From Pachysolen tannophilus NRRL Y-2460 (lineage: Eukaryota), in contig KV454014.1 in assembly GCA_001661245.1 (NCBI GenBank), forward strand, positions 1,022,892 through 1,086,891: a stretch of 64,000 bases of DNA. The letters run 5' to 3'. The position numbers and the translations under genes were made by a program. Positions 1 to 64,000 of this stretch are shown here, in pieces; position 1 is the stretch's first letter, and every line of letters begins with the position of its first letter. The notes beneath the pieces are model-generated. The model ran no database searches and had not been told where the DNA came from. It saw only the letters and a list, made by a program, of their open reading frames with translations.

Positions 1-2423
1 CTAACTAATAACTGAGATTTATTTTTTGTTTCATGTGATTCATCATTAGTGTTGTTAAATATTAATCTTAAATTTTCTTTTTCCTCATCTTTAATAACTT
101 TCGTTAAAGAATTAGAGAATTTAAACTTAAAATCTATTTTCGAAGTCCTAACTTTATTTAAATTTTCAGATATCTCATACAACTTAAGTAAATCCTTCTT
201 AATCCTAATTGGATCTATTCTATACCGTTCTGAAATATAACGCAAGACATTAGGATCATTATTTAATATCAAGTCAACTTCATCATAAGTTATTCCAACA
301 AATTCATTAGCATAAGATGGGAATATATCAAAACTATCTGGTAAAACTTTACCATTTTCATAAATTACGCTATAACACATTGTCCGAGTCTTTTTATCTT
401 TATCACCTGTTTTGTTTTTTAACTGAACTTTATCAACAAAAGACCTTGGTAACATTTCAATTGGTTTCGTTGCTGTATCAGGAAAATAAGATGTATAACC
501 TCTTTCGAAAGCAATTTTTGCCAAAATATCATCTTTTGTTAAGAAAGATCCAGGATCTGCTATATGTGTATAGACCTTAAAAGATCCATTATCCAATTTC
601 TTTAAAGCAATACCGTCATCAATTTCATGTGCACCTTTATCATCAATACAATAAATTACATGTTTATTGGTCAAATCAGAGTTAACGTCTACAGTTAAAT
701 CTTGACGCAATTCTTTGACGTTATCAAAATCATTTGTCTCTGGAAGTCGTCCACTGAAATAATATTCGTCTAATTTATCATAATGCAATTGCTCAAAATC
801 TGCCTTTTCACTGATTCCAGAATAAGGTTTCAACAAATCCATTGACCATTCAGAAGGGTCTTGTATCTTGGCACATTCATGTAATTTCAACAATAATTCG
901 TACACGGTTGAAGTAGAAATGGTCTTGTCGTTGTATATGGGCAAGTTTCTCAAGATCTTCATTAGAAAGGACTCTGTAGTTGGATCTAAAGATGTAGAAG
1001 AAGAGCAATAAAGTTTCATCAAACTGATTATTTTATCATAATAAAATGGAGCATGACCAATTTGATCCACTTCTTGATTCGAAGGGTTCTGCAATTTTTT
1101 TATTAGATAATTGTTTAATTCTTGGAATAACCCTTCATTTTCTTTAAATGCATCAACAGTCAAATCTGTTTCCACCACTTTTGATAAGGGAAATATTGTT
1201 ATCGAAAGTGGGAAATAAGTCACTGGGTCAAAATTATTAACACCACCATATAACTTACTATTTTTTCTTAAAGATAAAATCAAAGAGTAAAAAGAGCTTA
1301 AATCATTTTCTTCAAAAAGATCCAATTCTCCAATAATTGATTTTCCAACTACCAACGTATTGTAGTTATTATCAGTACCAATTTCCTTAGATATATTGAC
1401 AGACAATTTTGTATAATATTGAATCAAATCTGCAGTATTATCAATCTTATTAACTTCTTTTTCAATTTTATTCAAGTCAATCAATTTAGTGGCATGAAAT
1501 AATTGGAAAATGTTTAAATGTATAGGAGATTCAGAAGATTGTAACAAGTTATGTAACAATTCCAATTTGGAATTAAATTCTGGTAGATATTCCCATGATT
1601 TACTCAATATATTGGATAAATGTCTTGCTAAAATCCTACTCGGTATTGAGGGTATTATAAAAGTTTCAAACTTGTTAATATTATCAACATTATTCACCAA
1701 TGCATGTTCAAAATAAGAATTTGTTGAAGAATTAATTAAAGAATCTTCAGCAGTAAACTTTGGTTTCCCAATTGGATTAATACCTCTTTCTGCTAAATTC
1801 AATGTTTTTTCATTTAAAATTATATTATTAAACCAATTATGTGGATATATGTTTGGAAATCTTAATTTAACTTTTAATCTTGAAGCAAAAATAATACCTC
1901 CATAACAATTAATAAAAGTATATCTTGGATCATCAAGTGAATTAGGTAATTCTGCTACAACAGCCAAATCTGCAGTTTCCAATGTAGTACTTAAATCAAC
2001 AACATCACCAACATTCAAAGGACTTGTTAACACATCCATACTTTTGAAAAAATTTCTTGGCCTACCAAATCTTGTAATCATTTCTTCTTCAATATCTTGA
2101 ATAGTTTTTTGAGAAATTTTGAGTTTTTTTTTCCAAATTATATTTGGCTCATTATACCTTGCTTGCATTCTATTTCTTGCCTCTGCCACTGCTACTTTCA
2201 ATCTCATATCATCAGTTTCACTAAAGTCATTATTCACATTATTTATATCCATATATTTGTTTTCCTTTATCCTTTGTATTTCTTCAAAAGACATTGGATC
2301 ATATTTCGTAGTACTCATATTCAAATCTTTTAAACTCACTTTTTTACCTCTTTTAGTCCCTCCAGATCGATGCCTAATTAAGGCAGAACGCATGATTACA
2401 TGCCTATGACTCCTCAGAAACAT
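1..2423 (-). CDS. DSS1: Mitochondrial RNase II/RNB-family 3'-5' exoribonuclease (Dss1/Msu1-like), 3' end runs off the window
   Basis: Not in the ORF track (edge ORF). ATG at 2423 followed by an Arg-rich presequence-like N-terminus. In-frame RNB catalytic motif VIYCIDDKGAHEIDDGIA near 605-660. Frame spot-checked, not fully translated. Confidence 0.75.
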   Translation of the reverse strand, partial: MFLRSHRHVIMRSALIRHRSGGTKRGKKVSLKDLNMSTTKYDPMSFEEIQRIKENKYMDINNVNNDFSETDDMRLKVAVAEARNRMQARYNEPNIIWKKKLKISQKTIQDIEEEMITRFGRPRNFFKSMDVLTSPLNVGDVVDLSTTLETADLAVVAELPNSLDDPRYTFINCYGGIIFASRLKVKLRFPNIYPHNWFNNIILNEKTLNLAERGINPIGKPKFTAEDSLINSSTNSYFEHALVNNVDNINKFETFIIPSIPSRILARHLSNILSKSWEYLPEFNSKLELLHNLLQSSESPIHLNIFQLFHATKLIDLNKIEKEVNKIDNTADLIQYYTKLSVNISKEIGTDNNYNTLVVGKSIIGELDLFEENDLSSFYSLILSLRKNSKLYGGVNNFDPVTYFPLSITIFPLSKVVETDLTVDAFKENEGLFQELNNYLIKKLQNPSNQEVDQIGHAPFYYDKIISLMKLYCSSSTSLDPTTESFLMKILRNLPIYNDKTISTSTVYELLLKLHECAKIQDPSEWSMDLLKPYSGISEKADFEQLHYDKLDEYYFSGRLPETNDFDNVKELRQDLTVDVNSDLTNKHVIYCIDDKGAHEIDDGIALKKLDNGSFKVYTHIADPGSFLTKDDILAKIAFERGYTSYFPDTATKPIEMLPRSFVDKVQLKNKTGDKDKKTRTMCYSVIYENGKVLPDSFDIFPSYANEFVGITYDEVDLILNNDPNVLRYISERYRIDPIRIKKDLLKLYEISENLNKVRTSKIDFKFKFSNSLTKVIKDEEKENLRLIFNNTNDESHETKNKSQLLV

Positions 2424-2624
2424 CTTCTTTATCTCTTCAAATCCCAAATCCTCTTCTTCCTCTTTTTCTTCTTCTTCTTCAAAAGAACTATCGAATTTAT
2501 TTCCTATATATATAATACATAATAATTAAATACCTTTAAAATCTTCTTTCTCTCGTTAAAAGGTGAAAAATAAAAACAGGTCGTTTGAAAAATATCAAAA
2601 TATGGCGATGAGTTTGTGAGAGAA

Positions 2625-2720
2625 CCGACAACGACAACCGACAACGACAACTGACAACCGACGATGACGGAGAGTGAGCTAGTGAGATAGTGAGCTAGAG
2701 CTAGAGCTAGAGCTAGAGCT
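2625..2720. repeat. Short tandem repeats: degenerate (CGACAA)n followed by (GAGCTA)x~5
   Basis: Read directly from the sequence between DSS1 and ESF2. Confidence 0.85.
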
Positions 2721-2745
2721 TTAGTTCCAGTTCCAATTGCAGTAT

Positions 2746-3801
2746 TTAAAAGATATTTGATAATACGTTTTCCAACTTTGCGCTGTTTTGCTGTTTCTGT
2801 TTCATATGTTCTGGTGCATCTGCTCTTTTACTGATAACGTTTCTTTGGGTGAACATTCTACGGACTTCAATATTATCATCATTTGTGTCCTTAGAGTGGG
2901 ATTCTTCTTCTTTTGTTTCATTGGTTTCTTGTTTTTGCAGCTTTTGTTTCTTTTTCTTTTGAATATTTTCAACCATCTTGGATTTTTCAATGTTTCTAAT
3001 ATAAGTCTTATTTAATTTATTTGCTTGTGAAAGTTCTGCTTGAAGTTTAGCCAGTCTCATTTCATTTTCTTTTGAAATCTGTTCCGTTAGATCTGTCCAT
3101 TTAAAACCAGGCAAATATTTCACATTCATAATATCATCATAGTAGAATGAATTTTTTTTACCACCTAACTTATTACCATTTAAAGTTTCAACACATAATT
3201 TTGCATCCGATTTATTGATAAATTCTGCCCATCCTTCTTCATAATTTCTTTTCTTATTACCACCATATTTAACTCTTTTTTGATATTTTTTCAAATCTTC
3301 TGGTTTTAAAAATAAACGATCAACTTCTCCAAACCTTGAAAGTATCTGTCTCATCTTTGATGGCTTCATATAAGGTGGAATTTTTGAAAAATAAACCACA
3401 CCAGTTTTCCTTATTCTCTTTTCATGTTTTTGCAACTGTTCCAGAGTTAATTTCTTTAATTTTTCATTTTTATTTTTACCCTTTCGAATATTTTTAGATT
3501 CCTTATGTAGATCCAGTAAAGATTCTTTTTCAATTTTATCTGCACCCAATGGAAACTGACTATTGTCATCATCCTCATCATCCTCATCATTCGATTCAAA
3601 AGCATCAAAATGTGATCTTTTCTTTATTTGAGCAGAAACATCGCCTACATCTTCCTCATCACTACTTTGTTCACCTTCACTATTGCTATTATAACCAACT
3701 CCACTAACATTACCATCATCATCGTCATCACTCTCCCTTGTCAAACCTAACGCTTCATCAGCACTCTTTATCTTTCCCAGCCTTACACTAAGCCCAGACA
3801 T
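2746..3801 (-). CDS. ESF2: Pre-rRNA processing protein Esf2 (ABT1 family, RRM)
   Basis: Motifs TGVVYFSKIPPYMKP, RFGEVDRLFL, YEEGWAEF, YYDDIMNVKYLPGFKW; acidic N-terminus. Confidence 0.93.
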   Translation of the reverse strand: MSGLSVRLGKIKSADEALGLTRESDDDDDGNVSGVGYNSNSEGEQSSDEEDVGDVSAQIKKRSHFDAFESNDEDDEDDDNSQFPLGADKIEKESLLDLHKESKNIRKGKNKNEKLKKLTLEQLQKHEKRIRKTGVVYFSKIPPYMKPSKMRQILSRFGEVDRLFLKPEDLKKYQKRVKYGGNKKRNYEEGWAEFINKSDAKLCVETLNGNKLGGKKNSFYYDDIMNVKYLPGFKWTDLTEQISKENEMRLAKLQAELSQANKLNKTYIRNIEKSKMVENIQKKKKQKLQKQETNETKEEESHSKDTNDDNIEVRRMFTQRNVISKRADAPEHMKQKQQNSAKLENVLSNIF

Positions 3802-4024
3802 CCTATCCTCTTAGAAAACCAACAAATCTCTCTTGAAATTTTTTGAATAATTTCAAATTAAAAAATTTTTTTTTAATTTTTATTTTTTTATTTTTATTTT
3901 ATTTTTCTCATATGTGGAAAAAAAAGAGAAAATTGATAATAAATAATAAATACCCAATATTTAATAATATATCAATTATTATTATTTTAGATCTTTCTTT
4001 TGGTTTTGGTTAGAGGTTAAGAGA

Positions 4025-5341
4025 ATGAATTTCTTACGTCGGCGGAGGAATTCTTCAGATAGTGATTTGACTCCAACAGGAGTTTCAGGAGTTTCTAATA
4101 TACAAAAATCAAGGAAACCTCCAAATACAGCTTTTAGGCAACAAAGATTAAAGGCGTATCAAATAATTTTAACACCTAAAACAGTTTTACCATTATTAAT
4201 AGTATTGGCTGTGATATTGATTCCATTAGGGGTTGCTTTACTTTATACCACGTATAAGGTACAACATTTAACAATTGATTATAGTCTGTGTGATTCATTA
4301 GAAGTATCTGATTCTTATTCAACAATTCCAAGTAAATATATTGGACATCATTTTAAAAATTCTACACTGCTTAGTAATATTAATGCTAGTTGGAAGTTAA
4401 CAAATGAAACAACAGATTCAGGATATAATTTAACTTGTAATATTGAATTTGATTTACCAAATGATTTAAAACCGCCAATTTATTTATATTATAAATTAAC
4501 AAATTTTTATCAAAATCATAGAGAATATGTGAAAAGTTATGATTTAAATCAATTAAAAGGTGATGCTGTTACTGAAAGTAATTTAGATTCTGAATGTAAA
4601 CCTTTAAAGACTTTAAATGATAAAATAATTTATCCATGTGGATTAGTTGCAAATTCTGTTTTTAATGATTCAATTTCTTCATCAGCGTTACAAAGTAGTT
4701 CAGGAGATTCAAGTGATTATATATTTACCGATAAGGACATTGCATGGAGTTCTGATCGGAAATTATTTCAAAAAACTACTTATACTGCATCTCAAATAGT
4801 TCCACCACCAAATTGGATGAAAAAATATCCAGATGGTTATACCGATGATAATATTCCAGATATTTCAGAAGATGAATTTTTCCAAAATTGGATGAGAACT
4901 GCTGCATTGCCCTCTTTTATGAAATTGGCTTTTAAAAATACAACTGCAACATTATCAAGTGGTACTTATATTTTAGAAATTGAATTAAATTACCCAGTAA
5001 CAATTTTTGGTGGAACAAAAAGTTTTGTCTTAACTACAAATAGTATTGTTGGTGGAAGAAACTTAAGTCTAGGGGTATGTTACATCGTGGTGGGTGGACT
5101 ATGTCTTGTCTTCTTCATAGGCTTCTTATTCAAACAATTGATCAAACCAAGAAAGATTGGTGATCATACAAGTTTAATGAATATAGAAAATGAAAATAGT
5201 AACAACATTGCGTTTGGAGATAACCAATTTTTCATCCATACAGCCTCGGGAGTCACTTCCACTTCCACTTCCACTTCTCACCACCACAACAACAATAACC
5301 CAGAAGCTTCAGCAATCAACGATAGAAGAGATTTGCTATAA
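4025..5341 (+). CDS. CDC50: CDC50/LEM3-family P4-ATPase flippase beta subunit
   Basis: SRKPPNTAFRQQRLKA, YYKLTNFYQNHREY, PCGLVANS, NWMRTAALP; two TM segments. Confidence 0.9.
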   Translation: MNFLRRRRNSSDSDLTPTGVSGVSNIQKSRKPPNTAFRQQRLKAYQIILTPKTVLPLLIVLAVILIPLGVALLYTTYKVQHLTIDYSLCDSLEVSDSYSTIPSKYIGHHFKNSTLLSNINASWKLTNETTDSGYNLTCNIEFDLPNDLKPPIYLYYKLTNFYQNHREYVKSYDLNQLKGDAVTESNLDSECKPLKTLNDKIIYPCGLVANSVFNDSISSSALQSSSGDSSDYIFTDKDIAWSSDRKLFQKTTYTASQIVPPPNWMKKYPDGYTDDNIPDISEDEFFQNWMRTAALPSFMKLAFKNTTATLSSGTYILEIELNYPVTIFGGTKSFVLTTNSIVGGRNLSLGVCYIVVGGLCLVFFIGFLFKQLIKPRKIGDHTSLMNIENENSNNIAFGDNQFFIHTASGVTSTSTSTSHHHNNNNPEASAINDRRDLL

Positions 5342-5943
5342 CATATACATATACATATATATATAGTATATAGTATATAGTATATAGTATATATATATTT
5401 CACTTCACTTCACTTCTATACAAGTATAATTTCAATTTATACGAAAAGTAGTTCAATTCTTACAAGCGATGGCAGGCAGAAAACCATCACCAAAAATTAA
5501 ATAATAATTGATCAATTAAGTTAATTTAAAGGTTTATATTCTTTTAATCATATAGCTTTTTTTTTCTGTCTCTTTCTGATGAATTGGATTAAAAAAAAAA
5601 ATCAGATTATTTGCTAAAAGAGATTTGAAAAAAAAAAACTGGGTTTTTTTATCATTGATTTCTAAGTAAAAAAATAAAAAAAATTTTTTGTGTTTTTTTT
5701 ATTTTTTATTTTATTTTTTTATTTTTTTTTCTGTGGTGACAAAATTTTGACGAATTTATAAAAATTTATAAAATTTTCCAGAAACAACTAAAACTATATG
5801 AAATATACAAACAATTTAAAATAATTAGTTAATTAGAATATTTTCTTTTTCTTTTTTTATTTCATTTTATTTTGAAAGAATTTGTAATTGAGAGGTTTAC
5901 TTTTTTTTTTTAGGGTTGTATTTGTTTTTTAAAGCAAATTAAA

Positions 5944-7521
5944 ATGACTGTTTCCGATCAACCACCGCCATCGCCAACAAGTTTAAAATCCAAATCGTCT
6001 TCGGTATCTTTATCATCTTCTCCGATTCAACAACAATCGACGGATGATCATGTTAGACAAGTTGGAGTTCTGTTGGTACAGATCTATTATACACGGTTGA
6101 ATTCTTCTTTTGATACTATTAATCAACTTTATAGTAAGAATGCTTCTATTACACATCAAGATCCATTTAATTCTAATTCTGCATCTTTAATTGTTGGCAA
6201 TGAAAATATTAAAAAATTTTTCCAAACTAAATCAAGATTACAAGGTTGTAAAGTAAAGATTAGTTCAATCGATATCCAAAGAACTATTAATGATTCAATT
6301 TTAATTGTTTGTGTTGGTGAATTGGCATTTGATGAATCACAATTATTATTTAAGAATGGTAGTAATGGTAATAATTTAAGTAATGGTGAAGTTAAAAATA
6401 TTAATTATATTTCACCAGCTTATAGGTTTATTCAAAATTTTTTGGTAACCAAGACTTTTGCTAAAGGAAATGAAGTTTATGATATTTCAAATGATATTCT
6501 CAAATTTATTCCTGATATAGATGATGATTTCGGACAAGAACAAGATGAGGAAGAAGAAGAAGAAGAAGAAGAAGAATTAGCACAAGAAATAGAAGAAGAT
6601 GAAAAAAAAGAAGAGAAGGAAGAAGTACATATAGAAGCAAAGCCGCAACTGGATTCTAAACAACAAGAGGCGGCACAAGAAATAGAAAAAGAAAAAGAAA
6701 AAGAAGAAGAAGAAGAAGAAGAAGGTGAACAGGCTGCAACAGTGTCAGAATTAACTACTTCAAATGCAGAGGAAGTTTTCTCCAATAACGGCGGTGATGC
6801 CTTGGAATCAAAGGCAACAACCCCTGAAGTTCAAGCTAATGGTACAGAAGAACAAAAAGATTTCGTTGCAGTTTCAGAAGTTTCTCAGCCTGCAAGACCT
6901 TTGAAACCTTTAAGCTGGGCAGCAAAAGCAGCAAAAGCAGCTCCTCTGCCTTCTGCTGGTGCTGGTGGTGCTGCCTCTGCTGCTGGTTCATCTGAATCTG
7001 GTACCGGCACTGGTGGTGCCCATGAAAAGGCTTCGTCTTTGCTGAAAAGGTCAGAATCTGTTGACGAAAACCACCACCAACAACAACACCTGGGCTCGAA
7101 ACAAGCTCAAGGTAAAAATTCCAAAAATAAAAAATCGAAATCAAAAGAAACTTCACCACTACCAAACCAGAACCAAACCCCAAACCAACAATCGTCATCA
7201 TCATCGTCTCCAGCTAATGCATCAGCTGCTAAGGCAACAAAATTGCAGAAAAAAAAATATACTAATAAGAATAATGAAGACGTTTACCCAATTTATATTA
7301 GAGGTATCGTACCAGGTCAAGATAACGACTCCCAATTACAGAAAAATTTGGAAAAAAAATTTGGAAAGATTCGTAGTTGCAAAATCAGTGATCATATTGC
7401 ATTAGTAGATTTTGTGAAAGAGGAATCACAAGAAAAAGCTATTAAGCTCGGTATTTTCAAAATTAACGGTCATGAGTTAAAATTGGAACCAAGACTTCAA
7501 AAAGGTAGCAGAAAAAATTAG
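5944..7521 (+). CDS. BRE5: NTF2-like plus C-terminal RRM protein, Ubp3 cofactor (Bre5/G3BP-like)
   Basis: N-terminal NTF2-like fold (QIYYTRLN..LY..., ILIVCVGEL, FIQNFLV, YDISNDILKF), acidic linker, SWA motif, C-terminal RRM; close to ESF2 as in S. cerevisiae chr XIV. Confidence 0.75.
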   Translation: MTVSDQPPPSPTSLKSKSSSVSLSSSPIQQQSTDDHVRQVGVLLVQIYYTRLNSSFDTINQLYSKNASITHQDPFNSNSASLIVGNENIKKFFQTKSRLQGCKVKISSIDIQRTINDSILIVCVGELAFDESQLLFKNGSNGNNLSNGEVKNINYISPAYRFIQNFLVTKTFAKGNEVYDISNDILKFIPDIDDDFGQEQDEEEEEEEEEELAQEIEEDEKKEEKEEVHIEAKPQLDSKQQEAAQEIEKEKEKEEEEEEEGEQAATVSELTTSNAEEVFSNNGGDALESKATTPEVQANGTEEQKDFVAVSEVSQPARPLKPLSWAAKAAKAAPLPSAGAGGAASAAGSSESGTGTGGAHEKASSLLKRSESVDENHHQQQHLGSKQAQGKNSKNKKSKSKETSPLPNQNQTPNQQSSSSSSPANASAAKATKLQKKKYTNKNNEDVYPIYIRGIVPGQDNDSQLQKNLEKKFGKIRSCKISDHIALVDFVKEESQEKAIKLGIFKINGHELKLEPRLQKGSRKN

Positions 7522-8273
7522 GGTCTCCCCTATAAAATTGTTTTGTTTTGTTTTGTTTTTTTATTTTTTGTTTCACTTTCAGCTCCCTACCTTTTGTTTC
7601 ATTGGCATTACAGGACATTTAACTTTCCCTTAATCACACGCATTTCATTTTTTAAAGATACCATCAAAGTCCTAATCATATGCTTAATATATAATAAAAA
7701 GAAAATCATTTTCTACAAAAAGACGTCAAAACAGAAAGGCAGAGTCATATATACATATATAGTCATATAATTCGAATACCAAAAATTAGAATTCATCTCA
7801 TTGTCAAACCAAATCTCTACTCTAGTTTACCTTCAGCTTCAGCTTCACCTTTACACTTGGTCAATTGGTCAAATGCTCCAACTCAACGAATTACCCGATT
7901 TGGCAATTTGCACAATATGACACGACCCACTCTGATTTCAATTTCCATTCGCAAGAAATAATGATTTATCTTTTTACTTCCTTCTTTTTGTAACGTTTAT
8001 TCTTTGTAAAATAATCCATCTTTATTTATCTATAACGATCTTATTTGTTGATTGGGTAGACTGATAAAACGTTGTGGGGATTTGATTCAAAGGAAAAAAA
8101 AAAAGTAAAAAAAAAAGGCAAGAAAGTAAAGAATAAAAACTTGTGTAAAGGGAAGCCAAAAAAGAAAGAAAGTGGATCACACATAGAGTTGTTATATATT
8201 ATAGATAGATATAAAATTTTTTTTTAAAGAAAAAGAAAATTCTCGTTACTATTTCCCATTATTTTTCAAGAAG

Positions 8274-9047
8274 ATGTCAAGGGTTAGAAGAATTCATAAA
8301 GAGTTAGAAGATGTTAAGAAAGACAAAGAAGCAGGAATTATTTTAGAACTTGTGTCGGAAAATGATCTTTCTCATTTGAAGGGTAAATTTATTGGTCCTC
8401 GTGATACCCCATATGAGGGTGGATTATTTATAGTTGACATTCAAATTCCACCAGAATACCCTTTCAAGCCACCTTTGATGAAGTTTGATACTAAAATTTA
8501 TCATCCAAATATATCATCAGTTACTGGGGCTATATGCCTTGATATTTTAAAATCAGATTCCGGGAATAGTAGTAGTGGTGGTGGTCATGGTGCATGGACT
8601 CCAATTTTAACTTTAAAATCTTCATTGATCTCTTTACAATCGTTATTACAAAGTCCTGAACCAAATGATCCACAAGATGCCCAAGTTGCCAGTGTTTTTT
8701 TAAAGGATAGAAATGAATTTGAAGAAACTGCTAGGTATTGGACCAAAATTTATGCTCCCAATAAGGATAATATCTTGGTAGAAAACAATGATAATAATAA
8801 CAGTATAAGTCGTGATAAGGCTACAGAAGAAGAAAATGAGAGGAAAAGAGATAATAAAAGACAAAAAGTTGAACCTGCCCCACAACTTGAGTTGGGAACT
8901 ATTGAATTGAAAACTGTTCAATTATTCGAAGATATGGGGTTTAATAAATTCAAAATTGTAGAAGTTTTAAAGAAATTGAAAATTGACAAAGTCTATTCCG
9001 GAGATGAAGAGACAAAGATAAAAGTGATTGAGGAGTTATTGAAATAA
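8274..9047 (+). CDS. UBC1: Ubiquitin-conjugating enzyme E2 with C-terminal UBA domain
   Basis: GPRDTPYEGG, YPFKPP, HPNISSVTGAICLDILK, SPEPNDPQDA; UBA-like FEDMGF tail. Confidence 0.92.
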   Translation: MSRVRRIHKELEDVKKDKEAGIILELVSENDLSHLKGKFIGPRDTPYEGGLFIVDIQIPPEYPFKPPLMKFDTKIYHPNISSVTGAICLDILKSDSGNSSSGGGHGAWTPILTLKSSLISLQSLLQSPEPNDPQDAQVASVFLKDRNEFEETARYWTKIYAPNKDNILVENNDNNNSISRDKATEEENERKRDNKRQKVEPAPQLELGTIELKTVQLFEDMGFNKFKIVEVLKKLKIDKVYSGDEETKIKVIEELLK

Positions 9048-9689
9048 AATATAAATAAAAAAAAAAAAACTTTAAACTCTCGTATATAGCAAGTTTGTCA
9101 TTTTTTTGTTTCTGTTTCTGTTTTACCCTTGGTTAATTTGTTCATTTATTCATTTATTCATTTATTCATCTTTATTTACTCTTAATATCTAATATTTCTT
9201 TTAAGTCAGTTCATATAGTTTGGGTGTATAATGCATTGCTTTCATTGTTTGAAGTTATATATATATATGTATAATTGATACTAATACATAGATAATAAAT
9301 ATCGGAAGCTAAAGTTAAAAATCCATTCATCTGAAGACTCTATCCAGTAGACACAGTGTTCTTTTCATTGTATTTCTAAAAAGTTGAAAGATCAACCAAA
9401 ATTTGACAACTTTGATCTGCAGTACTAAAAAAAAAAAAGAGCGATATATCATGACAGTATTATGTACCTCATGTACATCATATACATCATATAAGCTAAA
9501 TACCTACCAAATATATAGATACATGAGTTCGCAACTTTTCATTGGTTATTCAGATACTGAATCGTTTAAAGTATTTGAAAAATCGTTGTTACAAGTTAAT
9601 TTTGAGTGGGTTTTCCATTATCAAAAAAGACGATAAAGCATTGTTTAATAAAAGTGAATTTTGAATTTTGAAATTCACAACTATCTGTG

Positions 9690-12600
9690 ATGATAAGAAA
9701 ATCAAAATACAAGAAAGTTCTGAATCCAACGTTTAAGCCTAGCCGTTGTTCGCCACTTTCATCTTCTTCTAATACAGATGACTATTTTGAGGAAAAATTG
9801 TCATCCTTGCCTTTAGAGCAGATGCCCTCAGTAGCAGATAGTGGTAATGACGATAGTGAAAAAAAGATGATGAGGCTTGATAAGGCTAGTTCCCTATCGA
9901 AAGCAACAACAAGCCATTCGGCTTCAAATATGACTTCTGATATGAAGAGTAGTTATTCAGAAAGTTTTGGCCGAGGAAACCACGAAGCTACGAGTGGTGA
10001 TAGTAGCCACGGGAATAAAGGTATTCCTGAATTGAAAGATACTGATGACAACGACAATGACGATGACAATGACGATAACGATAAAAGTACAAGTACTCAA
10101 AAGCGGCTAAAGCTTTCGTACTTTGGATCATTTTCATCACATATCCCTCCAGAATTGTTGGATAGGTTACAAACTTTTTCTCTTTTCAAAAATGCACCTC
10201 CTGTATTTCTTAAATTGATTGCTAAAAGGTTGAAATTGATTCAGTTTCACCCGCAGGAATATATATTGAGAGAAGGAGAGCCTTCCAAATCAATGTACTG
10301 GATATTAAGAGGTACAGTAGGTGTTACCTCGGCAGATGGTGAAGCTACTTCTGCTGAGCTTGGGCCTGAAAGCTTTTTTGGTGAAATCGGAATAATGTTT
10401 AATAGACCAAGGACAGCAACTGTAGTTGCAAGAACAAGAGTATTATTAGGAGTATTAACAGCAGATGCTTTAAATGAAGTATTACCAGATTTCCCGTTGA
10501 TTGAAAGATTAATAAGGGACGAAGCACAAGAAAGATTAGCGATGCTAGAGAAGAAGAAAAGGCTGGGGTTGGCGTCTTTATCGAGTTTAAACAGGAATAA
10601 TAGTTCCGGTAAATTTTCATCTAATTTGTCCGCAGTAAATGCGTCCTTAGCAGCAAACACAGTCACTTCTTTTCCAGGTCCTGGATTACCTCCAATACAG
10701 CACGATAATTCTCGTGAGCAAAGACACGCAGATAATGCTACATCATCATCTTCTCCTTCTTCTTCTTCTTCTTCTTTGGGGTCACCGGTGACGCTAAATC
10801 TGCCGACTAATTTTAATACCAGTGTACAGACGGTTTGTTCAATGACAACCGATGTTGATGGATTGATTCCTGCAAGAGATTTTTTAAAAAGTTTACCGAT
10901 TTTTAAGTCATTACCATCTTCAATAATACATGAATTAGCATTAGACGTTGAATTAAAAAAATTTAATGCTTTTGAATATATCTTCAAGAAGGGCGACACA
11001 GGAAGGGATATTTTCTTTATCGTTGATGGAGAAGTTGAAGTTGTTGATCCAGCTTTAGATGTGCCATCTATTCTTGCTAGGTTGGGACCAGGGAAATATT
11101 TTGGAGAAATGGCTTTTCTTATATCTCTAAATGAAAACAATAGTTTGGAAACTCCTCATAATTCCCAGAGATCTGCAGATATTAGAACGGTGGCTGATAC
11201 TGTTCTATTAGTGGTCACTGGAGACAAGTTGGCAAATATTTGTGAAAAAAATCCTTTAATTTTTAACGAAATCAAAAAAACCGCAGGTGAAAGGAATCAA
11301 CATAATGATTTTTGTATTGCTGATAAAAATTCAACTGTTCTTAGCCATCCAAAATTATTGAAGAGAATTCCGGTTAAACTGTTGGTTGACGAAGAAGATA
11401 GTAGTGAAAAATCCTTTCCATTTAACAATATATGTTGGAATAAGATAAGCTCAGAGGAAGGGACTACTGAAATGGATCCCATAGAATATTCTCAACATAC
11501 TCCAATCAATCACCTGCAAAAAGTGGAGTCAGTGTCACCTGTGTCCGAATGCCACTATACACAGTCTATATTTTCAAGTTCAGGTTCTTCAACATCTAAT
11601 ACGTCTATTCAATCGAGTAATGGGAATGATAAGAAAAGAAAATCACACTCGCAGTTGCCATTAATTAAAGGTCAGGCACATAAAATTGAGAATTCGCATT
11701 TAGACTTGAATGTTCCTCCAGTAAACCCAACTCCTCCTCCAATAAACTCGATTTCAGTTGGTAGGTTTCAACGTCAACCTTTTCATTATATGCCAATCGC
11801 CAAGAGATTGAGGTTAACTAATAGCAATCATTCTAGGAGACGGTCATCTGTTTTGACCGCGGGTCCATTAACCGATAGGATTATGCTAATAGTTTTCTCT
11901 TATTTGGATTTGAAAACCTTGATGAAAGTAAGGAGAGTTTGTTCTAGATGGGCACATTTATTACTGGCTTCTCCCGATCTTGTTAGGAATTTAGACCTAA
12001 CTCTTTGGAATACTGCTATAACTGACAATGTGTTACTCCACATTACAGATTTTGTAGGTGATAGGCCACAACACATTGACATTTCTAATTGCTTCCATAT
12101 CACAGATGTAGGTTTTAGTTATATGGTCAATGAAATTGGTATTAGAGGGAATCTCAAGAGTTTAAAGATGAAATCAGCTTGGAAAATTAGTTCGATGGCA
12201 ATCATGGATTTATCGTTTCCCAGTGTAGGACAGCATTTAGAGGAAATCAATTTAACCAACTGTCGTAATGTTAACGATGATGTATTTGAAAGATTAATCG
12301 GGTGCCCTTGTGATACTGATCATCAAAAACAGTTGCATTATAAAGGGCCTAGTCGATTCCCATCTTTGAAACCCGATAATATTTACGATGATTATTTTAA
12401 TTCTCATAATATTGGATGTGCAAATTTGAAAAAAATGGATTTATCATATTGTAAACATATGACAGATAAATCTATGGCTATATTGGCAGGCAGAGCATCT
12501 GATAGAATTGAAGAATTAATTTTGACTAGATGCACCACTATAACAGATAATGGATTCCATTACTGGTCTTTGCACCAATTCCCCAAATTAAGAAAATTGG

Positions 12601-13052
12601 TTTTAAAAGATTGTACATTTTTATCAGATAATTCAATCATATCGATAGCAACCTCAGCTCCAAATCTAACTTATTTGGATATATCTTTTTGTTGTGCTTT
12701 AACTGATTCAGCCATTGATTTCCTTTGTTTCTGTTGTAAAGATTTAAGATATTTAAATATTAGTTTCTGTGGTGGAGCAGTTAGTGATATTTCATTAATT
12801 TCTATTTCTAGATTACAGTATTTAGAAATTTTGATAATTAGGAGTTGCCTTAGAGTGACTAGAGAAGGTATTGATAGATTATTAGCAGGTAGCGGAGAAT
12901 CATTGAAATTAATTGATTTGGCACAATGCAAGAATGCCCACCACTACCCATTTGGTGGTGGTCCTGCAGAGAAATGGTGTCCAAGGTCAGGAAGTAGATC
13001 CGCATTTATTAAAATTGAACCTTTTGATAGGGTAATTGAGATTATATTGTAA
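9690..13052 (+). CDS. Protein with two cyclic-nucleotide-binding domains, an F-box and leucine-rich repeats
   Basis: cNMP motifs FFGEIGIMFNRPRTATV and YFGEMAF...RSADIR; F-box LTDRIMLIVFSYLD...RRVCSRW; Cys-containing LRRs (LSYCKHMTD, LTRCTTITD, LKDCTFLSD). First ATG is 9690; the true start may be further downstream. Confidence 0.85.
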   Translation: MIRKSKYKKVLNPTFKPSRCSPLSSSSNTDDYFEEKLSSLPLEQMPSVADSGNDDSEKKMMRLDKASSLSKATTSHSASNMTSDMKSSYSESFGRGNHEATSGDSSHGNKGIPELKDTDDNDNDDDNDDNDKSTSTQKRLKLSYFGSFSSHIPPELLDRLQTFSLFKNAPPVFLKLIAKRLKLIQFHPQEYILREGEPSKSMYWILRGTVGVTSADGEATSAELGPESFFGEIGIMFNRPRTATVVARTRVLLGVLTADALNEVLPDFPLIERLIRDEAQERLAMLEKKKRLGLASLSSLNRNNSSGKFSSNLSAVNASLAANTVTSFPGPGLPPIQHDNSREQRHADNATSSSSPSSSSSSLGSPVTLNLPTNFNTSVQTVCSMTTDVDGLIPARDFLKSLPIFKSLPSSIIHELALDVELKKFNAFEYIFKKGDTGRDIFFIVDGEVEVVDPALDVPSILARLGPGKYFGEMAFLISLNENNSLETPHNSQRSADIRTVADTVLLVVTGDKLANICEKNPLIFNEIKKTAGERNQHNDFCIADKNSTVLSHPKLLKRIPVKLLVDEEDSSEKSFPFNNICWNKISSEEGTTEMDPIEYSQHTPINHLQKVESVSPVSECHYTQSIFSSSGSSTSNTSIQSSNGNDKKRKSHSQLPLIKGQAHKIENSHLDLNVPPVNPTPPPINSISVGRFQRQPFHYMPIAKRLRLTNSNHSRRRSSVLTAGPLTDRIMLIVFSYLDLKTLMKVRRVCSRWAHLLLASPDLVRNLDLTLWNTAITDNVLLHITDFVGDRPQHIDISNCFHITDVGFSYMVNEIGIRGNLKSLKMKSAWKISSMAIMDLSFPSVGQHLEEINLTNCRNVNDDVFERLIGCPCDTDHQKQLHYKGPSRFPSLKPDNIYDDYFNSHNIGCANLKKMDLSYCKHMTDKSMAILAGRASDRIEELILTRCTTITDNGFHYWSLHQFPKLRKLVLKDCTFLSDNSIISIATSAPNLTYLDISFCCALTDSAIDFLCFCCKDLRYLNISFCGGAVSDISLISISRLQYLEILIIRSCLRVTREGIDRLLAGSGESLKLIDLAQCKNAHHYPFGGGPAEKWCPRSGSRSAFIKIEPFDRVIEIIL

Positions 13053-13410
13053 TATATATTTTGTTTGGTGAATTTTAGATGGAATTGACTATGAATGAAA
13101 TTTCAGTTTGTATCTTTATTATGAGACTTATGAATTCGTCTTCCTTTTTTTTCTTTTTTTTTTTATATAGTTTTCTGCTTTTAATTTAATGATATATGAT
13201 GATTACAATTACATTACTACTATTTTTCGAAATGATAATTTATTGAAAGGTTATCGATTGTATTACTGAAGTGATGATGGGCTACAAATAATTTTTTTTT
13301 TAAAAAATAAAATAAAAAAGAGAAAGATGAAAAAAAAAAATAAAGAAATAAAGAAAGAAAGAGAAAAAGAGAATTAAAAAGAGCTAAAGAAAATAGTTTG
13401 TTTCAAGATT

Positions 13411-14448
13411 TTAATAAACACTTATATAGTTATTGATCCTATCTTTTTGGTTTTGTGCAATACATTCAGCAATCCAAGTAATGTTTCTTATTTCTTGTTC
13501 TTTTGATTTAATCCAAGCCCAAATTGTACTAATTGTAAACTGTTGAGTAAAAGCATTTTTACACAATTCCATTTCCAATTGATAAAAATGGTCTTCTAAA
13601 GTTTTACCATTACTATTATCAAAGAAATTTTTATATTCACCAATTGATTCAACAACTTGTTTAATACTTTCAATATCTTCTGTTTGTGATAATTGAGTAT
13701 GACCAAATGGATATAATTTACCAAAATTTGGAAATAATTTCAATTTATCATCAGGTGTTATTTCTGTATCAAAAGAATTTAAAGCAATATTTATTGATCT
13801 TCTATCAGCTTCAAAAATTAATAATCTTAACATTATTTCATTTGAAGGAATTGGAAGTTTTTCTTGACAAAATTTATAAAAATCTTCCAAATATGCTTTA
13901 TATAAAGTATTTCTAATAATTTCTATATTTAAATCATCTAAATCATCTGCACTAAGACAATTTTTAAAATATGGTGCTAATGGTGTATCAATTAATACTG
14001 TTGAATATAAAGAATCAATATCTGTAGCAACACTTAATGCAGGTAAAGTATCAAACCAACCCAATGGATGACATCTTTCCAAAATTTCAGATCTATCTCT
14101 TTCATGAATTGTACCTGTAATCATTAAAGCAACATTATCAATCATATATCCATATGAAATAAAATCCATAAATTTAGTTAATAAATCCGTTGATTGAGAT
14201 TTTATATAATTAAATTCACCATATAATTTATCAGATGATTTCTCTTGAATAACAGATGTAGATAATGGCGATGGAACATTAGATAAAAAATTCCCATAAT
14301 CTGTAGATGATAATTGTAATTTTAAATCATCAAGATTATCACATTGTACAAGATTAAGATATTGTGATTGAGTTAATAACCCATTCTTATAACCACGAAC
14401 CAATCCTTCAATATATCCATTATCAATATTGAAAAATAATCCCTCCAT
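13411..14448 (-). CDS. VMA6: V-ATPase V0 subunit d
   Basis: MEGLFFNIDNGYIEGLVRGY ... EQEIRNITWIAECIAQNQ. Confidence 0.97.
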   Translation of the reverse strand: MEGLFFNIDNGYIEGLVRGYKNGLLTQSQYLNLVQCDNLDDLKLQLSSTDYGNFLSNVPSPLSTSVIQEKSSDKLYGEFNYIKSQSTDLLTKFMDFISYGYMIDNVALMITGTIHERDRSEILERCHPLGWFDTLPALSVATDIDSLYSTVLIDTPLAPYFKNCLSADDLDDLNIEIIRNTLYKAYLEDFYKFCQEKLPIPSNEIMLRLLIFEADRRSINIALNSFDTEITPDDKLKLFPNFGKLYPFGHTQLSQTEDIESIKQVVESIGEYKNFFDNSNGKTLEDHFYQLEMELCKNAFTQQFTISTIWAWIKSKEQEIRNITWIAECIAQNQKDRINNYISVY

Positions 14449-14761
14449 GACTCCTAATACTTCACTTTCTTTTAAATGAAAATTATCTTAAATTTCGCCT
14501 ACCACTGTCTACCACTGTCTACCACCGTGTTATCATTTAATCTTTATAAACCAAAAACTTCAATTTAAAATTTCGGCCTTTTAATTTAACAAAAAAAAAA
14601 AAAATTACTTCCATATGAATTAATAAAAAGCACGACCAGATTTTTTTACTTTATTTATTTTATTCTAATAACGAACAACAAGTCAATTTGAATATAAACA
14701 ATTAGTGGAATTTTTGAGTTCATTTATAGGAGTGAGGTAGAAGTTTGGTTTTAAGGTAGAT

Positions 14762-16258
14762 ATGGTGTCAAGTTCTGATGATTCGATTCATCAATTGTTG
14801 GAATTTAAAGATGGAAACTCGGAAGATAATTTATCTTGTTTGCAATTGTTGTTGGATCAACTTTTAGATGAAGAAATTAATGATATATTAAATGATGGTA
14901 AAGATTTAAAATATAGGGAAGTTGCGCTAGAATATTTGAATGAGTTATGTAATGGAGAGAATAGTGATTTTTTAACTAATGCAGGATCAATTACTATGGA
15001 ATTAGCTGAATTAGAAAATAAAGAAACAATTGCAATGAATAATTTACGTAAAAAATGTGTTTCAAATGTTGATTTAATTTTAAGTTTGAATAATAGTATT
15101 GAAAATAATGTTTTACAAAAATATTGGAAAGATTTTAATTCAGGAGTGGCTCAATTGCATGGAAAGTTTTGGACTGGAACTACAACTGGTGGTACGAGTA
15201 GTGGTATAAATGGTGGTATGCCTGGATTTTTAGCTGCTACATCTAATTCAGAGTTGGCGCAAAGTCATAATAGTACAAGTAGGACAAGTAGGAATGGCAG
15301 TATAAGTGCTGGTGCTAGTAGTGCTGTAGTTGGAGATGATGAGTTTAATAATTTCAAGTCAATAGCGAAAAATATTTCCAATCTTTTACCCTTATCTGAT
15401 GGTGTTAGTAATGGTAATAATAATGGTAGTAACATGTCATTATCTGTACTTTTAAAGAATATGGATAGTATTATGGATATTTTGGAATTACCATCTCTTA
15501 CATCTGCTTGTGTTAAACTGGGACATTATTCTGAAAGTCTTGAAATTGCTGCACATTCAAGAAGATTATCAATTAGATATTCTGATATTAAATTAATAAC
15601 TAAAATTGAACAAGATATTAATCTGGAGATTAGTAGTATGATTGTTGGACTTATAAGATTATTAAAAACAGATTTAAAACAATCTTCAATTTTAAAAATC
15701 ATGTCATATTTAAAAAGAATTAATCCTTTCCATAATGAAAGTAATGATAATAATAATGATAAAGAATTAAAATTAATTTTTTTACAAAGTAGATTTTTTT
15801 ACATAATGAATGAATTAAATGTTTTAAAACCATTAAAACAATCAAATTCAATCGAAAAATATTTAAAAAGGTGTATTGAAGTTATAAGAGAATATGGGTT
15901 TTCAACAATAATTACTTATGAAAATATTTTTACAATAAATAATGAAAATCTGTTAATAATAGGTTCAACAGATTTTAAAAATTTTTTAAAAATTTTTATA
16001 ACATCAATTATAAATGAATTAATTAAAATTTTAAAAGAAAATTTACCAATATTAGATAAAGATAAAGAAAAAGAAAAAGAAAAAGATAATTCTATAAAGG
16101 AAAATTTATTATTACAATTATTATATTGTTGTAATTCATTAAGTAGAGTTGGATTTGATTTTAGTGTTCTCATATTAGAAAATCTCTTGGATAATAATAT
16201 TATAACAAAATCAGAATGGTTAAATGTTAATTATAAGAAAAAAAGTCTAAATTTTTAA
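14762..16258 (+). CDS. COG8: Conserved oligomeric Golgi complex subunit 8 (Dor1 family)
   Basis: Dor1 core MDSIMDILELPSL..C...GHYSE; adjacent to TCB3 as in S. cerevisiae. Confidence 0.85.
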   Translation: MVSSSDDSIHQLLEFKDGNSEDNLSCLQLLLDQLLDEEINDILNDGKDLKYREVALEYLNELCNGENSDFLTNAGSITMELAELENKETIAMNNLRKKCVSNVDLILSLNNSIENNVLQKYWKDFNSGVAQLHGKFWTGTTTGGTSSGINGGMPGFLAATSNSELAQSHNSTSRTSRNGSISAGASSAVVGDDEFNNFKSIAKNISNLLPLSDGVSNGNNNGSNMSLSVLLKNMDSIMDILELPSLTSACVKLGHYSESLEIAAHSRRLSIRYSDIKLITKIEQDINLEISSMIVGLIRLLKTDLKQSSILKIMSYLKRINPFHNESNDNNNDKELKLIFLQSRFFYIMNELNVLKPLKQSNSIEKYLKRCIEVIREYGFSTIITYENIFTINNENLLIIGSTDFKNFLKIFITSIINELIKILKENLPILDKDKEKEKEKDNSIKENLLLQLLYCCNSLSRVGFDFSVLILENLLDNNIITKSEWLNVNYKKKSLNF

Positions 16259-16915
16259 AAAAATTATATATAGTTTGCTATAAAACGCATATTTAGAAAC
16301 ATTCCATGTACGAATGCATAATATTACAATTAACGATTAATTTTTTTATAAGAAATCCTTCTTCTCATCTTAATTCATATTTACTCTCTTAAATCAGTTT
16401 AAATTCAACTTATATTATATATAAGCTTCAAAACTTTCTTCTCAGCATCCGGGTAAATATAGTAATAACTTAATAACTTAATAACTTGATAATTTATAAC
16501 TAGTTGATGTACCTCTGACGATATATTGCATTTTAGTACAGTTCCTAAATTGTAAAAAAAGCAAAGAAGGTTAAAATCAGTAATGTACCTTTTCATATAT
16601 TGCTATTACTTTTATTAATTTTATATAATTAATATATTATTAGTATTAGGGAAATTTTTTTCAGAAATTAAGAAAATTAACATTGATTTCTTTGCTACTG
16701 ATTCTTTTAATTAATTGACTCTTCTTTCTTTTTATTTTATTTTATTTTATTTTTTTTTCTTTTTGCTTTTTTGGCTTTTTCTTTGCTTTTTGTTGATTTT
16801 AATTTTAATTTTAATTTTAATTGTTTTATTAAATCATTTTAAAGTGAATTTTTTTTTTTTTTTTCGTCTTTGGTTTTTTTCTTTCTTTCTGGTACCCCCC
16901 GCTGAGTTATAAACT

Positions 16916-19900
16916 ATGAAGAAAGTACTGAGTAGAGTGCTGACTAGAGTATGTATTGAATATTGATTTATCATTTATATGTGTATATGCTAACTGTTGT
17001 CTTTTTCTTTTTTTTTTTTCTTTGTTGTTGTTGTTGTAATTAGAATTTTTCCAATTCCAATTCAATTAATAGTTTTGATCGGGGATCAGGATCGGATTTG
17101 GGGCTTAAGCGCCATGGCACAGGTAATACAGCCACAAATGATACTTCTGCAACTTCCAAAAGTTCCATAAATAATGGCAGTAGCATTGCCAATGGTAATT
17201 CCAATGGCAATAGCATCGCCAATGGCAATAGTATTGCTAATGGCAGTGCCAATGGTGGGATGAGAAAGAAAACTTCAACACAGGTTTCTTATAAGCAATT
17301 AAGTTTAGAAGATAAAAAACAATTGGTTGAATCTTTTCCTTGGAAAAAAATTGGTGGATTCACAGAAATTGATCCAAATGCGCCTTTACTAGCAAAACCA
17401 AAAAATGTGGGTAAAAAGGATACTTCTGATGATGTTGATTTTGAAAGCAAGTCAAAGGCAGTTGAAAGCTTTGTTGTGGATAAATTATATTCTGATTTAT
17501 ACTGGAATACCACAATAATGGTTGGTACATGTTTCTTTGCATGGTTATTTGGCCGTATCGGCTGTGGTATATTTGGGTTGATGTTTGTTTTCCTTTGTAC
17601 AGCATCGGTTTATCGTGCTGAATTTAGAAGGTTTAATAGAAATTTAAGAGATGATATGGCAAGAGTAGCTGCTGCTGATAGATTGGATCATCATGTGGAA
17701 ACAATGAATTGGATGAATTCATTTTTGGCAAAGTTTTGGGTCATTTATATGCCTGCATTATCGGAAATGGTTATGCTACAGGCCAATCAGGTATTGGCTG
17801 GTGCTGCACCAGGTTTTGGTATAGATGCATTGACTTTAGATCAATTCAATCTAGGTACTAAATCTCCTACAGTAGATTCTATTCGTTCTTTTACTAAAAA
17901 AGGAGCAGATATTGTGGAAATGGATTGGGCTTTTTCATTTGCACCAAATCAAACTGATAATATGACTAAAAATGAATTGAAAAAAAAAATTGATCCAAAA
18001 GTAGCATTAGGTGTTAGGGTTGGTAAAGGTTTTGTTTCAAAAAGATTACCAATATTGGTTGAAGATATGCAATTTATTGGAAGAATGAAAGTAACTTTAA
18101 AACTTTCATTGAAATTCCCACATATTAAAACAGTTAGTATTTCATTTTTAGAACCTCCTCAAATCCAATATGCTTTAAAACCAGTAGGTGGTGATACTTT
18201 AGGATTAGATGTGATGTCTTTAATCCCAGGTTTATCCTCATTTGTTAATTCTTTGATTCATTCAAATCTTGGTCCAATGTTGTATGCTCCAAATTCTTTA
18301 GATGTTGATGTTGAAGAAATTATGGCACAGCAATCAAACGATGCAATTGGATGCCTTGCTGTTACCTTGGTTGGTGCAGATGATTTGAAAGGATCAGATT
18401 CTATTGGTAATACATTAGATGCTTATGTTAAAGTAATTGCAGATAGCAAACCTGATGAAAAAATTATTACATCTGTTAAATCCAATACAAAACAACCAAG
18501 ATGGAATGAAACCAAATATATCTTGGTTAGTACTCTAGAACAACAATTGAGCTTAGAAATTTGGGATTTTAACGATTTTAGGCCAGATAAACTTGTTGGA
18601 TCCTGTTATTTTCAAATGCAAGATTTAATTCAAAAGGAAATTTATGATAACATTGATACTGAAGTAAAATTATCCGGTAGAGGAAAAGGTCATCTTAGGT
18701 ATGCCTTAAAATGGTTCCCTGTATTGGAAGGTAGAACATTGGAAGATGGTTCAAAAGAATCACCACCAGAAACAGAAGTAGGTATATTAAAATTTACTCT
18801 TCATCAAGCTAAAGGTTTGGATGCTTCTTCTTCAATGGTTCATCAAATATCTCCATATGCAGAAATTTATATCAACAATGAGATGACTAAAAAATGTCGT
18901 GAATTGAAAAGGACTAATGAACCTTCTTGGGAAGAATCTTTGGAAACGTTGATTACTTCAAAATCTTCAACCAGAGTTAAAGTTCTTATAAGAAACCAAT
19001 CTTCTTTTTCTACTGGTAATGTTATAGCTCAACTTGATGTTGATTTAGAAAAGGTCTTGTTTCAAATTTTGGATGGTAATGATATCTTTAAGTTAGAACC
19101 AAGTGGTGTTGTCCGGTTATCCGCTCAATGGAAACCATTGGCTCTTACTGGTATTTCTAAAGCTCTTAACTATGTTCCAGCATTTGGTTCTGTTAGAGTC
19201 CATATTAGATCTGCAGTTGGTTTAACTAATTTACCAAATATTAGTAAAGTTGATCCATATGTAAGAGTCATGCTTAATGGAAGACAAAGATTCCAGACTT
19301 TGATTCATCCTTCAACTTATGAACCTATTTTTGAAGAAACCATTTATCTTCCTGTTTCAACTGAATCATCTCACATTTCATTAAACCTTATGGATGCAGA
19401 AAGTATGGCTAGGGATAGATTTTTAGGTTTGACTTCCATTGATGTTTCTCAGTTTCTGCGTAAAAACTCAGAAACTGGTAGATATGAATACTATGATGGT
19501 TCTCACAAAATTTTGAAAGCTCCTTTACTTGACGATAAGAGAAAGCCTTTAAAAGCTTATTTGTCGTACTCAGTTTCATTTTTACCAAATATGGCTATAT
19601 ACAGTCCAACTGAATTGGAGGAATTGGAGGAAAAGAAGAAACAAAAAGCTGAAAAAGAGAAGAAAGAACTTGAAGAACAAAAAGAATTGGAAAAATTATA
19701 TGAGAAAAATCCAAAGGAATATGAGTGGTACACTGATGAAGAAGAGGATTCTATTGATGAACAAAAACAGGTTGTTCCATTACAACAGTTGATACAATAC
19801 AGATCCGGTGTTTTGGGTATGCATTTATTGGATGGTTTCTTTGATAGGAGCAATGTTTTCGTTCAATTCTTGTATGATGAAATTGGTCAACCTGCTTTCA

Positions 19901-21396
19901 CTTCAGGTAAAAGTAATGGACAAAAGATTTCTTCGGTGGAAATTGAAGATGTTTTCATTCGTGATTTACCTAATTCTAATATGATTATTAGAGTTACCAA
20001 GAAATTTGCAGTTGAAAATGAAAATGACGTTTTATATGAAAGATCATTTAAAGTTTTAGATGTCTTACAAAGAGGTTACATTGAACCGTTAAAATTGGGT
20101 ATCAATGGTTCAAGTCATGTATTGATGAAATTTGAGTATTTGCCATCAATTATTGAATTACCTCCATCAGAGACAATGATGGATACAGGTAAACTTAAAT
20201 TGCAAATTTTGGATGCAGTTGGTTTACCGGCTGCTGATAGAAGTGGTAAATCCGATCCGTTTGCTGTTATTTTATTGAATGGAGAAGAAATTTATAAGAC
20301 CGACAAGATTAAAAAGACTTTAGACCCTGTTTGGAATGAAGTAGTTGAATTCCCTCTACCTTCAAGGTCGAGATCTAAAGTATCATTTAAAGTGTATGAT
20401 TGGGATGTTGCTGGATCCAATGATTTATTAGGTGTTGGAGACTTGGTGTTGGCTAACATTGAACCTGAAAAGGAAAGAGAGTTTAAAGTTACTTTAGATA
20501 CTCAAGGTTCTATTCGCTTTATTGCATATTTTGTTCCTCAATATATAAGGCCACCTATACAGAAATTTGGAAACACTATAGGTTTGAATACTGTGACGGG
20601 AGCCCCATTGAAAGTTGTTGGAGGTGCTGCCGATGTCGTAACGGGAGTAGGTGGCGGAGTTGCTAAAGCTGGTGGTTCTATAGTCAAGGGTATTTTTGGT
20701 GGTAAACATAGAAGACTGCAAGAGCATGAAAATGTTGCAGATATTCAGTCTTTAAATAGTTCATCTGCAAGTGCCCAACAAGAACATTTACAACAACGTC
20801 CAAAAGAATCGGTGGAAGTGTTACCGCCACCTCCTAACATTGGGGACGAATTTTCATCAATGTCAACTATGAACAAAGCAGCAGCTGGTAACGCTGCTGG
20901 CTCGCGTATTTCTCAAATGGAAACCCAAAATTCTATTAATAATAGCACGAGTGCCAACACTCAAAATAGAAGAAATTCACAGCTGTTTTCTACTTCATCG
21001 ACGTTTGCTGGAAGTATCAACTCAGATGAAACGTACCCGGGACGTGTTACGTTACTTTCCGTTTCAGGTATTCCCGACATCAAGAACAGTATTCAAGTTA
21101 AAGTCCATTTACAATCACCTTCTCGTGATAAGGAAATATTCAAATCCAGGACTAGTAAAAATTCCAACCCAGAAGAAAGTTTTAAGTTGAATGAAAGTGT
21201 TGCATTTAAAGCAGCACCAAGTAGTATAATGAATTTCAAAATCAAAGAAACTCATGCTTTTGGTAAGAGCCGCGAGGTTGGAATCGCAACCGTTACATTG
21301 AGAGACTATTTAAATAAAAGAGAAGATGTTTCAATTCCTATTATTGGTACAGATGGAGAAATAACTGTAAACTTCAACTACATTCCAACAAATTAG
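16916..21396 (+). CDS. TCB3: Tricalbin (TM + SMP + multiple C2 domains); exon 1 16916-16948, exon 2 17044-21396
   Basis: SMP domain (ETMNWMNSFLAKFW), C2 domains (AADRSGKSDPF, KKTLDPVWNE). An 11-codon first exon splices in frame to the long ORF, which lacks an early ATG. Synteny with COG8/RPL6 favours TCB3. Confidence 0.85.
16949..17043 (+). other. Spliceosomal intron (95 nt) in the tricalbin gene
   Basis: GTATGT donor at 16949, TGCTAAC branch at 16988-16994, poly-T tract, TAG acceptor at 17041-17043; phase 0 and frame-preserving. Confidence 0.85.
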
Positions 21397-22109
21397 ATTG
21401 AAATGTTCTTCTATTTTTTTTTGGTTTTTTTTTTTTGTACTTTTAGACTTATTGTTTTAAACATCTTTATAGTTTCTCTTATTTTTACGCTCTTTTGAAT
21501 CTAGTTTATGCTTCGTCTCTATCTATCTATATCTACAGTAAAATGAATGTTACATTTGTATTGCGTTACTACATAAGTTTGCAAAATCAGTAGATGGTAG
21601 TGCATATTCTGCCCCAGGACAAATCAAAAAAAAAACAAAGGGGCAAAATAAAGGGCAAAATAAAGGCAAAGTAAAAAAAATGCAGAGCCGCACGTATTTC
21701 CAAAAGAGGAAACATTAGTGCACATACAAAACAAAAAAAATAAAACAGAAAAAAAAAGAAACCATTTTCGAGCGTGACTGCGTTTTTCTTATAAGCGTAT
21801 ATTTCCGCATGCTGTATGTGTAATTCCCGGAACGATATCTAATTAGGGTAAAAACACACACACATTTTTCCACTTATATTTCAACGAGGAAACAAAAGTG
21901 AAAAAAAAGAGAAAATTCTGGTCGTGTACAAACAAATAACTTTTTTTTGGTGTTTGATGCAAGCAAAAAAAAAAAAAAACTTCAATTTTCAACCATAACC
22001 AAGCTGAAAAAAAAAAGTGCTTTCATATATAGATTTATTTGATTATATATCATTCTATAAGGAATTTTTTCATTTTTGAATTTATATTTTTAAATCAACT
22101 AGTTTCAAA

Positions 22110-23139
22110 ATGAGTATCATCAGATCAGTAAGTAGAGATTATAATCAGTTATTGTGTTGAATTGTTGTTCTTGTTGTTGTTATTTCCCTACTCCATTTGT
22201 TTTTGAAGAAGAAAAGAAAGTAAGAAGAAAAAAAATATTGAAAAATGGACTTAAAAAAATCGAAATCGAGGAAAAGATACGATGAACAAACTCATGTTTG
22301 AGTATATGAATCATTAAGAAATGTGATAAATTATATGTGAATTTGATAGAACTACACTTGAACTTGAATTTTTGGTAAAAAGATTTACTCTAGTTTTTTT
22401 TTTTTTTTTGATTTTGCTTTGTACATGGTGAATTCTAAAAAGAGAAAAAAGTTTATTAGTATTTTAGTTTTGATTTTGATTGTTCATTATGGATTTATTT
22501 TTCTTCTTTTTTTCTTTATTTCTAGGGAAGAGCAAAATTCATGTCAATATCCTATACTATATTAGTTTTGAAATGCAAATTACTAACTTTTAATTTTTTT
22601 TTTTATTTTAATTGTTATAGGCTCCTAAGTGGTACGAATCCCAAGACGCTCCAGTTTCTAAAAAGACTAGAAAGACAAGTCGCCCACAAAAATTGAGAAA
22701 ATCTATTGTTCCAGGTACTGTTTTGATTTTATTAGCTGGTAGATTCAGAGGTAAGAGAGTTGTTTACTTGAAGAACTTGGAAGATAACACTTTATTGATC
22801 TCAGGTCCATTCAAGGTCAACGGTGTTCCATTAAGAAGAGTTAATGCTAAATATGTCATTGCTACCTCCACTAAAGTTGATGTTGAAGGTTTAGATTTAT
22901 CTAAATTTGATGTAGCATACTTTGCTCGTGAAAAATCATCAAAATCAAAGAAATCTGAAGCTGAATTTTTCGGTGAAGGTGCTGCTAAAAAGGAAATTAA
23001 GGCTGAAAGAGTTCAAGATCAAAAGACTGTAGACTCATCTTTGTTATCCTCAATCAAGAAAACCCCATTATTAAAACAATACTTAGGCGCTTCATTTTCT
23101 TTAAAACATGGTGATAAGCCACACGTCATGAAATTTTAA
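22110..23139 (+). CDS. RPL6: 60S ribosomal protein L6 (eL6); exon 1 22110-22127, exon 2 22621-23139
   Basis: Spliced MSIIRS|APKWYES...[21 protein letters not shown]...GDKPH. Confidence 0.95.
22128..22620 (+). other. Spliceosomal intron (493 nt) in RPL6
   Basis: GTAAGT donor, TACTAAC at 22581-22587, TAG acceptor ending at 22620. Confidence 0.93.
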
Positions 23140-23287
23140 GAATAATTAGATTTTAAAGTTATTGTATTTATGAGAAAAGAAGAAAAAAAAAGGAAAAAAA
23201 AGAAGATTGAAAAGGAAGGAAATAACCATCAAGATGATTTAAAAAAAAAAATTAAGTATAAAATTTTTATTTAGGTTTTCCCTTTTA

Positions 23288-23319
<32 letters not shown>

Positions 23320-23931
23320 CTCTGTCAAAACTTCTTGATTTTAATTTTTCAAGTTGTACTGTTTTTATCCCTTTTACATATTATATATAAATATGACAAA
23401 AGATTCGTTTTAATTAAAAAATTGTATTAGTATTAGTAAAGTAAGTAGAGTAATATTGTGTGTCGTCTTAATTATATTATTATAAAAATTGTTTTAGTAC
23501 TATTATTTTTGAGCCGCACACATAATATTTTAAACTAATTGCATGCATAAAGATGGATTAATGAGAAAGATGAGAATAATGAAAAAGAATGAATAACTTG
23601 AGTAAAAATAAAGATTTTATTATGAATAATTCTGTCTCTAGATCTTGGAACAGAATAAATAAAGAAGAAGAAGAAGAAGAAGAAAAAAAAAAGAAGTTTG
23701 TAAAAAGGAAATAATAATCTCTTTTTTTTTTTTGATTTTTATTTATTTATTTATATATATTTAACAGATCAAATTATATTAGGAGAACATTTTATTTTTT
23801 ATTTCAAAATTATTTTCATTCTGTTAGTAACTAATTTTATTATTTAAATGAATTCCAAGTTTTATTTCTGTTTTGAAATGAATTTTATTTCATTATTTAG
23901 GAAAATAAATAAATAATAATAATAAAAATAA

Positions 23932-24555
23932 ATGAAGTTTTCAATTGGTTTAATATTTTTAGGATTTGCAATAGTTTTTTGCTTTGCAGCTCCAATTCAA
24001 GAAATCTCTGCATCTAATCAAAGTTCAATCTTTCATTTTAGTCAGATATTATGTGATAATGAAAAAACTAAAGATGCTTATTGTTATAGGATGGTTAGTG
24101 AACCGGAAGAATCAATAATGCCTCTGAGAATTCCAATAACATCATGTCTTGATTCCAGTCAAGGAAGTGGTGGTACTGTTGGTGTTTCGTTTTCAGTAGA
24201 AATTGAAATTCTGGCTAATCCAACTTTTAGTATGGCAAGTCCAATATTAGATTTAATTAGTTTATCAACATCATTTTCAGTTTCTAAAACTTTTTCACTT
24301 ACTTCATCATATCAATGTACAGTGAAAAAAGGTAAAAAAGGTCAACTTTATGCTTCCCCAATAATAGTAGATGCAGTTTTCCAAAAAAAAGCTCTTTCTC
24401 AAGAAAATGATGATTCAGATTGGAGTCTGCCTTTTAAAGTTAGTGTTCCCGTTGTAAGTACACCATTTTTCAGTTGTGTTACAAGGTATACAGAAGAATC
24501 ATGTGAAGTTCCATCTAAAACAATTACAGTTCCTTTTGGTAAAATGCAAAGCTAA
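23932..24555 (+). CDS. Small secreted Ser/Thr-rich protein with six mature-region Cys; function unknown
   Basis: 207-aa ORF in very AT-rich flanks, A-rich start context, signal peptide MKFSIGLIFLGFAIVFCFA-AP, NQS sequon. Confidence 0.8.
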   Translation: MKFSIGLIFLGFAIVFCFAAPIQEISASNQSSIFHFSQILCDNEKTKDAYCYRMVSEPEESIMPLRIPITSCLDSSQGSGGTVGVSFSVEIEILANPTFSMASPILDLISLSTSFSVSKTFSLTSSYQCTVKKGKKGQLYASPIIVDAVFQKKALSQENDDSDWSLPFKVSVPVVSTPFFSCVTRYTEESCEVPSKTITVPFGKMQS

Positions 24556-24956
24556 TTACATATAAAAAACAAAACAAATACCCCTTTTTATATACATAAT
24601 GTCTTGCCTTTTTTTTTCTTCTTCTTCTTCTTCTTTTCGGTCAAATCTTTGATCGACAATTTTTTTTTAGTCTTCAAGTAATAAAACAAGTAATAAATAA
24701 TACCCATGCACCTCTTCACGTTTTTGATATTTTTTACTTGAGCCGCATTGAAATAGTGGTATTAAAGAAAAGAAAAGAAAAGAAAAGAGAATAGAAGTGT
24801 AGTAAAAATACCTATGAATGCTTGAATTTAAAGGTCAATCCATTGATGAGAAAATCTTTTAGAATCTTTTAATATTGCTTTAAAAGCGAACATATATTTT
24901 ATATATATTATATATATAATATATGTAGTATAGATTACTGGTGACGTTACATTAGA

Positions 24957-25041
24957 GCTCATCAGTATCAAAAAAAAAGAAATTTTTTTCAGCTCTGAAA
25001 AAAAAAATTTTTTTTTTTTTTGTTAAAAAAGTGAAAAATTT
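24957..25041. promoter_or_regulatory. PAC and RRPE-like elements upstream of FPR3
   Basis: GCTCATC at 24957-24963, AATTTTTTTCA at 24981-24991, TGAAAAATTT at 25032-25041; fits a nucleolar gene. Confidence 0.6.
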
Positions 25042-25144
25042 ATTTTATCTGGACATAAATATATTTATATATATATACTTTTATATATTATAATTTTTAT
25101 AATTCATTGCCTTTTGAGAAAAGTATTAAATTGCAAGAATAAGA

Positions 25145-26535
25145 ATGTCAGGTTTATTGCCATTATCATCATACAACTTAGAGTTAAAGCCGTTTGAGCC
25201 AACTCCAGCAATTGAAGATGACTTTCCAGTTACTATTAGAATAACTTTAGCTGCAATTGATCCAGAAGATAATGATGGTGAAGGGGTTCCATCTACTTTA
25301 AGAATTTTGAAAAGATCTGCATTCATTGACGATGATGATTTATCTGATTATGATTCTGAAGATGGTTCGTTAGACGAAGACGAAGATGAAGAAGAAGATG
25401 AAGAAAAAGAAGTTGAAGAAGAAGAAGAAAAACCAAAGAAGGGTAAGAAATCAAAGAAGGCACAAAAAGAAGAAGAAGAAGAAGAAGAAGAAGAAGAAGA
25501 AGAAGAAGAAGAAGAAGAAGAAGAAGAAGATGCTGAGGATGTTGATGGTGAAGTTAAGGATGATGATGAAGATGATGAAGAAGATGATGATTTGGATATT
25601 GAGGACTTGGACGATGGTGTTGAAGAATATGTTGTCTGTACTTTAGGACCAAAATTCCAATACCAACAAACTTTGGATTTAACAATTACTCCAGAAGAAG
25701 AAGTTTTCTTTGTTGTTACTGGTTCTTATGCAATTCATTTAACCGGTAACTATGTTGAACATCCTTACGATGGTGATTCTTCTGATGAAGAAGGTGATTA
25801 TGATGATTACTCTGATGAAGATGATTTGGATTCTGAAGATTATGATTTAACTCCAGATGAAGATGAAGTTTTATCTGGTGAGGAAAATTACGATTTGGAT
25901 GACTTGGAAGATGTTGATGATGTTGAAGGTAAAATCGAAGAAATTCTTGAACAAGAAGAAGGAGAAGAAGAAGAAGAAGGATCTGAAAATAAGAAACAAA
26001 ATAAGAAACGTTCTTTAAAAGAAACTGAACAACAACCAAGTAAGAAATCCAAGAAATCAAAAGATGAGAAAAGAAATGTTAAATTTTCTGAAAACTTGGA
26101 ACAAGGTCCAAGTGGTTCAACTTTAGTATCTGATAAAAAGGAAAAAAAAAGGATTCTACTACTTCACCAGTTTCTGATGAGAAAAAGGGCAAAAAATTCC
26201 CAACAAAACAATTAATTGGTGGTGTTACCATTGAAGACAGAACCGCAGGTAAAGGTCCAGTTTGTAAAAGCGGCCAAAGAGTAGGTGTCAGATACATTGG
26301 TAAATTGAAAAACGGTAAAGTTTTTGATAAAAATACCAATGGTAAACCTTTTACCTTTGGACTAGGTAAAGGTGAAGTCATCAAAGGTTGGGATGTTGGT
26401 GTCGCAGGCATGGCTGTTGGCGGTGAAAGAAGAATTGTAATTCCAGCTGCAATGGCTTATGGTAAAAAAGCTTTACCAGGAATTCCAGCAAACTCCGAAT
26501 TAACATTCGATGTCAAATTGGTCAGTATTAAATAA
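25145..26535 (+). CDS. FPR3: Nucleolar FKBP-type prolyl isomerase (Fpr3/Fpr4), split by a 1-nt frameshift near the A9 run at 26142-26150
   Basis: Nucleoplasmin-like N-domain, acidic tracts including a long (GAA)n; the FKBD ([39 protein letters not shown]) continues in the -1 frame. Confidence 0.9.
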
Positions 26536-27662
26536 TCCGATTAAAACCAAATTGTTTTTTTTTTTTTTTGTAATTTTTGTAATTTTTGTACTTTTTGTAA
26601 TTTTTGACTTTCCAATCTAATTTTTTTTTTTCCTTCTTTTATTATATATTAGAAAAACAGATTAACATCATTCAGAGAGCAAGAAAGAAAAAATTTAAAA
26701 AAAAGAAATTTCTCTAAATCTGTTAATTAAATTATATATATATATAGATAGATGATAATATAAAAAAAAATTTTAAAAGTATCGTTCTGAAACCAGAACG
26801 ACTATATTTTAAATCTTAATTGTTCTGAAAATTCATTATCACTATTTATTATGAACTATTTACACGTTGAAAATAAAATAATTTTTCCGTGACCCAATTG
26901 ACCTTTTTTTTTGGCAGACGCGATTTTTTTTTTTTTTTTTATTAAGTTTTTAAGTTTTTCCATAACAGGACCAAAGTGAAGCTCAACAAAAAAAAAAAAA
27001 TTTTTTTTTCTTGCTTTTTAAAACAAACGAACTCTTTTGTTATTTTATTAAAATATATATAATATATATAAAAGCTTTATTTAAAGAGCGGTTATCAATT
27101 AAAATATAGGGGGATTTTGTTTTTTTTTATTTGCATTTTACTAAATCTTTATGTATTGTACATAGCTTTATTAGAGAAAAAAGCTACTATTTTGTATTTT
27201 TAAAAGACAAGAAAAAAGTAAGGTTTTAACAAAACAAAAATATATATATATATATAAACAAAAAAACAAAATACAATAGACCAATCCCTTTTTTTTTTTT
27301 TTTTTTTGATTTGTTTTTGATATTCAATTCTTTGTTGGTAGGTCTTATTATCCCCTCTCAAGATACGAAGGATATCTGCTCTTGTTCTTTTCCATTCTTT
27401 TTATTTTGAAAAATAAAAAAAAAGTAATTGTTTTGTTTCAAATTCCATTGGCGGTTATATTCATTCATATATTTGTTTAACTATTACCCAACACAAAAAT
27501 TAACTTGTATTAGATATTAATTGTAGCAATATTTGAAGAAAAAAAAATAGAAAAAGGCAAAGGAAAAAAAAATTTGCCTATAGATAGAGAGATTATAATA
27601 ATTAATAATAATAATAATAATAAGTAAGACAAGTGACAAAAATTTAAACATAATATTACAAA

Positions 27663-30329
27663 ATGTCATTTCTTAAGAGCATCGTAACAAAACCGGCGGC
27701 CATGTTATCAAAGACTTCTGCATCATATCCCATACATACCCTTATAACTTTAACTTTATTGGCGTCGTATGCTTATTTGTCAATTGTTGATGAATATATT
27801 GTAAGAGGATCAAATTTGAATAATAACAATGGCGGTAGTGGTTATGTTAATCCTCAAGTTGTTGGTGAAGTTTCATTTTATCATCCTCATGGATCCAATG
27901 ATTATAATAATTGGATTGAAATTGAAGATTATTCACAATTTAGTAATGATGTTGATCACATTGCTGTTACTTATTTAACTTTCAAAGATGTTAAAAATCA
28001 TGAATTACCAGAAATTAAAGATAGTTTCCAAAGTATGGTAAAAAATGAAAGAATTTTAATTACAGATTTTGATGGAAAAGACAAAGTACTTCTGAATTTA
28101 AATAAACTTACAAGTAGTGATGGTACAAATTGGAAATTAAGACATCCAAATGGTTTAGAATCTTATTCAGATTATGCTAAATTAATTTTCCAAAGATTAG
28201 AAAATTGTATAAGAGGTGCTGAAACTTCAGATATTACTTTAATTGTTATAGCCTATATAGCTATGTGGTATACATTTTGTCAACTTTTCTTTGGAATGAG
28301 AGAAGTTGGTTCAAAATTTTGGTTGGCATTTGGATCATTATTATCATCTGGGTTTGGTTTTTTATTTGCTCTTTATTTTGTTACAATTATTTTAGAATTA
28401 CCAATCTCTTTAACAACACTTAGTGAAGGTTTACCATTTTTAGTTGCAACAATTGGTTTTAAACATAAAGTTGTTTATACTGAACCAATATTGAAATTTA
28501 TTTCGAAAAATAAAAGAAAAGATATTCCAAATATCATTGCTCGTGCTGTGGAAGAAGTTGCTGCATTGCATTTAATTAAATATCATTCAATTGTTCTTGG
28601 TGCATTTTTAGGTTGTTCAATTTATGCTCAACATTTAGAAGGTCTTAGAAATTTTTGTATATTAAGTGCTCTGATTTTAGTTTCAGATTTATTGATGACT
28701 TTTTCATTTTATTCTGCTGTCTTGGCTTTAAAAGCAGAAATTAATAAGGTTCATGAATCATTAGAATTAAAAGAATTTTTACAAGAAGATGGGATTAGCG
28801 AAAATGTTGCTGGTGTTGTTGCTGAAAAAAATAGTAAATCTACAATTTTCCAAAAAAATGCTGGAGTAGTAGGTTTTAAAATTGCAATAATTGCTGTATT
28901 TTTCGGTATTCATTTATTTGTATTGGGAACTTCTTGGATGTATGATTCTAATTCAGAATATAGAGTTTCATTTGCTGATACTAAACAATTTGTCAATGTC
29001 TTGTCAAAAACTACTGCACAACATATTAAAATTGGACAAAATGGTACAATTGCAACAATTATGCCTCCTCGTGTTTTCACCCCTACTGGATTTATAGCTA
29101 AAGCTGAAGATGTATTTTTATCCAGTTTACATACCATTGCTAAGGCTACTATTGATCCATTAATTAGTAAATTTTTATTATTGGTCACTGCAATCAGTGT
29201 TTCAATCAATGCTTACTTGTTAAATGCTACTAGGTCACATATCAAAAATGTTTCGGTTGTTGCAGAAGCTGTTTCTGTAGCTGAAAATATTAAAAAAACT
29301 GAACATAATAATAAAAGTACCGAGACCATTGTTTCTTCATTTAGCAAGCCACTGAATAGAAACTTTGTCAGTTCATCAGTTGAACATGTTGAAACTGATG
29401 ATACTATATCTTCAAGTGATGATGATATCAAGTCCGTAGATCTTATTCCAAACCAAGAGCCTAAACGTTCCGTTGAAGAACTTGTTGAATATATGAAAGA
29501 AGGAAAGTTGAAAACATTGTCTGATTCTGAAGTTGCCACTTTAGTAACTGTCGGGAAAGTTCCTCTTTATGCGTTGGAAAAGCAATTAGCTGATAACACT
29601 CGTGCTGTTCTGGTGAGAAGAAAAGCTATTGCTAATTTAGCGGATGCTCCTATTTTAGAGACTAATAAGCTACCTTATAAACATTATGATTACAATCGTG
29701 TCTTTGGTGCATGTTGCGAAAATGTTATTGGTTATATGCCATTGCCAGTTGGTGTTGCTGGACCATTAATTATTGATGGAAATCCTTTCCATATTCCGAT
29801 GGCAACTACTGAAGGATGTCTTGTTGCTTCTACTATGAGAGGTTGTAAAGCTATAAATGCAGGTGGCGGTGTTACTACTGTTTTGACTCTGGATGGTATG
29901 ACTAGAGGTCCTTGTGTTTCATTTCCTTCTTTGATCCGTGCAGGTGCAGCAAAGATGTGGTTGGATTCAGAAGAAGGTTCCACTCGTATAAAGAAGGCTT
30001 TCAATTCAACTTCCAGATTTGCAAGATTACAAAGCATTCAATGTTGTTTAGCAGGAACATTATTATTTATTCGTTTTAGAACTACTACTGGAGATGCCAT
30101 GGGTATGAACATGATATCAAAAGGTGTTGAATATTCATTGAAATATATGATTGAAGAGTGTGGATTCGAAGATATGGTTGTTATCTCAGTTTCAGGTAAT
30201 TATTGTAGCGATAAAAAAGCTGCTGCTATAAATTGGATTGAAGGTAGAGGTAAATCGGTTGTTGCTGAGGCAAGAGTTCCTGCAGATGTTGTTCGTAAAG
30301 TGTTGAAATCTGATGTTAAAAGAAAATAG
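27663..30329 (+). CDS. HMG1: HMG-CoA reductase, N-terminal 885 codons (membrane/sterol-sensing domain and most of the catalytic domain), truncated at an inversion breakpoint
   Basis: HPIH-like YPIH motif, SSD, GACCENVIG, ATTEGCLVAS, TGDAMGMNM, DKKAAAINWIEGRG; homology ends at VLKSDV, followed by KRK-stop. Confidence 0.95.
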   Translation: MSFLKSIVTKPAAMLSKTSASYPIHTLITLTLLASYAYLSIVDEYIVRGSNLNNNNGGSGYVNPQVVGEVSFYHPHGSNDYNNWIEIEDYSQFSNDVDHIAVTYLTFKDVKNHELPEIKDSFQSMVKNERILITDFDGKDKVLLNLNKLTSSDGTNWKLRHPNGLESYSDYAKLIFQRLENCIRGAETSDITLIVIAYIAMWYTFCQLFFGMREVGSKFWLAFGSLLSSGFGFLFALYFVTIILELPISLTTLSEGLPFLVATIGFKHKVVYTEPILKFISKNKRKDIPNIIARAVEEVAALHLIKYHSIVLGAFLGCSIYAQHLEGLRNFCILSALILVSDLLMTFSFYSAVLALKAEINKVHESLELKEFLQEDGISENVAGVVAEKNSKSTIFQKNAGVVGFKIAIIAVFFGIHLFVLGTSWMYDSNSEYRVSFADTKQFVNVLSKTTAQHIKIGQNGTIATIMPPRVFTPTGFIAKAEDVFLSSLHTIAKATIDPLISKFLLLVTAISVSINAYLLNATRSHIKNVSVVAEAVSVAENIKKTEHNNKSTETIVSSFSKPLNRNFVSSSVEHVETDDTISSSDDDIKSVDLIPNQEPKRSVEELVEYMKEGKLKTLSDSEVATLVTVGKVPLYALEKQLADNTRAVLVRRKAIANLADAPILETNKLPYKHYDYNRVFGACCENVIGYMPLPVGVAGPLIIDGNPFHIPMATTEGCLVASTMRGCKAINAGGGVTTVLTLDGMTRGPCVSFPSLIRAGAAKMWLDSEEGSTRIKKAFNSTSRFARLQSIQCCLAGTLLFIRFRTTTGDAMGMNMISKGVEYSLKYMIEECGFEDMVVISVSGNYCSDKKAAAINWIEGRGKSVVAEARVPADVVRKVLKSDVKRK

Positions 30330-30460
30330 CAAGAAAGAACAAAAAAAAAAAAAAGAAGAATTAATATGATATATAAAACATGTGCATCAATAATGGGGAT
30401 GGTGGCATAACATTATTCTTTTTTTTTTTTTTTTTTTTGTTGTTGTTGTTGTTGCTGTTA

Positions 30461-30967
30461 TTAGGATTTTATGCATGATCCAATAATCACTTTATCATTA
30501 TTAGTTTCTGGATTGTTGGTACTGGCCACTTTTCTATTATGTTGCATGTGACTTTGAACCAAATGTCCAGCAGCTAACGCAGATAATAAAGATAATTCTG
30601 CAGCTAATACTGCCGATGCCACTATCTTGGCCAATTGTCTAGCATTGTTTCCCGGTTGATCGACATTGGCTCCTTTCACACCTAAAAGTTCCAACATTGC
30701 ACTCTGAGGTTCCAAAATAGTACCACCACCTATAGTTCCAACTTCAATAGAAGGCATAGATACAGATATTATTAAATCTCCATTTTCTTTATCTTCATTC
30801 ATTAAAGTAATACAATTTGATGATTCAACATTCTGTGCAGGATCCTGACCTGTAGCTAAATAAATTGCAGTAACTAAATTTGCTGCATGTGCATTAAACC
30901 CACCAACAGCACCGGCCATTGCAGATCCAATTAAATTCTTATCAACGTTAACTTCAACCAATGATGT
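30461..30967 (-). CDS. HMG1: HMG-CoA reductase, C-terminal 168 aa, on the opposite strand
   Basis: [61 protein letters not shown]; no initiating ATG at its 5' end. Confidence 0.95.
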
Positions 30968-31534
30968 CACCGTGGAGTTTTTTTATTTCATTTTTTTCAT
31001 TATTTTATTTTGGTTGTTTTAGAAAAAAGTAATTGAAAACTGAATTCCTGTAATTTTATATACTATTTATTTAATTTAGAGAAATGTAAAGTCGGCTGTT
31101 ACTATTTGCCGTCATTGCACGGCTGAAAGTTAGATCTATTAAATCGTCACATATTGTGGAGTTGTAAGTAAGTGTATCTCGCTCGGCAAAGGAAGTACTG
31201 GTCTCCAACGCTATTCTGTTTTCACTCGGTACCTGACTCCAATAATTATAAACACTAGATCATCTCAAAAGAGGACCGATAACGATACCGAACCCTCAAC
31301 GGAGTATCTTTGATTTCAAAAAATTTTTGTTAGTTTTCGGTTAAGTGTTGAAAAAAAAAAAAATACCAAAAACAAAAAAAAAAGAAAAAATTTTTTGTAT
31401 AGTAGTAAAGTAAGACAGAAATTTTTCAAGATAAATTATCAGGTCTATAAAGAGACCACCCATCGTGATATTTACTGACGATAGTCATATTGTTTTTCTG
31501 TTTCTTTTGAGGAGAGGTATAGGTTTTGCTGGTT

Positions 31535-34500
31535 ATGCAGTCGACTAGCTCCAATACTGTTGGAGATCACGAAGATAATAATAATAATAATAATATAAAT
31601 AATAGTACCAAGAGTAGTAGTGGTAATAATGATCAGTTTTATGGTGATTCTGGTTCTAAAACATATCAAGTAGCGCAAGGTAATGAAGCTGTTTTTTCTT
31701 CACCAACATCGGATGGAAATTCAGGTCGAGGAAAAGTTTATGATGAAAGTAGCAACATGACCGAGTTGGTGGGGATGGAATCGCAGGACGTTTCTGTTTT
31801 TACTGGTGATAAAAATCATGCACCAACAAAGAGAAGAGCTGTTGCTTGTAAGTCATGTCATGCTTTGAAAGTTAAATGTACACCGATAGATGTAAAACTT
31901 CCATTAGGGCCTTGTGTTAGATGTGCTAAGGCGAAAAGAAAGTGTGAAGTGGATTTAGCTCCGGTAAAGAGAAGAAAGAGGAAAATTCAAAAAATTGCCG
32001 GTATTGGTGAAGTTGGAAATCTTTCTTCTCCCGATGATGATACAATAACAACTAACTATAATAATTCCAATCATCGTCATTCGACGATTACAAACGATGC
32101 AAAAGTGGACTTGTTAGAGCTGAGGATAAGGTTCTTGGAAGGACAACTTTCTAATCAACAAAAATCACAACAGTATCAGTACCAACCACATACACATAGT
32201 ACGAGCCCTGGAATGGTATTACATCCAAATTTAATGACTCTTCATCCTCCTGTTTCTAATCCAACACCAAATTTGACTCAAAGTAACTCTTATGGGTTTT
32301 TACCATTACAACATACATCTATGAGCATTAACAATAACAAAGATTATCAAAGCTTTGGGAAACCGCTGCTGATGCCTCTGGTTTCCAATCTTCAGCATAG
32401 ATCTTCTTTTATTATTAACGATAACAATCATAATAATGTCCCAAATCTGAATTTACAAGATACGCTGTTACATGAACCATCAGTACAGGCGACAACGTCA
32501 ATATTGCAACCAAGTTCAAATCGTGAGCGTTCCAGTATTACTTCTATTGTTCCTAGCAATCGTACGTCTTTGTTTGAAAAACAGATGTCGTCAAGTTTAG
32601 AAATTGGGCAAAGTCATACAAATACAGATGAACTTCAGAAGCTTCAAGAAGAAATAAATTTGTTAATGAACCATCCAAGTATTAAATTATCTCTGTTAGC
32701 TGCAAATGTTTTGAAAATTGCAGATAAGAGAATAGATCTCATCAATAATCAATTTGATAAATCTGAGAATGACATTATAGGGAAAGGATATATTACGAAA
32801 GAACAAGCTGAGGAAAGATTACGTTTGTATAAGGGTACAATGACAAAATTTTTCCCATTTGTCACAATTCCTGAAAATGAAACTGTTGAAAGTTTGAGTA
32901 GTGAGAAGCCATTTTTATTTTGTACTTTAATGTCAGTTACTGCTGTAGCTGTAGGGAAAGATCAAGTCTTGGAGAAGCAGTTCGATATAGACTTAGTTAC
33001 TATCAAATCAATTACAAATGAGGTTTTAATCATTGGGAACAAGTCAATGGAATTACTTAAAAGTTTATTATTATTATGCATCTGGTATAATACTCCTGAA
33101 TTGTTTCACCATAGGCGTTATCATTTGATCAATTCCTTATGTGTCTCAATGGTTAATGACTTGGGATTAACTGGTAGACCTTATTTTTATTATAATAGAG
33201 AAGAAGGCTCAGTATGTCAGACAGTTTCTTCTGATGACTTAAAGAGCCTAGAGTGTCGTCGTATATTGATGACCTCATATTTCACATCCATAAGCATATG
33301 CCTTTTCTTGAGGAGAAGGATGCAAGTCAGTTGGTCTAATTATTTAGAAGAATGCTGTGATGTTTTGTATAATAGCAATGTGGAAGGAGATAAGATTTTT
33401 GTCATATATACAGAATTAAACCATATGTTGGAAAAAATTTATTTTATTGTTCAATCTGTTAATGATGTTAACGAGGCATTAGAATTAAATTCTGAAAGAA
33501 TGAGGTATATTGTCAATGAATTACAATTGAATTTAAATAAAATCAAATCAAAGATCGATAAAGATGATCATTTAAAATTGGCATATTATTACTCTGTTCA
33601 AGCTTATCTCCATGAGCCAGCTTTACATAAATTGTTACCTAGTGCTAATAATAACAAGGGAATTGACATAGATCTTTTATATGTGGATTTACCGAAAAAC
33701 ATTCTGACATCAATAGATAAATGTACCCAATCGTGTTTGGCTACCTTGTATCATGCTAGTCAATTATCTTTAGAAGAAACAACTGTTATGCCATTATTTT
33801 TTTCATCCAGAATAATATACACAGCAGGTATGTTATTGAGATTAAGATATTTAGTTATTTCAATACCTTCAATGTCTGTTTTCAATTTTGTTCCTAGAGA
33901 GTCTGTTGAAAAAATCCACTTATTATCACAAAAACTTGAAAAGACATATCAAAACTATCCTTCAAACCATTTATTATGCAAGATAAGATTGGTTATTACT
34001 GTATTTAATCAAACATATACAACACAATTAAAGAATCTTTTGGAAGTTAAATCTAAAAAAAGAGATGAGTCTGATGAGAGAAACTATAGGTCCGAGAATC
34101 ATCTGGAAAGTTTGCTGCAAAAAGATCATAGATATTCATTAAAACCATTAGATATCTTATCTGATGCAGCTGCTAAAGCACATGCAGATTCTCAAAAAGA
34201 ATTTAAAGAAAATATTCTTTTCAAGATAACACCAGAAGAACTAAGTAAGAAATCAAATGAAATTTCGGATGACACAAATAATGGAGAGAGTACTAGTAAC
34301 TACGATAATCGTATCATAACAAATGTGAATTTAGACGCTGTGGAATTTTCTTACTACGCTTTAAATGACGAATTTTGGGGAGATTTACTAATGGGCGATA
34401 ATAATGTTGCAAACTTATATGAAAACAACTTTGCTGATAACAGCAACAACAATAACAATAATAATGATTATGAAGAGAACACTGGCGAAAACCCCAATAA

Positions 34501-34552
34501 TGGGTCGATCAGGTCGAATGGCTTGAACGGTAATGATGATATGGCGTTTTGA
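31535..34552 (+). CDS. WAR1: Zn(II)2Cys6 transcription factor, War1-like (weak-acid response)
   Basis: RRAVACKSCHALKVKCTP...PCVRCAKAKRKC resembles War1; follows HMG1 as in S. cerevisiae (YML075C/YML076C); first ATG at 31535. Confidence 0.8.
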   Translation: MQSTSSNTVGDHEDNNNNNNINNSTKSSSGNNDQFYGDSGSKTYQVAQGNEAVFSSPTSDGNSGRGKVYDESSNMTELVGMESQDVSVFTGDKNHAPTKRRAVACKSCHALKVKCTPIDVKLPLGPCVRCAKAKRKCEVDLAPVKRRKRKIQKIAGIGEVGNLSSPDDDTITTNYNNSNHRHSTITNDAKVDLLELRIRFLEGQLSNQQKSQQYQYQPHTHSTSPGMVLHPNLMTLHPPVSNPTPNLTQSNSYGFLPLQHTSMSINNNKDYQSFGKPLLMPLVSNLQHRSSFIINDNNHNNVPNLNLQDTLLHEPSVQATTSILQPSSNRERSSITSIVPSNRTSLFEKQMSSSLEIGQSHTNTDELQKLQEEINLLMNHPSIKLSLLAANVLKIADKRIDLINNQFDKSENDIIGKGYITKEQAEERLRLYKGTMTKFFPFVTIPENETVESLSSEKPFLFCTLMSVTAVAVGKDQVLEKQFDIDLVTIKSITNEVLIIGNKSMELLKSLLLLCIWYNTPELFHHRRYHLINSLCVSMVNDLGLTGRPYFYYNREEGSVCQTVSSDDLKSLECRRILMTSYFTSISICLFLRRRMQVSWSNYLEECCDVLYNSNVEGDKIFVIYTELNHMLEKIYFIVQSVNDVNEALELNSERMRYIVNELQLNLNKIKSKIDKDDHLKLAYYYSVQAYLHEPALHKLLPSANNNKGIDIDLLYVDLPKNILTSIDKCTQSCLATLYHASQLSLEETTVMPLFFSSRIIYTAGMLLRLRYLVISIPSMSVFNFVPRESVEKIHLLSQKLEKTYQNYPSNHLLCKIRLVITVFNQTYTTQLKNLLEVKSKKRDESDERNYRSENHLESLLQKDHRYSLKPLDILSDAAAKAHADSQKEFKENILFKITPEELSKKSNEISDDTNNGESTSNYDNRIITNVNLDAVEFSYYALNDEFWGDLLMGDNNVANLYENNFADNSNNNNNNNDYEENTGENPNNGSIRSNGLNGNDDMAF

Positions 34553-34833
34553 TATGAAATTGAATGCTTCTTTTCCACTTTTTTTTTTTTTGCTTTTTGC
34601 ATTTTTTGCAATTCACTGCTTATATGTATAAATAGTTCTTTAGTTAGTTTGGTTAGCATTTTGTTTATAAATTGGATTGGTATTTATAATAATAATTCAA
34701 ATTTGGTTTGTTCTGTATTCAATTTTTATTACTATTATTGTATAAAATTGAAAAATTGGAATAAAATTTCTTGATCTTATATGATAGATCAACTAAAGGG
34801 GTATAAAAGAACAACAAATTCAAACAACAAGAC

Positions 34834-35409
34834 ATGTTAGAAGAGGGAAAGCACCGAAGAACTAGAAATGATCCAGTTTCTGTTTCTTTTACGTTACTAG
34901 ACATTCTGCGAATGGTTATGGGGATATTATTGCTTAATGCATTCCTTTCTTTTTGGTTCACGTCATCCACGGTTTGGGGTTATGATGGTAAACTTTTAAA
35001 CCCTCAGTATTTGAAGTTTAAAACTTTTGGTTCATACTTGAACTTGAGTGTTGAAGAATTATCGCTATTCAATGGCTCTGATCCCAAATTGCCTATTTAT
35101 ATTGCAATTGGGGGTAGGATCTACGATGTTTCATCTTCATCTAAAATATATGGGGTTGGGAATAGTTACAATAAATTTAGTGGGAAAGATGCTTCGAGGG
35201 TATTCCATACAGGTTGCTTATATAAAGAAGATGAATACACTTATGATTTGAGAGGATTAGATGAAGAAAAAGCTTGGAAGGATATCCATCAATGGCAAAA
35301 TTATTACGATAATCATAAGAAATATTGGTATGTGGGTACTGTTCAACACAAGACTTTAAGAGGAGACCCACCTTCTCCTTGTATCAATACGATGAAGTAT
35401 CACCAATAA
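34834..35409 (+). CDS. Cytochrome b5-like heme/steroid-binding (MAPR family) membrane protein
   Basis: N-terminal TM segment; ELSLFNGSDPKLPIYIAIGGRIYDVS, YG.G.SY..FSGKDASRVF.TG. Confidence 0.85.
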   Translation: MLEEGKHRRTRNDPVSVSFTLLDILRMVMGILLLNAFLSFWFTSSTVWGYDGKLLNPQYLKFKTFGSYLNLSVEELSLFNGSDPKLPIYIAIGGRIYDVSSSSKIYGVGNSYNKFSGKDASRVFHTGCLYKEDEYTYDLRGLDEEKAWKDIHQWQNYYDNHKKYWYVGTVQHKTLRGDPPSPCINTMKYHQ

Positions 35410-35595
35410 TAGAAAGCTTTAATTATTTGGGTTTGGAGTAAGTTTTTTCTTTTTTTTTTGGTCAAATTAAATAATATTTATATATATATATATATTTAAA
35501 AGAAAAGATTGAATAAATAAATAAAAGGGGGTACATAATTGGAGTTCATTTCTTTCTCAATTCAATTTATTTTTCATAAAACAGCTCAGCTTGCT

Positions 35596-37434
35596 TCATA
35601 AATCATCACAGATTAAATTATTTCTAATAATATTAAGATCTTCTTCTTTGAAGTCCATGTGCTTTAACATGTAATTTGTGATACCACCAAATTTTTTGTT
35701 AAACATTTCGATTGTGTTTAACATTGCTTCACATCTCGAGGAAACAACATTTTGGAACCCTTCTTCTTCAATACTCCAATTTTTCCTACCTTTGACGATA
35801 GATTTTTCATAAGCTTGATAAAATTCTTTTTCTTTGTCAATATTCTTCAAAGTTTGTAAAAAATGTTTTCTCATATTTTCAATATTTGGTTTTAACCCTT
35901 CTGTAGTTAATTCGTACTCTTTAGAAATAGTAATCTTATCCAATCCACATAATAAATAAATTAACATTGTCATTATTCCTGTTCTATCTTTTCCTGCTGT
36001 ACAATGATAAAGAAATGGTTCACCTGGGTGATCTCTAATAAATAAAAATATTTGTTTAAAAGCATTCAGACCTTGAGTTAATATATCTTGATAAATTTCT
36101 TCATAAGTTGCCCATGAAATTACTAAATTTTTATAAATCATCATTAAATCTTCAGGAGAAGCAAGTGAATTAACAACTGGTACAAAATATCTTTTAACAC
36201 CTTCAATGTTTAAATAATCATCTTTTTCACATTCTTCTATTGATCTTAAATCAAATATTGTATTTATATTTAATTCTTTAAACAGATCTATACCTTTTGG
36301 AGTAATCTTACTAAGTAATGCACTTCTATAACCAATATGTGGTTTTATAAATTTATTTGTTTTAACTCTCCAACCTCCAATATCTCTAAAATTTGCAACT
36401 CCTTCAATTTTTTTCCATCTTGAAACAGAAGAAATATTAATTGTTCTATTATAAAATCTTGAAAGTTCAGATTCATGAGAAAAAAAATTAACTATAATTT
36501 CAGATACTTTATAATTATAATTAACTTTCCCAATTGCATTTAATGGCATTGGATCTTCAAGATTATTTATATCACCAAAAAAATTATGATCAGCATTTGG
36601 AATAAATTCTAATTGATGTTTATTACCTAATAAGTTTGCAAATTTAGTTGTATCTTCCAATGGAATAACATTTTCATTTAATCCATAAATACTTAAGACA
36701 TCATTATGTAAAAATTTAATTTTATTTAAATCTTTATGTGAAGTTAAATGTAAAGTTTCATTTTTTGGAACTAAATATTCTTTATATTCACCATTTTTAT
36801 AACCATAAATATAATAACCTTTTTTATCTTCCCAATCTAAATGTTTTCTTTTAACACTTGGTAAATGTAAAGAATAATCAAATCTTCCAGAACAATTAAT
36901 TAAATTTGGTACAAAAATATAATTTTTTTCATTTTTTTCTAAAATTTCTTGTTGTTTTAAAGCCCATTTAAACATTGTTAAAGTACCTCTTGAATGAGCA
37001 ACAATACCACTAATACTAAAATACATATTATTAAAACCACCATTAATCAGTTTATCTATAATTAATTCTAAATCTTCAATATCTTGATCAATTGTTCTAC
37101 CAATTTCTAAATTTTTACAATCTTGAGAATCTCCACAACCTCTAAAATCAAATCGTATACTGAAAATACCTAATTTTGAAGCTAATTCTTGAGCTAATAT
37201 TGAATTATAACAATAATTTTTATGACCACCATTACCATGTAATAATATAACTAATTTATGAGTTGAAGGTGAATAACCTTTAGAATAAAAATCTTCATCA
37301 AATAAAGCATGTGGGGATGTAAATATTGCAGATAAACCTTTTTCATTTTCTTGATTAGAAGAATTTGGAAATTTAACAAAAATTTTTTGTTCATTAAAAT
37401 TTAATGGTTTAACACGAGGACCTTTTGAACTCAT
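35596..37434 (-). CDS. Alpha/beta-hydrolase (YDL057W-like) fused to a Cys-based tyrosine/lipid phosphatase domain
   Basis: LLHGNGGHKN, FDFRGCGDS, AHSRG nucleophile elbow, ADHNF; then NFRDIGG, DLRS..E, HCTAGKDRTG; first ATG at 37434. Confidence 0.85.
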   Translation of the reverse strand: MSSKGPRVKPLNFNEQKIFVKFPNSSNQENEKGLSAIFTSPHALFDEDFYSKGYSPSTHKLVILLHGNGGHKNYCYNSILAQELASKLGIFSIRFDFRGCGDSQDCKNLEIGRTIDQDIEDLELIIDKLINGGFNNMYFSISGIVAHSRGTLTMFKWALKQQEILEKNEKNYIFVPNLINCSGRFDYSLHLPSVKRKHLDWEDKKGYYIYGYKNGEYKEYLVPKNETLHLTSHKDLNKIKFLHNDVLSIYGLNENVIPLEDTTKFANLLGNKHQLEFIPNADHNFFGDINNLEDPMPLNAIGKVNYNYKVSEIIVNFFSHESELSRFYNRTINISSVSRWKKIEGVANFRDIGGWRVKTNKFIKPHIGYRSALLSKITPKGIDLFKELNINTIFDLRSIEECEKDDYLNIEGVKRYFVPVVNSLASPEDLMMIYKNLVISWATYEEIYQDILTQGLNAFKQIFLFIRDHPGEPFLYHCTAGKDRTGIMTMLIYLLCGLDKITISKEYELTTEGLKPNIENMRKHFLQTLKNIDKEKEFYQAYEKSIVKGRKNWSIEEEGFQNVVSSRCEAMLNTIEMFNKKFGGITNYMLKHMDFKEEDLNIIRNNLICDDL

Positions 37435-38761
37435 GATTTTGATTAATGGAAACAATTAATTTAACAAAAATAAAAGAAAAGAGAAAAAAAAAAAAAGTAA
37501 TATCTTTAAGACAAATACTTATATATTTATATTACAATTTAAAAAATTATGCAAGGTATAAAAATTTAAACGGCAAGAGAACGAAACGAAAACAGAATAA
37601 AAATTAAGAGATATTGATTAACAATTAACTCCGAATCAAAAATTTCAATGCCAAAAATTTCAATGCCAAATTCACAAGATTAATTATTTAATATATATAC
37701 TAGACAACAAAAGAAACTTTTTTTTTTGCTTTTGGACTTCCTTATACATTGATTCTTTTATACTTGTCTTTAATAGTACCGTTTACTTATTGTATAAATT
37801 TATTCTTTAGTACTCGCATATTAAAAAATTGCCCCTCTAGTTGACTAGTAAAATCTAATGAAAAAATTTATTTGAAATCTTTAAAAGTATTAAAGAATTG
37901 AATGAACAATTGTTTAAAAAAAAATAAAAGTGGGGGGGGGGGGTCAAGGGGTCAAGTATTTATATCAAGCAATAGTTATCTAATTATTATTGGTTAATAG
38001 GAAAAGTGGAGTCTTTCTTTTCTTTTCTTTTCTTTTCTTCTCTTCTAGAAGCAAAGGGGAAACGGCTGATGAAAAGTCCTTTGCTGCAGTTTGTAACTTC
38101 TAAAAAAACTTTAGTACTGATAAAAAAAGAAAAACAATATACGGTACATATTATATTACGTTCATGCATAACAATAACTTCTCCTAGTAGGAAGTAAAAA
38201 AATAAGATTTCCATTTGGGTTTCCATTTGGTTTCCGTTTCCAGATTTGTTTCCGTTTTCATTTCCAGTTCCGCGAAGGAGAAGTGAAGGAAACTTTTTTA
38301 CGAAATTCGGAAACTAAAAAACTTTTCCTAAAAAAAAAAACTGCTTCAATTAAGAGAAAAAGAAAACATTTATACCTAAAAGTAAACTAGTAAAAGAAAA
38401 ATAACATTTTTTAATCAGTTTATATATATATTAATAATATAATTTTAATTTAATTTAATTTGAATTTTTTTTTTAATTTTGAAATTGGGGTTTTAAAGAC
38501 TTTGAGGCCATTTGATTGGATTGGACTAGTTAATTTAAAAATTGTTAAATTGAAGTTGTTTTTTTTTTTTTTTTTGTTTTTTGGTTTTTTGGATTTGTTG
38601 TTTTTCAATCATACTCAAGTTTAATTTTTTTTTCTTTTTTAAAGAAATTGAATTGAATCAAGTTAAATCTTTGTTACTATAATATATATATATATATATA
38701 TGTATGTGTTTGTGTATATCGAGAGATAGATGTATGCTTGATATACAATTAACTGTTTCAT

Positions 38762-41485
38762 ATGACTTCATTGCCAAATAAACCGTTGCCCTCGCAGCAG
38801 ATATATTCTGCTACATATTCTAATGTACCTGTTTATGAATATATTACACCAAATGGATCTATAATGAGAAGAAAAGCAGATGCATGGGTTAATGCTACTC
38901 ATATCTTGAAAGTTGCTGGTTTCCCCAAGGCAAAGAGAACAAGAATCTTGGAAAGAGATGTTCAAAGTGGTGTACATGAAAAAGTTCAAGGTGGATATGG
39001 TAAATATCAAGGAACTTGGGTACCATTAGAAAGAGGGAAAGAGTTGGCTGAACTGTTTGAAGTTGATCTATTATTGGCTCCGATATTCGACGTGCTAGAA
39101 ACAGAAGATGCAAATGCTCATCCTCCGGCCCCTAAACATCATCATATAAGTTCAAAAGCTTCAAAATTGGCTTTAGCTACAAGTAGAATTTCTACAAGAA
39201 ATGCAACTCCAACAACATCAGTAACAAATACTACAACAAATAATAATACAAAACCTTCTCTGGCAAAGAAAATGGCTAGTTTCCCATTGATGAAAAATAC
39301 TTCAACTTCTTCTGCCACCACCACCAATCCTACTAATGCTACAAGATCATCCGGAGCAAGTGGTGCACTGATGACTACAATTTTGAAATCTGGAGCTAAC
39401 AAGAAAAGAGGAAGACCTCCAAAGGCTACTGCAACTTCTGCTGCAATTAAGAAATCATTATCGTCAAATTCTATGGCTGCTACTGCAACAAAATCATCTA
39501 GCGGGAAATATTCACCTCCACCACAATTACCACCAATTGTAAATGCTTTACCTAAACCTGAAACTAGATCAATGGTGGATTATTCAACAAGATTACCCTC
39601 AATAACAAGTATACAGCCCAATCGTATGAAAAAGAAACTTCACATTGGTAACGGTGTAGATGATGATGAAGATGATGAAGGAATTGAACAAGAAGATGAA
39701 TATGCCGATGAAAATGACGACGATGATATTGAAGATGACGACAATGAAGATAATTTCAATTCATCCCCAATTTCAAGTGATATAAACGATACTGCAACTA
39801 CACATCACCATCATCATTTACATCAACTGTCATCTTCACCAAGTGATTTTATGAGTGATACAGATTTAGCAGCTGTTTTAAGATCTCCAGAGAATCCATT
39901 GAACAATGCTAGAAATAACCTTGAACACGTTTTAACAAATAATCATAATAATAATAATAGTAATAATCATAATCATAATCATAATAATCATAATGGACGT
40001 CATTATTATCAAGAAAGTAACTTCAATGACAGTATTGGAAATAATTTGAGCACCAGTGATACACGAAGAGCTTCAAGACCAAAATGGTTTGATTCTTATA
40101 AGAAAAGTCTTTTAGAATATTTTCAAACACCAGATGATGGAATTAATGAAATAAAGTTACCAGATTTTTTGATATATCCTCCAACTGATTTCGATATAAA
40201 TATATCGTTGGATAAAGATGATAACACAACCTTACATTGGGCATGTTCAATAGGTGATTTGACAATCATTGAAGCATTATTGAAAAATGGTGCTAATTCT
40301 AGATTTCCTAATAGAGAAGGTCAAGTACCTCTAATGCGTGCTGTAAGTTTTACAAATTCATATACAAAGAGATCATTCACGAGATTGTTATTTTTATTAA
40401 GAGATAGTCTCTTGGATAGTGATAATAATGGAAGAACATTGCTACACCTTATTGCAGCATCTACAAACTCCAGCTTAAGGTTAACAGCAGCGAAATATTA
40501 TATGGAAATGTTATTAAATAGAATTGTTGATTCTCAACCTGAAAAATTGAGTGGCTTTATAAATCATCAGGATAAAGATGGAGCTACAGCTCTACATATA
40601 TTAGTTAGAAATCGCGCTAAAAAATGTTATGATATGTTGATGGGATATGGTGCCAGAAATGACATTCCTGATAATCAAGGAATAACGCTGGATTATCTAC
40701 TAGGTCACAATGATTACATGCGCTCTTCAAATTCTGATTCACAATTTCTGCAATCACAACCACAGCCAATTAATCCATATTATCAACACTATAAATCTAC
40801 AAATTCATTAAATAGCTATTATCAACATGCGCAGCAATCTACAACTGCGGCACTTATGGCATCGAATATTGGTCCACATGTTATACCGACACCGCATTAC
40901 TCAGAAGCAGCTATCCAGGCTAATCAGACAGTAACTAGTGAATTAATCGATAAACTATCTGACTTGTCTAATGCATATGATAAGGAATCACAACAAAAAG
41001 AAGAAGAATTGAGCGAGTTGAAGAATATGATGAATAATATATCGGCTGAGATTCAAGATTTTGAAAATAAGAAGGCAACAAAGAATTTTCTGGATGACAT
41101 TGATTTGAAGTTATCTGAATCGCAAAATTTATTCAATTTGAAGCAATCAAAGTTGAAAAAAATCTTGGAAAGATCTCAGGCTAAAGATTTAGCCAGTTTG
41201 GTTCAGTTAAAGGAAACTGAAATGATCAAGGAAAAACAAGAAGAAGCAGAAGGAAACGATAATGATGATAATGACAAAAACAGTAAAGATTCCATCAACG
41301 AAGTAATCGGGTTAACTTTATTGCAATTGAAAAGAAAGATGATGGTTGAAAAATTATTGCTAGCGATTTCTAAAAATAGCGATACTAAAATAAACAAGTA
41401 TAAGCATTTGATAAGTTTATGTATCGACGAGAACGTCGATGATGACTTGTTAGATACTTTAATTCGTAATTTGGGAAGTGTATAA
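38762..41485 (+). CDS. MBP1: APSES/KilA-N plus ankyrin G1/S transcription factor (MBF subunit)
   Basis: QIYSATYSNVPVYE, WVNATHILK, HEKVQGGYGKYQGTW; ankyrin TLHWACSIG; neighbour of a YDL057W-like gene as in S. cerevisiae. Confidence 0.88.
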   Translation: MTSLPNKPLPSQQIYSATYSNVPVYEYITPNGSIMRRKADAWVNATHILKVAGFPKAKRTRILERDVQSGVHEKVQGGYGKYQGTWVPLERGKELAELFEVDLLLAPIFDVLETEDANAHPPAPKHHHISSKASKLALATSRISTRNATPTTSVTNTTTNNNTKPSLAKKMASFPLMKNTSTSSATTTNPTNATRSSGASGALMTTILKSGANKKRGRPPKATATSAAIKKSLSSNSMAATATKSSSGKYSPPPQLPPIVNALPKPETRSMVDYSTRLPSITSIQPNRMKKKLHIGNGVDDDEDDEGIEQEDEYADENDDDDIEDDDNEDNFNSSPISSDINDTATTHHHHHLHQLSSSPSDFMSDTDLAAVLRSPENPLNNARNNLEHVLTNNHNNNNSNNHNHNHNNHNGRHYYQESNFNDSIGNNLSTSDTRRASRPKWFDSYKKSLLEYFQTPDDGINEIKLPDFLIYPPTDFDINISLDKDDNTTLHWACSIGDLTIIEALLKNGANSRFPNREGQVPLMRAVSFTNSYTKRSFTRLLFLLRDSLLDSDNNGRTLLHLIAASTNSSLRLTAAKYYMEMLLNRIVDSQPEKLSGFINHQDKDGATALHILVRNRAKKCYDMLMGYGARNDIPDNQGITLDYLLGHNDYMRSSNSDSQFLQSQPQPINPYYQHYKSTNSLNSYYQHAQQSTTAALMASNIGPHVIPTPHYSEAAIQANQTVTSELIDKLSDLSNAYDKESQQKEEELSELKNMMNNISAEIQDFENKKATKNFLDDIDLKLSESQNLFNLKQSKLKKILERSQAKDLASLVQLKETEMIKEKQEEAEGNDNDDNDKNSKDSINEVIGLTLLQLKRKMMVEKLLLAISKNSDTKINKYKHLISLCIDENVDDDLLDTLIRNLGSV

Positions 41486-41928
41486 TAAGATAGAGGTGCT
41501 TTTTTTTTTTTTTTAATTTGTCATTTTAATTTCTGTCATATTTTTGTACTCTGAAGCTATTTTTGTTGTAATGGGCTCTAGTCAACGAAGGTATTTTGTA
41601 ATTGGTAATTTATTATTTAATAATATTAACTTTTTTTTGATATTAGTTTCAATTTTTTTTTGGCTATTTTACTTCTTTTTTTTTATGTAGAACAATTTCA
41701 TTAGTGTTTTAGTATTTTTTTTTTATATAATATTCAATTGATAAAACTCGCCTTCAACGCCACTTTAGTGTCAAATTAATTTGACCAAATACTACAACAT
41801 TTAAAAAGATATGGAGCATCATGAACAAATATACATATATTTACAGCGGTATATCAAAATGATTTCAAAATGAACAAAAAAAGAATAATAATAAAACAAA
41901 AGCAAAAATTAAATGTAAAATATATAAA

Positions 41929-44054
41929 TTAAATTCCACTCTTCCTCTTTTTAGTAGAATGTGGAGAAATATCATCGATAATGCTAGTATCCAAACCATT
42001 GATATTATCAACATTATCATCGTAAGCCCTTTTCACAGCGCTATCGTTGCTATTATCATTTAAACCTGGTTGAAAACTTTCCAAATCATTCTTATAAGGT
42101 GTTCCACCTTCATGTGGAGTTCCAGACACCAAGAAATCATCTACTGTAAAATTTTCATCTAACTGCGAATCAGCCAAATCTGTATTGCTAGTATCACTTC
42201 CATCACCACTATTCTTGGAAGCTGCTAATTTATTAATCCATTCATGAATATTTTGAATTGATTCTCCTTGTTTATTAATGTTTGCTTCCAATGCTTCCAT
42301 AAAAGATTTTTTCTCTTTAGTTAACTGTCTTGGTGTGTTTGGTGATAAGTTACTATTTGGATTTTCTGGTGAAATTCCAGAGTTATAGGTATTCAACGTG
42401 TTCAACCCTAAGTCATCAATATAACCAGGATGATTGATGTTATTAATGTTAAAATTTGACGAACCCAGTAAAGCATTTGAGTTCTGTGGTATCTCTAAAT
42501 CAGGAAATAAAGATCTTGGTGACGGAACGATACTATAGTTATTATTATTACCATTGGTATTGCCATTGGTATTACCATTGGTATTACCATTGGTATTGGT
42601 CCCAATATCAGAGTCGATTATTTCTTGAATAAAAGGGTGATTAGTCGAACCATTACTCCTATTATTATGATTGCCGTTACCCAACATGCTATTTTCCAAA
42701 GCTTGTTGATTCTCATAATAAATATTCCTATCTTTTGGAGACCTTGAAATTTCTTGAATAGGAGAATCATTTGAAGCAGTGTCAGTATTTTTGTTATTAT
42801 AACGAGCTGGAATATTTTGATTAATTTGATCATTTTTAATTCCTCCATTTGAAGTATTCGAAGACGTTCTTCTATGAGCATTTTCTGTAATCATTAATCT
42901 TGGTCTAGAATAAGGATTTTTATCTCCATTATTATCATTTGAATTATATGCCGTTGGATTCATATTATTATTAGTGTTATTCATGGTTGTTAAATCGGTA
43001 CTATTCATACTATCAACAACTTCTAAAATTTTATTATTATTTCCATAAACAGAGGCTAAAAATCTTAAAATTTTTTCCAATGTTTGACTTTGTTTAGTAT
43101 GTCTTTCTCTGGTTAAATAATTTTCTTTCCATAATAATTCGTTATCTTTTCTTACTCTTCTCAAATCTTCTGCAATCAGAATTTGATTCATTTTTATATT
43201 TTCCAATTCATTCAACAAGATACCAAAATCAATTTCTGAATCTTCTTCATCTCCTTTATTAGATTTATTCCTAATAATGTTATCTAATAAATCTTCTCTA
43301 TCTTTTATAAAATCCGGATTTTCAAACTGCCAAAAATCTTCATTTTGAGTGATACCACTTTGAATTGAACCATGAGTAACATCTTGAACTTTATGCCAAC
43401 CGTACATATTCAATTGTCTTACAAAACTAGCAAAATTGTTATGTTTGAAATATTTTGGTAAAATATGTTTCATAAATTCTTCTCTATTGGAAACCATAAA
43501 TGATTGTCCATCAGGCACCCATTTTATATATTTTTCATTTGCCTTATCGTTGACCATATTCCATAATTTAGTTACAAAAGCAGGACGAGATTTTGGTCCT
43601 GTTGTATTTTTTTTGGTTTTTGTTTTTTCAAATGCATTGGTTTAGGGTTATTAATCACAGAAGAAAAGGGAAATTGATTATTTGAGCTATTAATATCAGT
43701 ATCACCATTTTTAATCAAAGCATTTGAAAAATTAATATTTTCTGGCAATACACTATTAGAAAGTTGGGTTAAAGAATTTGAATCTGTCTGCAGCGGCAGC
43801 GGCTGGAAATAAGCCAACTCGTTATTATTATTATTATTATTATTAGTAGTAGTAGTAGTAGTATTACTGTTGTTATTATTATGATTAACTTGTAGATTAT
43901 CAACAGGACTTTCGTTATACAACGCAGGCGTTATAATATTATGGTCTTCATTCAATCCAATGTATGCATTATTACCATCATAATATAATTTATCGTCAAC
44001 ATTCAAATCATTATTGTTGACAGAATTTCCGGTATTACTTGTATTGGTACTCAT
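41929..44054 (-). CDS. HSF1: Heat shock transcription factor, split by a 1-nt frameshift within about 43572-43640
   Basis: DBD frame reads GPKSRPAFVTKLWNMV...LPKYFKHNNFASFVRQLNMYGWHKV plus the trimerisation heptad; the upstream Asn-rich ORF (ATG 44054) overlaps it in another frame. Confidence 0.9.
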
Positions 44055-45557
44055 AAACAAGTTATTTCTAATTTAAATAATAATTATGATTTTCTTTTAT
44101 CTTAATCAAGTCTAGATTTGGACTCAAAGTTTTTCTTTCCTTCTTTCAATTAATTTTTTTTTAAATAAATTAAATTAATTCAGTTGAGACCTAATAAATT
44201 ACCAATTCTAAAATTGTAAGTGTTAGTTTTTTGCATCTCATCTCATCATTAATAACATATGGATGTAAGATATTTCTTGTTTCAATATATAGTATTTTGC
44301 ACATGCATGTATCTAATTTCTCCCAAAATCAATATACTTAATTCAACTCAATAGTCAATCTTTCAATTATCTCGGATACCATCAAAACAAAAAAAGTTTC
44401 CCCACAATAGCATCCATATTATTTTATTTGGAATTATGAAAAAAATGATTAGCACCCGAAACGTATTTAAACATACATGCAATAATTTATTACGATAAAA
44501 CAAATTTATCGCAAAAAGCAAAAAAACTTTAAAATATCCACCTTCAATCCATTGTCATAAACTCAATTAAAGGAAAAAAGCAAAAAAAAAAAAGATATAC
44601 TTACTTTTCTTCAAAAAAATTTTCTTTTCTTCCTTCTAGTTTTAAAAAAAAAAAAATTTTTTTTTTCTAGCTCAAACTGAGATTAATTGAATTCTGTATC
44701 TTTGAAAGTTATTTAATAATTACTTAATACTTGTTTTAATTAGGGTTTATTATATATTATATTATATTGCCCATCATTTAGGCAAAAAAAAGAGAAAAAA
44801 AAAATTAAATAATAAAAAAAATACAAGGTAGTGCAAATGGACACAAAACAATATTTGAGTTTAATTTGTATGGTGTTTTGAGATATGGCAAAAAAAAGGG
44901 AGATGAGATGAGATGAAAGATGAGGGGAAATGTTACTTTCTTAGTGTGGTGGCGGTCATGCTGATGATGAATTATCGATTAGTCAAGAGATGTTTTTTTT
45001 GTTCAATTACAGATTATTATTGGTGTGATGATGATCATTGGAATAGATCTTCAATGAGATGGTTCAAATTATAAATTGGGTATACAATTGTGCATTCTGA
45101 GCACGACCACAAGGTTAATGTATGTATGTATGTATGTATGTATGAGTGAATTTATTTCTTTTTCAATTTACTTGGTATTGGTATTGGTGTAATGGCAATG
45201 GCGGCAGACATTTCCATGGATTTTAATGGATATATTTAATCTATCCAGTATCCAATATTAGAGTAATTAAATGATTGAAGGTGTTTTTTTTTTTTTAAGT
45301 TGTTTTATTAGCACAGTTTATATAGTGGAGTGCAAAAAGGGACAATTCAGTTAATCTTTTACAATATAATATAAATATATAATTTATAACTATGAATTGA
45401 TTCATTAATATACATAAAACCTAATTTAACGAATAAAACTTCCCAAGAAAAAAAGAAAGAGAAAGAGAAAAAAAGAAATAAAGGAAAATAAAATAAAAAA
45501 AAAGAAACCCCCCATTAGAGATAAAATTGTGTAATGTATTGTAATTTTTTACACAAT

Positions 45558-45872
<315 letters not shown>

Positions 45873-46472
45873 TTAATAGTGTATAATTAAATTAATTTAT
45901 AAAAATTATTAATAATCTAAATAATTAAAAATTAAAAAAGAAAAAATAAAAAAAAAAAAAAAAAAGAATTAAAAATAAATTGATTATACTAAGGAATTTT
46001 TCCTTGTTTATATATACTTTCCCCTTCAAATGAACTAATTTTAAACCACATATTATACAATATCCAGGGCAAAAAACACTTGACTTAAAAGTAGTGCAAC
46101 AATCTGATACAACAGGATGATATGATACCAGCAGCTCTGGAAATGTATACACATGATTGAATTTACACAGGCATAAAAGTGGAAAAAAACAAAAAAAAAA
46201 TCAAAACAAAACAAATAAATAAATAAATAAAAAAAAAACATTTTTTTAAAAAAGGTGTTCTCATATTTACGCGCTGAATGTAAAGATAAACTATAAACAA
46301 ATACCACCAAAAAATTGGTTCTTAGTAGTAAATTTAGGCATACTTTTTTTAAGTACATATTATACTATACATCATTAGGAAAAAAATTGTATACCAAGTA
46401 ATGGGGCTGCTCGTACACATTGTGCGGCCAATCAGAATGCTTTAAACTGTTCAAAGTAAAAATAAAACAAAA

Positions 46473-46495
46473 ACACACACACACACACACACACA
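46473..46495. repeat. (AC)n microsatellite in the divergent H4-H3 promoter
   Basis: Read directly from the sequence. Confidence 0.9.
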
Positions 46496-46888
46496 ATCTG
46501 TCTGTCTGTTTAGGTAAGTTTGCCCAAAAATACTGGACGTGACATGATCATGGTTACTAGGCTTGCTTGCCCATATGTATTGATTAGATGTATTGATTGC
46601 CCAGATGTATTTTAAAGGCGCTAAATTGAGATGTGATGGTTTTTACAAAAGATAAACAAACAATAATAATAATAATAATAATAATAATAGCAAAAATAAC
46701 AGTCGTGTATCAATACAATTTTTTGTGTTTTGTTTTTTTACAATTTCTTTTTTTTTCTTATATTTTTTTCTTTTGCCTGCTAGTTCGAATATATATATAA
46801 AGGATAGTTCCCAGATAGAAAAACTATTTTGTATATTTTATATTTTTAAATATTAATTGTTATTAATAATTATAATACATTTAAATAA

Positions 46889-47305
<417 letters not shown>

Positions 47306-47407
47306 GCTGTGCTATGTTAATTTTTTTATTTTCTTGATGTTTTTGGTTTTTTATTGGAAATAGGGTTTCTTTGTAGGTTTTTTTATCTTTTTTTTTTTTT
47401 TTTTTTT

Positions 47408-47822
47408 NNNNNNNNNNNNNNNNNNNNNNNNNNNNNNNNNNNNNNNNNNNNNNNNNNNNNNNNNNNNNNNNNNNNNNNNNNNNNNNNNNNNNNNNNNNNN
47501 NNNNNNNNNNNNNNNNNNNNNNNNNNNNNNNNNNNNNNNNNNNNNNNNNNNNNNNNNNNNNNNNNNNNNNNNNNNNNNNNNNNNNNNNNNNNNNNNNNNN
47601 NNNNNNNNNNNNNNNNNNNNNNNNNNNNNNNNNNNNNNNNNNNNNNNNNNNNNNNNNNNNNNNNNNNNNNNNNNNNNNNNNNNNNNNNNNNNNNNNNNNN
47701 NNNNNNNNNNNNNNNNNNNNNNNNNNNNNNNNNNNNNNNNNNNNNNNNNNNNNNNNNNNNNNNNNNNNNNNNNNNNNNNNNNNNNNNNNNNNNNNNNNNN
47801 NNNNNNNNNNNNNNNNNNTNTN
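47408..47822. other. Assembly gap (N run) bounded by poly-T
   Basis: Ns in the sequence; the ORFs called across it are spurious. Confidence 1.
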
Positions 47823-48905
47823 TTTTTTTGCAATTTTTAATTTTTTCGGGGTATGCTAAAATTCGCGAGAGCTCAAAGAGCCCAAAAACCCCAAAACCCC
47901 CAGCGATGAAGGCGCGAGAAGAGCAATTTTAAACCCGGCAGAATAGAAAGAAAAGAAATAAGAAGAATATAGGGTCTAAAAACCTAACTTTTTTTAAAAC
48001 AAATGAGAATGAATGTTGTGTGTATCATATAATTTATTTGTATTTTTATCTTTTAATGCTGTAAATGATTGAGATTTATTTTTATTCTTCCTTTACGTAA
48101 TTATCATATACTTTAGTTTTTTGTATAAAATGATGAGATGTTAAGCGCCGTTGGAATTTTACAAGTCACAAATATAAGTCACAAATTGCCTAATTAAGAG
48201 AACTGCTGCGGGGAATTTGAAACTGCCTTGAGAGAAATCCGAAATGGCTATGCTTCGGAGCAAGGAAATTCATAGCTTAAATCTGATTGTTTCTCCTGTA
48301 TATAGTCATTTTACTCAACTGCAGTCTTTCGCTGTTTTTAACGAAAAGGCGAGAAAAAAAAATTTTAAAAAAAAGTAAAATAAATCACGGGTCACTTGTA
48401 CCTTACTCCAATTTGGCAGATTTTTTCCGTTTTCCTTTTTTGGATTTGTGACCATGTCTGCACTACCTTTGTGTTTTTTTTCCCTCTTTCAAATATTTTG
48501 ACTTTTTAACTAACTATAACTTTACTAGAAATAAATCATGATTTGAATAAATTCTGGGAAAGTTACACCAGATTATATGATACTGGACAGAAACACCAAT
48601 AGTTGATAAATTAAACCATTTTGGTTGTTATTCTTTTTTTTTTTTTTTCTTTATGAAAAAACTGATGATTTATTTTGAAATTATTTCTATAATTTTTTTT
48701 TTTAGTACATTTTAGAAGGAAAAAATTCGCACTCTGCAAAATCTTTACCCTTTTGGGAATATTGATGCGACCTGATAAGATAACATTCAAATAACAATGT
48801 AATCCATATAAAAACCAAACAATTTTTCATCATATTACTATGTGATTTGTAGTAGTTGTTGTGTGTCTATAATTTTTACTTTTAACCGGATCTCTACTAT
48901 TGAAA

Positions 48906-50168
48906 ATGGGTGTTACTCAGTCACTTTATAAGAATATTTCAGAAAGGGTTTATGAATTCAATAAGAGTAGTGGTAACAATGGGGTACCTGGTATTCAGTT
49001 AATTTTATTGGGGATAATTTTAAGTATATTATCATCTTCTTTAACTTTAAAATATCTTCATAAACAAAAATTTAAGAGTAGTATTAAGCCATTACCCGCG
49101 AAATTAGCAAATAATAAAGAAAGGAGATGGGGTCATTGGAAGCCAGAACTGTTCAAGGCACCAATACCAAAACCGTATCCTGATTGGGATTTTAAAACTA
49201 CTAGACCTATACCATATCGTGCTTTTAAACATAAATATTTTGTTAATATGGGGATTAGATCAATGGATTGGAATGAATGGATCGAATTAGATAATGAATG
49301 GCAAAAATATCATGATCTTAAATTACATAGAATTGCTACAAAGAATGAACAACTTTATGGTACAGAACCTGAAGCACGTCCTGCGGCTTTAGAATTATTA
49401 AATGAATTTTATCAATATTTACCTAATAGATATCCAAAATTATTTAAACAAACTACAATTGGTCTTGATAATTTAGTAACTGGTGAAAGTTTTAATTTTT
49501 TCGATCATCCTTTACAAGAAGATCCAATGTTAATGATTGCTAAATTAATTCAAGATGATATTGCAGTAATGGTTGAACTGGAAGATGGTAATTATTATTT
49601 AAAAGCTGGTGCAATAATGTTGGCAGGTTTCTGGAGGTTAAAAGATAAATTACATCTTTGTTTGAGTGATATTCATACTTCAGGTGATGTTCCAAAATAT
49701 AGCACTCATTTAAAAGCTGGTATGGAGAAATTTTTCCAAAGACAAACTTGTGATAAACCGGTAGTTAGAAATAATTATTTTATTCAAACTGACAACAATT
49801 TGGCATGGTCAGATTCCATTGGAGATGAAAGTAATGATAGCATTGGTTGGTATACGGCACCTAAGGTTAAAAATATTGAAAATTGTTATTTTAGAAGTGA
49901 AAGACAATCTGTGAGAAGGTTACCAATTAGTGGTGCTATGATATTTACCGTAAGAACATATTTCTTACCAGTGGAAGAATTATGTAAAGAACCTTTTGTA
50001 CCAAGGAGATTATTTGATGGTATAAATAGTTGGGACGAAGATGTTAAAGAATACAAGGGATATGAGCTGTTCAAAGATATATTAATGCCTTATTTAGAAA
50101 AGAAGGCAAAGGAACAAGAACTGCAAGGTTATACAATCGAAAATGAGAAAAATTGTTATCCTTATTAG
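48906..50168 (+). CDS. DUF3445 family protein (heme-dependent oxidative N-demethylase alpha-like) with an N-terminal TM segment
   Basis: PIPYRAFK, MGIRSMDWNEWIELD, GFWRLKDK, IHTSGDVP, RNNYFIQ, FRSERQSVRRLP.SGAMIFTVRTY; first ATG at 48906. Confidence 0.8.
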   Translation: MGVTQSLYKNISERVYEFNKSSGNNGVPGIQLILLGIILSILSSSLTLKYLHKQKFKSSIKPLPAKLANNKERRWGHWKPELFKAPIPKPYPDWDFKTTRPIPYRAFKHKYFVNMGIRSMDWNEWIELDNEWQKYHDLKLHRIATKNEQLYGTEPEARPAALELLNEFYQYLPNRYPKLFKQTTIGLDNLVTGESFNFFDHPLQEDPMLMIAKLIQDDIAVMVELEDGNYYLKAGAIMLAGFWRLKDKLHLCLSDIHTSGDVPKYSTHLKAGMEKFFQRQTCDKPVVRNNYFIQTDNNLAWSDSIGDESNDSIGWYTAPKVKNIENCYFRSERQSVRRLPISGAMIFTVRTYFLPVEELCKEPFVPRRLFDGINSWDEDVKEYKGYELFKDILMPYLEKKAKEQELQGYTIENEKNCYPY

Positions 50169-50286
50169 ATATAGACATTTTTATTTACTATGTTTTTTTT
50201 AATGAAAACGTTTTAACAACAACAACAAAAAAGAACTTAAAAGAGATTCTCTAGAGCTTATTTATCGTATATTTATTTAGATTAAT

Positions 50287-51558
50287 CTATGCTGGTGGTA
50301 AAAACATACCGTATAAACCTGTTTGAACTGTAATCCAAATAACAGAATAATATATAAAACTTTTTGAAAAATTGAAATCATTAATAGTGGGTTTACCTTT
50401 TTTCTCATTGATGGAAAGTAATTTATTTGTATTTTCTGTTATGAACAAATCAGCCATATACCAATAACTAATTGGTAAGAAAGTAGATATTCTGTTAATT
50501 ATTTGAACATGCCAAAAAAATAAATTTAAGAATAAATATATTGTAGAAATTATTAAAATTACTTTTATCTTTATTAAGCATGGGTATTTGTATGTGAAAT
50601 AAAACAATGAATTTATAATGACAATAATTGTTGGTAAACAAAATAAAAAATTTGGTATATTATTTAATGTCCAATATTTTAAAAATCCAGTATTCCAATA
50701 ATTTGATTGTGCAAACAATAATAAAGATGGAATTTTATTCAGACACCATAAAGTTCTTTCTGGACAAAATTGAAAATATGGTATCACATTTAACAGTGAA
50801 AAAGATATGAAAACTTGGAAACCTGTTAATAATGACCATCTTGCGTTATTCAAATTTTTGTAATAAAAAAAATTGTTTATTAAATCAAATAAATATAATA
50901 TTCCTAATAACAATGTATTACTTCTTGTTAAAACTGCAATTGAAGCAAAAGTTCCTGATAAAAAATAAGGAAAAATTTTTTTAATTTCATATGATTTATC
51001 AAAATTATATTTTAATGAAATTTCTCTTAAATATAAGCTTGTAAAACTTAATAAAGAACAAAATGATTCACTATATGTTGTTGTTAAAAAAATTCCTGCT
51101 GGTGAAATTATGAAAAATAATGAAGAAATTAAACTTAAATTTTTAACTCTTTTTTGTAAAGGATTTAATGATTTAAAACATGTAAAAGTCAATTCATATA
51201 ATATAATAGATGATGAGAAATGACATAAATTTGTAATCATTAATGCAATTATGAAATTTTTATAAAAAGATTTAATTTTTAAAAAATTTATTAATCTCCA
51301 CCATAATGGACCAAATACATATTCATGTTCAAAGATTATATCTTTTTCTTTATCAAAATTAAATAATTTTGTAAAATAAATGTTATCCCATTTTATTAAA
51401 TTATTTAATAAGATATTGTTCCAATTATTATCTTGTAAGTAATTATTTGCTGATGTATCAAATTGTACAAATACAATTTTTATTATTACAAATTGAAAAA
51501 TTTTAATGATTAAAAATAACTTTAAAATAATCTTGAACGATTTAAAATCAATATTCAT
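50287..51558 (-). CDS. GPI18: GPI mannosyltransferase II (PIG-V)
   Basis: FDTS, KWDNIYF, SPAGIFL...YSES, YWNTGFLKYWT.NNIPNF, C-terminal FLPPA. Confidence 0.92.
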   Translation of the reverse strand: MNIDFKSFKIILKLFLIIKIFQFVIIKIVFVQFDTSANNYLQDNNWNNILLNNLIKWDNIYFTKLFNFDKEKDIIFEHEYVFGPLWWRLINFLKIKSFYKNFIIALMITNLCHFSSSIILYELTFTCFKSLNPLQKRVKNLSLISSLFFIISPAGIFLTTTYSESFCSLLSFTSLYLREISLKYNFDKSYEIKKIFPYFLSGTFASIAVLTRSNTLLLGILYLFDLINNFFYYKNLNNARWSLLTGFQVFISFSLLNVIPYFQFCPERTLWCLNKIPSLLLFAQSNYWNTGFLKYWTLNNIPNFLFCLPTIIVIINSLFYFTYKYPCLIKIKVILIISTIYLFLNLFFWHVQIINRISTFLPISYWYMADLFITENTNKLLSINEKKGKPTINDFNFSKSFIYYSVIWITVQTGLYGMFLPPA

Positions 51559-51709
51559 ATTTTATAAACCACAATTGAATAAAATCATTTATTTAATTAA
51601 TAACGTAGTAGCTAACTAGATATATATATATATATATATAAATTATTTATTTATTTATTTTTACTTTTTTTTTTTTTTAGTTAACTTTTTTTTTTTTTGA
51701 TTTTTCACT

Positions 51710-52531
51710 TTAAATAATTGTTTCAATTTCTTTGGCGTAATATAATGCATTTTTAATAATCAATCTATTATCAATTTCTTCATCATTTTTTTCTTCATTT
51801 TCTATTTTTTCTTTATCGAAATAAATGATATTATCTTTTAAGTACCAATTTTTATGATCATTAATAATATTTAATACTTGATCATTATCGGTATTATTAT
51901 TATTTAAAAATAATAAATTTTTTAAATTTTTTAATGGTAAAAATTTATAAGTTTTTTCAAAATTTTTACAAATTTCAGATCTAATTGAATTTAATAAAAT
52001 TTGTTCAAAAATTGTAAATTCTTCACATGCAATTTTATCATCTTTATTTTCAAAAAATTGGAAAATTTTAAAATAATCACCATCAATAATCCATTTTTCT
52101 AAATTTATTGGGAATTTTAAATATAAATCTTTTTCTAAATCATCTATTGTCTTTGATTCATTTTGAAAATATTCCAATTCTATATGAAATTTATCCAATT
52201 CACCATTTGATAATAATAATAATAAATATAATGAAATTAATTTATTTTTATTTTTAGAAATTGTTAAATTATTTAATTTATAAAAAAATTTTAATTGTAA
52301 AATATAATTTTTAAAATTTTCAAATTTTAAAAGATTAATTGAAGCTAATGCTCCAATTTCTAAAATTGATCTAGTTATAATTAAATCATTTGTATTTTTA
52401 TTATTTATTGGAACTAATAAATTATTATTGATCAATTGAATTTTAATTTTTGAAAGTAACAATTGACAATTCTCATAATCTTTTGAATCAAAAGATGTAG
52501 TTAATTGTCTTGTTAAATTTTCTAATGACAT
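51710..52531 (-). CDS. RPN12: 26S proteasome lid subunit Rpn12
   Basis: RSILEIGALAS, FHIELE, FPINLEKWIIDGDY, C-terminal YAKEIETII. Confidence 0.9.
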   Translation of the reverse strand: MSLENLTRQLTTSFDSKDYENCQLLLSKIKIQLINNNLLVPINNKNTNDLIITRSILEIGALASINLLKFENFKNYILQLKFFYKLNNLTISKNKNKLISLYLLLLLSNGELDKFHIELEYFQNESKTIDDLEKDLYLKFPINLEKWIIDGDYFKIFQFFENKDDKIACEEFTIFEQILLNSIRSEICKNFEKTYKFLPLKNLKNLLFLNNNNTDNDQVLNIINDHKNWYLKDNIIYFDKEKIENEEKNDEEIDNRLIIKNALYYAKEIETII

Positions 52532-53317
52532 CTTTCTTTTTTTATTCTCGATTTTTTAAAAATTAAAAAAACAACCAACTAAGTAACCGCTGTTAGAAAA
52601 AAAATTATTATCAATTTATAAAATATATATATAAAAAAAGGTTTTTAAAAATAAAAAAGATAAAATGAGCATTTTGTTTGCCACCACCCATTACAGAGAC
52701 AAAACAACATTTTAAAGAACACCCTTTAAATTAAAACTAAAAAAACAAACAAGGGCGCTCCATCTCAACAATTACTCTTTATCCCTTTTTCGTACTATTA
52801 GACCTCGTGTCCACGACTCCCTTTTTTTCTTGATTTTTTTAATTTTTCTCTATCTCACATGTTTTGACGTCACCATTATTAGCAAGAAAGAAATAAAATA
52901 TAAACCCGCCTGCAGATCAGGTTAAGCTTAGCTAAGTAGCTAGCTAACTAGCTACTACTTCTTCTTTTTCTCTTTTTCTCCTCTTCCCTTCCTCCTTCCT
53001 TGCACGGAGAATTTCGGAAAACGAAAATTAAGATTTCCAAATCACAACACATAACATCAACAGAGCATAGTTTTTTTTGGTTTTTTTTTGACATGGAGAA
53101 AACATTTGCTTATCAAAATTATTTGATGGTATCAAAAACAAAGGAATAAATAATATATTAAATTAAATTTAATTTAATTTAATTTTTAAAAAATAGATAT
53201 AGAAATATTTATATAGTATTTAGAAAAAAATTATTGTTGACTTACATGTTTTGCTTGTTGTATTTGGTTAATCTGATTAATTGATTTGTTGACTTTTTGC
53301 ACTTTTGCAACGTTACA

Positions 53318-55876
53318 ATGACAGCTTCAAGTAACGGCGGTAAAGTGCATAATAATAATAATAATAATATTGATGATACCAAGTTAAAGAACAAGCCGTA
53401 TAATAATGGTTTAGAAGAATATAATAATCATAATATTAGTGAGGGCGCTATGAGCTCTCATACTCAAAAATTTAAACTTTTCAAAAATTGTTTGAAGAAT
53501 CCTTTTAATAAAAATGGGAATAATAATAATAATAATAATAATGGGGTGTTAATTACACCCCCGTCATCAAAACATAGTAAATTAAAGGATATACCGAATA
53601 TTCGTACAAATTTGGTTGCATTTTCATCTTCTTCTTCATCATCATTTTCATCAAATACAACACATACAAATGGTATTAATGATGCAATGCTCCGCGGTTG
53701 TGATGATGACGATATGGCATACTCATCAGCATCATCATCTTTATCTTCTGAATCTCTTAATTCAGATGGGGAAAGTGAATCCAAGTTGAAAGAATTGGAA
53801 GAAAATGAAAAAGACTATTGTTCTGGTGGGTATCATCCCACTTTTATTGGAGAAAAATATGGTCCAAATGATAGGTATACAGTAGTTAGAAAATTAGGTT
53901 GGGGACATTTTTCAACTGTATGGTTAGCATTCGATAATAAAACATCAACTCATGTTGCTTTTAAAATTGTTCGCTCAGCTAAACAATATCATGAAGCAGC
54001 TTTGGATGAAATAAAAATATTAGAAGCAATCAATGATGGAGATGATTCACATCCGGGGAAAAGACATTTGGTTAAAATGTTGGACCATTTTGTCATAAAA
54101 GGTCCAAATGGTCAACATGTTTGTATGGTTTTTGAAGTCTTGGGTGAAAATATGCTTAATTTGATAAATAAATTTAAAGATTTCCAAAAAAATCAAAAAT
54201 TAAATATTAAAAGTTCAGGCAGAAATAATTCGGCTTCTTCTTCTTCATATCACAGCAATAATAATAATTATAATAATATTTATAACACAACACCCACTTC
54301 TTCATCATCAGCATCTTTTTCTTGTCAGAATGGTGGATGTGCAGAAATTGAAGCTGTCTTAAAAGATATGCATGGAGGGTTACCGATTCAATTGGTAAAA
54401 CAAATAACAAAACAATTATTGTTAGCTCTTGATTATCTTCATTCAAAATGTGGATTGATTCATACAGATTTAAAACCTGAAAATGTTTTGATTGAAATTA
54501 ATGATGTTGAAAAATTACTCAAACTTATAGAATTAGATGAAAAAAAGAAACGTAGAAATTATATTTCAAAATTAAACACTAATTATGGTATTAATAGGAG
54601 ACGCAATAGTGCTCAGCAAGATCAAAATATTAATTCTGGTGGTCGTCATAAATCTAGAAGATCAATAACAAAATATTACGATTCTCCAGTTAGATGCTCA
54701 AAACCACTATCATCGCCTTTAACTATTGAAGAGAATATATTTAGATCTTTTTCACTTGCAAGCAGAAATTCGTTTTCTAGTAGTCATAGAAGCAGCGTTA
54801 GCAAGGATAATTCTTTTAATAATAACAATAACAGTACTGAAGTCATTAATGGTAATGGTAATGGTAATATAATTTTTAATTCTGAAATTTTCAGATTAAC
54901 TGAAAATAGTTCTTTATCTCAGGATATTGGTATATCACCAAGAGAAATGGCCAATTCAGCAGAAAACTTACGCAAGAATAAGAAATCTTTAGATGAAAAA
55001 TATTCTTTAAAAGATGAAGAAAATTCATCAGAAGCTTTAACAAAATTGTCAACTAGTTTTGGATCATTATTTTTGGAAAATAAAAATGAATTATCAAAAT
55101 GGTATCAAGATGAATATTGTAACAGTGTTGATTTAAATAATCTGATTTCAATTAAGATAGCAGATTTAGGTAATGCTTGCTGGTCATATCATCATTATAC
55201 CAATGATATTCAAACTAGGCAGTATAGAGCACCAGAAATAATTTTAGGTGGTGAATGGGGTTGTTCCACAGATATCTGGTCTGCAGCTTGTTTAATTTTT
55301 GAACTTATAACTTCTGATTATTTATTTGATCCCAAAATTGGTGCTTCTTTTGGTAAAGATGATGATCATTTGGCTCAGATAATGGAACTTTTAGATTATG
55401 CTCCTCATAAAGATTATCTTTCAAATTGTAAAAATGCAAAGTCATTTTTTTCTAGATCAAACGATAGTGATTTTTGTTTTTTGAAAAAAATTAGAAACTT
55501 GAAAATTTGGAAATTGGACAAAGTTTTACTAGAAAAATACCATTTAGACGAGTCAGAAGCTGATGAGATTTCCGATTTACTTGTTAATATGTTAAAATTC
55601 GAACCAAAAGATCGTATGGATGCTGCTGGTTTATCAAACCATTCATTTTTGTCGAATTGTAATGTAGATGAAGGTGTGGACAAGGAATATGGCAGCAAAG
55701 GTGAAGATATTAAAGGATGGTATTATGAATATAAGGCTAGCAGATTGTGTTGTAATAAGAAAAAGAAAAAATCAGAAAAACTTCTCTGTGGAAGGAAAAA
55801 TCATGTTGATGCTAAGGCACCAATGGAAAAGTTAGAACCCGGAAATGGCAAAGAAGTGCTTTTTGGTGTTTATTAA
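53318..55876 (+). CDS. SKY1: SR-protein kinase (SRPK) with long spacer inserts
   Basis: DYCSGGYHP, RKLGWGHFSTVWLA, IHTDLKPEN, KIADLGNACW, IQTRQYRAPE; first ATG at 53318. Confidence 0.93.
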   Translation: MTASSNGGKVHNNNNNNIDDTKLKNKPYNNGLEEYNNHNISEGAMSSHTQKFKLFKNCLKNPFNKNGNNNNNNNNGVLITPPSSKHSKLKDIPNIRTNLVAFSSSSSSSFSSNTTHTNGINDAMLRGCDDDDMAYSSASSSLSSESLNSDGESESKLKELEENEKDYCSGGYHPTFIGEKYGPNDRYTVVRKLGWGHFSTVWLAFDNKTSTHVAFKIVRSAKQYHEAALDEIKILEAINDGDDSHPGKRHLVKMLDHFVIKGPNGQHVCMVFEVLGENMLNLINKFKDFQKNQKLNIKSSGRNNSASSSSYHSNNNNYNNIYNTTPTSSSSASFSCQNGGCAEIEAVLKDMHGGLPIQLVKQITKQLLLALDYLHSKCGLIHTDLKPENVLIEINDVEKLLKLIELDEKKKRRNYISKLNTNYGINRRRNSAQQDQNINSGGRHKSRRSITKYYDSPVRCSKPLSSPLTIEENIFRSFSLASRNSFSSSHRSSVSKDNSFNNNNNSTEVINGNGNGNIIFNSEIFRLTENSSLSQDIGISPREMANSAENLRKNKKSLDEKYSLKDEENSSEALTKLSTSFGSLFLENKNELSKWYQDEYCNSVDLNNLISIKIADLGNACWSYHHYTNDIQTRQYRAPEIILGGEWGCSTDIWSAACLIFELITSDYLFDPKIGASFGKDDDHLAQIMELLDYAPHKDYLSNCKNAKSFFSRSNDSDFCFLKKIRNLKIWKLDKVLLEKYHLDESEADEISDLLVNMLKFEPKDRMDAAGLSNHSFLSNCNVDEGVDKEYGSKGEDIKGWYYEYKASRLCCNKKKKKSEKLLCGRKNHVDAKAPMEKLEPGNGKEVLFGVY

Positions 55877-56202
55877 CATATTTCCGTTTGAAGGAAGAAA
55901 TTTTATTAGTTATTTTGGGAGGAGTTAATATTATTATTATTATTATTATTTGATATCGTTTTTAAGAAAAAGTAATGGGTTAGGATACGGATGTTTACAA
56001 AGGGGTCGTAACAGAGGAGAAAAAGTCATTTTATTGGGTTTATTTATTTATTTTGAGTCGTTAATCTTTTTTTTTTTTTTTAACGCTTATGCTTTCATTT
56101 ACATTTAGGATCATATAACATTTATTAGAGAATTCAATAATACTTTTAGATACTTTTTGTTCTTTGAAATTATATTTTAGAGATGGAAAAGTTTAATAAT
56201 GA

Positions 56203-57270
56203 TCACTTTGGGTTTTCATCTATAAGTTTATGCGAGTAGAATTCGAAATTATCTTCTTCGGAAGATAAATCTTCCTCATTGTCATCGTCATTATTTAACC
56301 AAGAAGGAGCACCGTTATTTTTTGTTGACTGATTTTCAGAATTATTTTCATGATTATCATAATTTTTCATTCTATCCTTAAATGAGCTGAGCATCTTAAT
56401 GGTTTCTTGTTCTCGGGCTTCTAAAGCAGATTTATCTAATTTATGTCTTCTCCGGTTACTATTCAGGTTCTTTTGGGAAACTATCGTAGAACTATTATCC
56501 TTGGATTCGCTTTTTTCCAAAACTGGAGGTGAAATGACCTTCAGTTTTTCTTTATTTTCTTTATCTTCTATTATTTTAGAATCTTCAACTTCTTTATTCA
56601 CTACTAATCTTTCATCATTCAACAATTCATGAGCAGATTTCATTTTCAAGTTAACAGATTCATCTAGATTACCTTCTTCTTCAACATCTTCATAATTCAA
56701 TTTCACTTTTATTTTTTTCAGCTTTTTTTTATTCTTTGTCGTAATGGTTTCATTGGTTTTCCTTTTCTTACTATCTTCAGAATCTAAATCATCAAAATAC
56801 TTTATTATGACCTCGCATTTTGTAATAACTGCTGGATATAAAGGTTCTTCTCCATTCAATTCTCCATCTGCTATTTTTAACACATTATAAATGGTATCAC
56901 CAACAACCTTACCAAAAACTGTAAATTTATTATTCAACTCACTAGTCTCTCGCAATGTTATGAAAAATTGGTCATTGTTGGAATTGGGTTTATTTCTATT
57001 AGAACTCCCTAAGATACCTCTTCTGTTGAATCTTAATCTTGAATGAAATTCATCTTTGAAAAACAGTGATTCTTCTTTCAAAGGTTCATCTATTTGAATT
57101 ATAAAATCTTTAATAATCTTATTAAATTTACAACCGTTGAATTTTTGAGAAATACAATTTTGTATAAAATTTCTTGAAGTTATTGGTGTTTCCTTTGCCC
57201 ATAATTCAATCTCTATGGGTCCCTTTGTTGATTGCAAGATCACTTTAGCTGTTGTTGGTGGTTCTGCCAT
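56203..57270 (-). CDS. CWC27: Spliceosome-associated cyclophilin-like protein Cwc27
   Basis: EPPTTAKV, IELWAKETP...RNFIQ, FKDEFHSRLRFNRRG, FGKVVGDTIYN. Confidence 0.9.
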   Translation of the reverse strand: MAEPPTTAKVILQSTKGPIEIELWAKETPITSRNFIQNCISQKFNGCKFNKIIKDFIIQIDEPLKEESLFFKDEFHSRLRFNRRGILGSSNRNKPNSNNDQFFITLRETSELNNKFTVFGKVVGDTIYNVLKIADGELNGEEPLYPAVITKCEVIIKYFDDLDSEDSKKRKTNETITTKNKKKLKKIKVKLNYEDVEEEGNLDESVNLKMKSAHELLNDERLVVNKEVEDSKIIEDKENKEKLKVISPPVLEKSESKDNSSTIVSQKNLNSNRRRHKLDKSALEAREQETIKMLSSFKDRMKNYDNHENNSENQSTKNNGAPSWLNNDDDNEEDLSSEEDNFEFYSHKLIDENPK

Positions 57271-57453
57271 ATCTCTCTTTTACTTGTTGAGCGAATTTAT
57301 TATCTATAAAGATTTATCCTGTAAAAGACTAATAGAAAAAAAATCATATAAATATAATATATATATATATATATATTTATACCGGGAAACACATACAACT
57401 AGTATTCTTTTCTGTTTTAAATTAATAATAATTTTTTGAATACAAGATAAGAA

Positions 57454-57972
57454 TCAATGGTTCCAAAAATCTTTATGATCTTTTATAATTTCTTCAAATA
57501 ATTCATCAAATGGACCTATAATTTGAATATCTTTTTGGCCTCTCAGAGCAACACTTCTAGAATCCAAATTTAATGTCATGTTTTCTGGATTATCATTAGT
57601 CAATTGTAACAATTTCTGCTCTTCAGCTCCATAGACAATTCTTCCTATATTACTCCAATAGCATGAACCAAAACACATTACACATGGCTCAAAGTTGGTG
57701 TACAAAGTACATTTCCAAAGAAATTCTGGAGGAAAGTTACTCCATGCAATTCGACAAAGTGTTGACTCTGCATGATTTAAAGTATCAATATTTCCCTGGG
57801 ATATTAAAACTTCTTCATTATCTGGTCCTACAAGAATACAACCAAATGGATGCTTATGTAGAAGGGTTTTCGCTCTGTTAGCTGTTTTGATCGCTGTTCG
57901 GAGATGTTTGATCATAAGTTCTCGCGATGGGAGAGGTGATCTTTCGGGGAAGATATTAACAGTGGAAGACAT
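57454..57972 (-). CDS. Cytidine-deaminase-fold Zn-dependent nucleobase/nucleoside deaminase
   Basis: HPFG, HAE and EPCVMC zinc motifs, IGRIVYG. Confidence 0.85.
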   Translation of the reverse strand: MSSTVNIFPERSPLPSRELMIKHLRTAIKTANRAKTLLHKHPFGCILVGPDNEEVLISQGNIDTLNHAESTLCRIAWSNFPPEFLWKCTLYTNFEPCVMCFGSCYWSNIGRIVYGAEEQKLLQLTNDNPENMTLNLDSRSVALRGQKDIQIIGPFDELFEEIIKDHKDFWNH

Positions 57973-58181
57973 TTTTTTTTATGAGAAACAATGAATACTA
58001 ATATTTATATATGAATTTGTTGTTGGTAAATTTGATTCAAATTCAACTTTGTGAATGACGAGTGAAAAGAAAGAAAAAAAATAAAAAATAAAAAAAACTC
58101 TGATAACTAGATAAATAATAATAAATAAATAAATAATAAATAAATAAATAATAAATAAATAAATAAATAAATTTTCTCACT

Positions 58182-59402
58182 TTAAATATTGAACAAATTG
58201 AGTGAATCTTTTGGAGTATTAACATAATCTCTCAATTTTTCAACTTCTTCTTTGGAATAAACAGTTCTATTTTCTGTCTGTGAGGAATGGAAGATTACTG
58301 GTTTTACATATCTGTATAAATATTCTGATAATTCATCTGCAACCATATCCAAATCATTAAAAGTCTTACAATTTGGATCTATAACTTGATTAATATGAAC
58401 TCTTGTCAATTGATCAGTATTAAATCTTTCTTGTGAAGATAAAACTTGTCTTACTTGAGCAACAAATTTAACTAAAAATTCAGGAATTGGTAAATAATAA
58501 CCAGCAGAAGCAGGGTAGTAACCTCTTTGATCAATATGAATAATATGTTTAATCATTTCTCTTAATTCCAGCTTTGAATAACGTTCATTACCATATAATT
58601 CAAAAGTTTGACCCATAGTAGAATCATCATAACCAATTTTTTCCAACAGTTGTGCCACTTGAGCTCCATGAACTGGGTAAACTTCTTTTTTAAAAATAAT
58701 ATTACCACCCAAGACTTTAATTCTTAATAATTCATTTAAAAATCTTGAATTTCTACCATACATTGGAGCTGGTCTAACAATTGTTGCATCTGGGTAAAAA
58801 TCTTTAACAACTTGTTCACTTAAACCTTTTGTTGCATAAAAAATTGATTCTGAATTTGGATTTGCATTATAAGAAGAAACATGAATAAATCTTGGAACAC
58901 CTGCTTCCCTTGATGCTTTAGCTATTCTTCTTGCAGCTTCAATATTTACATCTGCCATTGAGAAATTTTTGGTCCAATGTTCAGAACCAATCAAATTAAA
59001 TACAATATCAGAATGCAGAACACTTTTAGCAATTGAATCTAAATTTCTAATATCAAATTCCATAAAATTAACAACTCCTAAATCTCCATTAACTTTTAAT
59101 TGTCTTTTAAGCATAGCATTTCTAAAAGGAACAACAGTAATAGTCCCATGTTTAGCTAACTTGGCAACCAACTGACGACCTAAAAACCCAGACCCACCAA
59201 AAACTGTTGCCGTATACCCAGTTCTTGAAGATCTGTTCCCTTGACCTACCGCTGTTACAATCTTACCTGCACCTGTAATATTGACATCTGATTTTAATGG
59301 GAAAAGTGATATATACCTCCTACTATTTCTGAAAAAACAAAATTTGGAAATATTAACCTCACTAACCTCACTAACAACTCTAAAAGCTACTTTCAACACC
59401 AT
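58182..59402 (-). CDS. Mitochondrial complex I 39/40-kDa accessory subunit (NDUFA9/NUEM)
   Basis: RSSRTGYTATVFGGSGFLGR, LKVNGDLGVV, HSDIVFNLIG, ATIVRPAPMYG. Confidence 0.92.
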   Translation of the reverse strand: MVLKVAFRVVSEVSEVNISKFCFFRNSRRYISLFPLKSDVNITGAGKIVTAVGQGNRSSRTGYTATVFGGSGFLGRQLVAKLAKHGTITVVPFRNAMLKRQLKVNGDLGVVNFMEFDIRNLDSIAKSVLHSDIVFNLIGSEHWTKNFSMADVNIEAARRIAKASREAGVPRFIHVSSYNANPNSESIFYATKGLSEQVVKDFYPDATIVRPAPMYGRNSRFLNELLRIKVLGGNIIFKKEVYPVHGAQVAQLLEKIGYDDSTMGQTFELYGNERYSKLELREMIKHIIHIDQRGYYPASAGYYLPIPEFLVKFVAQVRQVLSSQERFNTDQLTRVHINQVIDPNCKTFNDLDMVADELSEYLYRYVKPVIFHSSQTENRTVYSKEEVEKLRDYVNTPKDSLNLFNI

Positions 59403-59606
59403 TTCCTATCCATCAACTAATAGATTGATCAATCTACCTAATCCAATAATAATTACAATATCAATTTAATATATATATATCTTATTTAATCTTACTGGTT
59501 TACAATAAATTATCATTTTATAAACTCACTATTTGATATTTCGAATACTACTTTTTTGTTTATTTCCACCATCAAAAAAGAGCATTTTTTGATGGAATTG
59601 AAATGA

Positions 59607-59643
<37 letters not shown>

Positions 59644-59703
59644 GAAAAGAAAAGAAAAGAGAAGATGTCTTGATTTCTCGTTGTCGGCAGTTGATAGTGT
59701 GGA

Positions 59704-61836
59704 TCAGTGTTTTCCCTTTGTACGTTTATGTCTTAATTCTTTTTGTTGTTTTTCGATTTCTGGATCGAACAAGATGAATTCATCTAAACCTTTACCTGCA
59801 GGAACCATTGGTAATACTGGGACTTTTTTCTCTACCCAAGCATCCAATAAGACTGGGCCATCTGTGTTCAACCATTCTGCTATACCTGGGATCATATCTT
59901 CTTGTTTTACAATTCTAATTGCTTTCATACCCATTGCTTCTGCCAATTTTACAAAATCTGGATTTGTTTGATGAGTATGTGAATAACGATCTTCATAAAA
60001 AAGAGATTGCCATTGGGTGACCATACCTTGTTCTTCATTATTTAAGACACAAACTTTAATTGGTGCATTTGCCTGTACAGCAGAGCTTAATTCAGTAAGG
60101 GTCATGTTTAATGAAGCATCACCATCAATATCAATAACTAAAGCATTTGGTTTTGCAACTTGAGCACCAATTGCAGCAGGAAGACCATAACCCATTGTTC
60201 CCAAACCACCAGAGGTAATAAAAGTTCTTGGTTTTGTCCAATTGAAATATTGAGCAGTCCACATTTGATGTTGTCCAACACCAGTGGTAACAATAACTTC
60301 TTCTTTATTTTTCATCAGATGCAGTTGTTTTGAAATTTCAGAGATTAAAGTTTGTGGTTTTATAGCAGAACCTGGTGTTTCTAATTGATATGTATATGGA
60401 TATTTCAATTTCCATTCTTTAATTTGATCAAACCATTCTTTTCTTTCTAATTTAGTAACTGGTTCAATAATTGGTATGAATTTTTCTAAATTATGAGTAA
60501 CATCACCTTCTATAGCTTCTGTCAGTTCAACAACTTTATTTATATTTTTTGGTTGAATTTCAAAATGTATAATTCCACCTCTTTTCTCCAATGCAGCTAA
60601 TTTTGCTTGTGGAGCAAATTTATTTATATTACCAGTAACACGATCATCAAATCTTGCACCTAATGCAATAATACAATCTGAATTTTGCATTGCCATATTT
60701 GCTACAGCTGATCCATGCATACCTAATAAATCTAAAGATTTTTCATCATTTTGATTAAATGCACCTAATGCTTGTAAAGTTGTTGTAACTGGAATTTGAG
60801 CTCTATCAGCCAATTCTTTTAATTTTTTAGGTCCTAATTCTGAATTTAAAATACCTGCACCAACATATAAAACTGGTTTTTTCAGTTTATTTAATAACAG
60901 TGCAGCTCTTTGAATTGAACGCATTGTAAATTCATTTACTGCAGCTTCTGTAATTTCTTTTAAAGTAGATGATGGTAAAGTTGTATTCACAGGAATAGCT
61001 TCTCTTAAAATTGCAGCAGTAACATCTTTTGGTAAATCAACCAATACAGGACCTGGACGTCCAGAAGTCAGGATTTCAAAAGCTTCATTTATACGTCTTG
61101 GTAATTCTGCAACCGATTTTACCATCACATTCCATTTTGTACAAGATCTCGATATACCAACAACATCTGCTTCTTGGAAAGCATCGGTACCAATTGCCGA
61201 AGTTGGGACTTGCCCCGTAAATACAACCAATGGAACACCATCTGCCAATGCATCTGCCATTGGTGTGACAACGTTTGTAGCACCTGGACCCGAGGTGACC
61301 AAGACAACACCAGGTTTCCCCGAAGCTCTAGCATAACCTTCAGCCATATGACCTGCTCCTTGTTCATGACGAGGCAAGACAAACTTAAAATGAGGCGAAT
61401 TATAAATTGCATCAAATACAGGTAAAATGGCTCCACCAGGATATCCAAATACAGTATCAACTTTATGCCTAAGCATCATTTCATGGAAAACTTGACCACC
61501 ACTCAAACCAATAAACGAATCATCCATAAGCAGCTGCTGCGAGTGTGTACTTTTTGATTTCGATTTCCCAGTTCTTTGAATCGGCAGCAGCTGTTGGGGC
61601 TGGGGCAGCTGGTGCTGCTGTTGGTGCTGCAGCTGTTGATTCAACAGTTGTTTCTGATCTTTCTCTTGCTCTTGATTAAAAGAAGGCAGCGGTGTTGGCC
61701 TCACAGCAGCTGCCCCATGAACTGCCTGAGCTGCCAGAGCAGCATTATAACAAGCCACTGAAGATGTTAATGATCTTTTCGCAACAGCGGTGAAAATTTT
61801 ACAATGTATATTTGGTTTTATAGTATTATAAATCAT
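59704..61836 (-). CDS. ILV2: Acetolactate synthase catalytic subunit, mitochondrial
   Basis: VFGYPGGAILPVFD, RHEQGAGHMAEGYA, TGVGQHQMW, SGGLGTMG, GDAS...NNEEQGMV. Confidence 0.98.
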   Translation of the reverse strand: MIYNTIKPNIHCKIFTAVAKRSLTSSVACYNAALAAQAVHGAAAVRPTPLPSFNQEQEKDQKQLLNQQLQHQQQHQLPQPQQLLPIQRTGKSKSKSTHSQQLLMDDSFIGLSGGQVFHEMMLRHKVDTVFGYPGGAILPVFDAIYNSPHFKFVLPRHEQGAGHMAEGYARASGKPGVVLVTSGPGATNVVTPMADALADGVPLVVFTGQVPTSAIGTDAFQEADVVGISRSCTKWNVMVKSVAELPRRINEAFEILTSGRPGPVLVDLPKDVTAAILREAIPVNTTLPSSTLKEITEAAVNEFTMRSIQRAALLLNKLKKPVLYVGAGILNSELGPKKLKELADRAQIPVTTTLQALGAFNQNDEKSLDLLGMHGSAVANMAMQNSDCIIALGARFDDRVTGNINKFAPQAKLAALEKRGGIIHFEIQPKNINKVVELTEAIEGDVTHNLEKFIPIIEPVTKLERKEWFDQIKEWKLKYPYTYQLETPGSAIKPQTLISEISKQLHLMKNKEEVIVTTGVGQHQMWTAQYFNWTKPRTFITSGGLGTMGYGLPAAIGAQVAKPNALVIDIDGDASLNMTLTELSSAVQANAPIKVCVLNNEEQGMVTQWQSLFYEDRYSHTHQTNPDFVKLAEAMGMKAIRIVKQEDMIPGIAEWLNTDGPVLLDAWVEKKVPVLPMVPAGKGLDEFILFDPEIEKQQKELRHKRTKGKH

Positions 61837-62184
61837 AACCCCTAATTTAAATAATAATGAAAAATTAAAAAAAAAAAAATAATAAATGGGAATTTTAATA
61901 CAGAAAAAGTATCAATGTAAAATAAAAATAAAAAAATAAAAAATCAAATAAAACTACCCAAACACTTTTTTTTTTTAATCACTTCTTACTTATCTATCCT
62001 ATCCTTAACCTTTTCTCTAATGATTTTACAAAAAAAAAAAAATTTTTTTATTTATTGTTAAAGATGAACAAAATTGTGGTATTATATATTTTTAGTGAAA
62101 AATTTATAGTTTTATACAAAGAAAAGAAAAAAAAAAATTTAAAAAAAAAAAAAAAATTTTTTTTCGTGCGCATGCGCAGAAAAA

Positions 62185-62191
62185 GAGTCAT
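62185..62191 (-). promoter_or_regulatory. Putative Gcn4 site (ATGACTC on the minus strand) upstream of ILV2
   Basis: GAGTCAT about 350 bp upstream of the ILV2 ATG; amino-acid biosynthesis genes are established Gcn4 targets. Confidence 0.55.
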
Positions 62192-62872
62192 AATAAATAC
62201 CGATCAAAACTATGAAAATGAATATGTCCTCTTGTCCTGTCTTTCACCGGTCTTTTAATTGTTTCAATTGTTTATTGACTATTCATTTTTCTTTACAAGT
62301 GGAAAGTTTTATTTTACGGTTTATGAAACAATTGGTAGATTTGTGTTGTAGTAAAAGTACTTATTAATTGTAAATTAACTCTTGTAAAACGAAAAAAGAA
62401 AAAAAATTTATTTTGAGTTTATATTTATTTATATTCTTAATGGCCGGTAAGCGGTAAGCGGTGAGCGGTACGGTGTGAATTGCGAATTGTGGGGCGGTAA
62501 ATAGTGAGTGTTTTGGGCGGTAATGTTTTTGGGCAGTGACATAAACTTTTGATCTCTTTTAAAGGGCTTAATTTTTTTTTCGATTACTTTCGATTACACG
62601 ACTTTTTTTCACTTTTCTTTTTTTTTTTTTTTTTTTTTTACAGTGCGGGGGAGAAAACGGAAAAAAAGAAACGGAGCGGAAAAGGGACCTTCCCCATTTG
62701 GGCTTATTTCGAAGTTTTGTGCTTGTCGGTGCACTACCTAATGATAATGTACTTGTTTTGATATTAAGTGCACGATTTTATGTGTTTTCCTCTTTTAGCG
62801 CTTTGTATTTCAAACCACTACTTTTTATTTTTCTTTTGAAAAAAAATTTTTTGGTCGTGCGATTTGGAGCGA

Positions 62873-62936
62873 AAAAATTTTTCAGCCCATAAAGAAAAAA
62901 AAAAGAGAAGAAGAAGAAGAAGAAGAAGTTGATGAG
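62873..62936. promoter_or_regulatory. RRPE and PAC-core elements upstream of ERB1
   Basis: AAAAATTTTTCA at 62873-62884 and GATGAG at 62931-62936, upstream of a ribosome-biogenesis gene. Confidence 0.6.
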
Positions 62937-62970
62937 TTTAGTTAGTTTTATACGTTAAAGGTATAGGCGC

Positions 62971-62998
62971 TAAGTTCTAAGTTCTAAGTTCTAAGTTC
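62971..62998. repeat. (TAAGTTC)x4 tandem repeat just upstream of the ERB1 start codon
   Basis: Read directly from the sequence. Confidence 0.9.
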
Positions 62999-63024
62999 TA
63001 GGATTTAGGTTATTAAGGCTGATA

Positions 63025-64000
63025 ATGGTTAAAAAAAGTTTTCCTTTTAGGAAAAGAAAAGTAGAGGAAGAGGCGGAAGTTGTGGATCAAAATGTTTCTG
63101 CGGCTAGTGATGATGATATCAATTTCCATAGTATAATTAATGATGAGAGTGATAGTGATAGTGAAGGTGAAACTGAAAGTGATGATGATGCGGGGCTGGA
63201 GCTGGACGAGACTGTGTATGAGAGTGCTCAGGAGTTTGAATCTCTGTCTGAAAATGAAGGTGAAGGTGAAACTAAAGTTCAAAGTGATGATGTTCAAAGT
63301 GATGATTCCGATGCGGAATTTAATTCTCTTTTAGGTCAAGAACCTTCAAGTAATAGCGATTTAAGTGACAACGATTTCGATAGTGAAGATGAAAAACCAC
63401 AAGTTGGGTTCTATGCTGATGGAGTTCCAAGGATTATCAAGCCAGAAATTGATCCAACATATGACTCGGATGATAGTGATGTTGAACCTCAAAATACTAT
63501 TGGTAATATACCAATCTCTGCTTATGATGAATTCCCTCACATTGGATATAATATTAACGGTAAACGTATCATGAGACCAGCAAAAGGTTCTGCATTGGAT
63601 CAATTATTAGAAAGTATTGATTTACCAGAAGGTTGGACAGGTTTATTGGATCGTAATACTGGTTCTTCTTTAAATTTAACTCAAGAAGAATTGGAATTAA
63701 TAAAGAAAATTCAACAAAATGAACAAACTGATGATTCTATAAACCCATATGAACCAACTATCGAATGGTTTACAAGTGAAAAAGAATTAATGCCATTAAC
63801 TGCAGTTCCTGAACCAAAAAGAAGATTTGTTCCTTCAAAACATGAAGCAAAAAGAATCATGAAAATAGTTAAAGCTATAAGAGAAGGTAGAATTATTCCA
63901 CCAGATCAATTGAAACTGGAACAAGAAAATCAAGAAGATGAAAGCTTAAATTTCGATTTATGGGAAACTGAAGGAGATGTAAATGAACATATCATGAATT
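63025..64000 (+). CDS. ERB1: Ribosome biogenesis protein Erb1/BOP1, 5' part (runs off the window)
   Basis: Not in the ORF track (edge ORF). ATG at 63025, acidic N-terminus, then in-frame [63 protein letters not shown]. Confidence 0.95.

Follow-up and report, generated by a model that had tools for sequence, protein, structure and literature searches.

A flip of about 650 bp splits the HMG-CoA reductase gene in a Pachysolen tannophilus scaffold, probably as an assembly artefact

Structure of the split HMG-CoA reductase gene

The window analysed here, a 64-kb stretch of DNA from Pachysolen tannophilus, carries an HMG-CoA reductase (HMGR) gene that is divided between the two strands (Table 1). 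The plus-strand ORF (27663..30329, 888 aa) is HMGR-like through ...VLKSDV and then ends in KRK and a stop codon; the missing 168 HMGR codons are found in a minus-strand frame that starts at 30967 and runs down to 30464. ORF reading, Pfam matches and alignment all confirmed this arrangement, which had been described in an earlier note on this DNA, and a script that reverse-complemented 30318-30967 restored a single 1053-aa ORF, as that note had claimed. CTG is translated as Ala (table 26) in the source contig, as fits a Pachysolen-type yeast. No single ORF encodes the whole of HMGR in the scaffold, a property of the scaffold that is read from its sequence.

Table 1. Features of the split HMGR locus (positions are those of the window; a dot marks a feature without strand)
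Feature	Position	Strand	Evidence or remark
First 885 codons of HMGR: HPIH N-terminal domain, sterol-sensing domain, linker and first two thirds of the catalytic domain, including TTEG Glu and DKK Lys	27663..30317	+	PF13323, PF12349, PF00368 positions 2-233/368; 1dq8_A positions 20-302
TGATGT, one base left of the left junction	30311..30316	+	Same six bases close the block at 30962-30967
KRK read-through and stop, from the flipped 3' flank	30318..30329	+	Database protein P0001 has an identical end
Reversed block, 650 bp	30318..30967	.	ORF restoration and alignment; equals 30319-30966 (1-bp ambiguity); protein equally fits blocks up to 3 bases wider per side
3'-UTR-like A/T-rich sequence, 143 nt, moving with the coding piece	30318..30460	-	A14 run, T20 run, GTT repeat
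Last 168 codons of HMGR, with catalytic Asp (TGQD), GTIGGGT and catalytic His (SHMQHNR)	30464..30967; stop 30461-30463	-	PF00368 positions 231-368/368, E 3e-55; 1dq8_A positions 306-452

The Pfam family HMG-CoA_red (PF00368) is complete only after the plus- and minus-strand ORFs are joined, and matches to PF13323 (E 4e-16) and PF12349 (E 2.5e-9) on the plus-strand ORF indicate that the N-terminal membrane region with its sterol-sensing domain is present. In an alignment with seven full-length relatives, the N-terminal piece runs to column 1014 and the C-terminal piece continues from column 1015, with zero gap or overlap in all seven; along the structure chain 1dq8_A, the two pieces take up positions 20-302 and 306-452, respectively. 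The earlier statement that no residue was lost or gained thus holds at the coding junction (7/7 relatives), the only place where such exactness is seen, but does not carry over to the 3' junction, which has no reference sequence. The minus-strand coding piece is not a chance ORF, because a 169-codon open frame has a probability of about 5e-7 at the local base composition and the Pfam match has an E-value of 3e-55. Both halves are undecayed: the core of the C-terminal piece is 80-85% identical to the seven relatives, and the adjoining N-terminal piece is 81-86% identical.

The protein resembles class I HMGRs (yeast Hmg1/Hmg2 and the catalytic part of human HMGCR, PDB 1dq8) in its HPIH and sterol-sensing domains and in a full PF00368 domain when summed over both pieces, and is 62% identical to Scheffersomyces stipitis HMGR over residues 400-885, but it differs from that class in having its last 168 codons on the opposite strand in the scaffold. 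Four catalytic-type residues, Glu, Lys, Asp and His, are conserved at 1dq8_A chain positions 138, 270, 346 and 445, and we take these to fill the catalytic roles of the corresponding HMGR residues. The Asp of TGQD aligns with chain position 346 and the first His of SHMQHNR with 445 (presumably D767 and H866, if 1dq8_A begins at residue 422, an offset of 421), which bears out the earlier claim that the flipped part carries both; in the same alignment, the TTEG Glu and DKK Lys remain in the plus-strand part. Because Asp and His are thereby separated from Glu and Lys, the gene as drawn lacks half of its active site. HMGR is an essential enzyme in yeasts.

Breakpoints and junction sequences

The inversion had been described as exact, but its breakpoints are not fixed to the base: flipping 30319-30966 yields DNA identical to that obtained by flipping 30318-30967, and symmetric widening of the block by 1-3 bases, with junction bases read by eye, leaves the protein unchanged because the Val codon remains GTN. 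The true block length could thus lie anywhere from 648 to 656 bp. ORF length alone is an insufficient guide to the breakpoints, since other pairs among the 1225 tried reach 1059-1061 aa by way of junk residues; the predicted positions are accordingly those set by alignment to relatives and not by ORF length. The round figure of 650 bp was considered as a hint of an in-silico edit and rejected, as the length is known only within 648-656 bp.

As the scaffold stands, the two TGATGT copies at the junctions are a direct repeat; flipping the block back would bring them together at the left break as a 6+6-bp palindrome, with a single base between the arms. When a 650-bp block was placed at random 20,000 times, a match of at least 6 occurred at the left junction in 0.67% of placements and at one or other junction in 1.4%. 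A target-site duplication was considered as the source of this 6-bp direct repeat and rejected, as the supposed insert is the HMGR gene's own end. No inverted repeats beyond 1 bp flank the block; other inverted pairs are A/T-rich, low-complexity sequence, and none lies at the junctions. Nor is there any N at either junction: the sole Ns of the 64-kb window form a 411-N gap at 47408-47822, with the nearest 16.4 kb away. A search of the 30 long ORFs of the window, 27 of which had a Pfam family match, revealed no recombinase, integrase or transposase family. The earlier view that neither flanking inverted repeats nor a recombinase support a DNA switch was therefore upheld for this window.

Database copies, sequencing runs and consensus quality

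The flip is present in the public scaffold. The protein database contains both fragments, each from one public contig of 1,446,495 bp: P0001 (888 aa, ending SDVKRK) and P0121 (171 aa, STV followed by TSLVEVN...IKS). P0001 ends in the KRK read-through, and P0121 has three residues translated through the right junction. Another public draft of this type strain, assembled separately, is cited in PMC4937558. An uninverted or second HMGR from the same organism was absent from the best 120 matches of each of three protein-database searches, as was an independent copy of the locus in either orientation. In these searches, the top match besides the window's own proteins was 62% identical at full cover for proteins of 486-1549 aa (best 120 of 6979); the top identity was 75% at full cover, or 83% over 77% of the query, for proteins of 92-294 aa (best 120 of 2406), and 86% for proteins of 295-2000 aa (best 120 of 296 at E <= 1e-60). 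The search for a second HMG gene that the earlier note had proposed was thus negative within the best 120 matches per search, and the argument for a single-copy HMGR is weak, as it is drawn from those matches. Short partial HMGR fragments from short contigs do occur among the best 120 of the 2406 matches of 92-294 aa. A metagenome search revealed no same-species contig among the best 80 of 423 relatives (top identity 84%), and a literature search, judged from titles and the openings of abstracts, found no paper on the Pachysolen HMG-CoA reductase gene; a further one on P. tannophilus and the Newbler assembler gave only unrelated work.

Five of the seven listed sequencing runs, drawn from two studies, contain a fraction of 0.89 of the 193 words sampled from the stretch, and the run from the second study matches the four of the first sample in this share. 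Equal word share in an independent run is equally expected under a real flip and, because junction-spanning words make up only 60 of 1771 31-mers (about 3.4%), the run word share neither supports nor rejects the flip. No RNA run containing the stretch was found among the seven listed runs.

The consensus of the 64-kb window is imperfect, with homopolymer frame breaks in two other conserved genes: an A9 run interrupts the frame of an FPR3/4-like gene (26142), and an 8-base A/T run that of an HSF gene (43607), where the frame of the DNA-binding domain has no Met ahead of the domain. A tRNA gene search of the 64-kb window returned none, so there is no CAG tRNA there.

Origin of the flip

The flip is most likely not a real biological feature, and on the sequence and database evidence we consider that it is probably an artefact of assembly or finishing, the explanation that had also been ranked first in the earlier note. 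The living yeast would carry one ordinary intact HMGR gene of about 1053 codons, and a piece of about 650 bp would have been joined the wrong way round during contig building or gap closing of the public draft, possibly as a small contig or patch inserted backwards. This piece would be flanked by the small palindrome on one side and by the T-rich, homopolymer-laden 3' region on the other, both of which are features that might break contigs, and annotation would then have yielded the two fragments of 888 aa and 171 aa. Such an origin is consistent with the occurrence of the flip in the deposit itself (P0001 and P0121), with the lack of decay in either half, with an enzyme drawn without its Asp and His although HMGR is essential, and with the absence of a second HMGR named for the organism from the best 120 matches per search. 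The machinery that a programmed or repeat-driven flip would need is not seen, and the window contains other consensus errors (the A9 run, the 8-base A/T run and the 411-N gap). Against this explanation, the junctions lie within continuous sequence, and a flip at the contig level would normally require reads supporting both of them; because the nearest N is 16.4 kb away, simple misorientation of a contig bounded by gaps does not account for the block. According to an excerpt of the source (PMC3532452), GAGE-type evaluations count inversions as one of the standard kinds of misassembly, and do so for many assemblers. The locus resembles that class in having a block reversed in place with intact sides, in a scaffold with gaps and homopolymer frame errors, but has no N at either junction, and its membership in the class is presumptive.

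A real and very recent inversion in the sequenced stock, existing alongside an intact copy (owing to disomy, to a culture that was diploid or mixed, or to a second HMGR gene missing from the assembly), is possible but unlikely. It could have arisen from two breaks and end joining, or from a strand switch at the small palindrome. The clean junctions inside the contig, with no N near, fit such an event, as do the equal word share of the second-study run, the undecayed halves, which suit a very young event, and a left break at a 6+6-bp palindrome, a situation seen in about 1% of random placements. However, the only visible HMGR would be dead, and a second HMGR of the organism is absent from the best 120 matches per search; furthermore, the breakpoints have just 1 bp in common, and by our reasoning a simple strand-switch scheme does not produce the rearrangement from a palindrome alone. 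Template switching of the Ripley type, in which the spacer between short inverted repeats is turned round, would likewise give a small in-place inversion, reversible on paper, but requires inverted arms at both breakpoints; with arms of 1 bp here instead of several bases, this candidate was rejected. If real, a repeat-free, frame-conserving inversion in a viable yeast's only HMGR gene would be very surprising. It is very improbable that living cells carry the flipped and intact forms side by side, with the only HMGR gene toggled or stochastically broken through a repeat-free inversion of some 650 bp that starts from the 6+6-bp palindrome; if true, this would be a novel form of on/off control of the mevalonate pathway, or a fragile site within it.

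We give hardly any credence to a DNA switch in which reversible flipping of the 3' end of the gene would shut down and restore the synthesis of sterols and isoprenoids. The reading frame is conserved at the coding junction, and this clade does invert DNA on cue: the available excerpt of PMC6692504 describes an inducible flip/flop at the mating-type locus of P. tannophilus and Ogataea, in which an 8-kb region lies between 2-kb inverted repeats. The present block shares with that system DNA inversion in the same yeast clade but measures only about 650 bp, has 1 bp common to its breaks instead of 2-kb repeats, and lies inside an essential gene. The 30 window ORFs contain no recombinase family, a single orientation has been seen so far, and the off state of an essential enzyme would be lethal. 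A fixed flip whose two fragments form a split enzyme, with a piece of 152 aa or 171 aa expressed from the minus strand, is barely credible: the minus-strand piece does have an in-frame ATG at 30919 and faces an intergenic region of about 555 bp, but that ATG sits 16 codons inside the piece, and among the listed relatives of at least 486 aa (best 120 of 6979) there is no split form, all but P0001 carrying the domain in one protein. Introduction of the flip by cutting or processing of the analysed window, an option raised in the earlier note, might be suggested by a block near a round 650 bp with a codon-exact coding junction, but the block length is known only within 648-656 bp, and the option is contradicted, and for this window effectively eliminated, by the two fragment proteins in the database from the 1,446,495-bp contig.

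If the flip is an assembly or finishing artefact, its value is curatorial: the public reference scaffold of a CUG-Ala yeast presents an essential and much-studied enzyme as two bogus models of 888 aa and 171 aa. These models are already in protein databases, where they are a possible source of error in orthology tables, pathway reconstructions and gene-loss calls. The HSF and FPR3/4-like genes are also broken in the same stretch, both at homopolymer runs.

Two pieces of one HMG-CoA reductase gene

The HMG-CoA reductase (HMGR) gene is read as two pieces on opposite strands of the window. The N-terminal piece ends in ...VLKSDV followed by KRK and a stop, and covers only positions 2-233 of the 368 of the PF00368 profile (Pfam); the C-terminal piece covers positions 231-368 (E 3e-55), and its stop is followed by 143 nt that include a GTT repeat and two homopolymer runs (A14 and T20). 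Reversal of 30318-30967 by script gives a single 1053-aa ORF. Aligned to seven full-length yeast enzymes, the two pieces abut: column 1014 is the last of the N piece and column 1015 the first of the C piece, with zero gap or overlap in 7/7.

Features of the HMGR gene and of the consensus around it
Feature	Position	Strand	Remarks
HMG-CoA reductase N piece	27663..30329	+	888 aa; HPIH N-terminal, sterol-sensing and catalytic PF00368 domains
HMG-CoA reductase C piece	from 30967 to stop 30461-30463	-	reads [19 protein letters not shown]...
FPR3/4-like gene, frame change	A9 run 26142-26150 (26137-26215)		nucleoplasmin-like domain 25130-26212, FKBP_C 26137-26532
HSF gene, frame change	8-base A/T run 43607-43614 (43572-43641)	-	two frames
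Scaffold gap	47408-47822		411 N, then two single stray Ns

Aligned to chain 1dq8_A of human HMG-CoA reductase, the N piece spans positions 20-302 and the C piece positions 306-452. Position 138 corresponds to the TTEG Glu and position 270 to the DKK Lys, both on the N piece; the TGQD Asp (346) and the SHM His (445) are on the flipped piece, as the earlier note had claimed. We take all four to be the catalytic residues, which with an offset of 421 would be E559, K691, D767 and H866. Since Asp and His are in the flipped piece, the gene as drawn is predicted to be unable to yield active enzyme. Both pieces are undecayed: a 169-codon open frame has a probability of ~5e-7 given the base composition, and identity to seven relatives is 80-85% for the core of the C piece versus 81-86% for the adjoining 167 residues of the N piece.

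Two protein-database fragments, P0001 (888 aa, ending SDVKRK) and P0121 (171 aa, STV followed by TSLVEVN...IKS), match the two pieces. Each has one member, from a contig of 1,446,495 bp, and is marked as window-encoded; three residues of P0121 come from reading through the right junction. The flip therefore belongs to the public scaffold itself, which rules out the sequence-processing origin raised in the earlier note. Comparison of P0001 with the HMGR ORF (27663-30317) gives Ala at 5/5 CTG codons, equivalent to NCBI table 26, and the window has 29.5% G+C; this points to a CUG-Ala clade yeast, most likely Pachysolen tannophilus or a close relative. One HMGR CTG codon is at the site of an Ala in the S. 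stipitis enzyme (RAVAVRR).

Breakpoints of the reversed block

Reversal of 30319-30966 is equivalent to that of 30318-30967, leaving the DNA breakpoints ambiguous by 1 bp, and widening by 1-3 bases per side does not alter the protein because the Val codon remains GTN (our reading of the bases). The block therefore measures 648-656 bp, and a round 650 bp is without significance as a length. Some others of the 1225 breakpoint pairs tried gave longer ORFs (1059-1061 aa) via junk residues; the breakpoints are fixed by alignment, not by ORF length. The earlier claim that no residue is lost or gained is borne out where the coding sequence is joined; for the joint in the 3' region there is no reference, and a loss or gain there would go unseen.

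A six-base direct repeat, TGATGT, occupies 30311-30316, leaving a single base between it and the left junction, and 30962-30967, where it closes the block. With the block reversed back, the two copies would face each other across one base as a 6+6-bp palindrome, right at the left break. Random placement (20,000 trials) gave a match of at least six bases at the left junction 0.67% of the time; counting either junction, the figure was 1.4%. The right breakpoint is within a T-rich tract.

Gene copies and consensus quality

Searches for a collinear same-species HMGR found only the window's own at 90% identity or above, both among proteins of 486-1549 aa (best 120 of 6979) and among those of 92-294 aa (best 120 of 2406). 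Identity was at most 86% for proteins of 295-2000 aa (best 120 of 296) and at most 84% in metagenomes (best 80 of 423), and among the 486-1549-aa matches listed the closest HMGR after the window's own is 62% identical over residues 400-885. No second HMGR of P. tannophilus is named among the best 120 proteins per search; limited to these top matches, this is weak evidence that the gene may be single-copy. Of 193 words sampled from 29700-31500, a share of 0.89 is present in each of five sequencing runs from two studies; that share is blind to orientation because just 60/1771 31-mers span a junction.

The FPR3/4-like gene is read in two overlapping frames that break exactly at the A9 run. The frame of the HSF DNA-binding domain (41929-43641) has no Met ahead of the domain, and an upstream ORF (43572-44072) provides a Met and the N-terminal region. 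Intron signals were not seen at either break, each of which is probably a consensus error of a single base. HSF is essential in yeasts, and a second essential gene thus looks broken as drawn, from a trivial cause. None of the 30 long window ORFs reveals another strand-split gene. Six long 'ORFs' across the scaffold gap are artefacts of the Ns. A public scaffold-level P. tannophilus assembly, which may not be that of the window, is listed in a paper on assembly quality with contig and scaffold N50 values in the 10^4 and 10^6 classes, respectively (PMC13232491).

Origin of the flip

The flip is probably an assembly or finishing error. HMG-CoA reductase is essential, and this reading is preferred because the one copy in view, though perfectly preserved, is dead as drawn and sits in a stretch with other consensus errors, and because a programmed or repeat-driven flip finds no support. 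The earlier note had reported neither flanking inverted repeats nor a recombinase, and both searches agree: the only repeat pairs are A/T-rich, of low complexity and not at the junctions, and no recombinase, integrase or transposase family occurs among the 30 long window ORFs (27/30 with a Pfam hit). A flip that acts as a switch is very improbable, and an enzyme split into two pieces more improbable still; the clean frame would suit either, and nothing else speaks for them. The flip/flop mating-type region of the clade, with 2-kb inverted repeats around 8 kb (PMC6692504), provides no model for the HMGR block. A real, very young inversion beside an intact copy, to which the undecayed pieces would also conform, is unlikely; the copy it invokes is not among the best matches of the protein searches.

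Against assembly error stands the absence of Ns at the block junctions, and a contig-level flip ordinarily requires supporting reads. If the flip is such an error, contig building may have been interrupted at two places, the palindrome and the homopolymer-rich 3' region, and the resulting ~650-bp piece would have been rejoined backwards. Inversion is a routine class of misassembly (PMC3532452), from which the HMGR block differs in having junctions without Ns.

A 1009-codon ORF (31523-34552, + strand) starts 555 bp downstream of the right breakpoint and contains a Cys-rich motif like the fungal Zn2Cys6 DNA-binding domain (Pfam Zn_clus, E 0.047, below the cut-off).

Follow-up and report, generated by a model that had tools for sequence, protein, structure and literature searches.

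CTG is read as alanine in a segment of yeast nuclear DNA that carries ILV2

Which amino acid is specified by the CTG codons of the ILV2 gene described here? The gene resides in a 64,000-nucleotide stretch of DNA (termed the window) that was analysed as a whole. This DNA is AT-rich, with 29% GC, and is yeast nuclear DNA. An initial annotation of the window proposed that CTG is read as alanine rather than leucine, and cited five triplets in two genes. All five, three in Ilv2 and two in Hmg1, are in-frame CTG codons situated in the contexts that had been quoted. The gene names Esf2, Cog8, Fpr3/4, NDUFA9, H3 and H4 used below are what we take the corresponding genes to be. Three genes are referred to throughout:

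59704..61836, minus strand: ILV2, acetolactate synthase catalytic subunit, 710 aa (from homologs, Pfam and PDB), with 14 in-frame CTG codons
27663-30317, plus strand: 5′ part of HMG1, with in-frame CTG at codons 337, 650 and 743
58182-59402, minus strand: NDUFA9-like gene (Pfam epimerase/NAD-binding fold)

To avoid assuming a meaning for the codon, Ilv2 was aligned with its best 119 homologs after residues encoded by CTG had been masked as X. Five of the codons fall in the following columns:

61069-61071, minus strand: Ilv2 codon 256, CTG; Ala in 119 of 119 homologs
60883-60885, minus strand: Ilv2 codon 318, CTG; Ala in 117 of 119, the sole Leu being that of protein P0017
60523-60525, minus strand: Ilv2 codon 438, CTG; Ala in 118 of 119
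61687-61689, minus strand: Ilv2 codon 50, CTG, in a conserved N-terminal motif; Ala 100, Ser 17, Leu 1 and gap 1 of 119
60322-60324, minus strand: Ilv2 codon 505, CTG; Ala 60 and Ser 49 of 119

The first three are the Ilv2 sites that the initial annotation had called conserved alanines, and the alignment bears it out. Codon 50 is a fourth CTG in an Ala column, absent from that annotation. In the two PDB chains shown (6dek and 6u9d), codons 256 and 318 both align with Ala, whereas codon 438 aligns with Ala in one chain and Thr in the other. Codon 313 occupies a variable column and the other eight Ilv2 CTG codons lie in gappy columns; by position, eight of the 14 are found in codons 1-104 and six in the remainder.

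If the standard code applied, the CTG codons in Ala columns would be genuine Ala-to-Leu substitutions. Other leucine codons do not behave in this manner. The conserved Leu columns of the Ilv2 alignment hold TTA 22 times, TTG 11 times and CTT three times, and the Ala columns hold none of these. When three genes are combined, TTA, TTG, CTT and CTA occur 91 times in conserved Leu columns and never in conserved Ala columns, whereas the corresponding counts for CTG are 0 and 4. Sequencing error as the source of CTG at Ala sites was rejected by reasoning, since no GCN codon becomes CTG with fewer than two altered bases and the pattern is seen repeatedly.

The CTG codons of the other genes lie in columns of more varied character, of which four are as follows:

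29610-29612, plus strand: Hmg1 codon 650, CTG; variable column (Val 59, Ala 29, Leu 14 of 119)
29889-29891, plus strand: Hmg1 codon 743, CTG; variable column (Gln 48, Ala 28, Lys 22 of 119)
28671-28673, plus strand: Hmg1 codon 337, CTG; Leu-led membrane column (Leu 59, Ile 30, Val 12 of 119)
58647-58649, minus strand: NDUFA9-like codon 252, CTG; Ala 100, Gly 24, Leu 1 of 150

Hmg1 codons 650 and 743 had also been presented as conserved alanines, a description that the alignment contradicts, with Ala in only 29/119 and 28/119 homologs. These sites are weak evidence for an Ala reading because their columns are without conserved Ala; at 743, Ala is found in both PDB chains shown (1dq8 and 2q1l). 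Judged from its column, Hmg1 337 is the clearest single site against reading CTG as Ala. The other two NDUFA9-like CTG sites are in variable columns, and the four sites of a DUF3445/HODM-like gene are polar or mixed (Lys in 104/119 at codon 388; Ala 46 and Lys 36 at codon 406). Mbp1 codon 98 aligns with Lys or Arg in four PDB chains shown and is uninformative, and the Esf2-like and Cog8-like proteins had no matches in PDB. Among the strongly conserved columns that hold CTG, five of six are Ala columns (Ilv2 50, 256, 318 and 438; NDUFA9-like 252), one is a Lys column, and none is a Leu or Ser column.

The meaning of each codon was also inferred from weighted column profiles of four families (Ilv2, Hmg1, DUF3445 and NDUFA9-like). 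Alignment-based inference of this kind had been named in the initial annotation as a way to check its proposal, and on these four genes it returns alanine for CTG. The remaining 56 of the 57 codons were assigned their standard residue, so that CTG is the sole departure; in this 56/56 agreement, CTA and TGC are represented by one site each, and CGA, CGC, CGG and CTC are absent from the usable columns. At the 18 of 26 CTG sites that were usable, the scores were +17.3 bits for Ala, -10.7 for Gln, -14.0 for Ser, -14.9 for Lys and -26.2 for Leu, which places Ala 28 bits ahead of the next residue, Gln; such bits overstate certainty because the homologs are related to one another. The pooled call leans mainly on Ilv2. 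Without this gene (11 sites), the values are 1.2 for Ala, 0.4 for Gln, -1.1 for Lys, -7.4 for Ser and -12.7 for Leu. Columns with at least 70% Ala make up 5/18 of the CTG sites compared with 88/168 of the GCN sites.

The Ala-minus-Leu score at CTG is 43.5 bits. Real Leu sites average -75 bits on this score, and 0/100,000 draws of 18 such sites reached the CTG value. The warning that Leu at CTG in the ORF track is wrong holds. Although a standard code could draw on the Leu-led column at Hmg1 337 and on two of 17 Pfam domains that score higher with Leu, the column counts in three genes and the profile test refute it, and we regard genuine leucine at these sites as vanishingly improbable.

The Pfam comparison covered 21 window proteins translated with tables 26, 1 and 12, with one family kept per region and families lacking CTG in the matched stretch dropped. 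Ala outscored Leu in 15 of the 17 CTG-holding domains, the two exceptions being Sterol-sensing and Abhydrolase_1. Between Ala and Ser, the score was higher for Ala in seven domains and for Ser in nine, with one tie and a net of about +4 bits for Ala. Leu is thus rejected window-wide by Pfam, and the choice of Ala over Ser rests on Ilv2 and NDUFA9-like 252.

This choice bears on a second alternative, in which CUG is serine (table 12, as in Serinales, or Ascoideales) and Ser merely occupies small-residue Ala columns. Ser equals or beats Ala in those 10 of 17 Pfam domains, and the column of Ilv2 505, with Ala 60 and Ser 49, also speaks for it. However, Ser is present at Ilv2 codons 256, 318 and 438 in only 0, 1 and 1 of 119 homologs. 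The Ala-minus-Ser score at CTG is 31.3 bits, a value reached by 0/100,000 draws of real Ser sites, and in three genes none of the conserved-Ser columns (16, 27 and 5, or 48 in all; ten outside the truncated Hmg1 described below) holds a CTG. Single-gene trees were built from 28, 21 and 20 hand-picked rows out of the 120 listed homologs per search. For Hmg1 and Ilv2, the window sequence falls outside the well-supported CUG-Ser group and outside the likewise well-supported Wickerhamomyces/Cyberlindnera group, with no supported sister. A table-12 Ilv2 is also absent from the public protein collection. For these four genes the profile test refutes Ser, a reading that we consider extremely unlikely.

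A third alternative is mixed decoding, wherein CUG is mainly Ala with a real share of Leu inserted by a retained tRNA-Leu(CAG) or by wobble of tRNA-Leu(UAG), in the manner of the Ser/Leu decoding of Ascoidea asiatica. In its favour, the scores of CTG sites are intermediate between those of true Ala sites and those of non-Ala sites (P = 0.001 versus GCN sites on the Ala-minus-Leu score), and Leu is tolerated at Hmg1 337 and 650. The weaker Ala signal can, however, be attributed to the tendency of CUG to lie at poorly conserved, unconstrained sites, as reported in PMC5951914. In the same source, mass spectrometry of Pachysolen assigns Ala to 243 of 256 CUG sites, Leu to three and Ser to none (Suppl. 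Table 1), and the three Leu calls resemble the noise for other species in the table. A separate study found Ala at 97.2% of 907 fully supported positions and reported that CUG is as unambiguous as AUG (PMC4937558). A mixed reading would be costly, moreover, for a CTG in a column that is Ala in 119/119 homologs (Ilv2 256). Mixed decoding is therefore very unlikely in our judgement.

We conclude with near certainty that the window comes from the nuclear genome of a yeast with the CUG-Ala code (Alaninales) and that essentially all of its genes read CUG as Ala; the most likely source is Pachysolen tannophilus or a species very close to it. The nuclear code of Pachysolen tannophilus is reportedly the subject of Riley et al. 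2016. As the initial annotation recognized, the code is not new; it was published in 2016 (Muhlhausen et al., PMC4937558) and has its own NCBI table. The proposal that CTG means Ala is supported by the Ilv2 columns, the profile test, public table-26 records and codon usage, together with the published work (PMC4937558; PMC5951914). Pachysolen carries 16,824 CUG codons in 5,288 genes, and 80% of genes are affected (PMC4937558). The Ala clade comprises Pachysolen, Peterozyma and Nakazawaea, with Ala at 243/256, 472/497 and 134/137 CUG sites, respectively (PMC5951914). According to PMC11182611, the order Alaninales, family Pachysolenaceae, has CUG-Ala as a diagnostic character, and OG0016373 is a protein family specific to this order.

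Exact look-up in NCBI, UniRef and nr recovered the table-26 translations of Ilv2, Ndufa9, DUF3445 and Hmg1 (4/4), which all map to a single 1.45-Mb contig, and recovered neither the table-1 versions of these four genes nor the table-12 Ilv2. These records are annotation, not independent proof, and show that the code has already been applied to these genes. Two Ilv2 peptides sought in six supplements of PMC5951914 gave 0 matches, and no RNA runs are listed among the five sequencing-run holders of the window DNA (two studies).

Synonymous codon usage was compared over ten codon families with that of three species, by using genome-wide counts from supplementary file 5 of PMC5951914. The window gives G = 98 against Pachysolen tannophilus, compared with 910 against Nakazawaea wickerhamii and 1737 against Peterozyma xylosa. 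CTG makes up 11.1% of the Ala codons in the window, 12.5% in Pachysolen and 19.6% in N. wickerhamii. There are 89 CTG codons across 29 ORF pieces (3.1 each). The window and Pachysolen table 26 are thus alike in CUG = Ala with other codons standard, in about three CUG per gene, in about 80% of genes affected and in codon usage, and no differences were found. The reassignment is common to the wider clade, whereas Peterozyma xylosa and Nakazawaea wickerhamii match the window far less well in codon usage. The match in codon usage and CUG frequency to Pachysolen tannophilus supports this species without being proof.

The nearest named homologs, among the best matches listed, come from Kuraishia, Ogataea and Komagataella (58-74% identity), and no named Alaninales occur among the homologs. 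In the trees, the window pairs with proteins that have Leu at Ala columns (support 84/80 and 33/68). Such Leu residues occupy seven of 43 conserved-Ala columns in the Logan protein P0017 (Ilv2, including column 318), two of 10 in P0245 and two in P0243; P0017 and P0245 each pair weakly with the window in their own tree. From this pattern, the three proteins probably belong to CUG-Ala yeasts, their public entries having been wrongly translated under the standard code. A metagenome scan for DNA of the P0017 source returned 77 loci with best segment identities of 42-70%, and no close match.

The published work suggests how the reassignment could have arisen. The ancestral tRNA-Leu(CAG) would have been lost, and a copy of tRNA-Ala whose anticodon is CAG (G3:U70 and A73, lacking a long variable arm) would have captured CUG. 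The anticodon is read by neither AlaRS nor SerRS (PMC5951914); because alanyl-tRNA synthetase ignores it, the enzyme charges the CAG-anticodon tRNA with Ala. A tRNA-Ala of this type, with G3:U70, A73 and a short variable loop, has been described for Pachysolen (PMC4937558), and a tRNA-cutting killer toxin has been proposed as the driver of reassignment (PMC5951914). A tRNA scan of the window found 0 tRNA genes. In the CUG-Ser1 (Serinales, table 12) and CUG-Ser2 (Ascoideales) yeasts, CUG likewise passed from Leu to a capturing tRNA, the anticodon of which is not read by its synthetase. They differ in that the amino acid is Ser, the capturing molecule is a tRNA-Ser and the origins are independent, and Ser is rejected in the window genes.

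After capture, CTG would be a fifth Ala codon, isolated by mutation from the other four, that accumulates where constraint is weak and occasionally holds an invariant Ala. The CAG-rich N terminus of Ilv2 may exemplify a poorly constrained site of this kind, CTG being one base off CAG. Codons ~55-104 (61525-61680, minus strand) form a CAG/CAA-rich tract with 11 CAG and with interspersed CTG, CAC, CCG and CCC, most of which, including CTG, are one base away from CAG. Under a CUG-Ala code, this N-terminal polyglutamine would erode to Ala and not to Leu.

The initial annotation had further stated that H3 and other highly expressed genes appear to avoid CTG. The absence itself is confirmed, as all 15 Ala codons of H3 and all seven of H4 are GCN. 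At the 11.1% CTG share, however, it is non-significant (P ~0.17 for H3 and ~0.075 for both, from counts), and it was dropped as independent evidence that CTG is Ala. A published de novo peptide table lists CTG at 3.6% of detected Ala sites versus 12.5% of genomic Ala codons (PMC5951914). The low figure agrees with under-use of CTG in abundant proteins; the one-mismatch rule of the method also disfavours CTG peptides.

CTG is unreachable from any GCN codon by a single substitution, and therefore the CTG codons at Ilv2 256, 318 and 438 must have arisen by double substitution or through an intermediate codon for Val (GTG) or Pro (CCG), much as serine codons switch from one of their two boxes to the other. 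At variable columns, CTG allows a single substitution to lead to Ala from a codon for Leu, Met, Gln or Arg. Together, these four account for 23% of non-Ala residues at CTG sites versus 14% at GCN sites (13 versus 80 columns, P = 0.013 in one of three uncorrected tests). We tentatively suggest that the reassigned codon has a mutational consequence of two kinds, namely arrival by double substitution or through Val or Pro at invariant Ala columns, and new one-step routes at variable columns. The CTG at Ilv2 column 318 is seemingly present also in the CUG-Ala relative represented by P0017, where the protein has Leu, and some CTG sites may date from early in the clade. A literature search turned up no paper that mentions double substitution or codon switching together with CUG and Pachysolen, which is weak evidence of absence. 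Extended genome-wide, the comparison would show how strongly protein evolution is reshaped by a reassigned codon.

The code has practical consequences for sequences of this type. Standard-code translations are wrong at ~0.6% of residues, with CTG in 22 of the 29 ORF pieces, and genes transferred without recoding from this yeast to a host with the standard code, or the reverse, would be mistranslated at CTG sites. CUG-Ala is one of very few nuclear sense-codon reassignments, has been confirmed by mass spectrometry in three genera and defines an order. The window itself contributes no new lineage or mechanism.

Several other features of the window were observed. HMG1 is split by a clean inversion of ~650 bp, at roughly 30318-30968. 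The reading frame is interrupted behind codon 885, which corresponds to Kuraishia residue 867, and the other 168 codons are intact on the opposite strand (30967-30461, minus strand), where they match Kuraishia residues 869-1035 at 76%. No residue is missing, and therefore the block of ~650 bases has simply been flipped. An identical 6-mer is present at 30311-30316 and 30962-30967. The inverted C-terminal part presumably carries the catalytic His motif, and the public Hmg1 protein is a truncated form of 888 aa. The inversion is probably an assembly error.

A Fpr3/Fpr4-like gene (25145-26535, plus strand) has an FKBP-like C-terminal domain that is frame-shifted past an A-rich run, with the break near 26135-26150, most likely because of a homopolymer error in the assembly. 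The Hsf1 ORF begins within the DNA-binding domain (Pfam position 8), and an Asn-rich ORF lies immediately upstream on the same strand (43572-44054 and 41929-43557, minus strand); the two are perhaps a single gene split by an intron or a frameshift. An assembly gap of 413 N (47408-47822) directly follows the divergent H4/H3 pair. Two genes at 50287-52531 (minus strand) have very low GC contents of 20% and 16%, compared with 29% window-wide. By Pfam, a 612-aa protein (35596-37434, minus strand) has an alpha/beta-hydrolase domain fused to a Y_phosphatase3 tyrosine-phosphatase domain, and a 1120-aa protein (9690-13052, plus strand) combines two cNMP-binding domains with an F-box and leucine-rich repeats. 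Finally, a 207-aa ORF (23932-24555, plus strand) without a Pfam match at E 1e-6 has a signal-peptide-like start and several cysteines, and possibly encodes a secreted protein.
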